A stretch of DNA of 64,000 nt from Anaeromyxobacteraceae bacterium (lineage in GTDB: Bacteria > Myxococcota > Myxococcia > Myxococcales > Anaeromyxobacteraceae), in contig JASGHJ010000001.1 of the NCBI GenBank assembly GCA_047602405.1, positions 1,344,001 to 1,408,000 of the forward strand, in the 5' to 3' direction. Both the position numbers and the translations under genes were made by a program. Below are positions 1 to 64,000 of the stretch, in pieces (position 1 is the first letter of the stretch; each line of letters begins with the position of its first letter). A model generated the notes under the pieces. That model worked only from the letters and a program-made list of their open reading frames with translations. It was not told the origin of the DNA and did not search any database.

Positions 1-1
1 C

Positions 2-61
2 GAGATCGAGAAGCTGGTACGCTCCAGGGTCGAGGAGCTCATGCGGGAGCTGGGAGGCTAG
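2..61 (+). CDS. 3' end of an upstream gene (partial, ...EIEKLVRSRVEELMRELGG*)
   Basis: Open frame with GC-rich third positions ending at TAG 59-61, 4 nt before the ROK start. Confidence 0.6.
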   Translation, partial: EIEKLVRSRVEELMRELGG

Positions 62-65
62 ACGG

Positions 66-1025
66 GTGGGACGGCTCGCGATCGGCGTGGACCTGGGCGG
101 GACGAACGCGCGCGCGGCGGTGGTCGACGCCGACACCGGCGAGATCGTGTCCGCGCACAAGGAGCCCCTGCACGATCGCGCCCCGCTCTCCGTGGTCCGG
201 GTGGTGAAGGGCGCGGTGGAGCAGGCGGCCCGCTCGGCCGGCATCCCGGTGGCGGGCTCGGTGGGCGTCGGCGTCGCCGGCCAGTGCCTCGGCCGGACCG
301 GCGTGGTGCTGAACGCCCCGAACCTCGGCTGGCGCGACGTCGCCTTCGGCGACCTCCTCTCGGTGGCGCTCGGCGTCCCGGTGCGGATCGCGAACGACCT
401 CTCGGTCGCCGCCTGGGGCGAGAAGTGCTTCGGCGCGGCGCGCGGGCTCGACGAGGTCGCGCTCGTGTTCGTCGGCTCCGGCGTCGGCTCCGGGCTCATC
501 CTCGGCGGCCGCCTCCACAACGGCGCCACCGGCGTCGCGGCGGAGTTCGGGCACATCAAGGTGCGGCCCGCGCGCCTCACGACCCGCGCGCGGGTGTGCG
601 GCTGCGGCGAGACCGGCTGCCTCGAGGCGTACACCTCCGGCATGAACGTCGCCGCGCGCGTGCGCGAGGAGCTCGCGGCGGGCGCCGTCACGAAGGTGCG
701 GGACCTCGCCGGCGGCGACCTCGCGCGCGTGAACGCCTCGCTCGTGGACGACGCGGCGCGCGCCGGCGACCCCTACGCCCGGGAGCTCTGGGACGAGGTC
801 GGCGAGCTCCTCGGCACCGCGATCGCGAACCTGGTGACCCTCCTCAACCCTTCCCGGCTGATCCTGGGCGGCGGCGTCCTCCTGGGGGCCCCGACCCTCG
901 CCGGGCTCGTCCGCGGGCACATCGACGCCCATGTCTCGCGCTCCGCCGCTCGTGCACTCACGGTGGAGCGCGCCGGGCTCGGCGACGACGCCGGCGTGAT
1001 CGGCGCCGCCGTGCTCGACGGCTGA
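66..1025 (+). CDS. ROK family sugar kinase (glucokinase-like)
   Basis: GVDLGGT ATP motif, AND..AAWGE, GSGVGSG, AEFGH and CGCGETGCLE zinc motif. Confidence 0.93.
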   Translation: MGRLAIGVDLGGTNARAAVVDADTGEIVSAHKEPLHDRAPLSVVRVVKGAVEQAARSAGIPVAGSVGVGVAGQCLGRTGVVLNAPNLGWRDVAFGDLLSVALGVPVRIANDLSVAAWGEKCFGAARGLDEVALVFVGSGVGSGLILGGRLHNGATGVAAEFGHIKVRPARLTTRARVCGCGETGCLEAYTSGMNVAARVREELAAGAVTKVRDLAGGDLARVNASLVDDAARAGDPYARELWDEVGELLGTAIANLVTLLNPSRLILGGGVLLGAPTLAGLVRGHIDAHVSRSAARALTVERAGLGDDAGVIGAAVLDG

Positions 1026-1234
1026 ACCCTGGTATTCGCTGCTTTCCCAGGCATCCTCGGTCCGTGAACGCATACCCGTGGTGCGATATGCGCGCGCCGC
1101 ATGTCGTACGGTGGGTGACAGTCTCGGAGCGTATCGATCACGGCGCGTGAAGTGGACTCATCCGATCCGGCCCACTGCGTCAGGCACCCGGTTGGATCGC
1201 TCGGCAGATCGGGACGATCGCGGATGAGAAAAAG

Positions 1235-1277
1235 GCGTGTCGCTTCCTTGACGAGCTTGATCGCGACACGCTAACCT
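1235..1277 (+). promoter_or_regulatory. Putative sigma70 promoter TTGACG-N18-TAACCT with inverted repeat GCGTGTCGC-N19-GCGACACGC flanking the -35
   Basis: TTGACG 1248-1253, TAACCT 1272-1277; repeat arms at 1235-1243 and 1263-1271. Confidence 0.55.
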
Positions 1278-1344
1278 CCGTCGCAGTTGTCCATTCTTGA
1301 AAGTCCATCGACTTCGAATGGACGTTCCGAGGAGGGAACACCAG

Positions 1345-1410
1345 ATGGCGAAGAAGACCGCGAAGAAGAAGGCCACCAAGAAGAAGGGCGCGAAGAAGGG
1401 CAAGAAGTAG
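1345..1410 (+). CDS. Lysine-rich micro-protein MAKKTAKKKATKKKGAKKGKK (21 aa), absent from the ORF track
   Basis: SD GAGGAGGG at 1329-1336, ATG 1345, TAG 1408-1410, all codons G/C-ending, flanked by promoter and terminator. Confidence 0.75.
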   Translation: MAKKTAKKKATKKKGAKKGKK

Positions 1411-1434
1411 CTTCTCGCACCAACGTGGTTCGCC

Positions 1435-1464
1435 GCGGCCGCCTCCGGGCGGCCGCTGCATTTT
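1435..1464 (+). terminator. Probable intrinsic terminator of the micro-gene
   Basis: Stem GCGGCCGCC-TCCG-GGCGGCCGC (1435-1456) followed by TGCATTTT. Confidence 0.65.
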
Positions 1465-1500
1465 CGGGCTCCGGTCCGCTCGCCCTCTGCCCTGTCGCTC

Positions 1501-1569
1501 GTCCTTCGACTTCGTTCATCCTGAGCGTAGCCGCCGAAGGCGGCGGAGTCGAAGGACTCAGGATGAGCG
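1501..1569. repeat. REP-like palindromic element, family A
   Basis: GTCCTTCGACTTCG/CGGAGTCGAAGGAC and CGTTCATCCTGAG/CTCAGGATGAGCG interleaved inverted repeats around a GCCGCC-GAA-GGCGGC hairpin; related units at 10500-10620. Confidence 0.7.
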
Positions 1570-1587
1570 GCCAAGAGGTTGCCCGGA

Positions 1588-3114
1588 ATGTCACTCGACG
1601 CCAGAGAGCTCGCCGCGATCGTCGCGGAGCTCGCCCCGCTCGCGGGCGCGCGGCTCTCCGAGGTGCGGGTCCACGCCGAGCGGGCGCTGACGCTCGAGCT
1701 CGCGACGCCGGCGGGCGCGGTCCACCTCCTCCTCTCCGCGGAGCCCGACGTCACCCGGCTCCACGTCGCGACCCGGCGGCCGCCGCGGCTCGACGAGCCG
1801 CTCGCCTTCCAGGTCGTGCTCCGCCGGGAGCTCGCCGGCGCGCGCCTCACGGCGGTCGACCTCGCCCCGGGCGACCGGGTGGTCTCGCTCGTCTTCGCCG
1901 CGGCGGGCGGCGAGCGCCGCCTCGTCGCCGAGCTGACCGGGCGCCACGGCAACCTCGTCCTCGTCGGCGCCGACGGCCTCGTGCTCGCGACCGCGGGCCG
2001 GAACCTGTCGCAGCGGCGCGAGCTCGTGCCGGGGAAGCCGTACGCGGCTGCGTCTCCGGGGGGCTCGGCGCCCCCCGCCCCGTCGAGCGAGGCTCGCCCG
2101 GGCCCCACCCCCGCCGGGCAGCGCCCCGGCCCCGTCGGGCCCGACCGCGGCCGCTTCGCGCCCGACCCCGCCTCGGCGTTCCCCCTCTCGGCGGCGGTCG
2201 AGCGCCACTACCTCGCCGTCGAGGAGGAGCGCCGGCTCCAGGAGGCCCGCAAGCGCCTGCGGGAGCCGCTCCGCGCCGGCGCGGCCCGCCTCGGGCGCGC
2301 GCTCGAGAAGCTCGCCGACGAGGCCGCGCGCGTGCCCGCCGCCGAGGAGGACCGCCGGGTCGCCGACCTCCTCAAGACGAACCTCCACCGCGTGAAGCGC
2401 GGCATGGCCTCGGTGACGGTGACCGAGTGGACGGCGGAGGGCCCCCGGGAGGTCACGGTGGGCCTCGACCCCGCGCTCACCCCGCAGGCCAACATGGAGC
2501 GCGCCTACCGGCGCTACCGGCGCATCGTCGAGAGCGCGGCGCGCGTCGCGGCCCGCACCGCCGAGGTCGAGGCGAAGCTCGTCGCCGTGCGCGCGCTCCT
2601 CACCGCGCTCGACGGCGCGGCCCACGAGGACCTGCCGCGGCTCGAGCGCGAGGCGAGGCGGCTCGGCGCCGGGCCCCGTCCGCCGCCTCGCCCGAGGAAG
2701 CGCCGCGACGACGCGCCCGCGCTCCCCTACCGCGCCTTCCGCTCGCTCGCGGGCGTCGCGATCCTGGTCGGCAGGGGCGCCGCCCAGAACGACGCGCTCC
2801 GCAACCGGCACGCGCGCGGCAACGACCTCTGGCTGCACGCCCGCGGCGTGCCCGGCTCCCACGTCATCGTGCGGATGGGGAAGGGCACCGGCCCCGACCA
2901 GGAGACGCTCCTCGACGCGGCGCACCTCGCGGCCCACTTCTCCGACGCCCGCGGCGCGCCGCTCGTCGAGGTGGCCTGGACCCGGGTGAAGTACGTGAAG
3001 AAGCCGAAGGGCGCCGCGCCGGGCGCCGTCGAGTACCACCAGGAGAAGGTGCTCCCCCTCCGCGCCGAGCCCGGTCGCGTCGAGCGCCTGCTCGCCGAAG
3101 AAGAGACCACCTGA
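1588..3114 (+). CDS. rqcH: NFACT family ribosome quality-control protein (RqcH/FbpA/Rqc2)
   Basis: N-terminal NFACT-N motifs (DRVV, LVAELTGRHGNLVLV), coiled coil, LDPALTPQANMERAYRRY, C-terminal NFACT-R (ILVGR..QND, DLWLHARGVPGSHV); start placed at ATG 1588. Confidence 0.88.
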   Translation: MSLDARELAAIVAELAPLAGARLSEVRVHAERALTLELATPAGAVHLLLSAEPDVTRLHVATRRPPRLDEPLAFQVVLRRELAGARLTAVDLAPGDRVVSLVFAAAGGERRLVAELTGRHGNLVLVGADGLVLATAGRNLSQRRELVPGKPYAAASPGGSAPPAPSSEARPGPTPAGQRPGPVGPDRGRFAPDPASAFPLSAAVERHYLAVEEERRLQEARKRLREPLRAGAARLGRALEKLADEAARVPAAEEDRRVADLLKTNLHRVKRGMASVTVTEWTAEGPREVTVGLDPALTPQANMERAYRRYRRIVESAARVAARTAEVEAKLVAVRALLTALDGAAHEDLPRLEREARRLGAGPRPPPRPRKRRDDAPALPYRAFRSLAGVAILVGRGAAQNDALRNRHARGNDLWLHARGVPGSHVIVRMGKGTGPDQETLLDAAHLAAHFSDARGAPLVEVAWTRVKYVKKPKGAAPGAVEYHQEKVLPLRAEPGRVERLLAEEETT

Positions 3115-3183
3115 CCGCCTGCCCGGCCGGGTGAGAGGGCGGCCCTTGATGGGCGCGCGCCGGGCCGCTGTAGAATCCCGCGC

Positions 3184-3933
3184 GTGACGAAGCAGCAGGC
3201 CTCCCGCCAGCTCGCCCTGTTCGAGCCGGGCCGCACCCGCGAGACGCGCGCCTCCGCGCTCGAGCTCGCCGACACCCTCTCCGGGCTCCTGGGCGAGCGC
3301 GTGCGCCTCACCGTGCACGACAACCGCTCGACGATGGTCTCGTTCCGCCGGGAGGAGGGCGAGCTGCAGTACCGGGTGCACCACATGTTCCTCGAGGCGC
3401 CCGGCGAGGTGGTCGACGCGCTCGCGAGCTTCGCGGGGGGCCAGCGCCAGCCGCGCGGCGCCCGCAAGCGGGCCGGCCAGAAGATCGACGCCTTCGTGCG
3501 CCAGCACCGCGCGCGCATCGCGCCGCCCGACCTCGAGGGGCTGCAGCCGCGGGGGCGGGTCCACGACCTCGAGGCGATCTTCGACGCCCTGAACGCCCGC
3601 TGGTTCGAGAACCGGATCGAGGCCCGCATCGGCTGGGGCCCCGTCCGGCTCGGGCGCCGGCGCCGCACCGTGAAGACCGGCGTCTACGTCCACGACGGGA
3701 AGCTCATCCGCATCCACCCGACGCTCGACCGCCCCGAGGTGCCGGAGTTCTACGTCGCCGCGGTCGTCTTCCACGAGATGCTCCACCAGGCGGTGCCCGC
3801 GCGCGAGGTGAACGGCCGGCGCATCGTGCACGGCCCCGACTTTCGCCGTCTCGAGCGCGCCTACCCGGACCACGAGCGGGCCCGCCAGTGGGAGGAGCGC
3901 AACCTGGGGCTGCTCCTCTCCTCTCCCGCCTAG
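3184..3933 (+). CDS. SprT-like/M48-like zinc metallopeptidase-domain protein
   Basis: IRIHPTLD...VVFHEMLH (HExxH) ...HGPDFRRLE; TAGAAT -10 element 7 nt before the GTG. Confidence 0.7.
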   Translation: MTKQQASRQLALFEPGRTRETRASALELADTLSGLLGERVRLTVHDNRSTMVSFRREEGELQYRVHHMFLEAPGEVVDALASFAGGQRQPRGARKRAGQKIDAFVRQHRARIAPPDLEGLQPRGRVHDLEAIFDALNARWFENRIEARIGWGPVRLGRRRRTVKTGVYVHDGKLIRIHPTLDRPEVPEFYVAAVVFHEMLHQAVPAREVNGRRIVHGPDFRRLERAYPDHERARQWEERNLGLLLSSPA

Positions 3934-3992
3934 AACCGGGCGCGCGGGCCCGACCTGGGCCATGATGGAGATCCCAAGCCGCGCGGATCTCC

Positions 3993-5954
3993 ATGCCCCG
4001 CACCTCCGTCACCCTCGCCGCGCTCGTCCTCCTCGCGCTCGCCTCGCCGGGGTGCCTGTGGAGCCGCGGCACGCCGGAGGAGCCGATTGTCTCCCGGCTC
4101 GAGCTCCGCGGGGTGAAGCGGTTCGACCCGGACGAGGTCGCCGCCGTGCTCGCGACGCGCGGCCCGGAGGCGCAGCTCTTCCCGCCCCGGAAGATCGGCT
4201 ACCGGCTCGACCCCGACGCGCTCGCGGTGGACGCACGCCGGGTGGAGGCCTGGTACCGCGACCGCGGGTACTTCGGCGCGAAGGTGGGCGGCGTCGAGGT
4301 GGTGCCGGACGGGGCGGGGCGGGCGAAGGTCGTCATGACCGTGAAGGAGGGCGACCCGGTCAAGGTGCGCTCCGTCGCGATGGACGGCCTCCGGGAGGCG
4401 CCCGAGGCGATGGAGCGGCTGGGGCGGGCTCCGCTCGAGGTCGGGGACGTCTTCAGCGTGGCGGCGTACGACGCCACGCGGGACGCGATCCTCTCCGCGC
4501 TGAAGGGCACCGGCTGGCCGACGGCCGAGGTGACCCAGCGCGCGCGGGTGCTGCCCGACGAGGGCGCGGTCGAGGTCACCTACGAGGTGAAGCCCGGCCC
4601 GCGGCTCCGCTTCGGGCCCATCTTCGTCGCCGGCACCTCCGCCGTGTCGCGCGCGCTCATCCGCGACCAGGCCACCGCCGACGTGAAGACCGGAGAGTGG
4701 TACGACGCCCGGAAGCTCGAGCTCGCGCAGGCCCGGGTGTTCGCCCTGGGCGTCTTCTCGGGCGTGCGGGTGACGACCGGCGCGCCCACGCCGGGCGAGG
4801 CCGCGGTGCCCGTCGTGATCGCCGTGCGCGAGGCGCCGTTCCGCACGCTCCGCCTCGGCCCGAGCATCGGCATCGAGACCACGCGCTGGGAGGCGCGGGG
4901 CGTCGCGGGCTGGACGCACCGGAACTTCGGCGGCGACCTGCGCCGGGTCAGCGTCGACGGGCGGGTGGGCTACGCGTGGCTGCCGACCGCGCTCTCGGCG
5001 GCCCGCAACCCGAACGCCGACGGCGTGCGCGTCGGCTGGGTCGGTGAGCTCGCGCTCGAGTACGCGCAGCCGGCCGCGTTCACGCGCTACGTCGACACGA
5101 GCGCGAAGCTCGACGTCGAGAAGGGCATCGAGCTCGCGTACCGGTTCTGGGCGCAGCGGCTCCAGCTCGGCCTCCCGCTGCGCTTCTCGCCGCGCTGGAC
5201 GCTCGTGCCCTCCTACAACGTCGAGGTCTACGAGCTCTCCGACGTCCCCTCCGGCGACTCCACGAGCCAGCGGCCCGTGCTCGAGAACTGCCCGAACACG
5301 GTCTGCCTCCTCTCGTACCTCGAGCAGCGGATCGCGTTCGACCACCGCGACAGCCCGGTCGAGACCCGCAGCGGCTTCTACGCCGCCATCGCCGTGCAGG
5401 AGGGCGTGAACCTCGGCGGCTACGGCTACCGGTACCTGCGCGTCCTGCCCGAGCTGCGCGGCTTCGTGCCGCTCGGCCCGCGCACCGTGGTGGCGGGGCG
5501 GGCGCGCGGCGGGGCGCTCGTGCCGGTGAACGAGAACGGCAACCCGCCCATCGTCGCCCGCTTCTTCGCCGGCGGGCCGAGCTCGAACCGCGGCTTCACG
5601 ACCCGCGGGCTCTCGCCGATGGAGAACGGCGTGCCCATCGGCGGGAACGGCCTGCTCGAGGGCTCGCTGGAGCTGCGCCAGGGGCTCCTCGGCGCGCTCT
5701 CCGGCGTGCTGTTCACGGACGTGGGGCGCGTGCTCGGGTCGGGCGGCGCGCCGAGCGCGTACCAGGAGGTGCTCGACGTCTCTCGCCTCGAGCTCGCGGT
5801 GGGCGGCGGGCTACGCTACGCGACCCCCTTCGGGCCGGTGCGGCTCGACGTGGGCCTCAGGCCCCGCCGTTTCACCGAGGTGCACGGCTTCCGGAGCCTC
5901 TTCGGCGGGCAGTTCCCCGGCGCGGTGCACATCTCGATCGGGGAGGCGTTCTGA
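3993..5954 (+). CDS. tamA: Omp85 family protein TamA/BamA (POTRA domains + beta-barrel)
   Basis: Signal peptide (possible lipobox PGC), POTRA-like repeats, RFFAGG..SNRGF, GLRYATPFGPVRLDVG, C-terminal ISIGEAF; coupled to tamB. Confidence 0.85.
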   Translation: MPRTSVTLAALVLLALASPGCLWSRGTPEEPIVSRLELRGVKRFDPDEVAAVLATRGPEAQLFPPRKIGYRLDPDALAVDARRVEAWYRDRGYFGAKVGGVEVVPDGAGRAKVVMTVKEGDPVKVRSVAMDGLREAPEAMERLGRAPLEVGDVFSVAAYDATRDAILSALKGTGWPTAEVTQRARVLPDEGAVEVTYEVKPGPRLRFGPIFVAGTSAVSRALIRDQATADVKTGEWYDARKLELAQARVFALGVFSGVRVTTGAPTPGEAAVPVVIAVREAPFRTLRLGPSIGIETTRWEARGVAGWTHRNFGGDLRRVSVDGRVGYAWLPTALSAARNPNADGVRVGWVGELALEYAQPAAFTRYVDTSAKLDVEKGIELAYRFWAQRLQLGLPLRFSPRWTLVPSYNVEVYELSDVPSGDSTSQRPVLENCPNTVCLLSYLEQRIAFDHRDSPVETRSGFYAAIAVQEGVNLGGYGYRYLRVLPELRGFVPLGPRTVVAGRARGGALVPVNENGNPPIVARFFAGGPSSNRGFTTRGLSPMENGVPIGGNGLLEGSLELRQGLLGALSGVLFTDVGRVLGSGGAPSAYQEVLDVSRLELAVGGGLRYATPFGPVRLDVGLRPRRFTEVHGFRSLFGGQFPGAVHISIGEAF

Positions 5955-8900
5955 TGCGGGCGCTGCGCCTCACGCTCGCGATCATGGGCTGGACGTTCGT
6001 CGTGGCGGCGGCGCTCGCGGGCGTCTCGATCTCGGCGGCCGTGCTCTGGGCGCGCACGCCCGCCGGCCGGGAGATGGTCGCCTCGCAGGTGGTCGGCCTC
6101 CTCGACCGGCAGCTCGCCGGGCGGTTCACGCTCGGCAGCGTGGGCGTCCTGCCCGGCGGCGAGGTGGAGCTCCGCGACCTCAAGGTCTACGACCCCGACG
6201 AGCGCCTCGTGCTCGAGGTGGGCCGCGCCTCGGTGGGCGCCGACGTGACGCGCCTGCGGGCGCGGGTCGTCGCCGTCTCGCTCGAGCTCGACGGCGCGAA
6301 GGTGCTGCTCGACGAGGGCGAGGACGGGAGCCTCTCGCTGGCGCGCGCCTTCGCGCCGACCGAGCCCCCGGCGCCGGACGCGCCCTCCGCCGGGCCCACC
6401 TTCACGATCCGGGTGAACCGCCTCGCGCTCCGCGACGGCTCGGTCTGGTGGCGCGCGGCGGACGGTGCGACGCGGCTCGACGCCCGCGGCCTCGCGATCG
6501 ACGGGCGCGGCGCGTACGGGCCCGGGCTCGCCGAGCTCGACCTCGCCGCGCGGGCGCAGGTGGACGTGCCGGTGGAGGCGCCGTTCGAGCTCGGGGTGCG
6601 GGCGGCGCGCGACGCCGACCGGCTCTGGCTGCCGGTGCTCAGGGCCCGGCTCGGGGCGACGGCGCTCGAGGCGCTCGGGGAGGGCGACCTCGCGAAGGGG
6701 AGCGGGAGGCTCGCGGTGACCCGGCTCGCCGTCGACCGGGGCCAGGCGCGCGCGCTCGCGCCGGCGGCGGGCGACGGCGCGGAATCTCGGCGCGCGGGCG
6801 TACGCGGAGACCGACGGGAAGCTCGCGACCGCCGCCGTCGTCGTCGCGCCCGCCGGCGCGGGGGGCTCGGCGCGGGCGGCGGTGGCGGCGCGTCCGGGCG
6901 ACCTCGTCTCGGGCGCCACGCCGGCCGCCGGGCTCGACCTCGCGCTCGAGGGGCTCGACCCCTCCCGGCTCCTCGCGGCGCTGCCGGAGGGCGCGGTCAC
7001 GCTCTCCGCCCACGGCGGCGCCGCCGGCACCTCGCTCGACGACCTCCGCGGCCAGCTCGAGGCCCGCCTCGAGCGGTCCACGCTCCGGGGCGTCGCGATC
7101 GGTCCGGGCGACGTGAAGGCGAGGGCGGACCGCGGGGACGTGGACGTCTCCCGGATCGTGCTCGCCGCGCCGGGGGTCGCGATCGACGGCGCGGGCCGGT
7201 GGCGAAGGAAGGGGAGCGTGTCCGGACGGCTCACCGTGGATGCCGCCGACCTCGCCGCGGCCGCTGGCGCCGCGGCCCGGCTCTCCGGCCGCCCCGTCCC
7301 GCCCGCGTCCGGCTCCGTCCGGCTCGACGCCACCGTGTCCGGCACCGGGCAGGCCCCGGCCCTGTCCGGCACGCTCGCCTCGCCGGCGCTCGCCTGGGAC
7401 GGCACCACGGTGCGCGGCCTGCACGCCCGCGTGAGCGCCGCGGGGCCCGCGAGCGCCGCCCGCGGCGCCGTCGAGCTCACCGCCGACGCGCTGCGCAGCG
7501 GCGCCGAGGATCTGGCCCGCAAGCTCGGCCTCACCGCGCGCCTCGAGGGCGACGAGGCGAGCGTGTCCGGCACCGCCGTGGTGCCCTCGCTCGGCGCCCA
7601 GCCGGTGGCCCTCTCGGGACGCGGCACGCTCGACGGCAGGCGCGAGAAGCTCGCGGTGCGGGAGCTCTCGCTCGGCTGGCCCGGGGAGCGCTGGGCGCTC
7701 GCGGCGCCGGCGACGGTGACGCTCGGCGGCCCGTCGGTCGATCGGCTCGAGCTCGAGAGCGGGGACCAGCGGCTCGTCCTCGAGGGCGGCCTCGGGACCT
7801 CCCGCGCCGGCCCGAAGGTGGCCGGGACGGCGCTCGACGCGCGCGTGCAGGCCGTGCGGCTCGACCTCGCGCGGCTGCCGCGGGGCCTCGTGCCGGCGGG
7901 GCTCGGCGGGCGCGCAGAGCTCGACGCCCGCGCGACCGGCACGAGCAGGCGGCCGGTCGCGGCGGCGAGGTTCCGCGTGATCGACGGGACCGCCCAGGGG
8001 TTCGACGGGCTCGGCGCCCAGGGCGAGCTCGGCTGGGACGGCCGCGAGGGGCGCGCCCGGGTCACCGCGCAGCTCACCCGCAAGCAGGGCGGGCGCGTCG
8101 AGGTGAGCGCGGACCTGCCCGTGCCGCTCGCCCGGCGCCGCCCGGAGCCGGTCTCCGTGTGGGTGACGGCCGAGGCGCTCCCGCTCGCCGAGGCGCTCCT
8201 CGCGGCCGGCGAGGACCTCCCGCTGGACGGGAGGCTCGCGGCGTCGCTCCGCCTCCAGGGCACGACCGCGGACCCCGCGCTCACGGCCGAGGTGAGCCTC
8301 GCCGACGGCGTGTGGGACGACCTCTACCCGCTCGAGGGCAAGGTCGCGCTCGCCGCGCCCGGCGATCGCGCCGCGCTCGACGCGACGCTCGTGGTGGACG
8401 GTGGCCGGGCGCTCACCGCGCACGCCGAGCTCCCGCTCGACCTCGCCGAGGCCCTGGCGCGCCCGGCGGCGGTGGCCGAGAAGCTCCCGAGGGCGCCGCT
8501 CCGCGCGGAGGTCACGGTCCCCTCGTTCGATCTCCTCCTCCTCGCCGGCGCGGTCGGCGTGCCCCGCGATCTGACCGGCACGCTCGACGGCGCGGCCCAC
8601 CTCGAGGGCACGCTCGAGGCGCCGCGCGGCACGATCGGCGCCGAGGTGCAGCGGGTCGCCCTCGCCGGCTACCGCGAGCTCGCCGCGCGCGCGGAGGTCC
8701 GGCTGCTCGGGGACCAGGTGGCGCTGCAGGCCACCGCCTCCGTCGCGGGTGCCGAGCTGCTGCGCGCGAAGGGCTCGCTCGCGGGCGCGCCCGAGCGGCT
8801 CGCGCGGCCCGGGGCGCTCGCGAAGGCGAGGGTGACGCTGCACGCGGAGGTGCCCACGGTGGACCTCTCCCGTGCCTCCTCGGCCGACGTCGCCCTCGGG

Positions 8901-10487
8901 GGCGTGCTCGCCGGCACCGCCGACCTCGAGGGCACCCTCGCGGCGCCGGCGCTCACGGCGTCCATCTCCGGCACCGACCTCACGGTCCAGGGGAAGCCGC
9001 TCGGCGCGCTCGACGCCGGCGCGACCCACGAGGCCGGCAAGACCGAGCTCATGGCGCGCCTGCGCCCGCGCACGGGCGGCGAGCTCCGGGCGGTCGGCAC
9101 CGTGACCGCGCGGCTCGGGCTCGGCGCGAAGGACGACCTCGCGCAGGCGCCCGTGGACGCGCGCCTGGTGGCCGAGGGCGTGGACCTCGGCTTCCTGCCC
9201 GCCGCGGCGCCGGGCGTCGTGCGCGAGGCGCAGGGGAAGCTCGAGGGCGAGGTGCGCGCGCTGGGCCCGCTCTCGAGGCCCAGCCCCCGCGGCCGGCTCA
9301 CCGTGAAGGACGCGCGCCTCGCCGTGGCGGAGTACGGCGACTGGAGCGGCATCGCCGTCGACGTCGAGGTGAACGACGACGCCGTCGAGCTCAGGCAGCT
9401 CGAGGCGCACCGCGGGAAGGGCAAGCTCGTCGCGAAGGGCTCGGTGCGCGGGCTCGCGGGCCGGGCCGCCACCATCCAGGCGAGCGCCGAGCTCGATCGG
9501 CTCACGGTCGCGCGCGCCGGCATGGACCTCGCGACGTTCGACATGAAGCTCTCGGCCACCGGGAGCTACGCGGGCGGCACGGCCGAGGTCGAGGTGAAGC
9601 TGCCGGGCGGCACGGTGACGCTGCCGAGGAAGCTGCCGCGCTCGCTCCAGTCGCTCGAGCAGCGCCCGGACATCGTGGTCGGCCGCCAGCGGGAGCGGAA
9701 GAAGCCCCCGCGCCCGAAGGCCGGGCCGGGGGCGCCCGCGCGGCCGGGCGAGGCGCCGCTCCGGGTGGTGGTGCACGCCGCGGTGCCGGGCCAGCTCTTC
9801 GTGAAGGGCGACGATCCGCGCGTGAACGTGGAGCTCAAGGCCGACGTCACCTACGAGCTCGTCGGCGGCGAGGACTACGCCTCGGGCGAGGTGACCGTGA
9901 TCCGCGGCTTCGTCGAGCCCATCGGCGGCCGGCTCTTCGAGCTCGCCCGCGGCAGCGTGCAGTTCACGGGCGGGCCGCCCACCGCCGCGCTGCTCGACGT
10001 CGAGGCCCACTGGGAGAGCGCCGACCGGTACAAGGTCACGGTGAACGTCTCCGGCCCCATGCTCGAGCCGCAGGTGAAGCTCTCGTCGCAGCCGGCGCTG
10101 GAGGACGCGCAGATCGCGCTCCTCATCGCGACCGGGCGCACGGAGCTCAAGCGTGGGTCGGGCGAGGTGGGCTCGCTGACCGCGACCGACGCGGCGTCGA
10201 AGGCGCTCGGGGTGGTGGTCTCGAGCGCGTTCAAGAACATGCTGCAGAACAAGCTGCCCATCGACACCCTGTCCTTCGACGCGACCTCGGTGCAGGCGGG
10301 CACGTACCTGCCGAACTCGAAGATCTACATCGGCTACACGTACCGGTTCGACGCCGCGATCGACAAGGGCCAGAACCAGAACGAGGTGTCGGTCGAGTAC
10401 CAGATCACCCCGCGCTGGACGCTGGAGTCGCGCTACGGCGACGGGCAATCCGGCTCGGCGTCGCTGATCTGGTCCAGGGATTACTGA
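5954..10487 (+). CDS. tamB: TamB (translocation and assembly module), about 1510 aa, split by a +1 frameshift at about 6783
   Basis: N-terminal TM anchor in ORF 5954; beta-rich body and DUF490-like end (VEYQITPRWTLES...LIWSRDY) in ORF 6882; removing one A from GGAATCTC (6781-6788) joins the two frames. Confidence 0.85.
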
Positions 10488-10499
10488 GCTTCACGGGGG

Positions 10500-10620
10500 C
10501 GTCCCTCGACTGCGCGGCCTGCTGCAAAGGCGGACACGCTCGGGATGACCGGCCGGAGGTCTCCCCGGCCGTCCGTCCCGAGCGTAGGGCCCGCCTCGGC
10601 GGGCCCGGAGACGAGGGACG
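10500..10620. repeat. Inverted pair of family A REP-like units (BIME-like) between convergent genes
   Basis: CGTCCCTCGACTGCG...ACGCTCGGGATG (10500-10547) and CGTCCCGAGCGTAG-hairpin-CGGAGACGAGGGACG (10574-10620); matches 1517-1557. Confidence 0.7.
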
Positions 10621-10628
10621 ACCCTGGC

Positions 10629-13600
10629 CTACGGCGCGTACACGAAGATCGTGGGCGTCGGCAGCACCGCGTCGTTCCAGAAGACCCGCCCGCTCGGCTC
10701 GACCACGGGCCCGGACTTCGTCGAGTAGTGGCTGCTGACCTCGACGCCGTCGTCGGCCGGGTTCACGCTCGGGATCGCGGGGTAGGGCGCGTTGAGGTTG
10801 CGCAGGTAGACCGAGAGGCCGCCCTGCGAGCCCGGCGCGACCCAGACCACCTGGCTCCCGGCGAGGTCGAAGTCCACCGAGGTCGAGTTGAACGGCCCGA
10901 CCTGCACGAGCACGTCGTCGGTGGTGTTGAACCGGTGGTCCACGCCCGCGTCGACGGCGATGAGGAACCAGCTCGTGGTGAAGCCGGGCGGCTTGTTGTT
11001 CGGATCCGCGATGAGGATCCGGTCCCCGGACAGCTTGAAGTAGAAGGCCTGGAGCTGCGTCGCGGTGCCCGGGTAGGTGAGCACGGCCGTCGTGTCGTCC
11101 GCCGTGCCGAAGAGCCCGTCGGCGCCAGCCTCGAGGAGGCAGACCCGGTTCGTGCCGGCCGCGGTGGTGCACTCCCAGGCCGCGTGCCGCGCGGAGACGC
11201 CGAGGTTCTTCGAGCCGCCGGCCGGGAGCGAGGAGCCCGCCGGCGCGGTCGCCGTCACCCGCACCTGGCGGGTGACGGTCGGCGCGACGGGGTCGGGGTC
11301 GACGTCCGAGACCACGACGCCGAAGGTCGTCCCCGGCGCGTCGACGGCGGGGTAGATCACCCGGTTGTCGCCGACCGCGATGCCGATGTTGCTGCCGATG
11401 ATGTTGCCGCTGTAGCCCCAGCCCGCGAGGTCCACCGCGAGGCGCGGCGGGGCGGACGGGGTGAAGAAGTCGCCCGAGGGGTCCTTCACGTTCACGTAGA
11501 CGTGACCGCCAGTGTTCCCCGCGGCGAGGGACTCGCCGTACGCGACGATCGGGCCGTCCGCGTCGAGGCCGCGGAAGCTGCCGCACGACGGGCAGGTCGT
11601 CTCGAGGCCATCCGGCATGCGCGCGGTGAGGCCGGTCCGCCCGGAGAAGACGAGCGCGCCGGCCCGGTTCGAGCGGAGCTGCGCGTTCGTCGAGCCGGTG
11701 AGGGTCTCCCAGCGCAGGGTGGTGAGGTCGGCGGCGTGGAGGTCGTCCTCGGAGCCCGAGGTGACCGTGAAGTAGACCCGGCCGTCGTGGATCGACGGGG
11801 ACCGGCGGTTCGCCGTCGTGGGCAGGAGCAGCGCGTAGGAGTCGTCGCCGTCGGGGGCGTTCTGGGCCTGGAACGCGCCGTCGGCGCCCGCGTACCAGTG
11901 GCCGATGTAGCTCGTCGGGCCGGACGAGCCGATGAGCGCGACGTGGCCCGCGTCGATGGAGAGCTGGCTCGGCGAGAGGCCGGACGAGCGCGTCACCTCG
12001 GCGGGGTCGTCGCCGGTGCCCGGGCCCTCGAAGAGGCCGTTCGGGCCCGGCCGCCAGACGTGGATCGTGCCGCCGGTGTCGACGATCGCGAGCAGGCTGC
12101 CGTCGCGGTTCACGTCGATCCAGTTGCCGCTCGGGCCGATCGTGAGCGGGTTCGAGATCGTCGTCGTGGCGCCGCCGAAGCCAGCCGCGCCGGCGCTGAC
12201 GATCGTCCAGTTGCCGGAGGTGGGCCCGTTGTTGAAGGACTGGAGCCGGTAGAGGAGCACGTTCCCGGCGACCTTCACGTAGGCCACGTAGCCGGGGTCG
12301 TTGGCCACGACCTGCGCCGGCGCGCCCACCGTGTCGTCGGAGGTGCCGCAGACGCCGTCCACGCCGGGTTGCATGTCCGCCACCATGACGCGGCCGCGGA
12401 AGTTCGCCCCGAACTCCTGCTCGATCCAGGCGAGGCGCTCGCAGCGGGTGCCGGGGATGATGGTGCCGGACACGGCGTGCATCGTGTAGCTGCCCTGGGC
12501 GGCCCGCACCGTGACCGGCGCGGGCTCGTCCCCGCTGCAGAAGATCCCGTCGGGGCCGGGCCGGCGCAGGAGCACCACGGTGCCGTTCACGTCGGCGTGC
12601 ACCACGCCCGCGGGCGAGGCGGGCTCGGCGGCCACGTTCTCGGCCGAGAAGCTCGAGGTGGTCGCCGACCCGGTGGTCGCGAGCGAGCAGGTCCGGTCGG
12701 TGGCGTCGTACCGGCCGTTCGCGCCGAGCACGGTGAGGTGCGCCGTGAACGCGCCGAAGGCGGAGCTGCCGGTCTTCCAGGTCATGAGCCGGCTGCCCAC
12801 CCGCGCCGTGCGGTCGACCGCGGGGCCGGTGAGGAGCACGTCGAGCACGTCGCCGTTCGCCACCTCCTGCTGCGCGCCGCTGCCCACGTTCCCGGCCGCG
12901 TCGACGGACCGGACCGCGAACCGGGTCGTCGAGGCGCCGCGGAGCGGGACCCGCACGCCGGCGAAGGTGGTGCCGTTGCAGAGCAGGCGCGCGTCGGTGC
13001 AGCCGCAGCTGCACGGGTTGTAGACCACGCGCCCGGTGGTGAGGCTCTTCGGGCGGCAGGCGGGGTTCGGGCAGAGCGGCGCGAAGCCGGCGCCGGTGTC
13101 CACCTCGACCCACGAGATGTCCTGCCAGTTGCCCGCGTTGAGGGGCTGGTCGGTGGCGGGCGCGGTGACGAAGAAGTCGACGTAGTTCGCGTGCACGGTC
13201 ACGTCGGCGGCGTCGTAGACCGGCGCGACGGTGGGGCCCGTCGGCGGCAACAGATCGCTCACGAGCTCGGTGACCGCGAACGCGCTCGCGTTGCCGGCCT
13301 TGTCGCGGGAGCGGGCCCAGACGCAGTTGCGCGCGTTCTGGGTGAGCGACGCCGCGAAGCCGGCCGGGGTGGCGGTGGGGGTGGCCGGGCTCACGCAGGA
13401 GGGCGTCGCGCCGCAGGAGGCGCCGCCGGCGGTGCCGGTGCAGGCCTCGTACTGCAGGAAGTTGGGCGAGGCCTCGGCGCCGGACAGCGTCACCGCCGCG
13501 CTCGTGTCGTTCACCGCGTTGCGGGCCGTGGCGATGGTGGGCGCGGGCGGGAGCGAGCTGTCGAGCACGACGGTCGCGCTCGCCGCCGTGCCGGCGTTGC

Positions 13601-15893
13601 CGGCCCAGTCGACCGCGCGCGCCCAGAGCGTGTAGGTGCCCTCGCCCGAGGAGAGGGAGAAGGTGAGGTTCGCCGGCTGGCCGGCGGTGATGCCCGAGCT
13701 CGTGTCGGCCCACGTCGGCAGCGGGCCGACGAAGGTCTGGTAGCCGCGCAGGTTCGAGCCGGGCGAGGTCGCGTCGGTGGCCTGGGTCGCGATCGGCACC
13801 GAGATCGAGGTGAGGTTCGTGTAGCCCGGCTGCGCGCCGCCCGGGACCGCGGGCGCGCCCAGCACGGGCGAGTTCGGCGCGACGGCGTCGGTGCAGCGGA
13901 ACTGGCCGGGGACGGCCTTCGCCTCCCCTTCGGCCACCACGATCTGCCCGATCGCGGCGCAGGTGCGGTTCGTGCTCGTCGCGGTGACGGTGTACGTGCC
14001 GGGGGGCACCGCGGCCGACCAGGCGCCGCTCGAGGCGGTGGTGGTCGAGGCGGTGAACGACGTGCCGTTGAAGGCCGCGCCGCTCGCCTGGACGGCGACG
14101 TTCGCGCTCGTCGCGTTGTTGCCGCCGCCACTGACGTTGTCCCACAGCACCACCGTGCCGGACGCCGAGCCCGCGTTCACCGGCAGGACGAGCGTGGTGG
14201 CGACGTCGACGTCCGCGTTCGCGACGGCGAGCACCGAGGTCGAGCTCGAGCCGTAGTTCGGCTTGCGCGCCGTGACGGTGAACGGCGCGCCGAGCGCGCT
14301 CACCCGGACCTGCGGGAAGCGGTAGGCGCCGGACGCGTCGGTCACGGCCGCGGCCACGGGCTCGTCGGTGCCGGTGAGCGAGACCACCACGCCGGAGAGG
14401 TCGCTGCCCGGCGAGAAGCCGGTGAGCGCGCCCGCGGAGAGGGAGACGGTGCCGGTGATGGCGCCGCGCGAGGCGGCGAGCGTCACGTCGAAGAGGGTGA
14501 GGTCGCCACCGGGCGACGAGACCACCTGGACCTCCTGCGCGTCCCAGCCGGCCCGCTCGAGGCGGACCACCTGCGCGCCCGAGCCGACGCCGGGGATGAC
14601 CCAGCTGCCGTCGCCCAGCGTGAGGGTGGAGAGGGTGGTGCCGATCACGCGGACGGTGGTGCCGGACAGGCCCGGGGCGGCGAGGCCCTCGGCGAGGCAG
14701 CGCCCCCGGAGCACGCCGGGGATCGCCGAGAGCACCTGGGACGGCGCGCTCACCGTCTTGTGCGAGAGCACGATCGCCTGCGCGTGCTGCGCCGTGTAGC
14801 CGGTCTTCGTGAAGGCGAGGTCGTAGGTGCCCACGGGCAGCGAGCCGACCTGCCAGACCCCGGAGGTGTCGGTGAGCGCGGCGCCGGCGACGGTGGTCGT
14901 CGCGGCCTGCGTGACCGTCACGAGCACGCCGGAGCTGTCGCCCGAGCCCTCGAGCGTCGCGAGGCCGGTGAGGTCACCGGTGTCGCGCACGAGCGTGACC
15001 GCCGGGAGGTCGGTCGTGGTGTGGGGGGCGACGGTGGCGGTGGTGGCGACGGTCGCGTAGTTCGCGAGCTCGAAGGTGACGTTGTACGTCCCGGCGGGCA
15101 CGAGCCCCTGGATGCCCCAGCTGCCGTCGGCGGCGCTCGCGCCGGTGACCTCGAACGGCGAGCCCACGAGCGTGAAGCCCTTCACGCGGACGGTCACGCC
15201 GAGCTGCGTGGCCGCGCCCTGCACGAGCAGCGTGCCCTTCACGCCGCCCGGATCCCAGTCGAGGGCGACCGCGCCGGCGTCGCTGAGCGCGTTGCCGCTC
15301 ACCTGGACCTGCACGCCGGTGGGCGCGAGGAAGCCGGAGCGCGCGACGTTGATCGTCTTCGCGCCGGCGGGCACGCCGGACAGGAGGAAGCCGCCGGCCT
15401 CGTCGGTGAGCGCCGCGCCGGGGAGCCCCTCGACGCTGACCGACGCGCCCGCGAGCGGGGCCGCGCCGAGCGCGCCGAAGGACTTCGAGGTGATGGTGCC
15501 GGACACGCTGCCGCGGGAGACCTTGAGCGCGAGGTCCGGCACGCCGACCGTGCGGGTGCCGTCGTCGAGGGTGACGGTGATGCCCGTGACCGCGACGGTG
15601 TCGTAGCCGGCCGCCACCGCCTGCACCGAGTACGTCCCGGGGGGCACGTCGGCGATCGCGTAGTGGCCCGTCGCGTCGGTGTCGGCGGCGAAGCTCGTGC
15701 CCGGCACCGAGACGTGGACGCCCGTGAGCGAGGGCGCGACCGCGCCGGGCGCCTCGAGGCTCACCGCGCCGGCGAGCGTGGCCCGCGCCTGCTGCGTCGC
15801 GGGCGTCGACGGGTCGAACGGGTTCGTGTGATCGAGGCTGCCGCACGCGCCGAGCACGAGGCTGGCGAAGAGGACCATCGAGCGACGGAGCAT
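10629..15893 (-). CDS. Giant lipoprotein (1754 aa): tandem carboxypeptidase-regulatory-like/Ig domains and a C-terminal beta-rich repeat region
   Basis: Lipobox VLGA-C, NPFDP motif, repeated TDxxGx(Y/F/W)...VPxGTY.V.....GY units, VRxxDxAGN Ig motifs. Confidence 0.85.
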   Translation of the reverse strand: MLRRSMVLFASLVLGACGSLDHTNPFDPSTPATQQARATLAGAVSLEAPGAVAPSLTGVHVSVPGTSFAADTDATGHYAIADVPPGTYSVQAVAAGYDTVAVTGITVTLDDGTRTVGVPDLALKVSRGSVSGTITSKSFGALGAAPLAGASVSVEGLPGAALTDEAGGFLLSGVPAGAKTINVARSGFLAPTGVQVQVSGNALSDAGAVALDWDPGGVKGTLLVQGAATQLGVTVRVKGFTLVGSPFEVTGASAADGSWGIQGLVPAGTYNVTFELANYATVATTATVAPHTTTDLPAVTLVRDTGDLTGLATLEGSGDSSGVLVTVTQAATTTVAGAALTDTSGVWQVGSLPVGTYDLAFTKTGYTAQHAQAIVLSHKTVSAPSQVLSAIPGVLRGRCLAEGLAAPGLSGTTVRVIGTTLSTLTLGDGSWVIPGVGSGAQVVRLERAGWDAQEVQVVSSPGGDLTLFDVTLAASRGAITGTVSLSAGALTGFSPGSDLSGVVVSLTGTDEPVAAAVTDASGAYRFPQVRVSALGAPFTVTARKPNYGSSSTSVLAVANADVDVATTLVLPVNAGSASGTVVLWDNVSGGGNNATSANVAVQASGAAFNGTSFTASTTTASSGAWSAAVPPGTYTVTATSTNRTCAAIGQIVVAEGEAKAVPGQFRCTDAVAPNSPVLGAPAVPGGAQPGYTNLTSISVPIATQATDATSPGSNLRGYQTFVGPLPTWADTSSGITAGQPANLTFSLSSGEGTYTLWARAVDWAGNAGTAASATVVLDSSLPPAPTIATARNAVNDTSAAVTLSGAEASPNFLQYEACTGTAGGASCGATPSCVSPATPTATPAGFAASLTQNARNCVWARSRDKAGNASAFAVTELVSDLLPPTGPTVAPVYDAADVTVHANYVDFFVTAPATDQPLNAGNWQDISWVEVDTGAGFAPLCPNPACRPKSLTTGRVVYNPCSCGCTDARLLCNGTTFAGVRVPLRGASTTRFAVRSVDAAGNVGSGAQQEVANGDVLDVLLTGPAVDRTARVGSRLMTWKTGSSAFGAFTAHLTVLGANGRYDATDRTCSLATTGSATTSSFSAENVAAEPASPAGVVHADVNGTVVLLRRPGPDGIFCSGDEPAPVTVRAAQGSYTMHAVSGTIIPGTRCERLAWIEQEFGANFRGRVMVADMQPGVDGVCGTSDDTVGAPAQVVANDPGYVAYVKVAGNVLLYRLQSFNNGPTSGNWTIVSAGAAGFGGATTTISNPLTIGPSGNWIDVNRDGSLLAIVDTGGTIHVWRPGPNGLFEGPGTGDDPAEVTRSSGLSPSQLSIDAGHVALIGSSGPTSYIGHWYAGADGAFQAQNAPDGDDSYALLLPTTANRRSPSIHDGRVYFTVTSGSEDDLHAADLTTLRWETLTGSTNAQLRSNRAGALVFSGRTGLTARMPDGLETTCPSCGSFRGLDADGPIVAYGESLAAGNTGGHVYVNVKDPSGDFFTPSAPPRLAVDLAGWGYSGNIIGSNIGIAVGDNRVIYPAVDAPGTTFGVVVSDVDPDPVAPTVTRQVRVTATAPAGSSLPAGGSKNLGVSARHAAWECTTAAGTNRVCLLEAGADGLFGTADDTTAVLTYPGTATQLQAFYFKLSGDRILIADPNNKPPGFTTSWFLIAVDAGVDHRFNTTDDVLVQVGPFNSTSVDFDLAGSQVVWVAPGSQGGLSVYLRNLNAPYPAIPSVNPADDGVEVSSHYSTKSGPVVEPSGRVFWNDAVLPTPTIFVYAP

Positions 15894-16318
15894 CTTCCCC
15901 TCCAGAGGGAGCCGGGCGCGCTTGCCCCGCGTCGCAGGGGACGACGCAGGGGCGGGCCCCGGTCGCGCCAGAGTAGGAGGGTCGCGAGGGCGGATCCAGA
16001 CGCCGGTCCGTGGGGCATCGACTTCGGGTGAAAAGGAGTGGAGGTGGGATGAGGTGCGACCGCCCTTCGGGTGAGTGCAATTCGCAAGGTTCGGGGGCGC
16101 GTGATGGCGATCACCGGGGGAGGGGCGTCAGGCGAGAGCGAGGTCGGCGGCTGGAAGGTCTCGTGGGAGGAAGTCGGGCAGCCTCGCGGGAGAGGTCCCG
16201 CGGCCGGTCGGCCTGGAGGAATGAAGTCCGCGGATGGGCGGCTTGATGATCACTCTCCCCCATCGGGGGACGGGGACCTGGAGTGAACGGTCCGCCGGTG
16301 GATGAGGGGCGGCCCCGG

Positions 16319-16942
16319 CTACTCCTCCGAGAGGTGAGCACCCCTCCGCGCGCGGATCACGAGGATCACCGCGGCCATGCCGCCCAGCGCCGCGCCGGCG
16401 TAGGACCCGGCGTGAACGCCCCAGGCCGTCAGGAAGCCCGGGACCTCCGGCCCCCACCCCACGAACGCCGCGGCGCTCTCCTCGAGCCCGAGACCTGCAA
16501 ACCGAAAGAGAGCCCCGCCTGCGAGGCCGCCCGCGGTGGCGCCCACGACCGGAACGAGCGCGATCCGGCCGAGGCTGGCGTACGGGAGCGGGGGCCACCG
16601 GCTGGACGGGTTGTTCGCCACGAGCAGCGCCGTGCCGAGCAGCAGCCCGACCCAGTACGAGCCCTTCACCGCGACGAGCGCGACGGCGAGGCGGAACGGC
16701 AGCGCGCTCGCGCGGACGCCCTTCGCCTCCAGGAAGTAGCCGGGCGAGATCGCGGCGGTGAGCTCGTCGTTCAGGATCGCGTAGATGATCGCGCCAGCGG
16801 AGGCGGCGAGCAGGAAGGCGTACTCGCGCAAACGCGGGCTCTGCCGCCCGCGGCGGACGGCCTCCCGGAGCGCGAGCACCGCGAAGAACGCAAGCCCGAG
16901 GGCGAGCCGGATCGGGAGCGCGCGTTCGTAGGCGTCGAGCAT
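16319..16942 (-). CDS. Hypothetical membrane protein (about 5 TM)
   Basis: Several hydrophobic segments; ISPGYF and HAGSYAG motifs; TAAGCT -10-like element 10 nt upstream. Confidence 0.65.
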   Translation of the reverse strand: MLDAYERALPIRLALGLAFFAVLALREAVRRGRQSPRLREYAFLLAASAGAIIYAILNDELTAAISPGYFLEAKGVRASALPFRLAVALVAVKGSYWVGLLLGTALLVANNPSSRWPPLPYASLGRIALVPVVGATAGGLAGGALFRFAGLGLEESAAAFVGWGPEVPGFLTAWGVHAGSYAGAALGGMAAVILVIRARRGAHLSEE

Positions 16943-17019
16943 CGAAAGTCCGAGCTTAACCCGGCCCGAGTCCCGGATGGGGGATCTTGCTGGGGCCCAG
17001 CGGAAATGTCAGACCCGTA

Positions 17020-17035
17020 CTGCACACTGGTACAG
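17020..17035 (+). promoter_or_regulatory. SOS/LexA-box-like palindrome CTGCACACTGGTACAG
   Basis: CTG-N10-CAG geometry, ending 2 nt before the HNH ATG. Confidence 0.45.
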
Positions 17036-17037
17036 TC

Positions 17038-18793
17038 ATGGTCGAGGGCTCCGCCACCCCTGAGGTCGGCTCCGAAACCCCGCCCGTCGGCGGCTTCGTC
17101 GCGCTCGACGCCCTCGCCGTGCGCGTCGCCCGCGATCGCGGCGCGCTCGACCTCGCGATCGGCCAGAAGCTCGGCGAGCTCATGGACGTCTCCGGCGAGC
17201 TCGAGCTCGGCTACTCGCAGATCACCGACTTCGCGCGCGAGAAGCTGGGCCTCAAGGCTGCCTTCGTGCGCCGGCTCGTGCGCTTCGAGCAGAAGCTCCG
17301 CAAGCGCCCGCTCCTCAAGGCCGCGGTGTTCGCGGGCGAAGTCTCGCGGAGGAAGGCCGAGGAGATCCTGAAGGTCGCCATCGGCGACGAGGAGGCGCGC
17401 TGGGTCGAGGCCGCGAAGGTCTCGACGGTGCGGCAGCTCGAGGCGGCGGTGAAGGCGGTGCAGGAGCAGAAGGGCGCCGGGGGAGACGGCGCCGCGAGCG
17501 ATAGCCCGGCGACCGCCGCCGCAGCCGGGGAGGACGAAGACAAGGAGCCGGTCTGGCTCCACATCAAGAAGTTCCTGGGCCCGAGGGCGCTCGGCTGCGT
17601 CCGCGCCGCGGTCGACCTCGCGAGCTACCTCGACGAGGCGCCGCGCACAATCGCCGAGTGCCTGCGCTTCATGGCGATGGAGTACCTCTCCTCCCACCCC
17701 GCACCGCTCGACGGCGAGCTCCGCGGCCCGAAGTGCACCGGGCTCGGCCGGCCGGTCGAGCCGAACCCGGAGCTCCGCGCCGGGTACGAGGCCAGGTCGA
17801 ACGCCTGGGCGGAATCTCGTGCAGGCCGAGCCTGTCCCGGCACCCGCGCTCGAGAAGACCTGGCCGCCCGACTCCTACGCCCTAAAGGACGAGCTCATCG
17901 AGCTCGTCCGCCAGCGGAACGACCGGGACGAGAAGCTCGGCAAGGTCTGCCTGGAGGTGAAGACGACCCGCGCCTGGCGCGCGCTCGGGTTCGCCACCTT
18001 CCAGCATTACTGCGACGAGCGGCTCGGGCTCGCGGTGTCCACGGTGAAGAACCGCATCGCGCTCGAGCAGAAGTGCCAGGAGCTCCCGGAGCTCCGCGAG
18101 GCGATGCGGTCCGGGAAGCTCTCCTACGAGCAGGCGCGGTTGGTGTCGAAGCTCGCCACGGCGGAGGACGTCGCCGCGAAGATCGAGGAGGCCGCCGGGA
18201 AGACCTGCATCACGCTCCAGCGGGAGACGATGGCGGAGCTTCACAGCCAGATGTGGAACAGGGACTACCTCGACGTCTTCGTCACCGAGGAGATCGACGG
18301 CCTCCTCGCGGAGGCCGTCCAGGCCGCCCGGAAGGCCGCGGGGCACTGGATACCCCTCCCGGACGCGATCGAGGCCATCGCGCGGCACTGCGTGGAGGTC
18401 TGGGCGCCGATCGTGCACGAGAAGCTGAAGAACGCGCACCCGGTGATGGTGCGTGACGGCGGCGAGTGCACGGTGGCGGGCTGCTCACGCGTCGGCGACG
18501 ACGTCCACCACATCGTGTTCCGCTCGCAGGGCGGCGACGACTCGGACGAGAACCAGACCGGCATGTGCAAGCCGCACCACCTGCGCGGGCTCCACGCCGG
18601 GAACATCTCCGTGTCCGGCTCCGCGCCGGACAGGCTGACCTGGATCCTCGGCTGGCGGGAGGTCGCCGCGGCGAAGGAAGGCTTGCCGTGGAAGGTCGTT
18701 CAGGAGGCGACGCAGGAGGCCGTGGAGGATGCGGAGGACGCAGGGGTAGCCGAGCCGGCCGACCAGGCCGTGGGAGGTGCCGACCCCCACTGA
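17038..18793 (+). CDS. HNH endonuclease with a duplicated DUF222/13E12-like helical region, about 584 aa, +1 frameshift at about 17813
   Basis: RDGGECTVAGC...VHHIVFRSQGG..S.EN..GMCKPHH HNH motif; frames join if one A is removed from GGAATCTC (17811-17818). Confidence 0.85.
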
Positions 18794-19219
18794 TCACGGA
18801 TCCAGCAAGCGCGCCCTCAGCCCAGGCTCCGGCAGCGCGCACGCCGGTGCCGGCGGGAAGAAGCGCCGGCGGTGCTGCGCGATGAAGCGGTAGGCCGCGT
18901 CGAGGAGCGGCCAGGGCAACACCGCGAGGGCGCGCAGCCAGCGCCACGGACGCGGGAGCTGCGAGGCGACGAAGAGGGCGCCGCGCGAGCGGATCAGCGC
19001 CTCGGGATGAGCGCCGCGCCAGTCGCGGAGGAGGACGAACGTCGACGGGTCGGGCGAGGAGACGACCCCCGCCCGCGCGAGCGCCGCCCGCCCGGTCTCA
19101 CCCTGGAGCGACGCGAACGCGAACAGGCCGGCCGCGTCCCGCCGCGCGACGAACCGCACGAGCCGGCTGCACAGCCCGCAGGTGCCGTCGAAGAGGACGA
19201 GGTGCTCGCCAGCGCTCAC
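18794..19219 (-). CDS. DCC family thiol-disulfide oxidoreductase (DUF393)
   Basis: LVLFDGTCGLC (DxxCxxC), FASLQ, YRFIAQHR; GTG overlaps the upstream stop. Confidence 0.88.
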   Translation of the reverse strand: MSAGEHLVLFDGTCGLCSRLVRFVARRDAAGLFAFASLQGETGRAALARAGVVSSPDPSTFVLLRDWRGAHPEALIRSRGALFVASQLPRPWRWLRALAVLPWPLLDAAYRFIAQHRRRFFPPAPACALPEPGLRARLLDP

Positions 19220-20427
19220 GAGGAAGACAGCGTAGCGCCGCGCCAGAGCCGCCGCACGAGCCACGCCGCGAACCCGAGCCACACGAGCGAGCGCGCGATG
19301 TTCCCCGGGTGCCAGACGAAGTCCCGGAACCAGGGATCCCACCGCAGCGCCCGCACCTGGAACGCGAGGTGGAAATCGACGACCGACACGAGCGCGAGCG
19401 GCCAGAACCACGCGCGCGGCGCCCCGGCGAGCGCACCGGCCAGGAACCCGTACAGCGCGTACTGCGGCGACCAGATCTTGTTCGTCGCGATCCAGACGAC
19501 GAGCGCGAGCGCGGTGCCGACGCGCACGGCGTCGAGCCAGGGGGCGTCCGCGCCCGAGGCGCCGGTCCCCTCACCCGCGCCGCCGGACCGCCGCGCCGCG
19601 CGGTACGCCGCCAACGCCGCCGCGAGCGTCGCCACCACGAACGGCGCGGTCGAGAGCGCCTCGAGGAGCGGGCCGGGGACGAGCCCGAGCGCGTCCCACA
19701 GCGAGTTCTCCGCCCCCCGCCCCGCGTTGAAGCGGAAGAACCACGTGTACCCGTCCCACGCCGCGAGCGCGACCGGCGCGTTCAGGAGCACGAGCGTCCC
19801 GGCCCCCGCCACCGCGAACGCCACCGCGCCGCGCTCGAGCCCGCGCGCGCCCGGCTCGCGCCGCCCGAGCAGGCCCGCCCACGCCGCGGGTGCGAGCACC
19901 GCCGGGAAGAGCTTCGCGGTCACGCCCGCCGCGGCCAGCGCGCCCGCGCCGCCGGCCCGGCCCCGCGCGAGCGCCAGCACCGCGAGCGCGACGAGCGCGA
20001 TCGGCAACAGGTCCCAGTTGAGCCCCGCGTAGTAGACGAGCGCCGGCGTCGCGCCGAGCCAGAAGGCGTCCGCCCCGTCCGTGCGCGCGAGCGCCCACAG
20101 CGCCGCGGCGAGGCAGAGCGCGAGCAGGGCGTACGTCACCGTGAAGTGCCCGATGGCCCCGCTCGGCGCCCACGACGGCAGCCACAGGAAGAGCCCGAGC
20201 AGCGGCGGGTACTCGATGTGGTCGTGCAGGTACGGGAGGGGGTGCGCCCCGCCGAGGTACCGGTCGCCGTGCAGCGCGATGATGTCGGAGTAGCAGTGGT
20301 GCTGGAACGCCCAGAACCGGTAGCCGCCGCCGGTGTGCCACGCCCCGCGCGCGACGTTCACGTAGCCGATCGCGAGCCACAGCGCGGCGAGGAGCGCGAC
20401 GGATCTCGGCAGGCGGCGCGCGGACAC
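19216..20427 (-). CDS. GT-C fold membrane glycosyltransferase (GT87-like mannosyltransferase)
   Basis: CYSDI, IEYPPL, NWDLLP, KLFP and NKIWSPQY motifs with many TM helices; start GTG 20427 chosen from the TACCTT -10 element. Confidence 0.8.
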   Translation of the reverse strand: MSARRLPRSVALLAALWLAIGYVNVARGAWHTGGGYRFWAFQHHCYSDIIALHGDRYLGGAHPLPYLHDHIEYPPLLGLFLWLPSWAPSGAIGHFTVTYALLALCLAAALWALARTDGADAFWLGATPALVYYAGLNWDLLPIALVALAVLALARGRAGGAGALAAAGVTAKLFPAVLAPAAWAGLLGRREPGARGLERGAVAFAVAGAGTLVLLNAPVALAAWDGYTWFFRFNAGRGAENSLWDALGLVPGPLLEALSTAPFVVATLAAALAAYRAARRSGGAGEGTGASGADAPWLDAVRVGTALALVVWIATNKIWSPQYALYGFLAGALAGAPRAWFWPLALVSVVDFHLAFQVRALRWDPWFRDFVWHPGNIARSLVWLGFAAWLVRRLWRGATLSSS

Positions 20428-20489
20428 GCCCGGCGAAGGTAGCACGCACGCCGCGAGACGGCGCGAACGAGACGCGCTAAGTAATCGAG

Positions 20490-21131
20490 GTGGACGCCGC
20501 CCGGGTGCACGCGTGGATCGGGGCCGTCGTGGCCGCGACGGGGCCGTGGGCGCCGCTCCTCCTCTTCGGCGCGGCGCTCGTCGAGTACGTCTTCCCCCCC
20601 TTCCCGGGCGACCTCGTCGTGGTCTTCGGCGCCTGGTACGCGGTCCACGGCGAGCTCTCCTGGCCGGTCACCTTCGTCGCGGTCACGCTCGGCGCGGTGG
20701 CGGGCGCGGCGCTCGACCACCGGCTCGGCATGCTGCTCGGCCGCGGGCTCGAGGGGCCCTGGGCGCACCGGCTCGGCATCTCGACCGAGAAGGTCGCGCG
20801 CTTCGAGGCCGCCTACCGCCGCTGGGGCGTGTGGCTCCTGCTCGCGAACCGCTTCATGCCGGGCATCCGCGGCTTCCTCTTCCTCGCGGCGGGCGCGGCG
20901 CGCATCCCGCTCCGCACCGTGGTCCTCTACGGCGGCATCTCCGCGGCCATCTGGAACGCCGGCCTCCTCGCCGCGGGCGCGTTCCTCGCGAAGAACGCCG
21001 ACGAGCTCGTCGAGCTCTTCCGCCGCTACACCGAGACCGCGACGGCGGTGCTCGCCGCCGTCGCGCTCGCGGCGGTGGCGGCCTGGCTGTGGCGGCGCCG
21101 CCGGGCGCGGCAAGTGGCGGGGCGGCCGTGA
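20490..21131 (+). CDS. DedA family membrane protein
   Basis: VEYVFPPFPGD and NRFMPGIR motifs. Confidence 0.9.
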   Translation: MDAARVHAWIGAVVAATGPWAPLLLFGAALVEYVFPPFPGDLVVVFGAWYAVHGELSWPVTFVAVTLGAVAGAALDHRLGMLLGRGLEGPWAHRLGISTEKVARFEAAYRRWGVWLLLANRFMPGIRGFLFLAAGAARIPLRTVVLYGGISAAIWNAGLLAAGAFLAKNADELVELFRRYTETATAVLAAVALAAVAAWLWRRRRARQVAGRP

Positions 21132-22076
21132 CCGGCCTCGCCTCGCTCGGCCTGGGGCTCCTGCTCGGCATGGGGGCGGCTCCCGCCCTCGAGGTCGCGG
21201 CGCCCTTTCCGGCGGCCTTGCCTTCGGGTCGGGCGAGCTACCGGATGGAGCTCGCGGGCGTGCACGTGGGGGCGGCGGTGCTCGTGCTCACGTGCGCGGG
21301 GGCGGAGTGCAGCGCCACCTGGACCGTGGACCTCGTCCTGCCCGACGAGGCCGGCGGCGAGCGCACGCACCGCGAGGATCGGGTGGGCGTCGACCGCGCC
21401 GGCCGGGCGCCGGACGGCGCCGTGCCGGCGATGATCGCGCCGGTCCTGCTGGGCAACTCCGAGACGGTGTTCGGCTGCGTCGACGCGCGTGACGAGCGCA
21501 CCCACGAGCGTGGAAAGGCGTGCCGGGAAGCCGTGGGGAAGCTGACCGTGATGGGCGTCGCCATGGAGGACGTGCCCGGCGCGGATGGCCTCCCCGACGA
21601 GGTGCGGATCCCGGGGCAACGGATGCGCTACGTCCGCACCCCGGACGCCGCTCCGCCCGCCGCGCCGCCGCGCCTCTTCGGCACGAAGGTCTCCGGCCCC
21701 GCGGGCGCGCGGCGCTTCTGCGGCGTCGCGCTCGACGCGACCTCGCCGCCGAGGCGGCCGGCGGGCCTCCCGCCTCCGCGCGGCGAGGGCCCGAGCTGTC
21801 GCGCGATCACCGTCGACTGGCTGGCCCGCGCGGAGCGGGCGGGCCACCGCGGCCGGGTGGCGGTGGGCGTCGTGCGCATGGGTGACGGCTGGGCGTGGCA
21901 CGCGTGGGCGGAGGTCCAGGCGGGTTCACGCTGGGTGCCCATCGAATCCGACCTTCGGCGAGTCGCCGGCGGCCTCGCCCCGCTTCACGGTCGCGCGCTG
22001 GACGCCCGGCGACGAGGCGAGCCGGCGCCGCGCGGGAGAGCGCGTGCTCGCCTGCTGGGGCACCGCCGCCGAGTAA
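21128..22076 (+). CDS. Secreted transglutaminase-like (Cys-His-Asp) protein, about 315 aa, +1 frameshift at about 21945
   Basis: Signal peptide; GPSC, WHAWAEV; removing one A from ATCGAATCCG restores WVPIDPTFG. Confidence 0.72.
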
Positions 22077-22140
22077 CGGGAATCGCAGGGGACGCGGCCC
22101 CCGCGTTCGAGCCGCACCTCACCGTGCGCATCTTGCCGGG

Positions 22141-22623
22141 ATGGAGCTCTTGCCCATCTACGTCGAGGACCACCTCGCCCTCGCCCTGGGCGGCCTGCGC
22201 CTCGCGCGCCGCTGCCGCGACGAGAACCGCGGCACCTCGCTCGCCGCCGTCCTCGACGACCTGCTGCCCGAGCTCCAGGACGACCAGGCGGCCCTCTCGC
22301 GCGCGCTGCGGGCGCTCGGGGGGCGGCCGAGCCTCGTGAAGGAGCTCGCCATCACCGCCGGGGAGCTCGTCGGGCGCTTCAAGCCCAACGGCAGGCTCCT
22401 CGGGTACTCGCCGCTCTCGCGGGTGTGGGAGCTCGAGGCGCTCGTCGCGGGCTCGTCCTCGCGGCGCGCGGCGTTCACGGTGCTCGCGCGCGCGGAGGGG
22501 CTGGATCCGCGGCTCGCCGGCTCGGGCTTCGACGCGCGCGCGGTCCGCGCCGGCGTCCACGCCGACACGCTGGAGCGGGCGCGGCTGCGCGCGGCGGCGG
22601 AGGTGCTGTCGGGCTCCGGGTGA
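22141..22623 (+). CDS. Conserved hypothetical helical protein (possibly ferritin-like)
   Basis: YVEDHLA, KPNGRLLGYSPLSRVWELE; GC-rich third codon positions. Confidence 0.6.
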   Translation: MELLPIYVEDHLALALGGLRLARRCRDENRGTSLAAVLDDLLPELQDDQAALSRALRALGGRPSLVKELAITAGELVGRFKPNGRLLGYSPLSRVWELEALVAGSSSRRAAFTVLARAEGLDPRLAGSGFDARAVRAGVHADTLERARLRAAAEVLSGSG

Positions 22624-22672
22624 TGGCGCGGGGCCGACCGCGAGGGCCGCGCCTCGCCGGCGGCCCGCTCGG

Positions 22673-23842
22673 CTACCGCGCCCGCCCCGCCAGGAACCGC
22701 AGGAACGCCGCGGCCTTGGGTGCGAGCGAGGCGAGGTCGACCTCCTCCCCGGGCGTGTGGAAGCCCTTGCCGCGCGGGCCGAGCCCGTCGATCGACGGGA
22801 TCCCGAGCGCGCCGGTCGTGCACGCGTCGGAGCCGCCGCCGACCTTCGGCGCCTCGCCGTCGCCGAGCCCGGCCGCACGCTGGCAGGCGCCGTACTCGGC
22901 CGCGAGGGCGGCGGAGGCGGCGGTGCGCTCGAGCGGGTCGCGCCAGGCGATGGGCGAGAGCGCGACCGAGGTGCCCTCCACGGCCGATTCGCCGCAGAGG
23001 CCGTCGAGCGCGGCGCGCAGCGCCTGGCCATCGGCGACGGTCTCGAAGCGGAGGTCCACCTCGCAGCGCGCGTCGGCGGGGACGGTGTTCTTCGTGGTGC
23101 CGCCCTGGATCGTCCCGACGTTCACGGTGAGGCCGCGGTCGTAGCGGGTGAGCCCCTGGGCGCGGTCGACGAACCGGGCGATCGACCAGATCGCGTTCTT
23201 GCCGTCTTGGTGTGCGTTGCCCGCGTGCGCCGCGACGCCCCTCGCGGCGGCGCGCGCGGAGGCGACGCCCTTCCTCGCCGTGACGATCTGGTCCCCGGTC
23301 CGGCCCGACTCGAACCCGAGCGCCGCCGCGGCGCCGCGCGCCCGCTCGACCATGAGCGGCTGCGACTCCGGCGAGCCGACCTCCTCGTCGGAGACCAGCA
23401 TGCCCCGCACCGGCACCCGGTCGAGCAGGCCCGCGCGACGCGCGGCGAGGAGGCCGTACAGCATCACGACCACGCCCCCCTTCATGTCGAACGTGCCCGG
23501 GCCGCGCGCGCGATCGCCGCTGCGCTCCCAGACCTCGCTCTCACCCGACGAGAACGTCCCCGGGGGGAAGACCGTGTCCGTGTGGCCGATGAGGAAGACG
23601 GGCGCGCCCTCGGCAGGGCCGGCGAACGCGAGGTGCGGGCCGAACTTCACGCCCGGGAGCCGCTCGACGGCGAGCCCGGCCTGCTCGAGCACCGGGACGA
23701 CGAGGTCCACCACCGCCGCGACGCCGGCCGGGTTCTTCGTGAACGAGTTCTGCCGGACGAGCGCCTCGAGCAGCCGCTCCATCGCCGGCCGCTCGGCCTC
23801 GAGCCAGCGGAGCGCGTCTTCCACGGGGCCGGGCGCGTTCAT
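22673..23842 (-). CDS. M20 family metallopeptidase (glutamate carboxypeptidase/ArgE-DapE-like)
   Basis: GHTDTV, GTFDMKGG, SDEEVGS, AHAG, GGGSD, FHTPGE. Confidence 0.9.
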   Translation of the reverse strand: MNAPGPVEDALRWLEAERPAMERLLEALVRQNSFTKNPAGVAAVVDLVVPVLEQAGLAVERLPGVKFGPHLAFAGPAEGAPVFLIGHTDTVFPPGTFSSGESEVWERSGDRARGPGTFDMKGGVVVMLYGLLAARRAGLLDRVPVRGMLVSDEEVGSPESQPLMVERARGAAAALGFESGRTGDQIVTARKGVASARAAARGVAAHAGNAHQDGKNAIWSIARFVDRAQGLTRYDRGLTVNVGTIQGGTTKNTVPADARCEVDLRFETVADGQALRAALDGLCGESAVEGTSVALSPIAWRDPLERTAASAALAAEYGACQRAAGLGDGEAPKVGGGSDACTTGALGIPSIDGLGPRGKGFHTPGEEVDLASLAPKAAAFLRFLAGRAR

Positions 23843-23867
23843 CCGGGCCCTGGTATAAGGGGCGCGC

Positions 23868-24938
23868 ATGGCCACCGGCAAGCGCTTCAAGGCCGCGGTG
23901 ATCGGCGGGTCGGGCTACGGCGGCGCCGAGATGATCCGGCGCCTCCTCGTGCACCCCGACGTCGAGCTCGTCCGCGTCGCCTCCGTCGACTTCGTGGGCG
24001 AGCCGCTCTCCGCGGCGGACCCGGCCCTCGAGGGCCAGACTGACCTCGTCTTCGAGGGCATCCCTCCCGCGGAGGCCGCGAGGGACGTCGACGTCGTCCT
24101 CCTCGGGCTCCCGCACACCGTCGCCGCCTCCAAGATCCCGGAGATCGCGACGACGACCTCCGCGAAGATCGTCGACATGAGCGGCGACTTCCGCCTGAAG
24201 GACGTCGCCTCCTACGAGCGCTGGTACAAGCACGCGCACCCGTGCCCGGAGCGCCTGAAGGACTTCGTCTACGGCCTGCCCGAGCTCAACCGCGAGCGGA
24301 TCCGCGGCGCGCGCTTCGTCGCCTCGCCGGGCTGCTTCGCGACCACCATCGAGCTCGCGCTCCTGCCCCTCGCGAAGGCCGGGCTCCTCGACGGCCAGGT
24401 CGTGCACGTGCAGGGCATCACCGGCTCCTCGGGCTCCGGCGTCGCGCCCTCCGCGGGCACGCACCACCCGGTGCGCGCGAACAACCTGAAGACCTACAAG
24501 CCGCTCGAGCACCAGCACGTGCCGGAGATCCTCGAGACCCTCGTCGCCGCGGGCGGTGGCAGGGCGCCCGGCCTGCGCTTCGTGCCGGTCTCGGCGCCCC
24601 TCGGCCGCGGGATCTTCGCGACGGCGTTCGTCGAGCTGCCCGAGGCGTGGACGCAGGAGCGGCTCGAGAAGCTCTACCGCGACGCCTACGCGGGCGAGCC
24701 CTTCGCGCGCGTGCCGAGGAAGCGCCTCCCCGAGGTCGCGGCGGTCTCCGGCTCCAACTTCGCCGAGGTCGGCGTCGTCGCCGGCCAGGCGGTGGACGGC
24801 CGGCGCACGGTCACGCTCTTCGGCGCGACCGACAACCTCGTGAAGGGCGGCGCGGGCCAGGCCATCCAGAACATGAACCTCGTGCTCGGCCTCGACGAGC
24901 GGGCCTCGCTCGCCGACCCGGGGCCGTGGCCGCCGTAG
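23868..24938 (+). CDS. argC: N-acetyl-gamma-glutamyl-phosphate reductase
   Basis: IGGSGYGG, DMSGDFRL, YGLPEL, SPGCFAT, DNLVKGGAGQAIQNMN. Confidence 0.95.
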   Translation: MATGKRFKAAVIGGSGYGGAEMIRRLLVHPDVELVRVASVDFVGEPLSAADPALEGQTDLVFEGIPPAEAARDVDVVLLGLPHTVAASKIPEIATTTSAKIVDMSGDFRLKDVASYERWYKHAHPCPERLKDFVYGLPELNRERIRGARFVASPGCFATTIELALLPLAKAGLLDGQVVHVQGITGSSGSGVAPSAGTHHPVRANNLKTYKPLEHQHVPEILETLVAAGGGRAPGLRFVPVSAPLGRGIFATAFVELPEAWTQERLEKLYRDAYAGEPFARVPRKRLPEVAAVSGSNFAEVGVVAGQAVDGRRTVTLFGATDNLVKGGAGQAIQNMNLVLGLDERASLADPGPWPP

Positions 24939-24969
24939 CCCGGCAACGCAGCAGCCGCAGGGAGACGAG

Positions 24970-25784
24970 ATGAAGACCATCGTGGTGAAGCTCGGCGGCG
25001 AGATCGTCCGCTCGCCGGAGCTCGACCTCATCGCCCGGGACCTCGGCACGCTCGCGGCCGGCTTCCACAAGGTGTCGGTCGTGCACGGCGGCGGCCCGCA
25101 GGTCACCGAGATGCAGGCCCGCCTCGGCCTCGAGACCCGCATGATCGCCGGGCGCCGCTTCACCGACCCGGCCACGCTCGAGGTGCTCGAGGCGGTCGTC
25201 GCCGGGCAGCTCAACGTCACCCTGTGCGCGCGCCTGCTCGCGAACGGCGTCATGGGCGTCGGGCTGCACGGCGCCTCCGGCCACGTCATCCAGGCGCGCC
25301 GCCGGCCGCCGAAGGTGATGCAGGGCGCGGGTCCGGACCCGGTGGACCTCGGCCTCGTCGGCGACGTGGTCGGCTTCAACCTGCCGCTCCTCGGCGACCT
25401 CTTCGAGCGCCGCTACGTGCCGGTGCTCGCCTGCGTCGGCTGCGACGCCGGCGGCCAGGTGCTCAACATCAACGGCGACACCGTCGCGAGCCAGCTCGCC
25501 GCGGCGCTCCGGGCCGACGCGCTCGTGCTCGTCACCTCCACCCCGGGCGTGCTCCGCGACGTGAAGGATCCCGCGAGCCGGATCCGCGCATCACGCGGCC
25601 CGAGTTCGAGCGCATGGTCGCGGACGGCACGATCTCGGGCGGCATGATCCCGAAGCTCGAGGAGTCGTTCGGCGTGATCGACCAGGGCGTCCGCTCGGTG
25701 GTCGTCGTCGGCAAGCTCTCCGCCGGCGACCTCGCGCGGGCCGTGCTCGACCCGGGCAGCGCGGGCACCGTGCTCGTGGCGTGA
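24970..25784 (+). CDS. argB: Acetylglutamate kinase, about 271 aa, -1 frameshift at about 25585
   Basis: VVKLGG, VHGGGPQ, GRRFTD, NINGDT in ORF 24970; ISGGMIPKL in the next frame; one base missing just after GATC 25581-25584. Confidence 0.9.
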
Positions 25785-25850
25785 GGCCGTCCCCGGCAGC
25801 CTGGGCGGCGAGGCCGCGCCTCCTCTACCCGTGGTAACATGGTCGACCCG

Positions 25851-28800
25851 GTGACGGTCGGTCCGCGCCAGCTCCTCGGAGGTCTCCTCCTCGTCCTGCC
25901 GCTCGCGGCGGCGGCGACGGCGCCGCTCGCCTTCGAGCGGGTGGGCGTCGGCGACGGCCTGCCGAGCGAGACCGCGACCGCGGTGCTGCGCGATCGCGAC
26001 GGCTTCGTCTGGGTGGGCACGCGCGACGGCCTCGCGCTCTACGACGGCTACGGGATGCGCGTGTTCCAGCACGACGCCGACGACCCGGAGTCGCTGCCGA
26101 ACAACGGCATCCGCGCGCTGCACGAGGACGCGGCGGGCCGCCTGTGGATCGCGACGAACGGCGGCGGGCTCGCGCTGCTCCACCGGGGCACCTGGCGCTT
26201 CCGCACCTTCCGCCACGACGACGCGCACCCCGACAGCCTCGGGAACGACACCGTCTACGCCATCGAGCCCGCCCGCGACGGGCGGCTCTGGGTGGGCACG
26301 CACGCGGGGCTGGATCGCCTCGACCCGGAGGCCGGGACCTTCGAGCACGTGCTGCGCGGCGACGGGCCCGCCCCGCGCTTCGGGCAGGTGATGGTGGTGA
26401 CCGAGGATCCCGGCGGCCGGCTGTGGGTCGGCTCGTACGGGAGCGGCCTCGCCGTCCGCGACGCCGCCGGCGCCTGGACCTTCCACCGCCACGAGCCGGG
26501 CCGGCGCGACTCGCTCGCCGGCGACGACGTCTTCGCGATCGCGCTCGACGGGGCCGGCCGCGCGTGGCTCGGCACGCACGACGGGCTCGACCGCTGGGAG
26601 GGTCACCCCGGCAGCTTCGTGCACGTCGACCTCGCCCCCACCGGGCCGCCGAAGGTGCTCGTCACGACCCTCGTGTTCGGCGAGGGCGGGGAGCTGTGGG
26701 TGGGCACCATGGGGCGGGGGCTCATCGAACTCGGCCCGGGCGGCGCAGGTCCGGCCGTCGCCCACCGGCCGAGCGCCGCGTCCGCCACCGCGCTCCCGAG
26801 CGACCAGGTGGTGGGGCTCGCGCTCGACGGCCCCGAGCTGTGGGTCGCGACCTACGGCGGCGGCCTCGCCCACGCGCGGACGGGTCGCGCGCTGCCGCTC
26901 GCGCCGGCGCGGCCGGCTCCGGCACCGGGAAGGAGCGGCGCGGACCCCGCGCAGGACGACCTGCTCTCCGTCGTCGAGGGGCCCGACGGGACCGTCTGGG
27001 CGGCGAGCTTCGGCGGCGGCCTCCTCGAGTACGCGCCGGGCAAGGGCCCCGTGCGCCACCTCCAGGAGCGCGGCAAGGGCTCGGGGATGCTCCACGTGCG
27101 GGCCGGCGGGAAGGGGCGGCTGTGGATCGGGGCGCAGGACCGGCTGTGGCGCTACGAGCCCGCGACCCGGAGGGCGGAGGAGCTGCGCAACGATCCGGCC
27201 GACCCCGCGTCGATCCCCGCGGGCTACGTCACGGTCACGCTGTCGGACCGCGCCGGGCGCAAGTGGGTGGGCACCGGCGGCGGCGGGCTCGTCCGGCTCG
27301 ACGGCGACGCCCACCGCAAGGTCGTGGCCCGCTTCGCCCCGGACGTGCCGCCGCCCGCGCGGCTCGCCGACGGCTACGTCACCGCGCTCCTCGAGGACGC
27401 CCGCGGCACGATTCTGGGTCGGCACGCGCCAGGGGCTCCACGCGCTCGACCCGGAGAAGGGCACCGTGACCGCGGTGCCGGTGGGGCGCGACCGGCGGCG
27501 CTCGCTCGCGAGCGGCGCGGTGAACTGCCTCTTCGCCGACGCGCACGGCGGCCTGTGGGTGGGCACCGGGGCCGGCCTCGTGCGGATGGACGCGTCGAGC
27601 GGCCCCGCCGACGTCCGCGTCGAGCACTTCACCTCGCGGGAGGGGCTCGTCGACGACGACGTCACCGCGGTGGTGGAGGACGACGACGGCTCGCTCTGGG
27701 TGGCGACCCGCTCCGGCCTCTCCCGGTTCGACCCGGCGACCGTGACCTTCGTGAGCTTCGACGCGGCCGACGTCCTCGGCTCGATCGAGTTCAACCCGAG
27801 CGCGGCCGCGCGCGGCCGCACGAACCTGATCTTCGGCACCCGCCGCGGGCTCCTCGAGATCCCGCGCGGCACCGCGTTCCCGCGGCGCAACCCCTCGCGC
27901 GTCGCGCTCACCTCGATCCGCACCGCCGACGGCGAGGTGGCCGTCCCGGTGCCCGTCTGGCGGCTCGGCGCGCTCTCGGTCCCCTACGGCCGCTGGCTCT
28001 CGGTCGAGATGGCGGTGCTCGACTACCGCGCCAGCCACCGCCACCGGTACGCCTACCGGCTCCGCGACGGCGACCCGTGGGTGGAGCTCGGCGCGCGGCG
28101 CGAGGTCACCTTCGCCGGGCTCGCGCCGGGCAGCTACCGCCTCTCGGTGCGCGCGCGCGACGCGCGCGGCGCCTTCAGCGTCGCCGAGCCTTCCCTCGCC
28201 CTCACGGTCGTCCCGCCGTACTGGATGACCTGGCCGTTCCGGCTCGCCGTGCTCGTGGCGCTCGTGGCGCTCGCGTCCTCGATCCACCTCGGGCGCCTGC
28301 GCGGGCTCTCCCGGCGCAACGCGGCGCTCGAGGCGGTGCGCGAGGAGCGCGAGGCGGCCTACGAGCGCCTGCGCCAGCTCACCATCCACCTCGAGGCGGT
28401 GCGCGAGGACGAGCGGCGCTGGATCGCCCGCGAGCTGCACGACGAGATGGGGCAGGAGCTCACCGCGGCGAAGATCAACCTGCAGCTCCTCGGGCGCACC
28501 CCGCAGCCGGCCCTCCCGGCCGCGTTCGCGGCCCAGGGCGCGGGGGCCCCCTCCACGCCCCAGGGCGTCGCCGACACGGTGCAGCTCCTCGACCGCCTCA
28601 TCGCCCGGGTGCGGAACCTCTCGCTCGACCTCCGGCCGCCGCTCCTCGACGACCGCGGCCTGAGGCCCGCGCTCGAGGGCTGGCTCGAGGCGGTCGGGAA
28701 GCGATCGGGCATGTCCACCCGGCTCGCGGTGGAGGGTGAGATCGGCAGGCTGGCGCCGGAGATCGAGATCACGGGCTTCCGGGTCGTGCAGGAGGCGGTC

Positions 28801-29082
28801 ACGAACGCGCTCAGGCACGCGCACGCGCGCGGGCTCGAGGTGGCGCTCAGCCGGCGGGACGGGGCGCTCCGCCTCGCCGTCAAGGACGACGGCGCCGGGT
28901 TCGACGTGGAGGACGCCCTCGCGCGCAGCGCGGGCGGGGATCACATCGGGTTGCTCGGCATGAGAGAACGTGTCGAGATGATGGGCGGTGGGCTGGAGAT
29001 CGCGTCGGCCGTGGGCGCTGGCACCGAGGTGCGCGCCTGGCTGCCGCTGGAGGTCGTACGTGAACGTGCTCCTGGCAGATGA
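25851..29082 (+). CDS. Sensor histidine kinase: Reg_prop beta-propeller repeats, Y_Y_Y, TM, HisKA_3, HATPase; about 1076 aa, +1 frameshift at about 27412
   Basis: Repeated D..G.LWVGT..GL units, LAPGSYRLSVRA, IARELHDEMGQ, QEAVTNALRH, DDGAGFD; GATTC 27410-27414 read as GATC restores TIWVGT. Confidence 0.88.
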
Positions 29083-29698
29083 CCACACCCTCGTGCGGGC
29101 GGGCCTGAAGGCCCTGCTCGAGACCATCGAGGGCGTGACCGTGGTGGGCGACGTCGGCCGCGGCGACGAGGCGCTCGCCGCCATCTCCCAGCACAAGCCG
29201 GACGTCGCCGTGCTCGACCTCTCCATGCCCGGGCTCACCGGCGTCGAGGTCGCCGAGCGCGCCGCGAGGGAGTCCCCGAAGACGCGCGTGCTCATGCTGT
29301 CGATGCACGCCACCGAGACCTACGTCGCCCAGGCGCTGCGCGCCGGCGCCCGCGGCTACCTCGTGAAGGAGGCCGCCGTCTCCGAGCTGCCCCTCGCCCT
29401 CGAGGCCATCTCCCGCGGCGACACGTACCTCTCCCCGGGGATCTCCCGGCCCGCCCTCGACGAGCTGCTCGCCTCGGGCAAGGCCTCGCCGCTCGAGACC
29501 CTGAGTCCGCGCCAGCGCGAGGTGCTCCGCCGGATCGCCGAGGGCCAGGCCACGAAGGAGATCGCCTTCGAGCTCGGACTGTCCGTGAAGACGGTCGAGA
29601 CCCACCGCGCCCAGCTCATGGAGCGCCTGGGAATCCGGGACGTTCCGGGCCTCGTGCGGCTCGCGATCCGGGCGGGGCTCGTCTCCTCCGACCGCTGA
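29060..29698 (+). CDS. NarL/FixJ family response regulator
   Basis: LLADDH, VLDLSMP, GYLVK, C-terminal LuxR HTH (LSPRQREVL...LSVKTVETHR); SD GGAGG. Confidence 0.93.
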   Translation: MNVLLADDHTLVRAGLKALLETIEGVTVVGDVGRGDEALAAISQHKPDVAVLDLSMPGLTGVEVAERAARESPKTRVLMLSMHATETYVAQALRAGARGYLVKEAAVSELPLALEAISRGDTYLSPGISRPALDELLASGKASPLETLSPRQREVLRRIAEGQATKEIAFELGLSVKTVETHRAQLMERLGIRDVPGLVRLAIRAGLVSSDR

Positions 29699-29800
29699 GC
29701 ACGGCGCCTCCGCACGACCCGCGGGGGTCTCCCCGGGGTCCCCGCGCCCCCAAGGAATTCCCCGAGTGCTCCGCGGCCCGGGCCTGCCCAAGTTGGGCCC

Positions 29801-30235
29801 GTGGACATCCCGCTGCAGGGTCCGAGCGTGGAGCCCGTCGCCCCGGCGACGGCGCCCCGGCGCCGCGTCCGCGTCCTCGTGGCCGACGACCACGCCGACC
29901 TCCGCCGGAGCCTCGCGGCGTGGATCGAGGGTCACCCGCGGCTCGAGCTCGCCGGCCTCGCGGTCGACGGCCACGAGGCGGTCGCGAAGACCGCCTGGCT
30001 CCGGCCGGACCTCGTCATCATGGACGCCTCGATGCCGTTCCTCGACGGCTTCGAGGCCACCCGGCAGGTGAAGCGGCTCGCGGGCGCGCCGCGCGTCGTC
30101 TACGTGTCCCTGCTCGACGACGCGACGTCCGTGGCGGAGGCCGAGGCGGCCGGCGCGGACGCGTTCCTGTGCAAGACCGAGCTCGTCCAGCGGCTCGACG
30201 GGCTGCTCGACGTCTACTTCCCGCCCGCGGCCTGA
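29801..30235 (+). CDS. Single-domain response regulator (receiver only)
   Basis: VLVADDH, IMDASMP..DG, FLCK; start uncertain (29801 or 29828). Confidence 0.8.
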   Translation: MDIPLQGPSVEPVAPATAPRRRVRVLVADDHADLRRSLAAWIEGHPRLELAGLAVDGHEAVAKTAWLRPDLVIMDASMPFLDGFEATRQVKRLAGAPRVVYVSLLDDATSVAEAEAAGADAFLCKTELVQRLDGLLDVYFPPAA

Positions 30236-32121
30236 GCAGCGGGCACCGTGCCGCTGGCTGCGTCTCCGGAGCCCCCGCCTCCGGGCGCCGTGCTTCCAGG
30301 GACGGCGCCGCCCTCGCCCGCCGGGCCCCGGAGCGCCCGCAGGATCTCCGCGGCGCGCCGCCCGGCGAGCGCGTCGCCGTCGGCGAGCGGCCGGTCGTCG
30401 AGGTCGGTGATCTGCGAGCCCGCGCCCGCGAGCATGCGGACCTTGAGGTCCCGGCCCACGAGCGCGTGGCGGGGCTCCCACCCGACCGTCGAGAGCACGA
30501 ACCGGTCCGGGTGCCGCTCCACGTCCAGCATCGAGATGCCGTCCGACCACCGCGACGGCGGGTTCCCGTCGCCCATCAGGGAGAGCAGCGTCGGCGCGAT
30601 GTCGGCGTGCCCGGTGGGCAGCGCGTGCACGCCCCTCGGGATGCCCGGGCCGGCGATGAAGGCGGGCACCTGGATCTGCTCGCGGGTCACGTCCGAGCCG
30701 TGGCCGAGGTGCCCCTTCTCGCGGAACTCCTCGCCGTGGTCGCCGGTGAAGAGCACGATCGGCTCGCGGCCGCGGTGCTCCGCCACCTCGCGCAGCAGCC
30801 CGTCGAGCTTGCGGTCGAGGGCGTGCGCCGCGTTCCGGGCGCGGTTGCGGATCGCCTCCGACGTCGCCTTCGAGCCGGTGAAGTCGCCCTGGCCGTCCCA
30901 CTCCGGCACGTGGACCACGTCCTCGGCGTCGCGGACGTACTTGAAGTGGGTGCCGTAGAGGAAGACGAACAGGAAGTAGGGCCGGCGGGGGTCGGAGCGC
31001 TGGATGAGCTCGTGCGCGCGCGCGAGCAGGAGCGCGTCGCGGTCCGGCGCGTCGTCGCACCAGGTCTCGACCGGCACGCTCGCGAAGACGGTGGTCTTGA
31101 GGTCCATCCAGTCGACGCAGGACGAGGAGAGGACCTGCACGTCGTAGCCGGCGTGCTGGAGCGCCTCGAAGAGGAGCGGCCGGCGGCCGGAGCCCACGGT
31201 GCCGGACAGCTTCGTCGCCTGGAGCCCGTAGACGATCGAGAAGACCGTGTGGTTCGTGCCGGAGGCCGCCGCGACGTGCAGGTCGAAGCGCGAGCCCTGC
31301 TCCGAGCGCGCCCACATCCTCGGCATGGTCGCGGCGTCGAAGTGCGTCGCCGGCAGGCTCTCCGCGAGCGCCAGCACCACGTCCGGCGTGCGGGTGATCC
31401 TCACCTGCTCCACCGGGAGGAGCGGCGGCAGGCGCTTCGAGGCGCGCTCGTCGGCGTACGGGTCCTTCACCGAGCGGCCGAGCGCTCGCATGACGAGCTT
31501 CTGCATCGAGAGCGGGACCTGCAGCGGCAGGGTCTGGGAGGCCTCCGCGACGGCCTGCCCGCCGAAGACCACCAGCACCGCGCCGTAGACGCGCTCGGCG
31601 GCCACGAGGAGCACGAGCGCGAGCGCGAGCCGCCAGGGGCGGCCGGCGGGGCGCGCGAAGCGGCGGAGGAACCACGCCCCCACGGCGAGCTCGAGGAGCA
31701 CGATGGCGGCGGCGGTGCCGAGGAAGGCGGCCACCACGCCCCCGGGGATGCCGACCTCCGCGAGCGCGTTCGGCTGCAGCGCGACGCGCAGGAAGAAGCC
31801 GTTCAGGTGGAACCGGGTCGCCTCGTAGACGCGGGCGTCGAGCAGGATCCCCACCGTGAAGAGCCCCGCCAGGCCCGGGGCGGCGAGCCGGTAGAGGCGC
31901 GGGAAGGGGGCGAGGGGTAGGGAGAGCGCCCACGCGGCGAGGGCGAGGAAGATCGCGCCCGGCACGAAGATCGGCCAGACCGCCGGGCGGAACGGCTCGG
32001 GGGTGAGGCGCACCGCGTCCGCGATCGCCGGCGCGAAGAGCGCCAGGTACAGCGGGACGTGGAGCAGGCAGTAGGCGAGCGCCGGGGTGCCGAGCCCGGG
32101 ACGCCCTCGAGATTCCGGCAC
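30214..32121 (-). CDS. Membrane-anchored sulfatase-fold protein (YejM/PbgA-like or LTA-synthase-like)
   Basis: About 5 N-terminal TM helices, VVLALAESL, GTNHTVFSIVYG, FTGDHGEEF...GHG, HADIAPT. Confidence 0.75.
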   Translation of the reverse strand: MPESRGRPGLGTPALAYCLLHVPLYLALFAPAIADAVRLTPEPFRPAVWPIFVPGAIFLALAAWALSLPLAPFPRLYRLAAPGLAGLFTVGILLDARVYEATRFHLNGFFLRVALQPNALAEVGIPGGVVAAFLGTAAAIVLLELAVGAWFLRRFARPAGRPWRLALALVLLVAAERVYGAVLVVFGGQAVAEASQTLPLQVPLSMQKLVMRALGRSVKDPYADERASKRLPPLLPVEQVRITRTPDVVLALAESLPATHFDAATMPRMWARSEQGSRFDLHVAAASGTNHTVFSIVYGLQATKLSGTVGSGRRPLLFEALQHAGYDVQVLSSSCVDWMDLKTTVFASVPVETWCDDAPDRDALLLARAHELIQRSDPRRPYFLFVFLYGTHFKYVRDAEDVVHVPEWDGQGDFTGSKATSEAIRNRARNAAHALDRKLDGLLREVAEHRGREPIVLFTGDHGEEFREKGHLGHGSDVTREQIQVPAFIAGPGIPRGVHALPTGHADIAPTLLSLMGDGNPPSRWSDGISMLDVERHPDRFVLSTVGWEPRHALVGRDLKVRMLAGAGSQITDLDDRPLADGDALAGRRAAEILRALRGPAGEGGAVPGSTAPGGGGSGDAASGTVPAAQAAGGK

Positions 32122-32175
32122 GCGGGCGGGAACCTAACCCGACAGGAGGGTGACTCGCCAGCCCGGGGGGCCCGC

Positions 32176-33180
32176 TCAGGGCCGCCCCGCGCGCGCCGCG
32201 GCCTCGAAGAGGCGGATCGCGTCGCGGCGGGTGGAGAGGCCGAGCTTCGCGAGCGCCCGCCGGAGGTGGGTCGCCACGGTGGTGGTCGAGAGGCCGAGCG
32301 CGTAGCCGACGTACTTGTTGCCGTGGCCCTGGGCCACGTAGGCGAGGACGTCGCGCTCGCGCGCGGTGAGGGCCCGCGGGTCGCGGACGCCGGGCGGGTT
32401 GTGGCGCGCCAGCACGACGCGGCGGCCGTCCGCCTCCACGTGGTCGACGAGCGACCAGCGCCCGTCCACGAGCCCCTGCCAGAGCCCGAGCGCCTCGTCG
32501 GGCTCGGTCCGGCGCAGCCGGCCCCGGGCGCGCTCGAGCTTCAGCACCGCGCCGGCGAGGCTCGCCCGTGCGTCCTTCGCCTTCGCCTCGCCCTCGGCGT
32601 GCGCGACCTTGCCGGAGGGATCGAGCACCGCGTCCGGGGCGGGCGCCTCGAGGGCCCCGGTCGCGTACGACCGCAGGCGCCGGGCCACGGCGAGGTGGGC
32701 CGCGACGAGCGAGAGCCGGTGCGCGAGCCTGGGCGAGAGGCGGATCGGGCTCGCCGAGGGCAGCGTCACCTGGACGGCGTGGCCCGCGGGGTCGAGGCCC
32801 ATGATCCCGAGGACGTCCTGGATCCCCATCGCCCGCGACAGCTCGACCGGCGTGTCGGCGGTGGGCGCGCGGCGGCGGCGGATCCGCAGGAGCTGGGTGT
32901 CGACCGGCGGCACCGGCTCGAACCAGGCGCGGAGCGTCTCCTGGGGCAGGTCCTGCCAGACCGCCTGCATCCGCTCGATCAGGCCCGGCGGCTGATCCAG
33001 CGACGCGCCGGCGAGCTTCGTCGGGCGCCAGCCCTCGAGGTCGAAGCTCACCGCGGTGATGCCGAAGCCCCGCGCCAGCGGCTGGAAGGCCTCGGCGATC
33101 CGGCGGAGCCACGCCTCGTCCTCCGCGGTGGCCGCGTAGGCTGCCTCGATCACCTGGAGCGGATCGAACCGGGCGCTCAA
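32176..33180 (-). CDS. LuxR-HTH transcriptional regulator, paralog 1
   Basis: LTARERDVL...GHGNKYVGYALGLSTTTVATHL; WQGLVDGRWSLVD. Confidence 0.85.
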   Translation of the reverse strand: MSARFDPLQVIEAAYAATAEDEAWLRRIAEAFQPLARGFGITAVSFDLEGWRPTKLAGASLDQPPGLIERMQAVWQDLPQETLRAWFEPVPPVDTQLLRIRRRRAPTADTPVELSRAMGIQDVLGIMGLDPAGHAVQVTLPSASPIRLSPRLAHRLSLVAAHLAVARRLRSYATGALEAPAPDAVLDPSGKVAHAEGEAKAKDARASLAGAVLKLERARGRLRRTEPDEALGLWQGLVDGRWSLVDHVEADGRRVVLARHNPPGVRDPRALTARERDVLAYVAQGHGNKYVGYALGLSTTTVATHLRRALAKLGLSTRRDAIRLFEAAARAGRP

Positions 33181-34169
33181 GACCGTCCCTCGACGCTCGC
33201 GGCCTCGAAGAGGCGGATGGCGTCGCGGCGGGTGGAGAGGCCGAGCTTCGCGAGCGCGCGGCGCAGGTGGGTCGCGACGGTGGTCGCCGAGAGCCCGAGC
33301 GCGTAGGCGACGTGCTTGTTGCCGTGGCCCTGCGCGACGTGGGCGAGCACGTCGCGCTCGCGCGCCGTGAGCGCGCGCGGATCGCGGACGCCCGCCGGGT
33401 TCCGGCGCGCCAGGATCACCCGGCGCCCGTCGGCCTCGACGTGATCGACGAGCGACCAGCGGCCGTCCACGAGGCCGCGCCAGAGCGCGAGCGCCGCGTC
33501 GGGATCCTCGCGCCGGAGCCGGCCGCGGGCCCGCTCGGCGCGGACGACCGCCGCGGCGAGCCCCTCGCGCGCGGCGCGGGCGCGGGCCTCGCCCTCGGCG
33601 TGCTGCACGCGGCCGGACGGGTCGAGCACCGCCTCGGCGCCGAGGCCGGCCGCGGCGCGCAGCCGGCGGGCGGCGGCCAGGTGGGCGGCGACGAGGCCGA
33701 GCCGGTGCTGCGCGCGCGGGGAGAGGTGCACCGTCGTCCGCGACGGCATCGAGACCTGGACGCCATGGCCGGCGGGATCGAGGCCGAGGACCGCCACCAT
33801 GTCGGTGGCACCGGACGCCTCCGAGAGGCGGGCGGGGCTCCGCTCACGCGAGGTGCCGGTGCGGCGCATGCGGGCGAGCAGCGTGTCCACCGGCGGGACC
33901 GGCTCGAACCACTCGCGCAGGACCTCCGGCGGCGCGCGATCCCAGAACGCGAGGATCGCGTCCTCGGGCGGGTCGCTCAGCCCGCCGGCGCCGGCCACCA
34001 CGCCGTGGGTCATCCGCCCCTGCTCGATCACGAAGCTCGCCGCGAGCACGCCCGGCCCCCGGTCGAGCGGCGCGAACGCCTCGGCGATCCCGAGGAGCCA
34101 CGCGCGGTCGCCCGGCGCGCTCGCGTAGGCGGCCTCGAGCACGCGCAGGGGATCGAAGGGGGCGGCCAC
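33177..34169 (-). CDS. LuxR-HTH transcriptional regulator, paralog 2
   Basis: Same architecture with a near-identical C-terminus; TAGGAT -10 element 6 nt upstream of the GTG. Confidence 0.85.
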   Translation of the reverse strand: MAAPFDPLRVLEAAYASAPGDRAWLLGIAEAFAPLDRGPGVLAASFVIEQGRMTHGVVAGAGGLSDPPEDAILAFWDRAPPEVLREWFEPVPPVDTLLARMRRTGTSRERSPARLSEASGATDMVAVLGLDPAGHGVQVSMPSRTTVHLSPRAQHRLGLVAAHLAAARRLRAAAGLGAEAVLDPSGRVQHAEGEARARAAREGLAAAVVRAERARGRLRREDPDAALALWRGLVDGRWSLVDHVEADGRRVILARRNPAGVRDPRALTARERDVLAHVAQGHGNKHVAYALGLSATTVATHLRRALAKLGLSTRRDAIRLFEAASVEGRS

Positions 34170-34319
34170 CCGGGCATCCTATGCCCGGCGCCGGAAAGAC
34201 GGCGGTTCTCGGCTATCCCTCGGCCAATTGACCACCGTACGCTGGGTCCGGGACGAGCCCCGGTCTCGGCGCGACTTGACGCTGCGCACGGGTGGGTGGG
34301 GACTCGCCCGGACCCGAGG

Positions 34320-35954
34320 TCAGGCCGAGGTGCGCACCACCACGCCGACGGCGGACTCGAGGTAGTTGTACTCAGGGTGAACACGCTCGGCGGTGCGCAG
34401 CGCCCACTCTCGGTCGAAGAGCACCACCACCCGGTCGCGCACGTCGAGCACCACGTGGCCCTCCACCGCGCTGCCGAGCGCGTCGAGGTCCACCGGCGCG
34501 CCGTCCGCGCGCTGGATCCACCGGGCGAGCTGCCAGGGGACGGGCTCGAGGATCACGTCCACGCCGTACTCCGACTCGAGCCGGTACTTCGCCACCTCGA
34601 ACTGCAGCTGGCCCAGCGCGCCGAGCACGAGATCCCCGGCCCGCCCCGCGGGCGGCCGGTAGAGCTGGATGGTGCCCTCCTTCGCGAGCTGCTCGATGCC
34701 GGAGGCGAACTGCTTGCGGCGCAGCGGGTCCTTCAGGAGCAGGCGGCCGAAGCGCTCGGGGGCGAAGCTCGGGATGCCCTCGAAGCTGAAGCGCGAGCCG
34801 CCGGTGAGGGTGTCGCCGATCTCGTAGGTCCCGGGGTCGAACACACCGACCACGTCCCCCGCCCAGGCGTCGTCGACCACGCTGCGCTCGCGGGCCAGGA
34901 ACTGGGTCGGGTTCGCGAGCCGCACCTCCTTGCCGGACCTGACGTGGAGCACCTTCATGCCCCGCGTCATCTTGCCCGAGCAGATGCGGACGAACGCGAC
35001 CCGGTCGCGGTGCGCCTTGTCCATGTTCGCCTGGATCTTGAACACGAACCCGGAGAACTCGTCGCGGGTGGGCTCGACGGGCCCCTGGTCGCTCTCGCGG
35101 GCCCGGGGCGGCGGCTGCAGGTCGGCGAAGGTCTCGAGGAACGCCTCGAGGCCGAAGTTGTTCACCGCCGAGCCGAAGAACATCGGCGAGAGGTCGCCGC
35201 GCAGGAACTTCTCGTGGTCGAACGCGTCGCCGGCGAGCTCGAGCAGCTCCGCGTCGTGCCGCAGCTGCGCGGCGCCCTTCTCGCCCAGCTCCTCCAGCAC
35301 GAGCGGGTCGTCGATGCCGGTGACCTCCACCGGCGGGCGCTCGGCGCCGACGCCCGAGGACGACGAGGCGTGCGCGGCGTCGAAGAGGTACACGCGCTTC
35401 GCGACGCGGTGGTAGACGCCGCGGAAGACGTGGTCCCGGAAGATGGGCCAGGTGATCGGGTAGACGCCGATCCCGAGCACGCTCTCCACCTCGCCGATGA
35501 GCTCGAACGGCTCCCGGCCCGGTCGGTCGAGCTTGTTCACGAAGGTGAAGATCGGGATCTCCCGGTGCTTGCAGACGCGGAAGAGCTTCTTCGTCTGCGC
35601 CTCGACGCCCTTCGCCGAGTCGAGCAGCATCACCGCGCCGTCCACCGCGTGCAGCGTGCGGTAGGTGTCCTCCGAGAAGTCGGCGTGGCCGGGGGTGTCG
35701 AGGAGGTTCAGCTGCAGCCCGCGGTAGGGGAACTGCATCACCGAGGTGGTGATGGAGATGCCGCGCTCGCGCTCCATCTCCATCCAGTCCGACACCGCCG
35801 AGGCGCGGCCGCGCTTCGCCTTGACCGCCCCGGCGAGCTGGATGACGCCGCCGTAGAGGAGCAGCTTCTCGGTGAGCGTCGTCTTGCCCGCGTCCGGGTG
35901 CGAGATGATCGCGAAGGTGCGCCGGCGGGCGCTCTCGTGGGCGAGGATCGTCAT
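34320..35954 (-). CDS. prfC: Peptide chain release factor 3
   Basis: RRRTFAIISHPDAGKTTLTEKLL, SDWMEMERERGISI, DTPGHADFSEDTYR, FKIQANMD..HRDR. Confidence 0.97.
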   Translation of the reverse strand: MTILAHESARRRTFAIISHPDAGKTTLTEKLLLYGGVIQLAGAVKAKRGRASAVSDWMEMERERGISITTSVMQFPYRGLQLNLLDTPGHADFSEDTYRTLHAVDGAVMLLDSAKGVEAQTKKLFRVCKHREIPIFTFVNKLDRPGREPFELIGEVESVLGIGVYPITWPIFRDHVFRGVYHRVAKRVYLFDAAHASSSSGVGAERPPVEVTGIDDPLVLEELGEKGAAQLRHDAELLELAGDAFDHEKFLRGDLSPMFFGSAVNNFGLEAFLETFADLQPPPRARESDQGPVEPTRDEFSGFVFKIQANMDKAHRDRVAFVRICSGKMTRGMKVLHVRSGKEVRLANPTQFLARERSVVDDAWAGDVVGVFDPGTYEIGDTLTGGSRFSFEGIPSFAPERFGRLLLKDPLRRKQFASGIEQLAKEGTIQLYRPPAGRAGDLVLGALGQLQFEVAKYRLESEYGVDVILEPVPWQLARWIQRADGAPVDLDALGSAVEGHVVLDVRDRVVVLFDREWALRTAERVHPEYNYLESAVGVVVRTSA

Positions 35955-36005
35955 GTGCTGGAGGCCTGTTCCTTGAGCGGCGCCGCGCTGGCGACGCCGG
36001 AGGTT

Positions 36006-36437
36006 CTACCCCGGCTTGCCCAGGGTGCGCAGCCTGAGGAGGGTGCGGCCGCACTGGGGGCACGCCGGATCCCCGGGGTGGTCCGTCCAGAGCTCGCAGG
36101 CCGGGCAGGCGAAACGGACCGGCGCGCCGTTCGCGCCGGGCTGCTCGTCGGCGGCCGGGAAGACCACCGCGAAGGCCGCCTGCATCGAGGCCATGTACTC
36201 GTAGCGGGCCTGCGGGGTGACGTCGTCGAGCATGACCCCGCGGTGGAAGGTGCGGCCGTTCACGGTCACCGGCGGGGTCGCCTCGAGCGCCGCGAGCTCC
36301 TCGGGCTTCCGCCGCGGCCAGGGCATGTCCGCGAACCAGCGCGCCTTGAACCCGGACCACTGCGGGAGCGTGCGCACCTGCGCGAGCTCCCGGTGGAAGG
36401 CGTCCAGGTCGCGGACGAAGGCGGGCTCGAAGGGCAT
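36006..36437 (-). CDS. Hypothetical protein with a C-terminal zinc ribbon (CPAC...CPQC)
   Basis: 143 aa from ATG 36437; two CxxC motifs; co-oriented upstream of prfC. Confidence 0.65.
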   Translation of the reverse strand: MPFEPAFVRDLDAFHRELAQVRTLPQWSGFKARWFADMPWPRRKPEELAALEATPPVTVNGRTFHRGVMLDDVTPQARYEYMASMQAAFAVVFPAADEQPGANGAPVRFACPACELWTDHPGDPACPQCGRTLLRLRTLGKPG

Positions 36438-36486
36438 GGCGGGCGCATCTTGCGCCGGCGGCCCCGTCCGGGCAAGAAGAGCGGGC

Positions 36487-37074
36487 ATGGCAGACGACCG
36501 GTTCGAGCAGGCGTACCAGGCGGGCGGCGCCGCGTGGGACATCGGGCGCCCGCAGGGCGCCATCGTGCGGCTCGCGGAGGCGGGAGAGATCCGCGGCACG
36601 GTGCTCGACGTCGGCTGCGGCACGGGCGAGAACGCGCTGTACCTCGCGTCGCGCGGCCGCCCGGTCCTCGGCATCGACCTCTCGCAGACGGCGATCGCCA
36701 CCGCGCAGCAGAAGGCCGCCGCCCGCGGCCTGCAGGCGACCTTCCGCGTCCACGACGCGCTCCGGCTCACGAAGCTCCGCTGGCGCTTCGAGACCGCCAT
36801 CGACGTCGGCTTCTTCCACACGCTCGGGGACGAGCAGCGGCGGCCCTACGCGATGGAGCTGTGCGACGCGCTCGGGGCGGGCAGCGTGCTCCACATCCTG
36901 TGCTTCTCGGACGAGGAGCCGCCCGGCCCCGGGCCGCGCCGGGTGGAGGAGTACGACATCCGCGCGACCTTCCGCTCGCTCTTCGCCATGGTGAGGGTCG
37001 AGCGGGCCGAGTTCGAGACGAACCGGCCCGAGGGCAACGCGAAGGCCTGGCTCGCGACGCTGCAGAGGATCTAG
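36487..37074 (+). CDS. Class I SAM-dependent methyltransferase
   Basis: WDIGRPQ, VLDVGCGTGENA, DVGFFH. Confidence 0.9.
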   Translation: MADDRFEQAYQAGGAAWDIGRPQGAIVRLAEAGEIRGTVLDVGCGTGENALYLASRGRPVLGIDLSQTAIATAQQKAAARGLQATFRVHDALRLTKLRWRFETAIDVGFFHTLGDEQRRPYAMELCDALGAGSVLHILCFSDEEPPGPGPRRVEEYDIRATFRSLFAMVRVERAEFETNRPEGNAKAWLATLQRI

Positions 37075-37784
37075 AGGCCCTGCGGCACGGCGGTCTTCGA
37101 GGTCCCCTCCCACGCCGCCCCGAACGCGCGGGCCTGGCGGGCGCGGAACGCCTCGCGCGCGGCGGGCAGCCGCTCGCGCAGCGGCGCGGGCAGCCCGGCG
37201 AAGACCCGCTCGAGCACCTCGTCCGCGACGCCCTGCGAGCTCCACGCGAAGCCCTCCGCGTACATCGCGAGCTCCGCCTCGCCGGGGATGGGCATCTCGA
37301 GGGAGGTGTCGGCCCGGAGCTCCGGGATGATCGAGGCCTCCTCGGCGGCGAGGTGCGCGTCGAGGAGCCTCCGCAGCTCCCTCACGACCGCCTCCGCCTC
37401 GGCGCGCGCGTCCGGCGCGGGCAGCCGCGGGAACGCCGCGTCGCCGCGGGCGAGCACGGGGTCGATCGCCCGGTGGTCGATGGAGAGGTTCGTGATGAAC
37501 GGCGCGAGCCCGGGCGCGCGCGACAGCAGCATCGGGAAGAGGCCCGCGTCCTCGGCCGTGTGGTGGCCGTGCAGGGTCTGGTGGAACTTCCCCCACTCCT
37601 CGGCGAGGGCCGCGCCGCGCGCGGCGTCCGCGGGGCCGAGCGCGGGCAGCGCGCGGGCGAAGAGCGCGAGGTCCCGGCGCATGCCGAGGTGGGACATCAT
37701 GACCATCGTCGCGACCGAGGGGGTGCCCGAGGCGTCGAGGAGGCTCGGGGCGAACGCGGTGTGGGCGGGGCCGGGCTGGATCAT
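37071..37784 (-). CDS. Hemerythrin/HHE cation-binding domain protein
   Basis: H.GMRRD, LHGHHTAED..LFP, DHRAID, HLAAEE. Confidence 0.82.
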   Translation of the reverse strand: MIQPGPAHTAFAPSLLDASGTPSVATMVMMSHLGMRRDLALFARALPALGPADAARGAALAEEWGKFHQTLHGHHTAEDAGLFPMLLSRAPGLAPFITNLSIDHRAIDPVLARGDAAFPRLPAPDARAEAEAVVRELRRLLDAHLAAEEASIIPELRADTSLEMPIPGEAELAMYAEGFAWSSQGVADEVLERVFAGLPAPLRERLPAAREAFRARQARAFGAAWEGTSKTAVPQGL

Positions 37785-37796
37785 GGCCGCTCTCCT

Positions 37797-38235
37797 CTAA
37801 CCGCGGGCGTGCGCCGGGTCCATCCACATCACCTCCCAGTGGTGGCCGTCGGGGTCGAGGAAGCTCCAGCCGTACATGAACCCGTGGTCGACCGGATCCA
37901 TCGCGTGGCCGCCGCCGCTCGCGATGGCGCGCTTCACGAGGTCGTCCACCTCGGCCCGGCTCTCGCACGAGAGGGCGTAGAGCGCGGCGGTCTCGCGGGT
38001 GGGATCGCCGGTGGGCCGCTTCGTGAAGGTCCGGAAGAAGGGCTCGGAGAGGAGCATCACGAAGGCCTGCGGGGAGACGATCATGCAGGCGGCCTTCTCG
38101 TCCGTGAAGCGCGGCTCGAAGGTGAAGCCGAGCGCGCCGAAGAAGGTCATCGAGCGGGCGAGATCCTTCACGGGGAGGTTGAGGAAGAAGCAGGCGGGGA
38201 GCGGGCTGGGGGGTCGGGGCGGGCAGGACGGACAT
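37797..38235 (-). CDS. VOC/glyoxalase family protein, about 145 aa, +1 frameshift at about 38188
   Basis: FLNLPVKDL..S..FF.ALGF, DHGFMYGWSFLDPDGHHWE; ATG 38235 with SD GGAGG is in frame only if one base is removed near 38188. Confidence 0.8.
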
Positions 38236-38341
38236 GGGGGGCCTCCGTGGCGGCGACGTTCATGACCTGGGACGGCGCGTCCCGCCCGATCTCATCGGCC
38301 TCCCCCCGGAGGAACCGCCGCTGGGGTAACATCCGCCGCTC

Positions 38342-39421
38342 ATGCGCGGCACCCTCCGTCACTTCCAGGGCTCGCTCGCCGTCACGGTCGGCGGCCTCGC
38401 GCTCGGCGCGTGGCTCGGCTGGAACCAGGGCCGCGGCTGGGCCGGGGTCGGCGCGACGGTGTTCATCGTGGCGGTGCTCGCGGTCCTCGAGATCTCGATC
38501 TCGTTCGACAACGCGGTCGTGAACGCGACGGTGCTGAAGACCATGACGCCGGTCTGGCGCCACCGCTTCCTCACCTGGGGCATCGCGATCGCGGTCTTCG
38601 GGATGCGGCTCGTGTTCCCGCTCCTCGTGGTGAGCACGGTGGCGCGCATGAGCCCCGCCGAGGCCCTGCGCCTCGCGCTCGTCGATCCGCCCGAGTACGC
38701 GCGCATCCTCGGCTCCGCCCACCACCTCCTCGGCGCGTTCGGCGGGACGTTCCTCGGGCTCGTCTGCCTCCGGTTCTTCTTCAACTCGGAGAAGGACGTC
38801 CACTGGATCCGCTGGCTCGAGCGGCGGCTCGCGAAGCTCGGCCGGATCCGCGCGGTCGAGCTCGGGCTGATGCTGGTGGTGGTGCTCGTCTTCTCGCAGT
38901 ACGTCGGGGACGCCGAGGACCACGCCTTCCTCGCCGCCGGCGTGCTCGGGGTGATCACCTACATCGCGGTCGACGGCTTCGGCGCGATCATGGAGCAGTT
39001 CTCCGAGAACGCCGGGAACGTGGTCCGCGCCGGCTTCGCGAGCTTCCTCTACCTCGAGGTGCTCGACGCGAGCTTCTCGTTCGACGGCGTGATCGGCGCC
39101 TTCGCGCTCACGAACGACCTCCTCGTCATCACCATCGGCCTCGGCATCGGCGCGATGTTCGTGCGCAGCCTGACGGTCATGCTCGTCGAGCGCGAGGCGT
39201 TCGACTCGTTCCGGTACCTCGAGCACGGCGCGTTCTGGGCCATCGGCGCGCTCGCGATCCTGATGTTCGCCGGCGTGGTGGTGGACGTGCCCGAGGTCGT
39301 GACCGGCCTCGTGGGCGCGGTGCTCATCGGCCTGTCGCTCTGGTCGTCGGTCCGGTACCAGGCGCGCCAGGAGAAGAAGCGCCTCGGGACGCCGCCGGGC
39401 TCGTCGAACGGCGCTGGCTAG
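38342..39421 (+). CDS. DUF475 family integral membrane protein (TerC-related)
   Basis: LEISISFDNAVVNA, LYLEVLDASFSFDGVIGAFA, YLEHGA. Confidence 0.88.
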   Translation: MRGTLRHFQGSLAVTVGGLALGAWLGWNQGRGWAGVGATVFIVAVLAVLEISISFDNAVVNATVLKTMTPVWRHRFLTWGIAIAVFGMRLVFPLLVVSTVARMSPAEALRLALVDPPEYARILGSAHHLLGAFGGTFLGLVCLRFFFNSEKDVHWIRWLERRLAKLGRIRAVELGLMLVVVLVFSQYVGDAEDHAFLAAGVLGVITYIAVDGFGAIMEQFSENAGNVVRAGFASFLYLEVLDASFSFDGVIGAFALTNDLLVITIGLGIGAMFVRSLTVMLVEREAFDSFRYLEHGAFWAIGALAILMFAGVVVDVPEVVTGLVGAVLIGLSLWSSVRYQARQEKKRLGTPPGSSNGAG

Positions 39422-39448
39422 TCGAACGGCGCTGGTCAGTCGAACGGC
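39403..39448. repeat. 18-bp tandem repeat (2.5 copies) spanning convergent stop codons
   Basis: GTCGAACGGCGCTGGCTA / GTCGAACGGCGCTGGTCA / GTCGAACGGC. Confidence 0.85.
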
Positions 39449-40461
39449 ACGAGGCTGAGCCGCTCGCCCGGCTCCACGAGGAGCCGCTCGCGCGCCTTCG
39501 CCGGGAGCCGCACCGTCTCGCCCTCGATGCGCGCCGGCGTCCGCACCGCGCGGAAGCGCACCCGCGCGCCGGGGCGGGCCACGCCGACCAGCCACTCCTC
39601 GGCGTCCCGGTCGAGCGGGGCCGCCGCGAGCTTCACCCTGCGGTGGCGGCGGACCAGCGAGACCTCGGCGAGCTTCGCCTCGTAGTGCGGGCCGCCGTCG
39701 AACGGGTCGATGCGGTGCACGTACGAGAAGCCGATCTTCTCGAGCATGTGCTTCACGGGCTCGCTCGCCGGGCCGACCGCGCCGAGGTGCTTCTGCACGC
39801 CGGGCGGGAAGAGCGTCGCGTAGACGTCCACGCCCGGGAAGAGCTGCTGGATGAACTCCTTGTTCTCGCGGCTCTTCTTGTCGGCGGTCTGGTAGTCGAG
39901 GTCGGTGAAGCGCTTCCCGAACGCCTCCCAGAACGCGCTCCGGCCGTCGGCCGTGAGCGGCGGCATGAGCTCGGCGAGGACCGTCTCGCGGAAGCGGTCC
40001 TGGAACATCGCCATGTAGAGGAAGCGCACGAAGCTGAGCTGCTTGCCGGGCTTGTCCTCGCCGCCGCGCTCGGAGGGGTGGACGACGAGGCCGCCGATCT
40101 CGGTCGGGCCGTCGAAGTGGTAGCCCATCGACAGGACCGGGTGCTTGAAGTGCCGGTCGAGCGTCGAGGAGTAGTGCTCGCGCTCCGAGACGTCGAAGAA
40201 GGTGCACGGCGACTCGCGGGTGCCGTGCTGCGCGATGACCATCGAGGTCCCGACGATGCGCCGGGTGCGCGCCTCCTCGGCGACGAACACGTAGTGCCGC
40301 TCGAGGGGATCGCGGATCTTCCCGGTGAAGCTCCGCACCGACCGGTCGATGATCTTCGCGAGCGCCCGCTCGTCGGCGGGCAGGTTGACCGTGTTGAGGA
40401 CCTGGGCGAGCCGGACGATGCTCGCGAGGTCCGACCGCTGGGCGTCTCGGAGGAGGAGCAT
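39436..40461 (-). CDS. astA: Arginine N-succinyltransferase
   Basis: NLPAD, YVFVAE, TEIGGL, VLAEL, SAFWE..G..F, DPFDGGP. Confidence 0.85.
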   Translation of the reverse strand: MLLLRDAQRSDLASIVRLAQVLNTVNLPADERALAKIIDRSVRSFTGKIRDPLERHYVFVAEEARTRRIVGTSMVIAQHGTRESPCTFFDVSEREHYSSTLDRHFKHPVLSMGYHFDGPTEIGGLVVHPSERGGEDKPGKQLSFVRFLYMAMFQDRFRETVLAELMPPLTADGRSAFWEAFGKRFTDLDYQTADKKSRENKEFIQQLFPGVDVYATLFPPGVQKHLGAVGPASEPVKHMLEKIGFSYVHRIDPFDGGPHYEAKLAEVSLVRRHRRVKLAAAPLDRDAEEWLVGVARPGARVRFRAVRTPARIEGETVRLPAKARERLLVEPGERLSLVPFD

Positions 40462-40623
40462 GGTGGGCCCTGCCGGGCGGGAGGGGTCTAGCACGGCCCC
40501 CACCCGGAGTCACCGGGCGGCACCGGAGGGGCTCGGACGGGGCGGGTGCCAGCCCGGTGCCGGACACGGGGGCGGTGCCGGACATCGTTGCGCGGCGCGG
40601 CGTCGCGTGCCATGGAACCCCCC

Positions 40624-41073
40624 ATGCGCGCGGTGGTGCAGCGGGTTTCCCGGGGCGAGGTCCGGGTCGACGGCGCCGTGACCGGCTCGGTCGGGAAGGG
40701 GCTCGTGGTCCTCCTCGGGGTCGCGAAGGAGGACGGTGAGGCCGACGCCCGGGCGCTCGCCGACAAGGTCGCGGCGCTCCGCATCTTCGAGGACGCCGCC
40801 GGAAAGATGAACCTCGCGGTCGCCGAGGTGGGCGGCGGGGTGCTGGTGGTGTCGCAGTTCACGCTCCTCGGCGACGCCCGCAAGGGCAACCGCCCGAGCT
40901 TCATCGACGCCGCGCCGCCCGAGGCCGCGAACGCGCTCTACGAGACCTTCTGCGCGCTGCTCCGGGAGAAGGGGCTGCCGGTCGGCACCGGCGTCTTCCG
41001 CGCGCACATGGACGTCGAGCTCGTCAACGACGGGCCGGTGACCCTGCTCCTCGACTCCCGCAAGCTGTTTTGA
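40624..41073 (+). CDS. dtd: D-aminoacyl-tRNA deacylase
   Basis: [37 protein letters not shown]. Confidence 0.96.
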
Positions 41074-41086
41074 CCCGAGGTGAACG

Positions 41087-41437
41087 ATGGCCGACTGCAT
41101 CTTCTGCAAGATCGTGGCGAAGCAGATCCCGGCGCGGGTGGTCCACGAGGACGACCACGTGATCGCCTTCGAGGACCTCAACCCCCAGGCGCCCACGCAC
41201 GTCCTCGTCATCCCGAAGAAGCACGTCGCGACGCTCGACGACGTCGCCCCCGAGGACGAGGCGCTCGTCGGGAAGCTCGTCCGGGCGGGCTCGGCCATCG
41301 TGAAGGCGCGCGGCCTCACCGGCCGCGGCTGGCGCGCGGTCATGAACGCGAACCAGGACGCCGGCCAGACCGTGTTCCACATCCACCTGCACGTCGTCGC
41401 CGGGCGCGCCATGGGCTGGCCCCCGTTCCCGGCGTGA
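41087..41437 (+). CDS. Histidine triad (HIT) nucleotide-binding protein
   Basis: CIFCKI, PQAPTHVLVIPK, QTVFHIHLHV. Confidence 0.95.
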   Translation: MADCIFCKIVAKQIPARVVHEDDHVIAFEDLNPQAPTHVLVIPKKHVATLDDVAPEDEALVGKLVRAGSAIVKARGLTGRGWRAVMNANQDAGQTVFHIHLHVVAGRAMGWPPFPA

Positions 41438-41468
41438 CGGGCCAGCCCGGGGCGGCGGAGGCAAGGCC

Positions 41469-41999
41469 GTGACCGAGCTCGACGTCTCGGGCTGGGTCCC
41501 GTTCCCGCTCCCCGAGGTCCTCGCGTTCTTCTCGGACCCGCGGAACCTCCCCCGCATCATGCCCGCGGAGCTCGACGCGCGGATCGTCTCCATCTCCCGC
41601 GTGCCGCCGGCGCCGCCCGGCGATCCCGCCGCCGCCGGGCCCGGCACCGAGATCGCGCTCACGTTCCGGCCCGCGCCGCCCTTGCCGTTCCGCGCCCGCT
41701 GGCGCGCGCGCATCGTCGCCTTCGAGCCGGGCGTCGCGTTCGAGGACGAGCAGGCCGAGGGGCCGTTCGCCGCCTGGCGCCACCGGCACGAGTTCCGCGC
41801 CGAGCGGCGCACCGTCGAGGGCAGGGCGATCGACGGCACGGTCGTGCGCGACCTCGTGCGCTTCGAGGTGGGCTTTCGCCCGCTCGGCGCGCTCGCCGCG
41901 CGCCTCGTGGTGGGGCCGCGGATGCGGGCGGCGTTCCGGCACCGGCAGCGGGCGCTGCCGGGGCTGCTCGAGGCCGCGCGGCGGTTCAGCGCCCCGTGA
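41469..41999 (+). CDS. SRPBCC family protein
   Basis: FFSDPRNL..I.P, F.DEQ..GPFA.W.HRHEF. Confidence 0.8.
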   Translation: MTELDVSGWVPFPLPEVLAFFSDPRNLPRIMPAELDARIVSISRVPPAPPGDPAAAGPGTEIALTFRPAPPLPFRARWRARIVAFEPGVAFEDEQAEGPFAAWRHRHEFRAERRTVEGRAIDGTVVRDLVRFEVGFRPLGALAARLVVGPRMRAAFRHRQRALPGLLEAARRFSAP

Positions 42000-42432
42000 A
42001 CTCGACGCCCGCGCCCAGCTCCGGCCGGCGCGCGCCCCATGCGAACGCGGCGAGCACGAGCGGCAGCGCCACGAGGTCCGTCGGGTCCACGACGATCCGG
42101 TTCGAGGCCCCGAGGAGCGGCACGGTCGCGAGGTCGAGCGCCGCGGTCACCGCGCCCGCCGCCGCCGCCGAGAGCTTCACCGCCGCGAACGCGGCGGCGG
42201 TGACCACCGCGCCGATCGCGAGCCGCCGGCGGCGCGGCCACGGCGTCGCGCACGCGAGCGCCGCGGACAGGAAGAGCGGGAGCACGAAGCAGCCCGCGAG
42301 GTCGGAGAGCTTCCCGGTGATCGCGCCCGGGAACGCGGCCTTCAGCAGGTGATCGTTCAGCGCGAGGAGCGCGGCGGCCCCGAGCGGCAGCGGGCCCGCG
42401 AGCTCCGGGATGGGCGGGAGGCCGAGCTTCAC
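41986..42432 (-). CDS. Conserved hypothetical membrane protein
   Basis: LLALNDHLLK...TGKLSDLAG, DPTDLVAL; hydrophobic segments. Confidence 0.7.
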   Translation of the reverse strand: MKLGLPPIPELAGPLPLGAAALLALNDHLLKAAFPGAITGKLSDLAGCFVLPLFLSAALACATPWPRRRRLAIGAVVTAAAFAAVKLSAAAAGAVTAALDLATVPLLGASNRIVVDPTDLVALPLVLAAFAWGARRPELGAGVEFTGR

Positions 42433-42510
42433 GCGGGGAGCGTGCGCCCGGGGTACGGGGGCGTCAACGGCCGCGATGACGCGGCCGACGCCCTCGACCT
42501 CCCGCGGTCC

Positions 42511-43933
42511 CTACCGCCGCTTGACCCGGATCTCGACGCGCCGGTTCTGCTCGCGGCCGGACTCGTAGTCGTTCGACGCGATCGGCCTCGACTCGCCGTA
42601 GCCGCGCGTGTCGATGCGCGTCCCCGCGATGCCGCGGCGGACGAGGTAGCGCTTCACCGCGTCCGCGCGGTTCGACGAGAGCAGCCGGTTCTTGCCCGGC
42701 GCGCCCTGGCTGTCGGTGTGGCCCTCGATCACGATGTCGATCGTCGGGTTCTCCTCGAGGATCGTCACGACCTGGTCGAGCAGCGCGAACGACCGCTCGG
42801 AGATGCGCGCGCTCCTCGGCTCGAACTGGATCTTCTCCTCGAGCGCGATCCGGCCGGTCTCGAGGCGGGCGCCGGCCTTCGGGGCGGCGGGGCGCGGCGC
42901 GGGCGGCGGCGGGACCGGGGCGGGCGCGGGCACCTGCGAGGGCGCGGGGGTGGTCCGCGCCGGCGGGGTGGTGGCGCGCGGGGGCGGCGGGAGGGCGGGC
43001 GACGGGCGGACCGCCGCGGGCGTCGCGCGGGCCGGCTCGACGTCGCCGGTGGGCCACGCGAGGCCGAGGAGCGCGCGGTAGCGCGGCGTGCCGGGGGCGT
43101 CGCCGATGCCGGGGCCGCCCATCACGAAGGCGTCGAACGCCGCGACGCGGAAGCGGACGCCTGCGAGCGCCTCGCCGTAGGAGCCCAGCTTGTCGAAGTT
43201 CATGCCGCCGCGCAGCGCGAGCTCGCCGCGCACGCGGCCGGTCGTCGCGAACACGAGCCCGCCGGTGACCTCGTGCTGCAGGGTGACCGGGCCCATGTCG
43301 ACCGCCTTCTGCCGGTAGAGGAAGCCCGCGTCGAGGCCCACCACGAGGCCCGCGAGCCGCGTGCCGACCTCGAGGTGCGGGCGCGCGACGATGCCGTCGG
43401 GGCGCACCACCGAGTTCTTCGCGCCGAGCGGGCCGGAGACGTCCGCGCCGACCGCGACGTCGAGGTCGCCGCGCATGAGCGGGATCTTGAAGCCGACCCA
43501 GGGCGCCGCGAGCGCGGTGCGCTTCGGGTTCGGCACGCCGACCGCGGTGAGGTCGTCGCCGATCTGCCAGGCCCATCACCGGGAGCTCGCCGTGGAGCTC
43601 GAGCCAGGAGGTGGGCGTCCACGCCGCGAGGAGGTGCACCCCGATGCGGTCGGAGATGTAGTCCTCGACGCGGTCGGTGGTGCCGCCGAAGCCGTTGCCG
43701 AGCAGCAGGCCGTCGGAGCGGTAGGCGAGCGGCCGGCCCTCGCCCATGATCACGTACGAGAGGCGGAACGCGCCCGCGGGCGCGAGCGCGCCGGTGCCCT
43801 GGGTGAGCGCGCCCACCGCGGCCGGGTCGAGCCGGAGGCGCTCGAGGTCGAACATCGGGATCTGCGCGCGGGCGACCGCGGGGATGCCGGCGAGGAGCGC
43901 GGCGAGGAGCAGGACCCTCGAGAGACGGTTCAT
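42511..43933 (-). CDS. OmpA family outer-membrane protein (beta-barrel, Pro-rich linker, OmpA_C), about 473 aa, +1 frameshift at about 43573
   Basis: Signal peptide ending ARA-Q; IEGHTD, N..LS..RA..V, GYGESRP, NRRVE; removing one base restores VMAWQIGDD. Confidence 0.85.
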
Positions 43934-44141
43934 CGTGTGTGGACCTCGGCCGGTTGCCGGCAGGTGCGCCGCTGCACGGGCGGTGGAGCGATCGGACGGC
44001 CGGATGCTACCGCGATCGGGCCCCCGTACCGAGATCCCGGCACGGGCCCCCAGCCGGAGCGAGGGACGGCGTATGCTATCCACCCACACGTACTCCCCGG
44101 CACCCTTCACCCGAAGGGAAGGGGGCGGAAGGCCTCGAAAC

Positions 44142-45038
44142 GTGCTCGCCCCGATACCGCGCCGCTCCGTCCTCTACGTCCCCGCGTCGAACGCCCGCGC
44201 CCTCGAGAAGGCCCGCGCGCTCCCGGCCGACGCCATCGTGCTCGACCTCGAGGACGGCGTCGCCCCGGACGCGAAGGGCGCCGCCCGGACGGCCGCGGTC
44301 GGCGCCGTCGCGGCGCTCGCGAGGGCGGTGGGTGGGCCGGGCCTCGCGCCCCGCGAGGTCGCCATCCGCGTGAACCACGCCGCGACGCCGTGGGGCGCCG
44401 ACGACCTCACCGCGGTCGCCCGCTCCGGCGCGGCCGCCGCCGTGCTCCCCAAGGTCGAGTCGCCGGACGAGGTCCGCGCCGCCGCCGCCGCGCTCGCGGC
44501 CGCGGGGGCCCCGGCCTCGCTCGCGCTCTGGGCGATGATCGAGACGCCGCGCGGCGTGCTCGCCGCCGACGCGATCGCCGGCGCCCACCCGCGCCTCGCG
44601 GTCCTCGTGGCGGGCACGAGCGACCTCGTGGCCGACCTCCGCGCCCGGCACGTGCCGGGCCGCCTCCCCGTCCTGACGAGCCTCTCGCTCCTCGTGCTCG
44701 CGGCCCGGGCCCACGGACTCGGCGTGCTGGACGGCGTGCACCTCGACCTCGACGACGGGGCCGGGTTCGAGGCCGCCTGCGACCAGGGCCGGGACCTCGG
44801 CTTCGACGGCAAGACCCTCATCCACCCGCGCCAGCTCGAGCCCGCCAACCGGGCCTTCGCGCCCGCCGCGGCCGCCGTCGACCACGCCCGGCGGGTGCTC
44901 GCCGCCCACGCCGAGGCGCTCGCCCGCGGGAGCGGGGTGGCGGTCCTCGATGGCCGGCTCGTCGAGAACCTGCACGCCGAGGAGGCGAGGCGCCTCGTCG
45001 CGCTCTCGGAGGCGATCGCGGCGCGCGGGATGGGGTAG
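44142..45038 (+). CDS. HpcH/CitE family CoA-ester lyase
   Basis: RRSVLYVPA, LDLEDGV, IRVN, LPKVES, MIET..G, GFDGKTLIHP.Q. Confidence 0.92.
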   Translation: MLAPIPRRSVLYVPASNARALEKARALPADAIVLDLEDGVAPDAKGAARTAAVGAVAALARAVGGPGLAPREVAIRVNHAATPWGADDLTAVARSGAAAAVLPKVESPDEVRAAAAALAAAGAPASLALWAMIETPRGVLAADAIAGAHPRLAVLVAGTSDLVADLRARHVPGRLPVLTSLSLLVLAARAHGLGVLDGVHLDLDDGAGFEAACDQGRDLGFDGKTLIHPRQLEPANRAFAPAAAAVDHARRVLAAHAEALARGSGVAVLDGRLVENLHAEEARRLVALSEAIAARGMG

Positions 45039-45051
45039 ACTCGGCGGTCCC

Positions 45052-45405
45052 GTGCGAGGAATCCGAGGCGCCACCCAGATCGCCGAGAACAGCGTCGCCG
45101 CCATCGAGGACGCGGTGGTCGAGATGTGCCGCGAGCTCGAGCGGCGCAACCGCATCGGCCCGGCCGACATCACCTGGGCGATCTTCACGGTCACGCACGA
45201 CCTCGACGCCGACTTCCCGGCCCGCGCCGCGCGCACGGCGGGCTGGAGCGCGGTCCCGATGATCTGCTCGCAGGAGATCCCGGTGCCGGGCTCGATGCCA
45301 CGGGTGGTGCGCGTGCTCCTCCACGTCGACTCGGACGGCCCGCGCGACCACGTCTACCTGCGCGGCGCCCAGGCGCTCCGCCCCGACCTCCACGTGAAGC
45401 CCTGA
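45052..45405 (+). CDS. aroH: AroH-type (Bacillus-type) chorismate mutase
   Basis: [41 protein letters not shown]. Confidence 0.93.
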
Positions 45406-45415
45406 GAGGTCCCTC

Positions 45416-46261
45416 GTGTCCGGCTGGCCCGACGAGAAGAGGTTCCCCAAGGCGGCGCTGAACGCCCGCGCCCGCACGGTCGTGCGCATCGGCCGCGGCC
45501 CGGGCGCCGTCGAGGTGGGCGGCGAGCGGGTGGTGCTCGTCGCCGGTCCGTGCGCCGTCGAGTCGTGGGAGGTGCTGCTCGAGGCGGCGCGCGCCGCGCA
45601 GGCGGCCGGTGCCCGGCTCATGCGCGGCGGGGCGATGAAGCCCCGGACCTCGCCGTACGACTTCCAGGGGCTCGGCGAGGAGGGGCTGAAGCTGCTCGCC
45701 CGCGCGCGCGAGGAGACCGGCCTCGGCGTCGTGACCGAGGTGCTCGACCCGCGCGACGTCCCGCTCGTCGAGGAGTACGCCGACTGCTTCCAGATCGGCG
45801 CCCGCAACATGCAGAACGCGCCGCTGCTCCGCGCGGTCGGCAAGGCGCGCCGGCCGGTGCTCCTGAAGCGCGCGCCCTCCGGCACGCTCGAGGAGCTCCT
45901 GCTCGCGGCCGAGTACGTGCTCGACGCCGGCAACCCGGACGTCATGCTCTGCGAGCGCGGCATCCGCACCTTCGAGCCGGCGACCCGCAACACCTTCGAT
46001 CTCTCCGCGGTCCCGGCGCTGAAGCGACTCACGCACCTGCCGGTCCTCGCCGACCCGTCGCACGGCACCGGCCGGCGCGAGCTCGTCGCGGACATGGCGG
46101 TCGCGGCGGTGGCGGCCGGCGCCGACGGGCTCCTCATCGAGGTCCACCCCCGGCCCGCCGAGGCCCGCTCCGACGGCCCGCAGGCGCTCACGCCGGCCAT
46201 GCTGCTGGCGCTCGCCCCGCGCCTCGCCGCGGTGGCCCGGGCGGTGGGGCGGTCGTCGTGA
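45416..46261 (+). CDS. aroF: DAHP synthase (class I-beta)
   Basis: [46 protein letters not shown]. Confidence 0.93.
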
Positions 46262-47118
46262 GCGGCGCGCAGCCGTCACCTCGGGCGATCCCGGCCGGCG
46301 TCGCGATCGTCGGGCTCGGCCTGATGGGCGGCTCGATCGCGAAGGCGGTGCGCGCGGTGTCGCCCTCGACGCGGCTCGTCGGCGTCGAGCCGCGCGAGGA
46401 CCTGCGCGCGCAGGCGCTCGCGGCCGGCGCGGTCGACGAGGCGCATTCCGCTCCCGGGCCCGCGCTGGCCGGCTGCGGGGTCGCGGTGCTCTGCACGCCG
46501 GTCGCCGCCATCGAGGCGCTCCTCGGCCCGGTCTCGGCGGCGCTCCCCGACGGCGCGATCCTCACCGACGTCGGCGGCGCGAAGGAGAAGGTGCTCGCCG
46601 CCGCCCGGACCGCGGTCCGGCCCGGCGTGCGGTTCGTGGGCGCCCACCCGATGTTCGGCGGGCACGGCGGCTTCGCGGGCTCCTCCGCCGAGAAGTGGAA
46701 GGGCGGCGCGGTCGCGGTCTGCACCGACGGCGACCCCGCGGCGGTCGACGCGGTCGAGGCGCTGCACCGCGCGCTCGGCGCCACCGTCGAGCGCTGCACC
46801 GCCGCCGAGCACGACGAGGCGGTCGCGATGGTCTCGCACCTGCCGTACCTCGTCGCGTCCGCGCTCGCCTCGGCGACCCGCGAGGCGGGCCCGCTCGCCG
46901 CGAGGCTCGCCGGCCCGGGGCTCAAGGACATGACCCGGCTCGCGGCCTTCCCGTTCGACATCCAGGGCGAGGTGGCCCGCCGCAACCGCCACCTGCCCAC
47001 CGCCGCGGCCCGGCTGCGCCGCCACCTCGAGGCGCTCCTCGCCGCGATCGGCGAGTCGCCCGACGCGGCCCGCGGCGCGCTGGAGGCGGCCCGCGCCGCC
47101 CGGGAGGAGCTGTTTTGA
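46258..47118 (+). CDS. tyrA: Prephenate/arogenate dehydrogenase
   Basis: [41 protein letters not shown]. Confidence 0.9.
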
Positions 47119-48470
47119 GCGGCCCGAAGGCCTCACCCGCGGCGGCCCCGGCGCTGTCGGGGTCCCTCGCCTGCCGGCGCGCTGGCCCGCTCCGGGGCGC
47201 GATCACGGTGCCCGGCGACAAGTCGGTCTCGCACCGGTCGCTCCTCTTCGGCGCGCTCGCCGTCGGCGAGACCCGGGTGACCGGGCTCCTCGAGGCGGAG
47301 GACGTCCGCTCCACGCGGCGCGCGGTCGAGGCGATGGGCGCGACGGTGCGGGAGGATGGGCCCGAGATCGTGGTGACGCCGCCCGAGCGGCTCGGCGAGC
47401 CCGGGGACGTCATCGACTGCGGCAACTCCGGGACGAGCCTGCGCCTCCTCGCGGGCGTGCTCTCGGGCGTGCCCGGCCTCGCGGTGCTCACCGGCGACGC
47501 CTCGCTGCGCAGGCGCCCGGTGAAGCGGGTCATCGAGCCGCTCCGGCGCATGGGCGCGACGCTCTCCGCCCGCGACGGCGACCGGCTGCCGCCGCTCGTC
47601 GTGAAGGGGGGCGGGCTCCGCGGGGCGCGCCACGTCCTCGAGGTCGCGAGCGCGCAGGTGAAGAGCGCGATCCTCCTCGCCGGGCTCCGCGCCGAGGGCG
47701 AGACCACGGTGGTCGAGCCCGAGCGCTCCCGCGACCACACCGAGCGGATGTTCACGGGCATGGGGCTCCCGGTGCGCGTCGACGGCACCGCGGTGACGAT
47801 CGCCCCCGGGCGCCTCGCCGGCGCCCGGGTCGACGTGCCCGGCGACGTCTCCTCGGCCGCGTTCTTCCTGTGCGCCGCGGCCGGCGTGCCGGGCTCCGAG
47901 GTCACCGTGCGCGGGATGGGCACGAACGAGACCCGCACCGGCGTCGTCGACGTGCTGCGCGCGATGGGCGCCGACCTCGCGCTCTCGAACGAGCGGACCG
48001 TCGCCGGCGAGCCGCGCGCCGACGTGACCGTGCGGGCGGCGGACCTCCGCGCCGCCGAGATCCGCGGCGCCCTCGTCCCCCGGCTCATCGACGAGCTCCC
48101 GGTGCTGATGGTGCTCGCCACCCAGGCGCGCGGGACCACCATCATCCGCGACGCGCGGGAGCTCCGGGTGAAGGAGTCCGACCGGCTCGCCGCGATGGGC
48201 GAGACGCTCGCCGCCGCGGGCGCGCGGATCGAGCTCTTCGACGACGGCTGCGCCATCGAGGGGCCGGTGCGGCTCCGCGGCGTGAGCGTCCGGACCCGGC
48301 TCGACCACCGCATCGCCATGTCGATGGCCGTCGCGCAGCTCTTCATGGCGCGCGGCGAGGAGGTCGTGCTCGACGACGTGGCCTGCGTCGCGACCTCGTT
48401 CCCGACCTTCTTCTCGCTGCTCGACGGGCTGTGTTCGAGCGGCGGTCAGGGCCACGGAGGCGCGCGATGA
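47115..48470 (+). CDS. aroA: EPSP synthase (class II)
   Basis: [45 protein letters not shown]. Confidence 0.96.
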
Positions 48471-49306
48471 ACGTCACCGGCCACACCGCGGTCTACGGCG
48501 TCCTCGGCCACCCGGTCGCACACAGCCGCTCGCCGGCGATGCAGATCGCGGCCTTCGAGGCGTGCGGGATCGACGCCGTCTACGTCGCGCTCCCGGTCCA
48601 GCCCGAGCGGATCGAGGAGGCCCTGAAGGGCGCGCACGCGCTCGGCTTCCAGGGGCTCAACGTCACGGTGCCGCACAAGCAGCGCGCCGCCGCGGCCTGC
48701 GTGACGCTCGATCCCATCGCCCGCGAGATCGGCGCGGCGAACACGCTCCGCCGCACCGCGCTCGGCTGGGAGGGCTTCAACACCGACGCCCCCGCCTGCC
48801 GCGCGCTCCTCGACGCCGCCGGCATGAAGGCGGGCGCCCGCGCGCTCGTGGTCGGGGCGGGCGGCGCCGCGCGCGCCGCGGTCTGGGCGCTCCTGCAGGC
48901 CGGCGCGCACGTGCGGATCGCGTCCCGCCGCCCGGACTCCGCCGACGGGCTCGCGAGGGAGTCCGCCGCGTGGATCCGGGATCCGCGCGTGCGGGTCGAG
49001 CCGGCCGCGTTCGGCGCGCTCGAGGCCGAGGCCGCGGGCTGCGACGTCGTCGTGAACGCGACGCCGATCGGCCTCACCGCCGACCAGGGCCTGCCGGTGA
49101 CGCTCCGCAGCGACCAGCTCGTGGTCGACTTCGTGTACGGCGAGACGGCGTTCGAGGTGGCGGCCCGCGAGGCGGGCGCGCACCTGGTGTCGGGCGAGGA
49201 GATCCTCGTCCGGCAGGGCGCCATCGCCTTCTCGGTCTGGACCGGGCGCCCGGCGCCCGAGGCCGCCATGGCCGCCGCGGTCGCGGCGGGAGGGAAGGTC
49301 ACGTGA
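48467..49306 (+). CDS. aroE: Shikimate dehydrogenase
   Basis: [43 protein letters not shown]. Confidence 0.94.
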
Positions 49307-50445
49307 CGCTGCGCTACCTCACCGCCGGCGAGTCGCACGGCCCGGGGCTCGTCGCCATCGCCGAGGGCTTCCCGGCCGGGCTCGCCGTCGACTTCGGGGC
49401 GGTGAACGCGGATCTCCGCCGCCGCCAGCAGGGCTACGGCCGCGGCGGCCGCCAGAAGATCGAGACCGACGAGGCCCAGTTCCTCGCGGGGCTGCGCGGC
49501 GGGGTGACGACCGGCGCGCCCATCGCGCTCGTGGTCTGGAACAAGGACCACGAGAACTGGAAGGACAACGTCTCGCCGTACGCGCGCGGCGGCCCGAAGA
49601 TCACCCGGGTCCGGCCCGGCCACGCCGACCTCGCCGGCGCGCTCAAGTACGGCCTCGACGACGCCCGCGACGTGCTCGAGCGCTCGAGCGCCCGCGGCAC
49701 CGCCACGATCGTCGCGCTCGGCGCGCTCGCCCGGCAGCTCCTCGCCCGGCTCGGCGTCACGGTCACCTCCCGCGTCACCGCCATCGGCGGCGACGCCTTC
49801 GCGCCCGCCGGGCCGCCCGACGCGGCCCAGCGCGCGGCCATCGAGGCCTCCGACCTGCGCGTCGACGACGAGGCGGTGGCCGCCCGGTGGCGGAAGCTCA
49901 TCGACGACGAGAAGGCGCGCGGCGGCTCCATCGGCGGCGCCTTCGAGGTCTACGCGACCGGGCTCCCCATCGGCCTCGGCAGCCACGTCCACCCCGATCG
50001 CCGGCTCGACGCCCGGCTCGCCGGCGCGCTCTGCGGGATCCAGGCGATCCGCGCCGCCGAGATCGGCGACGGCACGCGCGTCGACCTCACCGGGGACCGC
50101 TTCCACGACGCCATCCACCCCGACGGCCGCGGCTTCCGGCGGGACTCGAACCGCGCGGGCGGCCTCGAGGGCGGGATGACCGACGGCATGCCGCTCAGGG
50201 TGCGGGCGTACATGAAGCCCATCCCGACCATGCTGAAGCCGCTCGCCACCGTGGACCTCGCCTCCCGCGAGGCGACGCAGGCGGTCTACGAGCGGAGCGA
50301 CGTCTGCGCGGTGCCCGCCGCGGCGACCGTCGGCGAGGCGGTGGTGGCCTGGGTGCTCGCCGACGCCGTGCTCGAGAAGTTCGGCGGCGACGCGATGGTC
50401 GACGTCGAGCAGGCGATGCAGGCGTATGCCGCTCGGATCCGCTGA
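49303..50445 (+). CDS. aroC: Chorismate synthase
   Basis: [59 protein letters not shown]. Confidence 0.96.
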
Positions 50446-50929
50446 GACGCTCGCGCTCGCGGGCATGATGGGCGCCGGGAAGTCCACGGTCGCCGCGCAC
50501 CTCGCGCGCTGGCTCGGCCGGCCGCTCGTCTCGCTCGACGCCGCGATCGCGGCGCGGGCGGGGAAGCCCATCCCGGCGATCTTCCTCGAGGACGGCGAGC
50601 CCGCGTTCCGGGCGCTGGAGCGGGCCGCGGTCGCGGCCATCCCGGCGGGCGCGGTGGCGGACCTCGGCGGCGGGGCGTTCTGCGATCCCGCGAGCGCCGC
50701 GCGCCTGCTGCGCGTCGGGCGGGTCGTGTTCCTGGACGTCTCGGCGGCGGAGGCGCGGCGCCGGATCGCGGGGGATGCGGCTTCCAGGGGGAACGCCCGT
50801 CCCCTCGCGGCGTCCTGGGAGCCGCTCCTCGCGCGCCGCCTGCCGCTCTACCGCCGCGCCCACCTCACCGTGTCCGTCGACGGCCTTCACCCCGAGGCGG
50901 TCGCGCGCCGGATCCTGGAGGCCCTGTGA
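50426..50929 (+). CDS. aroK: Shikimate kinase
   Basis: [10 protein letters not shown]-loop, [20 protein letters not shown]. Confidence 0.92.
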
Positions 50930-52017
50930 AGACGAAGCCCCACGCCGAGGTGATCCCCGCCGTCCAGGGAGACCACCGCTACGAGGTCCGCGTCGGGCCG
51001 GGCGCGCTCGCGCCGCTCGCCGGCCTCGCCGGGGATCACGACCACGTCGCCGTGTTCACCGCCCGTCCCGTCGCGAGGACCCCCTTCGCGCGGGCTGCGC
51101 TGCGCGGCCTGGAGGCGACCGGCAAGGTAAAGCTCGTGCACGTCCTCCCGGACGGCGAGCGCGGGAAGACCCTCGCCGAGCTCGGCCGCGCCTCGACCGC
51201 GCTCCTCGCGGCCGGCGCGACCCGGCGGACGCTCGTCGTCGCGGTCGGCGGCGGCGCGGTCTCCGACGCGGCGGGCTTCGCGGCGGCGACCTTCATGCGC
51301 GGCGTGCCGTGGGTGGCCGTGCCGACGACGCTCCTCTCGATGGTCGACGCGGCCATCGGCGGGAAGACCGGCGTGAACCTCCCGGCCATGAAGAACGCCC
51401 TGGGCGCCTTCCACCCGCCCCGCGCGGTCCTCGCCGACACCGCGGCGCTCGAGACCCTGCCCCCGCGGGAGGTCAGGAGCGGCCTCGGCGAGGTCGCGAA
51501 GTACGCGCTCCTCGAGCCGGCGCTGCTCGGACGGGTCGCCGCGCTCGGGCCCCGGCTCCCGGAGGCCGACCTCGTCGCCGCCTGCGCGCGGATGAAGGTG
51601 CAGGTCGTCGCCCAGGACCCGACCGAGCGGGGGCTCCGCAAGCTCCTCAACCTGGGCCACACGTTCGGCCACGGCGTGGAGGCGGCGGGCAAGTTCAGCC
51701 GGTACACCCACGGTGAGTCCGTCTCCGTCGGCATGGCGTTCGCGTTCCGGCTCGCCGCGCGGCTCGGGCGGCTCGGGCCGCTCGCGGTGGCCGAGGCGGA
51801 GGACGCGCTGCGGGCGCTCGGCCTGCCGGTGCGGGTGCCGCCCGCGCTGGCCCGGCGGGCGCTCGCGCTCATGGCGACCGACAAGAAGCGCACCGCCGCG
51901 GGGCTCCGCTGGGTGCTGCCCCGCGCGGAGGGCTCGGCCTGGGTCGTGGACTGGGACGTCGCCGCCGACGGCGCGGCCGTCGAGGCCGCCGCGCGCGAGG
52001 TCTCGAAAAGCCGGTAA
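50926..52017 (+). CDS. aroB: 3-dehydroquinate synthase
   Basis: PDGE..K, VGGG.V.D.AGF, PTTLLSMVDAAIGGKTGVN, LNLGHTFGH, HGESV. Confidence 0.95.
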   Translation: MKTKPHAEVIPAVQGDHRYEVRVGPGALAPLAGLAGDHDHVAVFTARPVARTPFARAALRGLEATGKVKLVHVLPDGERGKTLAELGRASTALLAAGATRRTLVVAVGGGAVSDAAGFAAATFMRGVPWVAVPTTLLSMVDAAIGGKTGVNLPAMKNALGAFHPPRAVLADTAALETLPPREVRSGLGEVAKYALLEPALLGRVAALGPRLPEADLVAACARMKVQVVAQDPTERGLRKLLNLGHTFGHGVEAAGKFSRYTHGESVSVGMAFAFRLAARLGRLGPLAVAEAEDALRALGLPVRVPPALARRALALMATDKKRTAAGLRWVLPRAEGSAWVVDWDVAADGAAVEAAAREVSKSR

Positions 52018-52041
52018 GATGCCCGTGGGAGGGGAGACGCG

Positions 52042-52488
52042 ATGATCCTCGTGGTGAACGGCCCGAACCTGAACCTGCTCGGCGAGCGCGAGCCCGAGAT
52101 CTACGGGCGCAGCACGCTCGCGGACGTGGTGGAGCTCGTGCGCTCCGCGTGCAGCGCGTGGGGGCTCGAGGTGAAGAGCTTCCAGTCGAACCACGAGGGC
52201 GCGATCCTCGACTTCCTGCAGGAGCACCGCGCCCGCGCGAAGGGCATCGTCATCAACCCCGGCGCGCTTTCCCACACGAGCATCGCGCTCCACGACTGCC
52301 TGAAGTCGATCCCCGCGCCGGCGGTCGAGGTGCACATCTCGAACGTGCACACCCGGGAGCCCTTCCGGCGCGAGAGCGTCACCGCCGCGGCCTGCCGCGG
52401 GCAGATCGTCGGGCTCGGGATCCGCGGCTACCTGCTCGCCGCCGAGTGGCTCTGCGCCGAGGTCGGGACGCCGCCGAAGGGCCGGTAG
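52042..52488 (+). CDS. aroQ: Type II 3-dehydroquinate dehydratase
   Basis: NGPNLNLLGEREPEIYG, QSNHEG, INPGA..HTS, EVHISN. Confidence 0.96.
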   Translation: MILVVNGPNLNLLGEREPEIYGRSTLADVVELVRSACSAWGLEVKSFQSNHEGAILDFLQEHRARAKGIVINPGALSHTSIALHDCLKSIPAPAVEVHISNVHTREPFRRESVTAAACRGQIVGLGIRGYLLAAEWLCAEVGTPPKGR

Positions 52489-52494
52489 CCGGCG

Positions 52495-53502
52495 GTGCCG
52501 CGCGCCGCGGTGCTGCTCCCGGTGCGGGACGCCGCCCGCACGCTCCGGGCCGCCGCGGTCTCCATGCTCCGGCAGACGGAGCGCGACCTCGCGCTCGTCT
52601 GCGTCGACGACGGCTCGACCGACGCGACGCCCGCCGTGCTCGACCGGCTCGCGGCCCGCGACCGGCGGGTGCGGGTCGTGCGCGCGCCGGCGAACGAGGG
52701 CATCGCGCGGGCCCTCGCCCGCGGCCTCGCCGCGTGCGACGCCGAGGTCGTCGTGCGGATGGACGCCGACGACCTCGCCCACCCCGCGCGCGTCGCGACG
52801 CTCCTCGCCGCGCTCGACGCCGATCCCTCGCTCGCCGCGGTGGGGTCGCGGGTGCGGCTCTTCCCGCGCCGCGCCGTGAAGCCGGGCATGGCGCGGTACG
52901 CGGCGTGGCTGAACGGGCTCGTCACCCCGGCGCTCGTCGCCCGCGACCTCCTCGTCGAGGCGCCGCTCGTGCACCCGGCCTCCGCGATCCGGCGGGCCGA
53001 CCTCGAGCGGGTGGGCGGCTGGCGGGAGGGCGACTTCCCGGAGGACTACGACCTGTGGCTCCGGCTCGCGGCCTCGGGGCGCCGGCTCACGAACGTGCCG
53101 GACACGCTCCTCGCCTGGCGCGAGTCGGGCACCCGCCTCACCCGGACCGACCCGCGATATCGCCTGGAGCGCCACGTGGCGCTGAAGTGCGCGCACCTCG
53201 CGGGCGGGTGGCTCGCCGGGCGGACCGAGGTCGCCCTCTGGGGCGCGGGTGAGACCGGACGTGCGTTCGCGGGCGCGCTCGCGCCCCACGGCATCCGCCC
53301 GGCGCTGTTCGTGGACGTGGACCCCAGGAAGATCGGCCGCACGCGGCGCGGGGCGCCGGTGGTGGGGCTGGACGCGCTCGAGCGCGCCCGGGGGCTCCCG
53401 CTCCTCGTCGCCGTGGGCGCGCCCGGCGCGCGCGACCTGATCCGCGCCGAGCTCGCCCGGGCCCGGTTCGGCGAGGGATCGGACTTCCTCGTCGTGTCCT
53501 GA
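52495..53502 (+). CDS. GT2 family glycosyltransferase
   Basis: VLLPV, VDDGSTD, RMDADD, HP, EDYDLWLR; C-terminal WGAG Rossmann-like segment. Confidence 0.9.
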   Translation: MPRAAVLLPVRDAARTLRAAAVSMLRQTERDLALVCVDDGSTDATPAVLDRLAARDRRVRVVRAPANEGIARALARGLAACDAEVVVRMDADDLAHPARVATLLAALDADPSLAAVGSRVRLFPRRAVKPGMARYAAWLNGLVTPALVARDLLVEAPLVHPASAIRRADLERVGGWREGDFPEDYDLWLRLAASGRRLTNVPDTLLAWRESGTRLTRTDPRYRLERHVALKCAHLAGGWLAGRTEVALWGAGETGRAFAGALAPHGIRPALFVDVDPRKIGRTRRGAPVVGLDALERARGLPLLVAVGAPGARDLIRAELARARFGEGSDFLVVS

Positions 53503-53606
53503 GGGGACACGGCCACGCCGGCCGCGCCGCGGCCTCACCCGGAGCGGACCCGGGCCCGCGTGGAGGGGTGAGACCCACACGCCCTCCGTGGTACCCATCG
53601 AAGGCC

Positions 53607-55742
53607 ATGCAGGGGCAGGGGTCCGACGACCGCGTCCGCGAGCTCGAGGAGCGCGTCCGCGTGCTGACCGCGGAGAACGCGCGGCTGCTCGCGGCCCAGG
53701 GCGACAGCCTCGTGCTCGGGTCGATCGCCGAGCACCTCGCCCGCCTCGACGAGACCGACGCCATCGTCCGCAGCGGGCTCGAGCGGATCGGGTCGATGCG
53801 CGAGGTGCCGGTCTGCGCGCTGTGCGAGGAGGTCGAGGGCGGGATGGTCGTCATCTCGTCCCACCTCTCCCGGAACGGCGACGCCCTCGACGGCCGGCTC
53901 CTCCCCGCCACCGGGCGGGTCGTCTCGCAGGTCGAGCACGGCCCGGTGCTGCTCGTGGGCGCCGAGTGCTCCGAGGCCGGGCTGCCGCTCGACGGGCCGC
54001 TGCTCGGCTTCCGCCCGACCGGCGTCCTGCTCGTGCCGTTCCGCGCGCGGCACGTGCCGCGTGGCGTCGCGCTCTTCGCCGACGACCGGCCCGAGCGCGA
54101 GGTGATCGACGCGGTCGACGTGCTCTCGCGCGCCTCCGAGCTCCTGCGGGTCCGCCTCGACACCGTCGCGCTCCTCTTCGAGCTGAAGCTCCTCAACGCC
54201 GAGCTCGACCTCAAGGTCGCCGACCGCACCCGCGCGCTCTCCGCCAGCCAGGAGCGCCTGCGCATCGCGATCGACGCCGCCGCGCTCGCGACCTGGGAGT
54301 GGGACGTCGAGGCGCGCGAGGTGGAGTGGTCGGGCGTGGCGGGCCTGCTCCGCGTGCAGGAGCTGCCCGGCACCATCGACGCCTACCTCGCCCGCGTGCA
54401 CCCCGACGACCGGCCCGCGGTGGCGGCCACCTTCGCGCGCGCCCGCGAGAGCGCCGACCCGCAGCGCGTCGAGCACCGGGTGCCGGTCCCCGAGGGGACG
54501 CGCTGGCTCGAGCTCCACGCCCGCGCCGCGGCGGCCCAGCCGGGCGCGCCGCGCCGGGTCGCCGGCGTCGTGCTCGACGTGACCGACCGGCGCACCCTCG
54601 AGGACGAGCTCCGCCAGGCGCAGAAGATGGAGTCGGTGGGGCGGCTCGCGGGCGGCATCGCCCACGACTTCAACAACCTCCTCACCACCATCCTCGGCAC
54701 GAGCGAGATGGTCCTCGAGTCCTTGCCGCCGCACCACCCGCTCCGCGCCGACATCGCCTCGGTGCGCGACGCGGGCAAGCGCGCCGCCACGCTCACGAAG
54801 CAGCTCCTCGCCTTCAGCCGCAAGCAGAAGCTCGAGGCCCGGGCCGAGGACCTCGCGAGCATCGTGCGGGGGTTCGCCCCGATGATCTCCCGCCTCATCG
54901 GCAACGAGATCAAGGTCCGGCTCGACCTCGCCGTCAGCCTGCCGCCCGTCCTCGCCGACCGCGCCCAGCTCGAGCAGATCCTCCTCAACCTCGCGGTGAA
55001 CGCGCGCGACGCCATGCCGACGGGCGGCGTCCTCACCTTCGGCGCGGCCGAGGCGGCGCGCGGGACGCCGGTGGCCGGGCTGCGCAGCGTGCTCCTGTGG
55101 GTGGCCGACACCGGCGCCGGGATGTCACCCGAGGTGGCGGCGCGCGCGTTCGACCCGTTCTTCACGACGAAGCCGTCCGGCAAGGGCACCGGCCTCGGCC
55201 TCGCGACGGTCTACGGCATCGTCCGCCAGCACAACGGCACCATCACCGTGCGCACCGCGCCCGGGAAGGGCACCCGCTTCGACATCGTCCTGCCGGTCGC
55301 CGAGAAGGCGCAGGCGGCGCCGGTGATCGAGGCGCCGGCGGAGCGGCCCACCACCGGGCAGGGCGAGACCGTGCTCGTGGTCGACGACGAGGAGCTCGTG
55401 CGCACCGCCGTCGCGCGCGCGCTCCAGGCGCGGAACTACACCGTGCTCGAGGCGGAGTCGGCGGCCGAGGCGCTCTCGATCCTCGACAACGCCTCGCAGC
55501 GGATCCAGCTGCTCCTCTCCGACGTGATCATGCCGGGCGGCCGGGGGACCGAGCTCGCCCGGGTGTTCCGCCAGCGGTACCCGGGGAAGCCGGTGCTCCT
55601 CATGAGCGGCTACCTCGAGCCGGACGAGCACGGGGCGCCCGCGGACGTGGTGGTGCTCGAGAAGCCGCTCGCGCCGTCGCAGCTCGCGCGCGCGGTGCGT
55701 GCGGCGCTCGACGGGCTGCCGGTGGATCCGACCGGCTCCTAG
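53607..55742 (+). CDS. Hybrid sensor kinase (GAF-like, PAS, HisKA, HATPase, REC)
   Basis: VHPDD PAS motif, AQKMESVGRLAGGIAHDFNN, NARDAMP, FFTTK, GTGLGL, VLVVDDE, SDVIMPG. Confidence 0.92.
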   Translation: MQGQGSDDRVRELEERVRVLTAENARLLAAQGDSLVLGSIAEHLARLDETDAIVRSGLERIGSMREVPVCALCEEVEGGMVVISSHLSRNGDALDGRLLPATGRVVSQVEHGPVLLVGAECSEAGLPLDGPLLGFRPTGVLLVPFRARHVPRGVALFADDRPEREVIDAVDVLSRASELLRVRLDTVALLFELKLLNAELDLKVADRTRALSASQERLRIAIDAAALATWEWDVEAREVEWSGVAGLLRVQELPGTIDAYLARVHPDDRPAVAATFARARESADPQRVEHRVPVPEGTRWLELHARAAAAQPGAPRRVAGVVLDVTDRRTLEDELRQAQKMESVGRLAGGIAHDFNNLLTTILGTSEMVLESLPPHHPLRADIASVRDAGKRAATLTKQLLAFSRKQKLEARAEDLASIVRGFAPMISRLIGNEIKVRLDLAVSLPPVLADRAQLEQILLNLAVNARDAMPTGGVLTFGAAEAARGTPVAGLRSVLLWVADTGAGMSPEVAARAFDPFFTTKPSGKGTGLGLATVYGIVRQHNGTITVRTAPGKGTRFDIVLPVAEKAQAAPVIEAPAERPTTGQGETVLVVDDEELVRTAVARALQARNYTVLEAESAAEALSILDNASQRIQLLLSDVIMPGGRGTELARVFRQRYPGKPVLLMSGYLEPDEHGAPADVVVLEKPLAPSQLARAVRAALDGLPVDPTGS

Positions 55743-56656
55743 GCGCCGGGCGCCGGCGGGTAGGCGTCCACGAGCGCCGCCTTCACCCCGAGGAAGTCCG
55801 GCGGCTCGGGCGCCTCGAGCACGAGCGGCGCGCCGGTGACCGGGTGCCGGAGCTCGAGCCTCCGCGCGTGGAGCATCACCCGCGGCACCGCCACCTCGCC
55901 GACCCGCCGCGGCCCGCCGTACCGCGCGTCGCCGAGGAGTGGCGCGCCGAGGTGCGCGAGGTGCACGCGGATCTGGTGGGTGCGGCCGGTCTCGGGGCGC
56001 GCCTCGACGAGCGCCGCCAGCGGTGAGGTCGCGAGCGTGCGGTAGGCCGTGGCGGCGGCGTCACCGCCGGCGTCGACCCGGCGCAGGCCGGCGCGCTTCG
56101 GGTCCTTCCCGAGCGGCGCGTCCACGCGGCCCTCCGCCGGGGAGGGCGCGCGGGAGGTGAGCGCGAGGTAGGTCTTCGACGGCTCGCCGACGCGGAAGGC
56201 CTCGGCGAGCGCGGCGGCGGCGGCCTTCGTGCGCGCGAGCACGGTGACGCCGCTCGTCTCGCGATCGAGGCGGTGCACGACCGTGACCGGGCCGCCCACG
56301 AGCGCCGCGACGAGGTCGGGCAGCGTGCCGCGGTCGGTGGTGAGCGTGGGCTGGGCCGGCACGCCGGCCGGCTTGTCGACCGCGACGAGGTCGGCGTCCT
56401 CGAAGAGCAGGCGCTCCCGGCCGAGGGTGGCCTCGGCCGCGGGGGCGCGGCCGCCCTCCTCGAGGTTCACCTCGACCTTCTGGCCGGGGTGGAGCGTGCG
56501 CCCGGCCACCTTGCAGCGCCGGCCGTCGAGGAACACGCCGCCGGCCTCGAGCGCCCGCCGCGCGAGGCCGCGCGAGATCCCGCCGCGCGCGGCGATGAAG
56601 CGGTCGATCCGCTCCCGGGCGTCGTCCGGGCCGACGAGGAGCGTGAGCCGCCGCAT
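55739..56656 (-). CDS. RluA/RluD family 23S rRNA pseudouridine synthase
   Basis: S4-like RIDRF, DKPAG, VHRLDRETSG, TGRTHQIRVH, LHA. Confidence 0.94.
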   Translation of the reverse strand: MRRLTLLVGPDDARERIDRFIAARGGISRGLARRALEAGGVFLDGRRCKVAGRTLHPGQKVEVNLEEGGRAPAAEATLGRERLLFEDADLVAVDKPAGVPAQPTLTTDRGTLPDLVAALVGGPVTVVHRLDRETSGVTVLARTKAAAAALAEAFRVGEPSKTYLALTSRAPSPAEGRVDAPLGKDPKRAGLRRVDAGGDAAATAYRTLATSPLAALVEARPETGRTHQIRVHLAHLGAPLLGDARYGGPRRVGEVAVPRVMLHARRLELRHPVTGAPLVLEAPEPPDFLGVKAALVDAYPPAPGA

Positions 56657-56672
56657 CGAGGGTGCCGGTGCG

Positions 56673-56954
56673 CTACGCGTTCGCGGCCGGGCAGGAGCCG
56701 CACCCGCCGGGCGCGCAGCCGCCGCCGTCGGACTTCGCCTCCGCCTTGTCGGCCTTCCCGGTGATGGCGTTCGCGTTCCGGCCGCCGTAGTCGGTGAGGT
56801 AGAACCCCGAGCCCTTGAGCGCGAAGGAGCCGGCGCTCACGGCCTTCGTCACCTTCGACCCGCAGACGTCGTGCGTCTCGAGGGCCGGCGAGGACATCTT
56901 CTGCAGGACGTCGAACCGTCCGCACCGCGGGCAGTCGTACTCGTAGATGGGCAT
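56673..56954 (-). CDS. FmdB-family zinc ribbon protein
   Basis: MPIYEYDCPRCG...CG...F.LKGSGFY.TDY. Confidence 0.9.
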   Translation of the reverse strand: MPIYEYDCPRCGRFDVLQKMSSPALETHDVCGSKVTKAVSAGSFALKGSGFYLTDYGGRNANAITGKADKAEAKSDGGGCAPGGCGSCPAANA

Positions 56955-57029
56955 GTTCGGTGGCTCCCGTGTTCCGGCGGCGCCCGGCGCGCCGCACCCC
57001 TCCCCGGCAGCGGCCTCGGAGGAGGGGGG

Positions 57030-57057
57030 AAGGTAGAGGCTGGCGGGCCGGTGTCAA
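57030..57057 (-). promoter_or_regulatory. Putative sigma70 promoter TTGACA-N16-TACCTT for the FmdB-rluA unit
   Basis: On the + strand: TGTCAA 57052-57057 and AAGGTA 57030-57035. Confidence 0.6.
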
Positions 57058-57135
57058 GCGACGGGGCTTGCCAGCCCGGTGCCGGACGATCCAAGAATCC
57101 CGGGCAAGTGCCCGACAAGACGAGGGGAACGGGAG

Positions 57136-58512
57136 GTGGCCGTGGAGGAGCTGGAGCTCGCGCTGGTGCCGGACACGCTCGACGCGCTGACGCGCGCCCT
57201 CGACGAGGTGCGCCACCGGCACGTGGCCGGGCTGGAGCCGGAGCCGGACGTGGCGGGCCCGTTCACGGCGCACGGCGCGGCCGCTCACCGCCGGACGGTG
57301 ACGGCGCTCCGGGAGGCGGGCGACGCGCCGCTCGCCGCCCGGGTCGCCGCGCTCCGGGCCGAGCGCGCCCAGGCCGAGGCCGAGGCGCGCTGGCGGGCCC
57401 TCGAGGCGGGCGTGTCCGTCGTTCGACGGGCTCACGAGCTCCCTGGGGCGGGCGCCGCCACGCTGGCCGAGCTCGAGCTCGCCGGGCTGCGCGAGCGGGA
57501 TCCCGAGCGGCGCCACGCGCTGGCGCGCGCGGCGGCCGGGGCGCTCGAGCCCGCGGCGGCGGCGCGGGAGGCCGCGGTCGAGGCGCGGGCGCGCGCCCGC
57601 GCCGAGGTCGGGCTCGCCCCCGAGTGGCCCGCCGTGGTGGAGGGCGACGGCGTGCTCGCCGCGACCGACGACGCCTGGCGCGACGTCCTCGCGTTCCACG
57701 TGCGGGAGGCGCTCCCCGGCGTCGAGCCGCGCGCGCTCACCCGCGCCGACCTCCTCGCGCTCCTCGCGCTGCCTCGGTGGGACGGGCACTTCCGCGCCGG
57801 CATGCTCGCGATCGGGGTGCGCGCGACGCTCGGCCCCCTCGGCCTCGACGGCGGGCGCGTGCGGGTCGACGACGCGGGCCGCCCGGCCCAGTGGCCCGGC
57901 GCGCACGCGACCGGCGCGCGCGTCTCGTTCCGCCCGCGGGGCGGGGCGAACGACTGGCAGGATCTCTTCGCCGCGCTCGGGCGCGCCCACGCGGCCGCGG
58001 CCCGCCGGCCGCACCGCAGGGAGCCGCTGCTCGCCGAGGCGGTCGCGTGGCTCCTCGCGTCCGTCCTCGAGGAGCCCCGCTGGCTCGCCGAGCGGGCCGA
58101 CGTCGACCGCCCCCGCGCGCGCGACGCCGTGCGCGCGCTCGCGCTCCGCAGGCTGTTCGCGCTGCGCGCCGACGCGGCGGCGCTGCGGGTCGCCACCGAG
58201 GTCGAGCGCGGGCTCTCCGGCGCGGCCTGGCGCGAGGCGCACCGCGAGGCCCTGCACGCCGCGACCGGCGCGGCGTGGGAGGGCGTCCGCGCGAGCCGCG
58301 ACGGCGACGCCGGGGCGCTCGCGGCGCGGGTGCAGGGCGCCGGGGCCGGCGAGGCCCTCCGGCGGGAGGTGCGGGAGCGGTTCGACGAGGACTGGTGGCG
58401 GAACCCGCGGACCGGGCCGTGGCTCGGCGCGCTGCTCGCGGACGGACCGGCGCCGGACCCGCGGGAGGGCGCGCCCGCCGACGCGGCGCGGGCGCTCGCG
58501 GCGGCCTTCTGA
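57136..58512 (+). CDS. M3 peptidase-like protein apparently lacking HExxH
   Basis: RERFDEDWWRNPRTG tail; LFAALGRA where HExxH is expected; start 57136 or 57142. Confidence 0.55.
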   Translation: MAVEELELALVPDTLDALTRALDEVRHRHVAGLEPEPDVAGPFTAHGAAAHRRTVTALREAGDAPLAARVAALRAERAQAEAEARWRALEAGVSVVRRAHELPGAGAATLAELELAGLRERDPERRHALARAAAGALEPAAAAREAAVEARARARAEVGLAPEWPAVVEGDGVLAATDDAWRDVLAFHVREALPGVEPRALTRADLLALLALPRWDGHFRAGMLAIGVRATLGPLGLDGGRVRVDDAGRPAQWPGAHATGARVSFRPRGGANDWQDLFAALGRAHAAAARRPHRREPLLAEAVAWLLASVLEEPRWLAERADVDRPRARDAVRALALRRLFALRADAAALRVATEVERGLSGAAWREAHREALHAATGAAWEGVRASRDGDAGALAARVQGAGAGEALRREVRERFDEDWWRNPRTGPWLGALLADGPAPDPREGAPADAARALAAAF

Positions 58513-58782
58513 GCGGAGCCGGGCCGCGAGCCGCCCTGCCCCGGACGGACCCTCGAGAACTGCGGCGGCGGCCGGATCGGGGACCGCCGGGCTCCGGCCG
58601 CCGCACGCCGGGTACTCACCCCCGCGCGATGACGGGAGTCACGTGAACCATGCCGCACGGCGCGCGGCCGGTTCCATGGTCATCCGGTCGTCGCGGAGCG
58701 GTCCTGCGAGCGGGTGACATGGGCCGGGTGCGTCATTCACGCAGAGTGATCGGCGGCGACCGGCGCGACCGGGCCGCGGCGA

Positions 58783-59238
58783 TCAGCCCTGTTCGCCGGG
58801 GCCGCGCGCGCCGCCGCCGCCGGACAGCGCGAACAGCTCGGCGCGCGAGCGGACCCCGCACTTCGCGAAGATGCTGGCGATCTGGTTCGCGACGGTGCGG
58901 ACCGAGCGCCCGCGGCGGCGGGCGATGTCGGCGTTCGACAGCCCCTCGCGCACGAGCCCGAGCACCTCGCGCTCGGCCTCCGTGAGGCCGTCGGGCGTGG
59001 CGGGGGCGGCGGTCGGCCACTCGAGCAGCGCGACGTCCTCCTCGCCGGCGATCCTCCACGCCACGAGCCCGCGCGGGGCGGAGAGGCGGGCCGGTGAGGC
59101 GCTCCGCGACCTCGACGCCGACGGGGAGCGAGGACGGGAGAGGGAGCGCATGTCCGATCCGTAACCCCTCGCAGGGTCCGGATGCAACGTCGAGATTCTC
59201 TGCGCGGGTGGCTTCTCGGAAGGATCGAACGGGTTCAT
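58783..59238 (-). CDS. Small LuxR-HTH protein (GerE-like)
   Basis: LTEAEREVL..VREGLSNADIARRRGRSVRTVANQ; start 59238 (ATGA overlap with the upstream stop) or 59151. Confidence 0.8.
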   Translation of the reverse strand: MNPFDPSEKPPAQRISTLHPDPARGYGSDMRSLSRPRSPSASRSRSASPARLSAPRGLVAWRIAGEEDVALLEWPTAAPATPDGLTEAEREVLGLVREGLSNADIARRRGRSVRTVANQIASIFAKCGVRSRAELFALSGGGGARGPGEQG

Positions 59239-60281
59239 GTGGCGCTCCCGGGGTGGGGGCGGCCCCGGGCCCGCCCGGAGGCGGGCGAGCGGTTCGCAGG
59301 GGACGTGGCGGTACCGGACAGGAGGGAGATGAGCTCGCCGCGGGAGCGGACGCCCAGCTTCACGATGGCCCCCTTGAGGTGCGCCGCGATGGTCGCGCCG
59401 GAGAGCCCGAGCGCGTACGCGACGTACTTGTTCGAGTGCCCTTGCACGACGTAGGCGAGGACGTCCCGCTCGCGCGGGGTGAGCGCCTTCGGGTCGGCGG
59501 CGCCGGGCGCGTTGCGGCGGGCGAGCACGAGGCGGCGGCCGTCGGCCTCGACGTGATCGACGAGCGACCAGTTGCCCTCGACGAGGCCGCTCCAGAGGTC
59601 GACCGCGTCGTCCGGGTCCGCGCGGCGGAGCTGGCCGCGGGCCCGCTCGGTGCGCCGCACGGCGGCCGCGAGGCTCGCGCGCGCGGCGGCGGGGCGGGCC
59701 TCCCCCTCGGCGTGCAGCACGCGCCCGCCGGGGTCGAGCACGGCCTCGGGCGGCGCGTGCGCGAGCGCCCGCAGGCGCGCGGCGCTGCCGAGGTGGGCCG
59801 ACACGCGCGAGAGGCGGTGTCGGGCGCGGGGGCCGACGCGGACCGGGCGCGCCGAGTTGAGCCACACCTGCAGGGCGCGGCCGGCGGGATCGCGGGTGGT
59901 GACACCCAGGGCGTCGAGGGCGCCGCGGTCGGCGAACGGGCCGCGCACGGAAGAGAAGTCGGTGGTCGGGAGGCGCGCGATCCGGCGCTGGAAGGTGTCG
60001 ACCGTCGCGGGCGGGTGGAACCAGCGCTCCACGACCGCCTTGGGCGCCGCGCACCAGACCGCCGCGGCGGTCTCGATGTCGAGGGGCACCGGGCCTCGCG
60101 CGGCCTGGGCGACGGGGTGGACCACGCCGCCGCGCACGTCCCAGAGGATGGCGTAGACCCCGAATCCCTGCTCGAGCGGCTCGAACGCGCGGGCGATGCC
60201 GTCGAGCCACGCCGCGTTGTCCGGCACACCCGAGTAGCAGGCCTCGATGGCGAGGATGGGATCGAATCGGCGGAGGCTCAC
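59235..60281 (-). CDS. LuxR-HTH transcriptional regulator, paralog 3
   Basis: RFDPILAIEACY...WSGLVEGNWSLVDHVEADGRR...LTPRERDVL; homologous to 32176-34169. Confidence 0.85.
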   Translation of the reverse strand: MSLRRFDPILAIEACYSGVPDNAAWLDGIARAFEPLEQGFGVYAILWDVRGGVVHPVAQAARGPVPLDIETAAAVWCAAPKAVVERWFHPPATVDTFQRRIARLPTTDFSSVRGPFADRGALDALGVTTRDPAGRALQVWLNSARPVRVGPRARHRLSRVSAHLGSAARLRALAHAPPEAVLDPGGRVLHAEGEARPAAARASLAAAVRRTERARGQLRRADPDDAVDLWSGLVEGNWSLVDHVEADGRRLVLARRNAPGAADPKALTPRERDVLAYVVQGHSNKYVAYALGLSGATIAAHLKGAIVKLGVRSRGELISLLSGTATSPANRSPASGRARGRPHPGSAT

Positions 60282-60494
60282 GGGTCTTTCTGAGTAGACA
60301 GAAGAGCGTTCGTCCGCGTGACACCCGGAATGTCGAAACCGTACCGCGGGGACGGACTCCGCCGGGAGCACGGCGTTTCCTGGGGACCGGTCCTCGGCCG
60401 CAGACCCCGCGCGATGGAACGCAGCCGCCCACGGCGAGGGGACGGGCCGCCGGGCCCGCGAGGGGCCAGCCGGGCCTCCCACCGGGGGTACGCG

Positions 60495-60664
60495 TTGACC
60501 TCGTGTCCGGCACCGGCTAGACCGGTCGCGGCGCGGCCCTCCGCGCCTCCATGGCCCTCCGCTCCTGACGCCCGCCGCCGCCGCCCTCACCTCGAGCTCG
60601 GGGTGGAGTCGGCACCGCCGTCCGGTCCCCGCATCACCGGGGCAGCCTCCGCAGGAGCACCGCC
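60495..60664 (+). promoter_or_regulatory. Putative promoter (TTGACC-N17-TAGACC) and attenuator-like leader with uORF MALRS*
   Basis: uORF 60551-60568; GCTCCTG (60561-60567) is complementary to SD-containing CAGGAGC (60652-60658). Confidence 0.45.
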
Positions 60665-62164
60665 ATGTCATCCCTCCGCCTCGAGCGGGTCTCGTTCTCC
60701 TTTCACGACGCCGCGCCGATCCTCGACGGCGCCGACGTCGAGCTCGGCCCGGGCTTCACGGGCCTCGTCGGCCCGAACGGCGCCGGCAAGACCACCCTCC
60801 TGCGCCTGCTCGCCGGGGAGCTCGTGCCGGACACGGGCCGCGTGAGCGTCCGCCCCGCGGGCGCGCGCGCGGTGATGTGCCCGCAGGAGGTCGCCGTGTC
60901 CGGCACCGCGGTCGCGGCGCTGGTCCAGGCCTGGGCCGAGGGCGACCGGACCGCGCGGCGGCTCGCGGGGGTGCTCCGGCTCGACCCGCCGTCGGAGCCC
61001 GCGCGCTGGGCGACGCTCTCGCCCGGTGAGCGGAAGCGCTGGCAGCTCGCCGCGGCGCTGCTCGAGGCGCCCGGCGTGCTGCTCCTCGACGAGCCCACGA
61101 ATCACCTCGACGCCGGCGGGAAGGCCCTGCTCCTCGAGGCGCTCCGCGGCTTCGACGGCGCGGGCGTGGTCGTCTCGCACGACCGCGCGTTCCTCGAGGC
61201 GCTCACCGTCCGCACGCTCCGGCTCGAGCCGGGCGCGCTCAGGCTCCTCGAGCTCCCCTACGGTGAGGCGCGGGCGGTCTGGGAGGGTGAGGCGCAGGCG
61301 GCCCGGGACCGGCGGAGCGCCGCGCAGGACGGGGCGCGGCGCGCCGCGCGGAAGCTCGCCGACGCGCGCCGGGAGCGCGACGCGGCGGAGCGCGCGAAGA
61401 GCGGCGCGCGGCGCGACCCGAAGGACAGGGACGGCCGCACGCTCGGCGCGAAGACCCGGCGCGACTGGGCGGAGGCGCGGCTCGCCCGCGACGTCGCGGT
61501 CCGGCGCGGGCAGTCGGAGCGGGCGGCGGAGGCGGTGCCGGACGCGCCCGACGGGATCGACCTGGGCCGCTCCGTGTTCGTCGGCTACGAGCGGGCGCCC
61601 CGCGCGCGCGTGCTCGGGCTCGACGGCGAGGACGTGGTGGCGGGCGGGCGGGTGCTCGCGCGGGACGTCCGCGCCTGGGTCGGCCGCGAGGACCGGGTGC
61701 GCCTCGCCGGCCCGAACGGCGCCGGGAAGACGACGCTGCTCCGGGCGCTCCTCGCGAGGGCGCCGGTGCCGGACACGCGCCTCCTGTACCTGCCCCAGGA
61801 GCTCCCGCCCGGCGCGGGGGTGACGCTGCTCGGCGAGGTGCGCGGGCTCGCGCCGGACGTGCGCGGCCGGGTGCTCTCGCTCGTCGCGGCGCTCGGCACC
61901 GAGCCCGCGCGGCTCCTCGCGTCCGCGTCGCCCTCGCCCGGCGAGGCGCGCAAGCTCGCCCTCGCGCTCGGCCTCGGGCGGCACGCGTGGGCGCTCGTGC
62001 TCGACGAGCCGACGAACCACCTGGACCTGCCGACCGTGGAGCGCCTCGAGGCGGCGCTCGCGGCGTACCCGGGGGCGCTCGTGGTCGTCACGCACGACGA
62101 GGCCTTCGCCGGGAAGGTCACGGCGGCGACCTGGACGCTCGAGGAGGGGAGGTTGAGCCGCTGA
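60665..62164 (+). CDS. ABC-F family ATPase (ribosome-associated)
   Basis: Two NBDs (GPNGAGKTT twice, SPGE, LDEPTNHLD twice), charged helical linker, no TM domain. Confidence 0.88.
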   Translation: MSSLRLERVSFSFHDAAPILDGADVELGPGFTGLVGPNGAGKTTLLRLLAGELVPDTGRVSVRPAGARAVMCPQEVAVSGTAVAALVQAWAEGDRTARRLAGVLRLDPPSEPARWATLSPGERKRWQLAAALLEAPGVLLLDEPTNHLDAGGKALLLEALRGFDGAGVVVSHDRAFLEALTVRTLRLEPGALRLLELPYGEARAVWEGEAQAARDRRSAAQDGARRAARKLADARRERDAAERAKSGARRDPKDRDGRTLGAKTRRDWAEARLARDVAVRRGQSERAAEAVPDAPDGIDLGRSVFVGYERAPRARVLGLDGEDVVAGGRVLARDVRAWVGREDRVRLAGPNGAGKTTLLRALLARAPVPDTRLLYLPQELPPGAGVTLLGEVRGLAPDVRGRVLSLVAALGTEPARLLASASPSPGEARKLALALGLGRHAWALVLDEPTNHLDLPTVERLEAALAAYPGALVVVTHDEAFAGKVTAATWTLEEGRLSR

Positions 62165-62193
62165 GGCGGGGCCGCGCGGCGCGGCGGGGCCGT

Positions 62194-62538
62194 TTAGACC
62201 TTCTTGCGGAGCGCGCGGACGATCTTCTCCTTCGTCCGGGACGGGCGGGGCGAGACGTGGCCGCGGGCCGGCGCGGGCCGGGCGACGACGCCCTCCTCCT
62301 GCCGCGCCTTCCACTTCAGGTAGACCTCGATCTCGGCGGCGAGGAGCTCGATGCCGAGGTCGCTGTCGACCTCGGCGGCGCGGGAGAGCGCCGCGTGGGC
62401 GGGAGGCGACGCCCCGAGCCGCATGCGGAGGACCTTGTCCTCGTCGGTCGAGAGGGTCCGCGCCGGGCCGCGCCGCAGGCGGGCCTGTGCGTGGCCCTCC
62501 GTCGCGAGCCCCACCGCCGACTTCCGCTTCGTCTCCAT
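62194..62538 (-). CDS. Small basic protein (114 aa) with a sigma70 region 4.1-like segment
   Basis: TLSTDEDKVLRMRLG; TACCAT -10 element 7 nt before ATG 62538; GC-rich third positions. Confidence 0.65.
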   Translation of the reverse strand: METKRKSAVGLATEGHAQARLRRGPARTLSTDEDKVLRMRLGASPPAHAALSRAAEVDSDLGIELLAAEIEVYLKWKARQEEGVVARPAPARGHVSPRPSRTKEKIVRALRKKV

Positions 62539-62596
62539 GGCCGCCATGGTAGGCCCGCGGCCTGACGTGTCCAGTTTCGGCGTGCCCCCGAACCCC

Positions 62597-62654
62597 GGGT
62601 GCCGGACACGAGGTATCTGCCGGAAGTTACTGGGTTCGTGGGTGTCCGGCACCC
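62597..62654. repeat. Inverted repeat GGGTGCCGGACAC...GTGTCCGGCACCC (family B motif)
   Basis: Arms at 62597-62609 and 62642-62654; same core at 40556, 40574, 57078, 60503 and 62756. Confidence 0.65.
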
Positions 62655-62780
62655 CTGGCTGCCCCCTGGCTGCACCCCGGCTCCGGCGCTGGCGCACCTC
62701 GGGGCGCCGTGGGGCCGATCCCTCGGTCCGGGACACTTTTTCCCCTTGTCCGGGTGCGTCCGGCACCGCATCTCCCGGGC

Positions 62781-63245
62781 ATGGACGACTGGAAGCAGAA
62801 CCTCCTCGAGGACGACGCGCGCATCGCGGAGCTCCTCCGGACGACGCGGCGGGTGGCGGTGCTGGGCGTGAAGACCGAGGTGGCGGCGGGCCAGCCCGCG
62901 CACGACGTCCCGCGGTTCCTGCAGGCGGCCGGCCTCGAGATCGTGCCGGTGCCGGTCTACTACCCGGAGGCGAAGGAGATCCTCGGCCAGCCGGTCTTCC
63001 GCAAGGTGGCCGACGTGCCGGGCGCGATCGACGTGGTCGAGGTGTTTCGCCGGCCGCAGGACGTGCCGGGCCACCTCGACGACCTCCTCGCGAAGCGCCC
63101 GCGCGCGGTCTGGATGCAGCTCGGGATCCGCAACGACGCCGCCGCCGAGCGGCTCGCGCGCGCGGGGATCCTGGTCGTGCAGGACCGCTGCATGAAGGTG
63201 GAGTGGGCGCGGCTCGGGCCGCGCCGGGACGGCCGTCCGGCCTGA
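62781..63245 (+). CDS. CoA-binding domain protein (YccU-like)
   Basis: VAVLG, IVPV, IDVVEVFR, VWMQLGI, VVQDRC. Confidence 0.88.
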   Translation: MDDWKQNLLEDDARIAELLRTTRRVAVLGVKTEVAAGQPAHDVPRFLQAAGLEIVPVPVYYPEAKEILGQPVFRKVADVPGAIDVVEVFRRPQDVPGHLDDLLAKRPRAVWMQLGIRNDAAAERLARAGILVVQDRCMKVEWARLGPRRDGRPA

Positions 63246-63281
63246 GCGGAGGGCGGCGGGGCGCGCCGGGAGACGGTACCG

Positions 63282-64000
63282 CTACCTCGCGGGCTCGTCG
63301 TCCTCCGGCCCCTTCTCGTCGGCCTCGGCCGCCTGGGCGCGGGTCTTGAGGCCGGCCGCCTCGAGGGCGGCGGCGACGCCGGGCGGCTTGCGCGCGTCGG
63401 GGAGCGGATCCTTCGGCGGCTTCACGCCGGCGACCGCGCCGCCGACCGCGCGCACCGCGCAGGCGAGCTCCACCTCGACGCGCGTCTGCGGCTGATCGCG
63501 CACGCCGAAGCTGGCCGACAGCTTCACGGCGAGCGGCGCGCCCGTCTCGGCGTCGACCAGGAGCTCGCCCGTGAGCGTGCGGGGCTCGTGGCCGTCGAGG
63601 AACGCGAGGCGCCGGGCGGTGTCGTCGTCCGCCGCGCCCGCCGAGGCGGGCCGCGCGGGCGCGGGCGGGGCCCACCGCGTCGTGTCGAGCGAGAGCGCGT
63701 GGCGCTTCGCGCGGCGGCCGAGGGCGGCGCCGTCGCCCGCCGCCGTGACGGTGAGGGCGGGGCCGGCGAGCCGCAGCACGTCGGCGGCGAGGCCGAGGCT
63801 CTCGTCGCGGAAGCGCTTCGCGTCGCGGCCGCGGTCGGTGGGCCGCTCGCGCCAGGGCGCGAACTCGCCGCGCGCGTAGGTCGCGCCGCCGGCCCAGATC
63901 ACGTGGCGGCCGGTGAGGCCGCCGGGGCCCCGGCCGCCGTCCACGACCGCGTCGACCTCGAACTCGCCCGTCGGGAGCTGCCGCAGCCGGTGGCGCTCGG
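63282..64000 (-). CDS. Hypothetical protein, N-terminus outside the window
   Basis: Frame of ORF 63282-63944 stays open to the window edge. Confidence 0.65.
   Translation of the reverse strand, partial: ERHRLRQLPTGEFEVDAVVDGGRGPGGLTGRHVIWAGGATYARGEFAPWRERPTDRGRDAKRFRDESLGLAADVLRLAGPALTVTAAGDGAALGRRAKRHALSLDTTRWAPPAPARPASAGAADDDTARRLAFLDGHEPRTLTGELLVDAETGAPLAVKLSASFGVRDQPQTRVEVELACAVRAVGGAVAGVKPPKDPLPDARKPPGVAAALEAAGLKTRAQAAEADEKGPEDDEPAR

Follow-up and report, generated by a model that had tools for sequence, protein, structure and literature searches.

A lysine-rich micro-gene upstream of rqcH as the putative minimal form of an elastic histone H1-tail-like gene of Myxococcota

Introduction

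Among described bacterial proteins, the closest to the one considered here are those of the HC2 type (PF07382), including chlamydial Hc2/HctB and the Burkholderia-type H1-like proteins (NF038053), which stand alone and consist solely of lysine-, alanine-, threonine- and proline-rich repeats. Hc2 is a late, compaction-stage protein. Comparable K/A/P-rich, disordered stretches form tails on the folded targeting domains of Anaeromyxobacter CarD, Pseudomonas AlgP and PhaF: in the accessible text of the respective papers, the H1-like tail of CarD is described as its DNA-binding domain (PMC9304148), and AlgP carries KPAA repeats, presumed to bind DNA, and an H1-like tail that acts at polyphosphate granules (PMC11894788).

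Here we analyze a locus at the start of a 64,000-nucleotide stretch of DNA (the window) from an Anaeromyxobacteraceae bacterium, where an earlier note had proposed a stand-alone lysine-rich micro-gene directly upstream of rqcH. As in the HC2 proteins, K/A/T/P repeats make up the product from end to end, but the window peptide is one-tenth of their size and scores nothing against the family. It likewise resembles the tails of CarD, which is found in the same genus, and of AlgP and PhaF, with the difference that here the tail is the whole gene. The literature searched contains no description of this rqcH-upstream gene, although supplements and subscription papers may hold more; the note's term "undescribed" thus stands for the locus in that literature and falls for the H1-like protein class, which is known.

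Results

The locus carries a compact cassette on the forward strand. A housekeeping-sigma-type promoter, TTGACG-N18-TAACCT (1248..1277; -35 at 1248-1253, -10 at 1272-1277), which a consensus scanner did not list because its -10 matches TATAAT at only three of six positions, is followed by a predicted 5' UTR stem-loop with a 7-pair helix (1289..1323) and a short hairpin with a 5-pair helix (1324..1339), whose loop holds the GAGGAG of the Shine-Dalgarno sequence (SD) GAGGAGGG (1329-1336). The micro-gene itself (1345..1410) runs for 21 codons from an ATG at 1345 to a TAG stop and encodes MAKKTAKKKATKKKGAKKGKK, with 12 lysines among its 21 residues (57%) and no Asp, Glu or aromatic residue; without its Met the product has 20 aa, a mass of ~2.16 kDa and a pI of ~11. 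An intrinsic terminator (1435..1464) follows, composed of a hairpin with a 9-bp GC stem (1435-1456) and a short T-tract, TGCATTTT, in which the T-run amounts to only four T (1461-1464). Promoter, SD, 21-codon ORF and GC hairpin with T-run are therefore all present as the earlier note had them. The constant 3' neighbor is rqcH of the NFACT family (1588..3114, forward strand), whose product exceeds the Pfam cut-offs for NFACT_N and NFACT-R, matches B. subtilis RqcH structures at E=4e-46 and starts at an ATG (1588) in agreement with the ortholog starts. Between terminator and rqcH, outside the cassette, lies a REP-like palindromic repeat (1496..1572) of a family with 70 BLAST matches within the bacterium's own genome; the insertion is missing from the nearest relative (L002). 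Further downstream, an SprT-like gene has TAGAAT a few bases 5' of its GTG start (window 3170-3186), a leaderless-type promoter.

The pattern TTGAC[AG]-N16-18-TAnnnT occurs at 44 sites in the 6.16-Mb genome, the micro-gene promoter among them, and the micro-gene has by far the highest lysine share (57%) of the SD-led Lys-rich ORFs listed genome-wide; the rarity of the promoter site, this lysine share and the recurrence of the cassette in the genus place it beyond chance. That all its lysine codons are AAG is true of the ORF and carries no information, since AAG accounts for 25,399 of the 25,614 Lys codons in the long ORFs of the same genome (99%). Three alternative frames were rejected: an in-frame ATG further upstream at 1318, giving 30 aa, and a TTG at 1297 have no SD and are in frame in some relatives only, and a 615-aa overlapping frame from 1287 resembles a GC shadow ORF.

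Of 36 genomes from the same genus, Anaeromyxobacter by the closest named RqcH relatives, 34 carry the cassette in full, and both misses are incomplete, G026 being also without an rqcH match and G035 having an rqcH that ends at the contig edge. The 35 genus loci read, which include our own, show no variation in either promoter hexamer or in the 18-nt spacing, and their frame, of 20-29 codons, ends 23-34 nt 5' of the terminator stem (22 TAG and 13 TAA stops); the earlier note had tied its reading to conservation of SD, frame and stop in relatives, and the SD, the ATG after it and the in-frame stop are kept in 35 of 35. Thirty distinct ORFs (714 codons) use only nine amino acids (K, A, T, P, V, G, R, S and M; 53% K, 22% A, 11% T, 6% P). 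AAG is found 379 times in frame versus once out of frame, its one-step neighbors GAG, CAG, AAC and AAT are absent from all 714 codons, and six close, overlapping pairs differ by 10 synonymous and 5 conservative changes. The peptide is under constraint at the protein level. On the RNA side, the 7-pair helix of the 5' UTR is 95.8% paired with two-sided changes at three pairs (28 sequences), and the stem-loop is likely mRNA-stabilizing; the 5-pair helix of the SD hairpin is 98.6% paired with zero two-sided changes, and the SD has a mean unpaired probability of 0.80. The terminator stem is found in 35 of 35 loci, with a T-tract of 3-6 nt and a mean pairing probability of 0.94 that drops below 0.75 in only three of the 35. 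The window ORF is a real, unannotated micro-gene whose promoter, structured leader, SD and terminator are conserved as one unit with it; an exact-sequence look-up of 15 family members in a 15-billion-protein collection found none of them.

A TCAC-N5-GTGA palindrome (1138..1150, 97 bp 5' of the -35) is a candidate regulator site: in 27 of the 35 genus loci its strict form occurs no more than 130 nt from the -35, against 0.12 expected by shuffling, and the distances cluster at 73, 82-86, 94-97, 105 and 115-117 bp, in steps of about a helical turn. GATC occupies positions 6-9 of the promoter spacer (window 1259-1262) in 34 of 35 loci; the 150 bp upstream contain six copies of it, compared with 5.4 per kb genome-wide; Dam methylation was dropped as an explanation for the spacer GATC, no D12 (Dam-family) methylase being found above cut-off.

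The synteny check across Myxococcota that the earlier note had suggested was run as a survey anchored on rqcH, in which the upstream DNA was read, and it places the same kind of gene upstream of rqcH in many families, kin among the surveyed loci not being independent. Among other families of the order, 15 of 19 rqcH-bearing genomes have a Lys-rich gene ahead of it (13 whole, of 27-202 aa, and two interrupted by contig ends). In a phylum search that found rqcH in 124 of 161 genomes, 30 returned loci and 55 further chosen ones were read. There such a gene precedes rqcH in all six loci from other genera of the same family (21-42 aa), in 18 of 21 further family f6 loci (26-79 aa), in the single locus from another order (83 aa) and in 14 of 42 loci from other classes, where two incomplete loci were left out. 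These 14 fall into families f14 (9/12), f20 (2/2) and f16 (3/3; 22-23 aa), with no such gene upstream of rqcH in f12 (0/15), f25 (0/4) and six other families (0/6); the f12 and f25 zeros concern the DNA upstream of rqcH, and copies elsewhere in these genomes are possible. A second, overlapping set yielded 56 positives among the 72 loci with enough upstream DNA, eight others being too short and an 18-mer having been added on recheck. Outside the phylum, no SD-led Lys-rich ORF was found near rqcH in 20 loci from the phylum of a Nitrospiraceae record or in 25 from Planctomycetota.

Lengths of the positional orthologs range from 18 to 202 aa around a single invariant column, and 108 distinct peptides (20-202 aa) share one composition. 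TTGAC-N17/18-TAnnnT and an SD precede most of the phylum-wide orthologs displayed, and adjacency to rqcH holds across ten or more Myxococcota families, the gene on the upstream side being variable (ROK, PGM, GH1, acyl-CoA dehydrogenase, PRT, RDD). Because the 21-mer has no significant alignment to the long form (E=18 against a 200-aa ortholog), orthology rests on position, promoter and composition, and on this footing the 21-residue peptide would be the minimal form of an elastic, histone-H1-tail-like gene of Myxococcota. A pattern search for unlinked copies in 28 genomes gave at least three pure Lys-rich genes among the 70 matches read. G040 (97% complete) and G052 (89%), with both NFACT families below cut-off, carry a 27-aa micro-gene that is assigned to the series by its identical architecture only. 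An NFACT match above cut-off is absent altogether from G040, G047, G052, G057 and G042 (two families of the order, 69-97% complete), which suggests loss of rqcH there. In the AT-rich family f16, the 22-23-aa peptides of L115, L128 and L129 start with Met-Ala-Cys, the series' only cysteine, and rqcH begins within a few bases 3' of the terminator.

Two of 12 scanned orthologs pass the 40-bit cut-off of the Pfam HC2 model, L032 with 55.6 bits and L036 with 46.4 bits, both of ~200 aa, and five more match it below cut-off. Neither curated NCBIfam model is reached: the best ortholog scores 40 of 135 bits for Hc2 (NF038052) and 42.8 of 80 bits for the Burkholderia H1-like family (NF038053). The window 21-mer itself matches no Pfam or NCBIfam family, and HC2 has no match in its own genome. 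With low-complexity sequence, an HC2 score may reflect convergence. In composition the series is of HC2 type, with K/A/T/P repeats, no globular domain and almost no acidic or aromatic residues; the ESM Atlas model of a 65-aa ortholog has a pLDDT of 0.43, and the peptide is likely disordered.

The ESM Atlas cluster of this 65-aa ortholog (76 members) is automatically named excinuclease ABC subunit A, and the accessible data of PMC6791715 likewise list as excinuclease A the M. xanthus gene MXAN_6302, of 240 bp, separated by 97 bp from MXAN_6301 (1,458 bp) downstream and lying opposite to a beta-glucosidase gene. This geometry is that of the family f6 loci, and MXAN6301 is given as a putative fibronectin-binding protein (PMC2875238, accessible part). 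From geometry and its position before this fibronectin-binding/NFACT gene, MXAN_6302 (MXAN_RS30530) is likely the M. xanthus ortholog, misnamed excinuclease; unlike the 21-aa window peptide it has 79 aa and is annotated as hypothetical or as excinuclease ABC subunit A. No main text in the literature searched mentions it, and the supplements of PMC8844925 and PMC10313047, as far as accessible, contain no row for the locus.

In the accessible transcriptome values of PMC6791715, MXAN_6302 stands at 6,197 and 6,653 RPKM in the 0-h replicates, with means over 0-96 h of 6,425, 5,344, 6,253, 5,480, 2,303, 1,521 and 1,387 RPKM. At 0 h seven ribosomal protein genes have 433-4,010 and tuf 2,365-3,241 RPKM, which puts MXAN_6302 above rpsO, rplK, rpsL, rpsU, rpsG, rplT, rpmH and both tuf genes. 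After 6 h of starvation it keeps 82-84% of its level, whereas the six ribosomal protein genes for which 6-h values are given fall to between about a tenth and a half, a drop that the authors attribute to the stringent response (PMC6791715); a stable leader could also account for MXAN_6302 missing it. MXAN_6301 (rqcH) lies near background at 30-74 RPKM, ~150-fold below MXAN_6302, and in these data does not track it. By 96 h of development MXAN_6302 mRNA is 4.6-fold lower, and it is marked "not reg" in glycerol sporulation (PMC2875238, accessible part). A protamine- or SASP-like role in dormancy, one reading of the earlier note's "protamine-like", is unsupported because the presumed ortholog drops in sporulation in the values available.

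RNA evidence from the window's own genus comes from one run (share 0.06), in which a metatranscriptome contig identical to a close relative extends from the leader across the terminator into rqcH at a depth of ~4, too shallow to rank expression. RNA contigs at depth 4-5 cover the end of the ROK gene and leader-ORF-rqcH, with none over the promoter region, where holes prove nothing. A high summed RNA depth over the ORF was discarded as a measure of expression, coming as it does from the lysine repeats of other organisms.

Discussion

We consider it probable, with some reserve, that the micro-gene encodes an abundant, sequence-nonspecific DNA-binding nucleoid protein in a minimal, H1-tail-like form. 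A strong housekeeping promoter, a protected leader and an exposed SD would yield mRNA in very large amounts, in line with the values for the probable ortholog in M. xanthus; the disordered polycation would neutralize and bridge DNA phosphates in the manner of H1 tails, Hc2 and the AlgP and CarD tails, and the repeat number would set the strength of compaction. The HC2-scoring orthologs, the composition and the phylum-wide locus lend support to the note's H1/Hc1-like nucleoid peptide, in which DNA binding is the presumed activity. In contrast to Hc2, MXAN_6302 as the likely ortholog has its highest accessible values during growth and early development. For the phylum as a whole it is quite possible that Myxococcota possess an overlooked, very highly expressed chromatin protein consisting of a linker-histone tail only, encoded at one ancestral locus and tuned tenfold in length down to 20 residues in Anaeromyxobacter.

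Binding to other polyanions is the alternative nearest to this reading, as RNA and polyphosphate would attract a peptide with 12 lysines no less than DNA does. A general counter-ion whose main targets are RNA, ribosome surfaces or polyphosphate granules, in effect a gene-encoded polyamine, would suit a composition without any specificity determinant, the action of the AlgP H1-like tail at polyphosphate granules reported in the accessible text of PMC11894788 and the persistence of the likely ortholog's mRNA in early starvation in the values available; it is nevertheless unlikely in our view, given that long orthologs score as HC2 and that the H1-like tail of CarD from the same genus is described, in the accessible text, as DNA-binding (PMC9304148). 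The association with rqcH leads to a role as a small ribosomal protein or as an RqcH cofactor acting on split 50S subunits, since the adjacency persists in at least ten families with changing upstream neighbors and, in the accessible part of PMC4075521, bacterial NFACT genes had no conserved neighborhood. The gene does share tiny size and strong basicity with such ribosomal proteins. Tiny basic ribosomal proteins of this sort, bTHX, bS22 and eL41, have a fixed length and sequence, however, unlike the elastic 18-202 aa without fixed sequence seen here, and MXAN_6302, as presumed ortholog, is not coregulated with ribosomal protein genes at 6 h in the available profile. Nor does the association hold in both directions: the 27-aa micro-gene of the same architecture occurs in G040 and G052 without NFACT above cut-off, and the Lys-rich ORF is absent near rqcH in the 20 and 25 loci of two other phyla and upstream of rqcH in all 15 family f12 loci. 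This reading is therefore improbable, and the ribosome-binding micro-protein of the earlier note is disfavored by length elasticity and by expression unlike that of ribosomal protein genes. The 21-mer has no PDB sequence match, which carries little weight at that length, and a plasmid search came back empty.

A role in cis appears less probable still. A polybasic leader peptide that stalls and thereby adjusts how much transcription reads through into rqcH would fit the constant order of ORF, terminator and rqcH with a short gap (median ~29 nt; 15-64 nt from the stem in 33 of 34 loci), a weak T-tract and the one RNA-library contig spanning leader, terminator and rqcH, though the latter is no proof of a single transcript. 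No alternative antiterminator fold coupled to the ORF emerged from equilibrium folding; the stem pairs at 0.94 on average with the stop 23-34 nt before it, leaders of 200 codons are implausible, and in the genomes of 33-39% GC A-runs are avoided in the lysine codons (AAG 26, AAA 8, longest run 6), the AAG:AAA ratio being 26:8 in frame and 25:24 in the neighboring frames. In the M. xanthus values available, rqcH mRNA does not follow MXAN_6302, although it lies near background there, and a similar micro-gene exists where rqcH was not found, so that such an attenuator is very improbable. We prefer to see rqcH as a probable passenger that lives on a small amount of transcription passing the terminator; the two genes would then have stayed side by side without any functional tie. 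The short gap, a -10-like box before only four of 34 rqcH starts and the ~150-fold lower rqcH level in M. xanthus favor such read-through; given an SD at 14 of the 34 starts and the four -10-like boxes, some rqcH copies may be independent. Scarcely credible, finally, are a chance ORF and a noncoding RNA that acts through its AAG repeats as a sponge for Hfq or CsrA. The structured leader, the separate terminator, the purine-rich triplets and a weak Rfam sX6 match (E=0.33, 14 bits versus a gathering score of 40) would accommodate a sponge, but stop-codon interchange, frame-locked AAG and the closed amino-acid alphabet speak for a translated frame, and the sponge reading falls because the genome, 98% complete, yields no match to Hfq or CsrA. 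The Rfam matches are at chance level only; sX6 itself is the mRNA of an 80-aa protein, and its being lysine-rich is not borne out by the accessible text of PMC3300014.

Taken as a whole, the earlier note thus holds where it saw a real micro-gene and an H1/Hc-like peptide, and gives way on the protamine-like, ribosomal and rqcH-leader proposals. What is new is a continuous series of 18-202 aa, from micro-gene to HC2-scoring protein at one position, together with a strongly transcribed, misannotated gene in the model organism M. xanthus, as far as the accessible data go, which makes the function of the class testable. Lys-rich micro-genes of this kind escape both gene callers and tryptic proteomics. 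If the nucleoid reading is true, myxobacterial chromatin would gain a major component and H1-tail function a lower size limit, the 20-residue Anaeromyxobacter form becoming a candidate for the smallest nucleoid-associated protein and MXAN_6302 a genetic handle on the polylysine micro-gene class.

Basic sequence of related character was also encountered away from this locus. G000 contains further SD-led small basic ORFs at C2:2630469(-) (36 aa) and C2:867851(+) (42 aa, with a similar one in L310), as well as a 111-aa protein with an H1-like tail at C2:2547004(-). Many myxobacterial proteins (L272, L300, L305, L324, L325) begin with an MAxKK Lys-rich leader fused to a folded domain, and some of these presumably resemble histone-fold or SWIB proteins.
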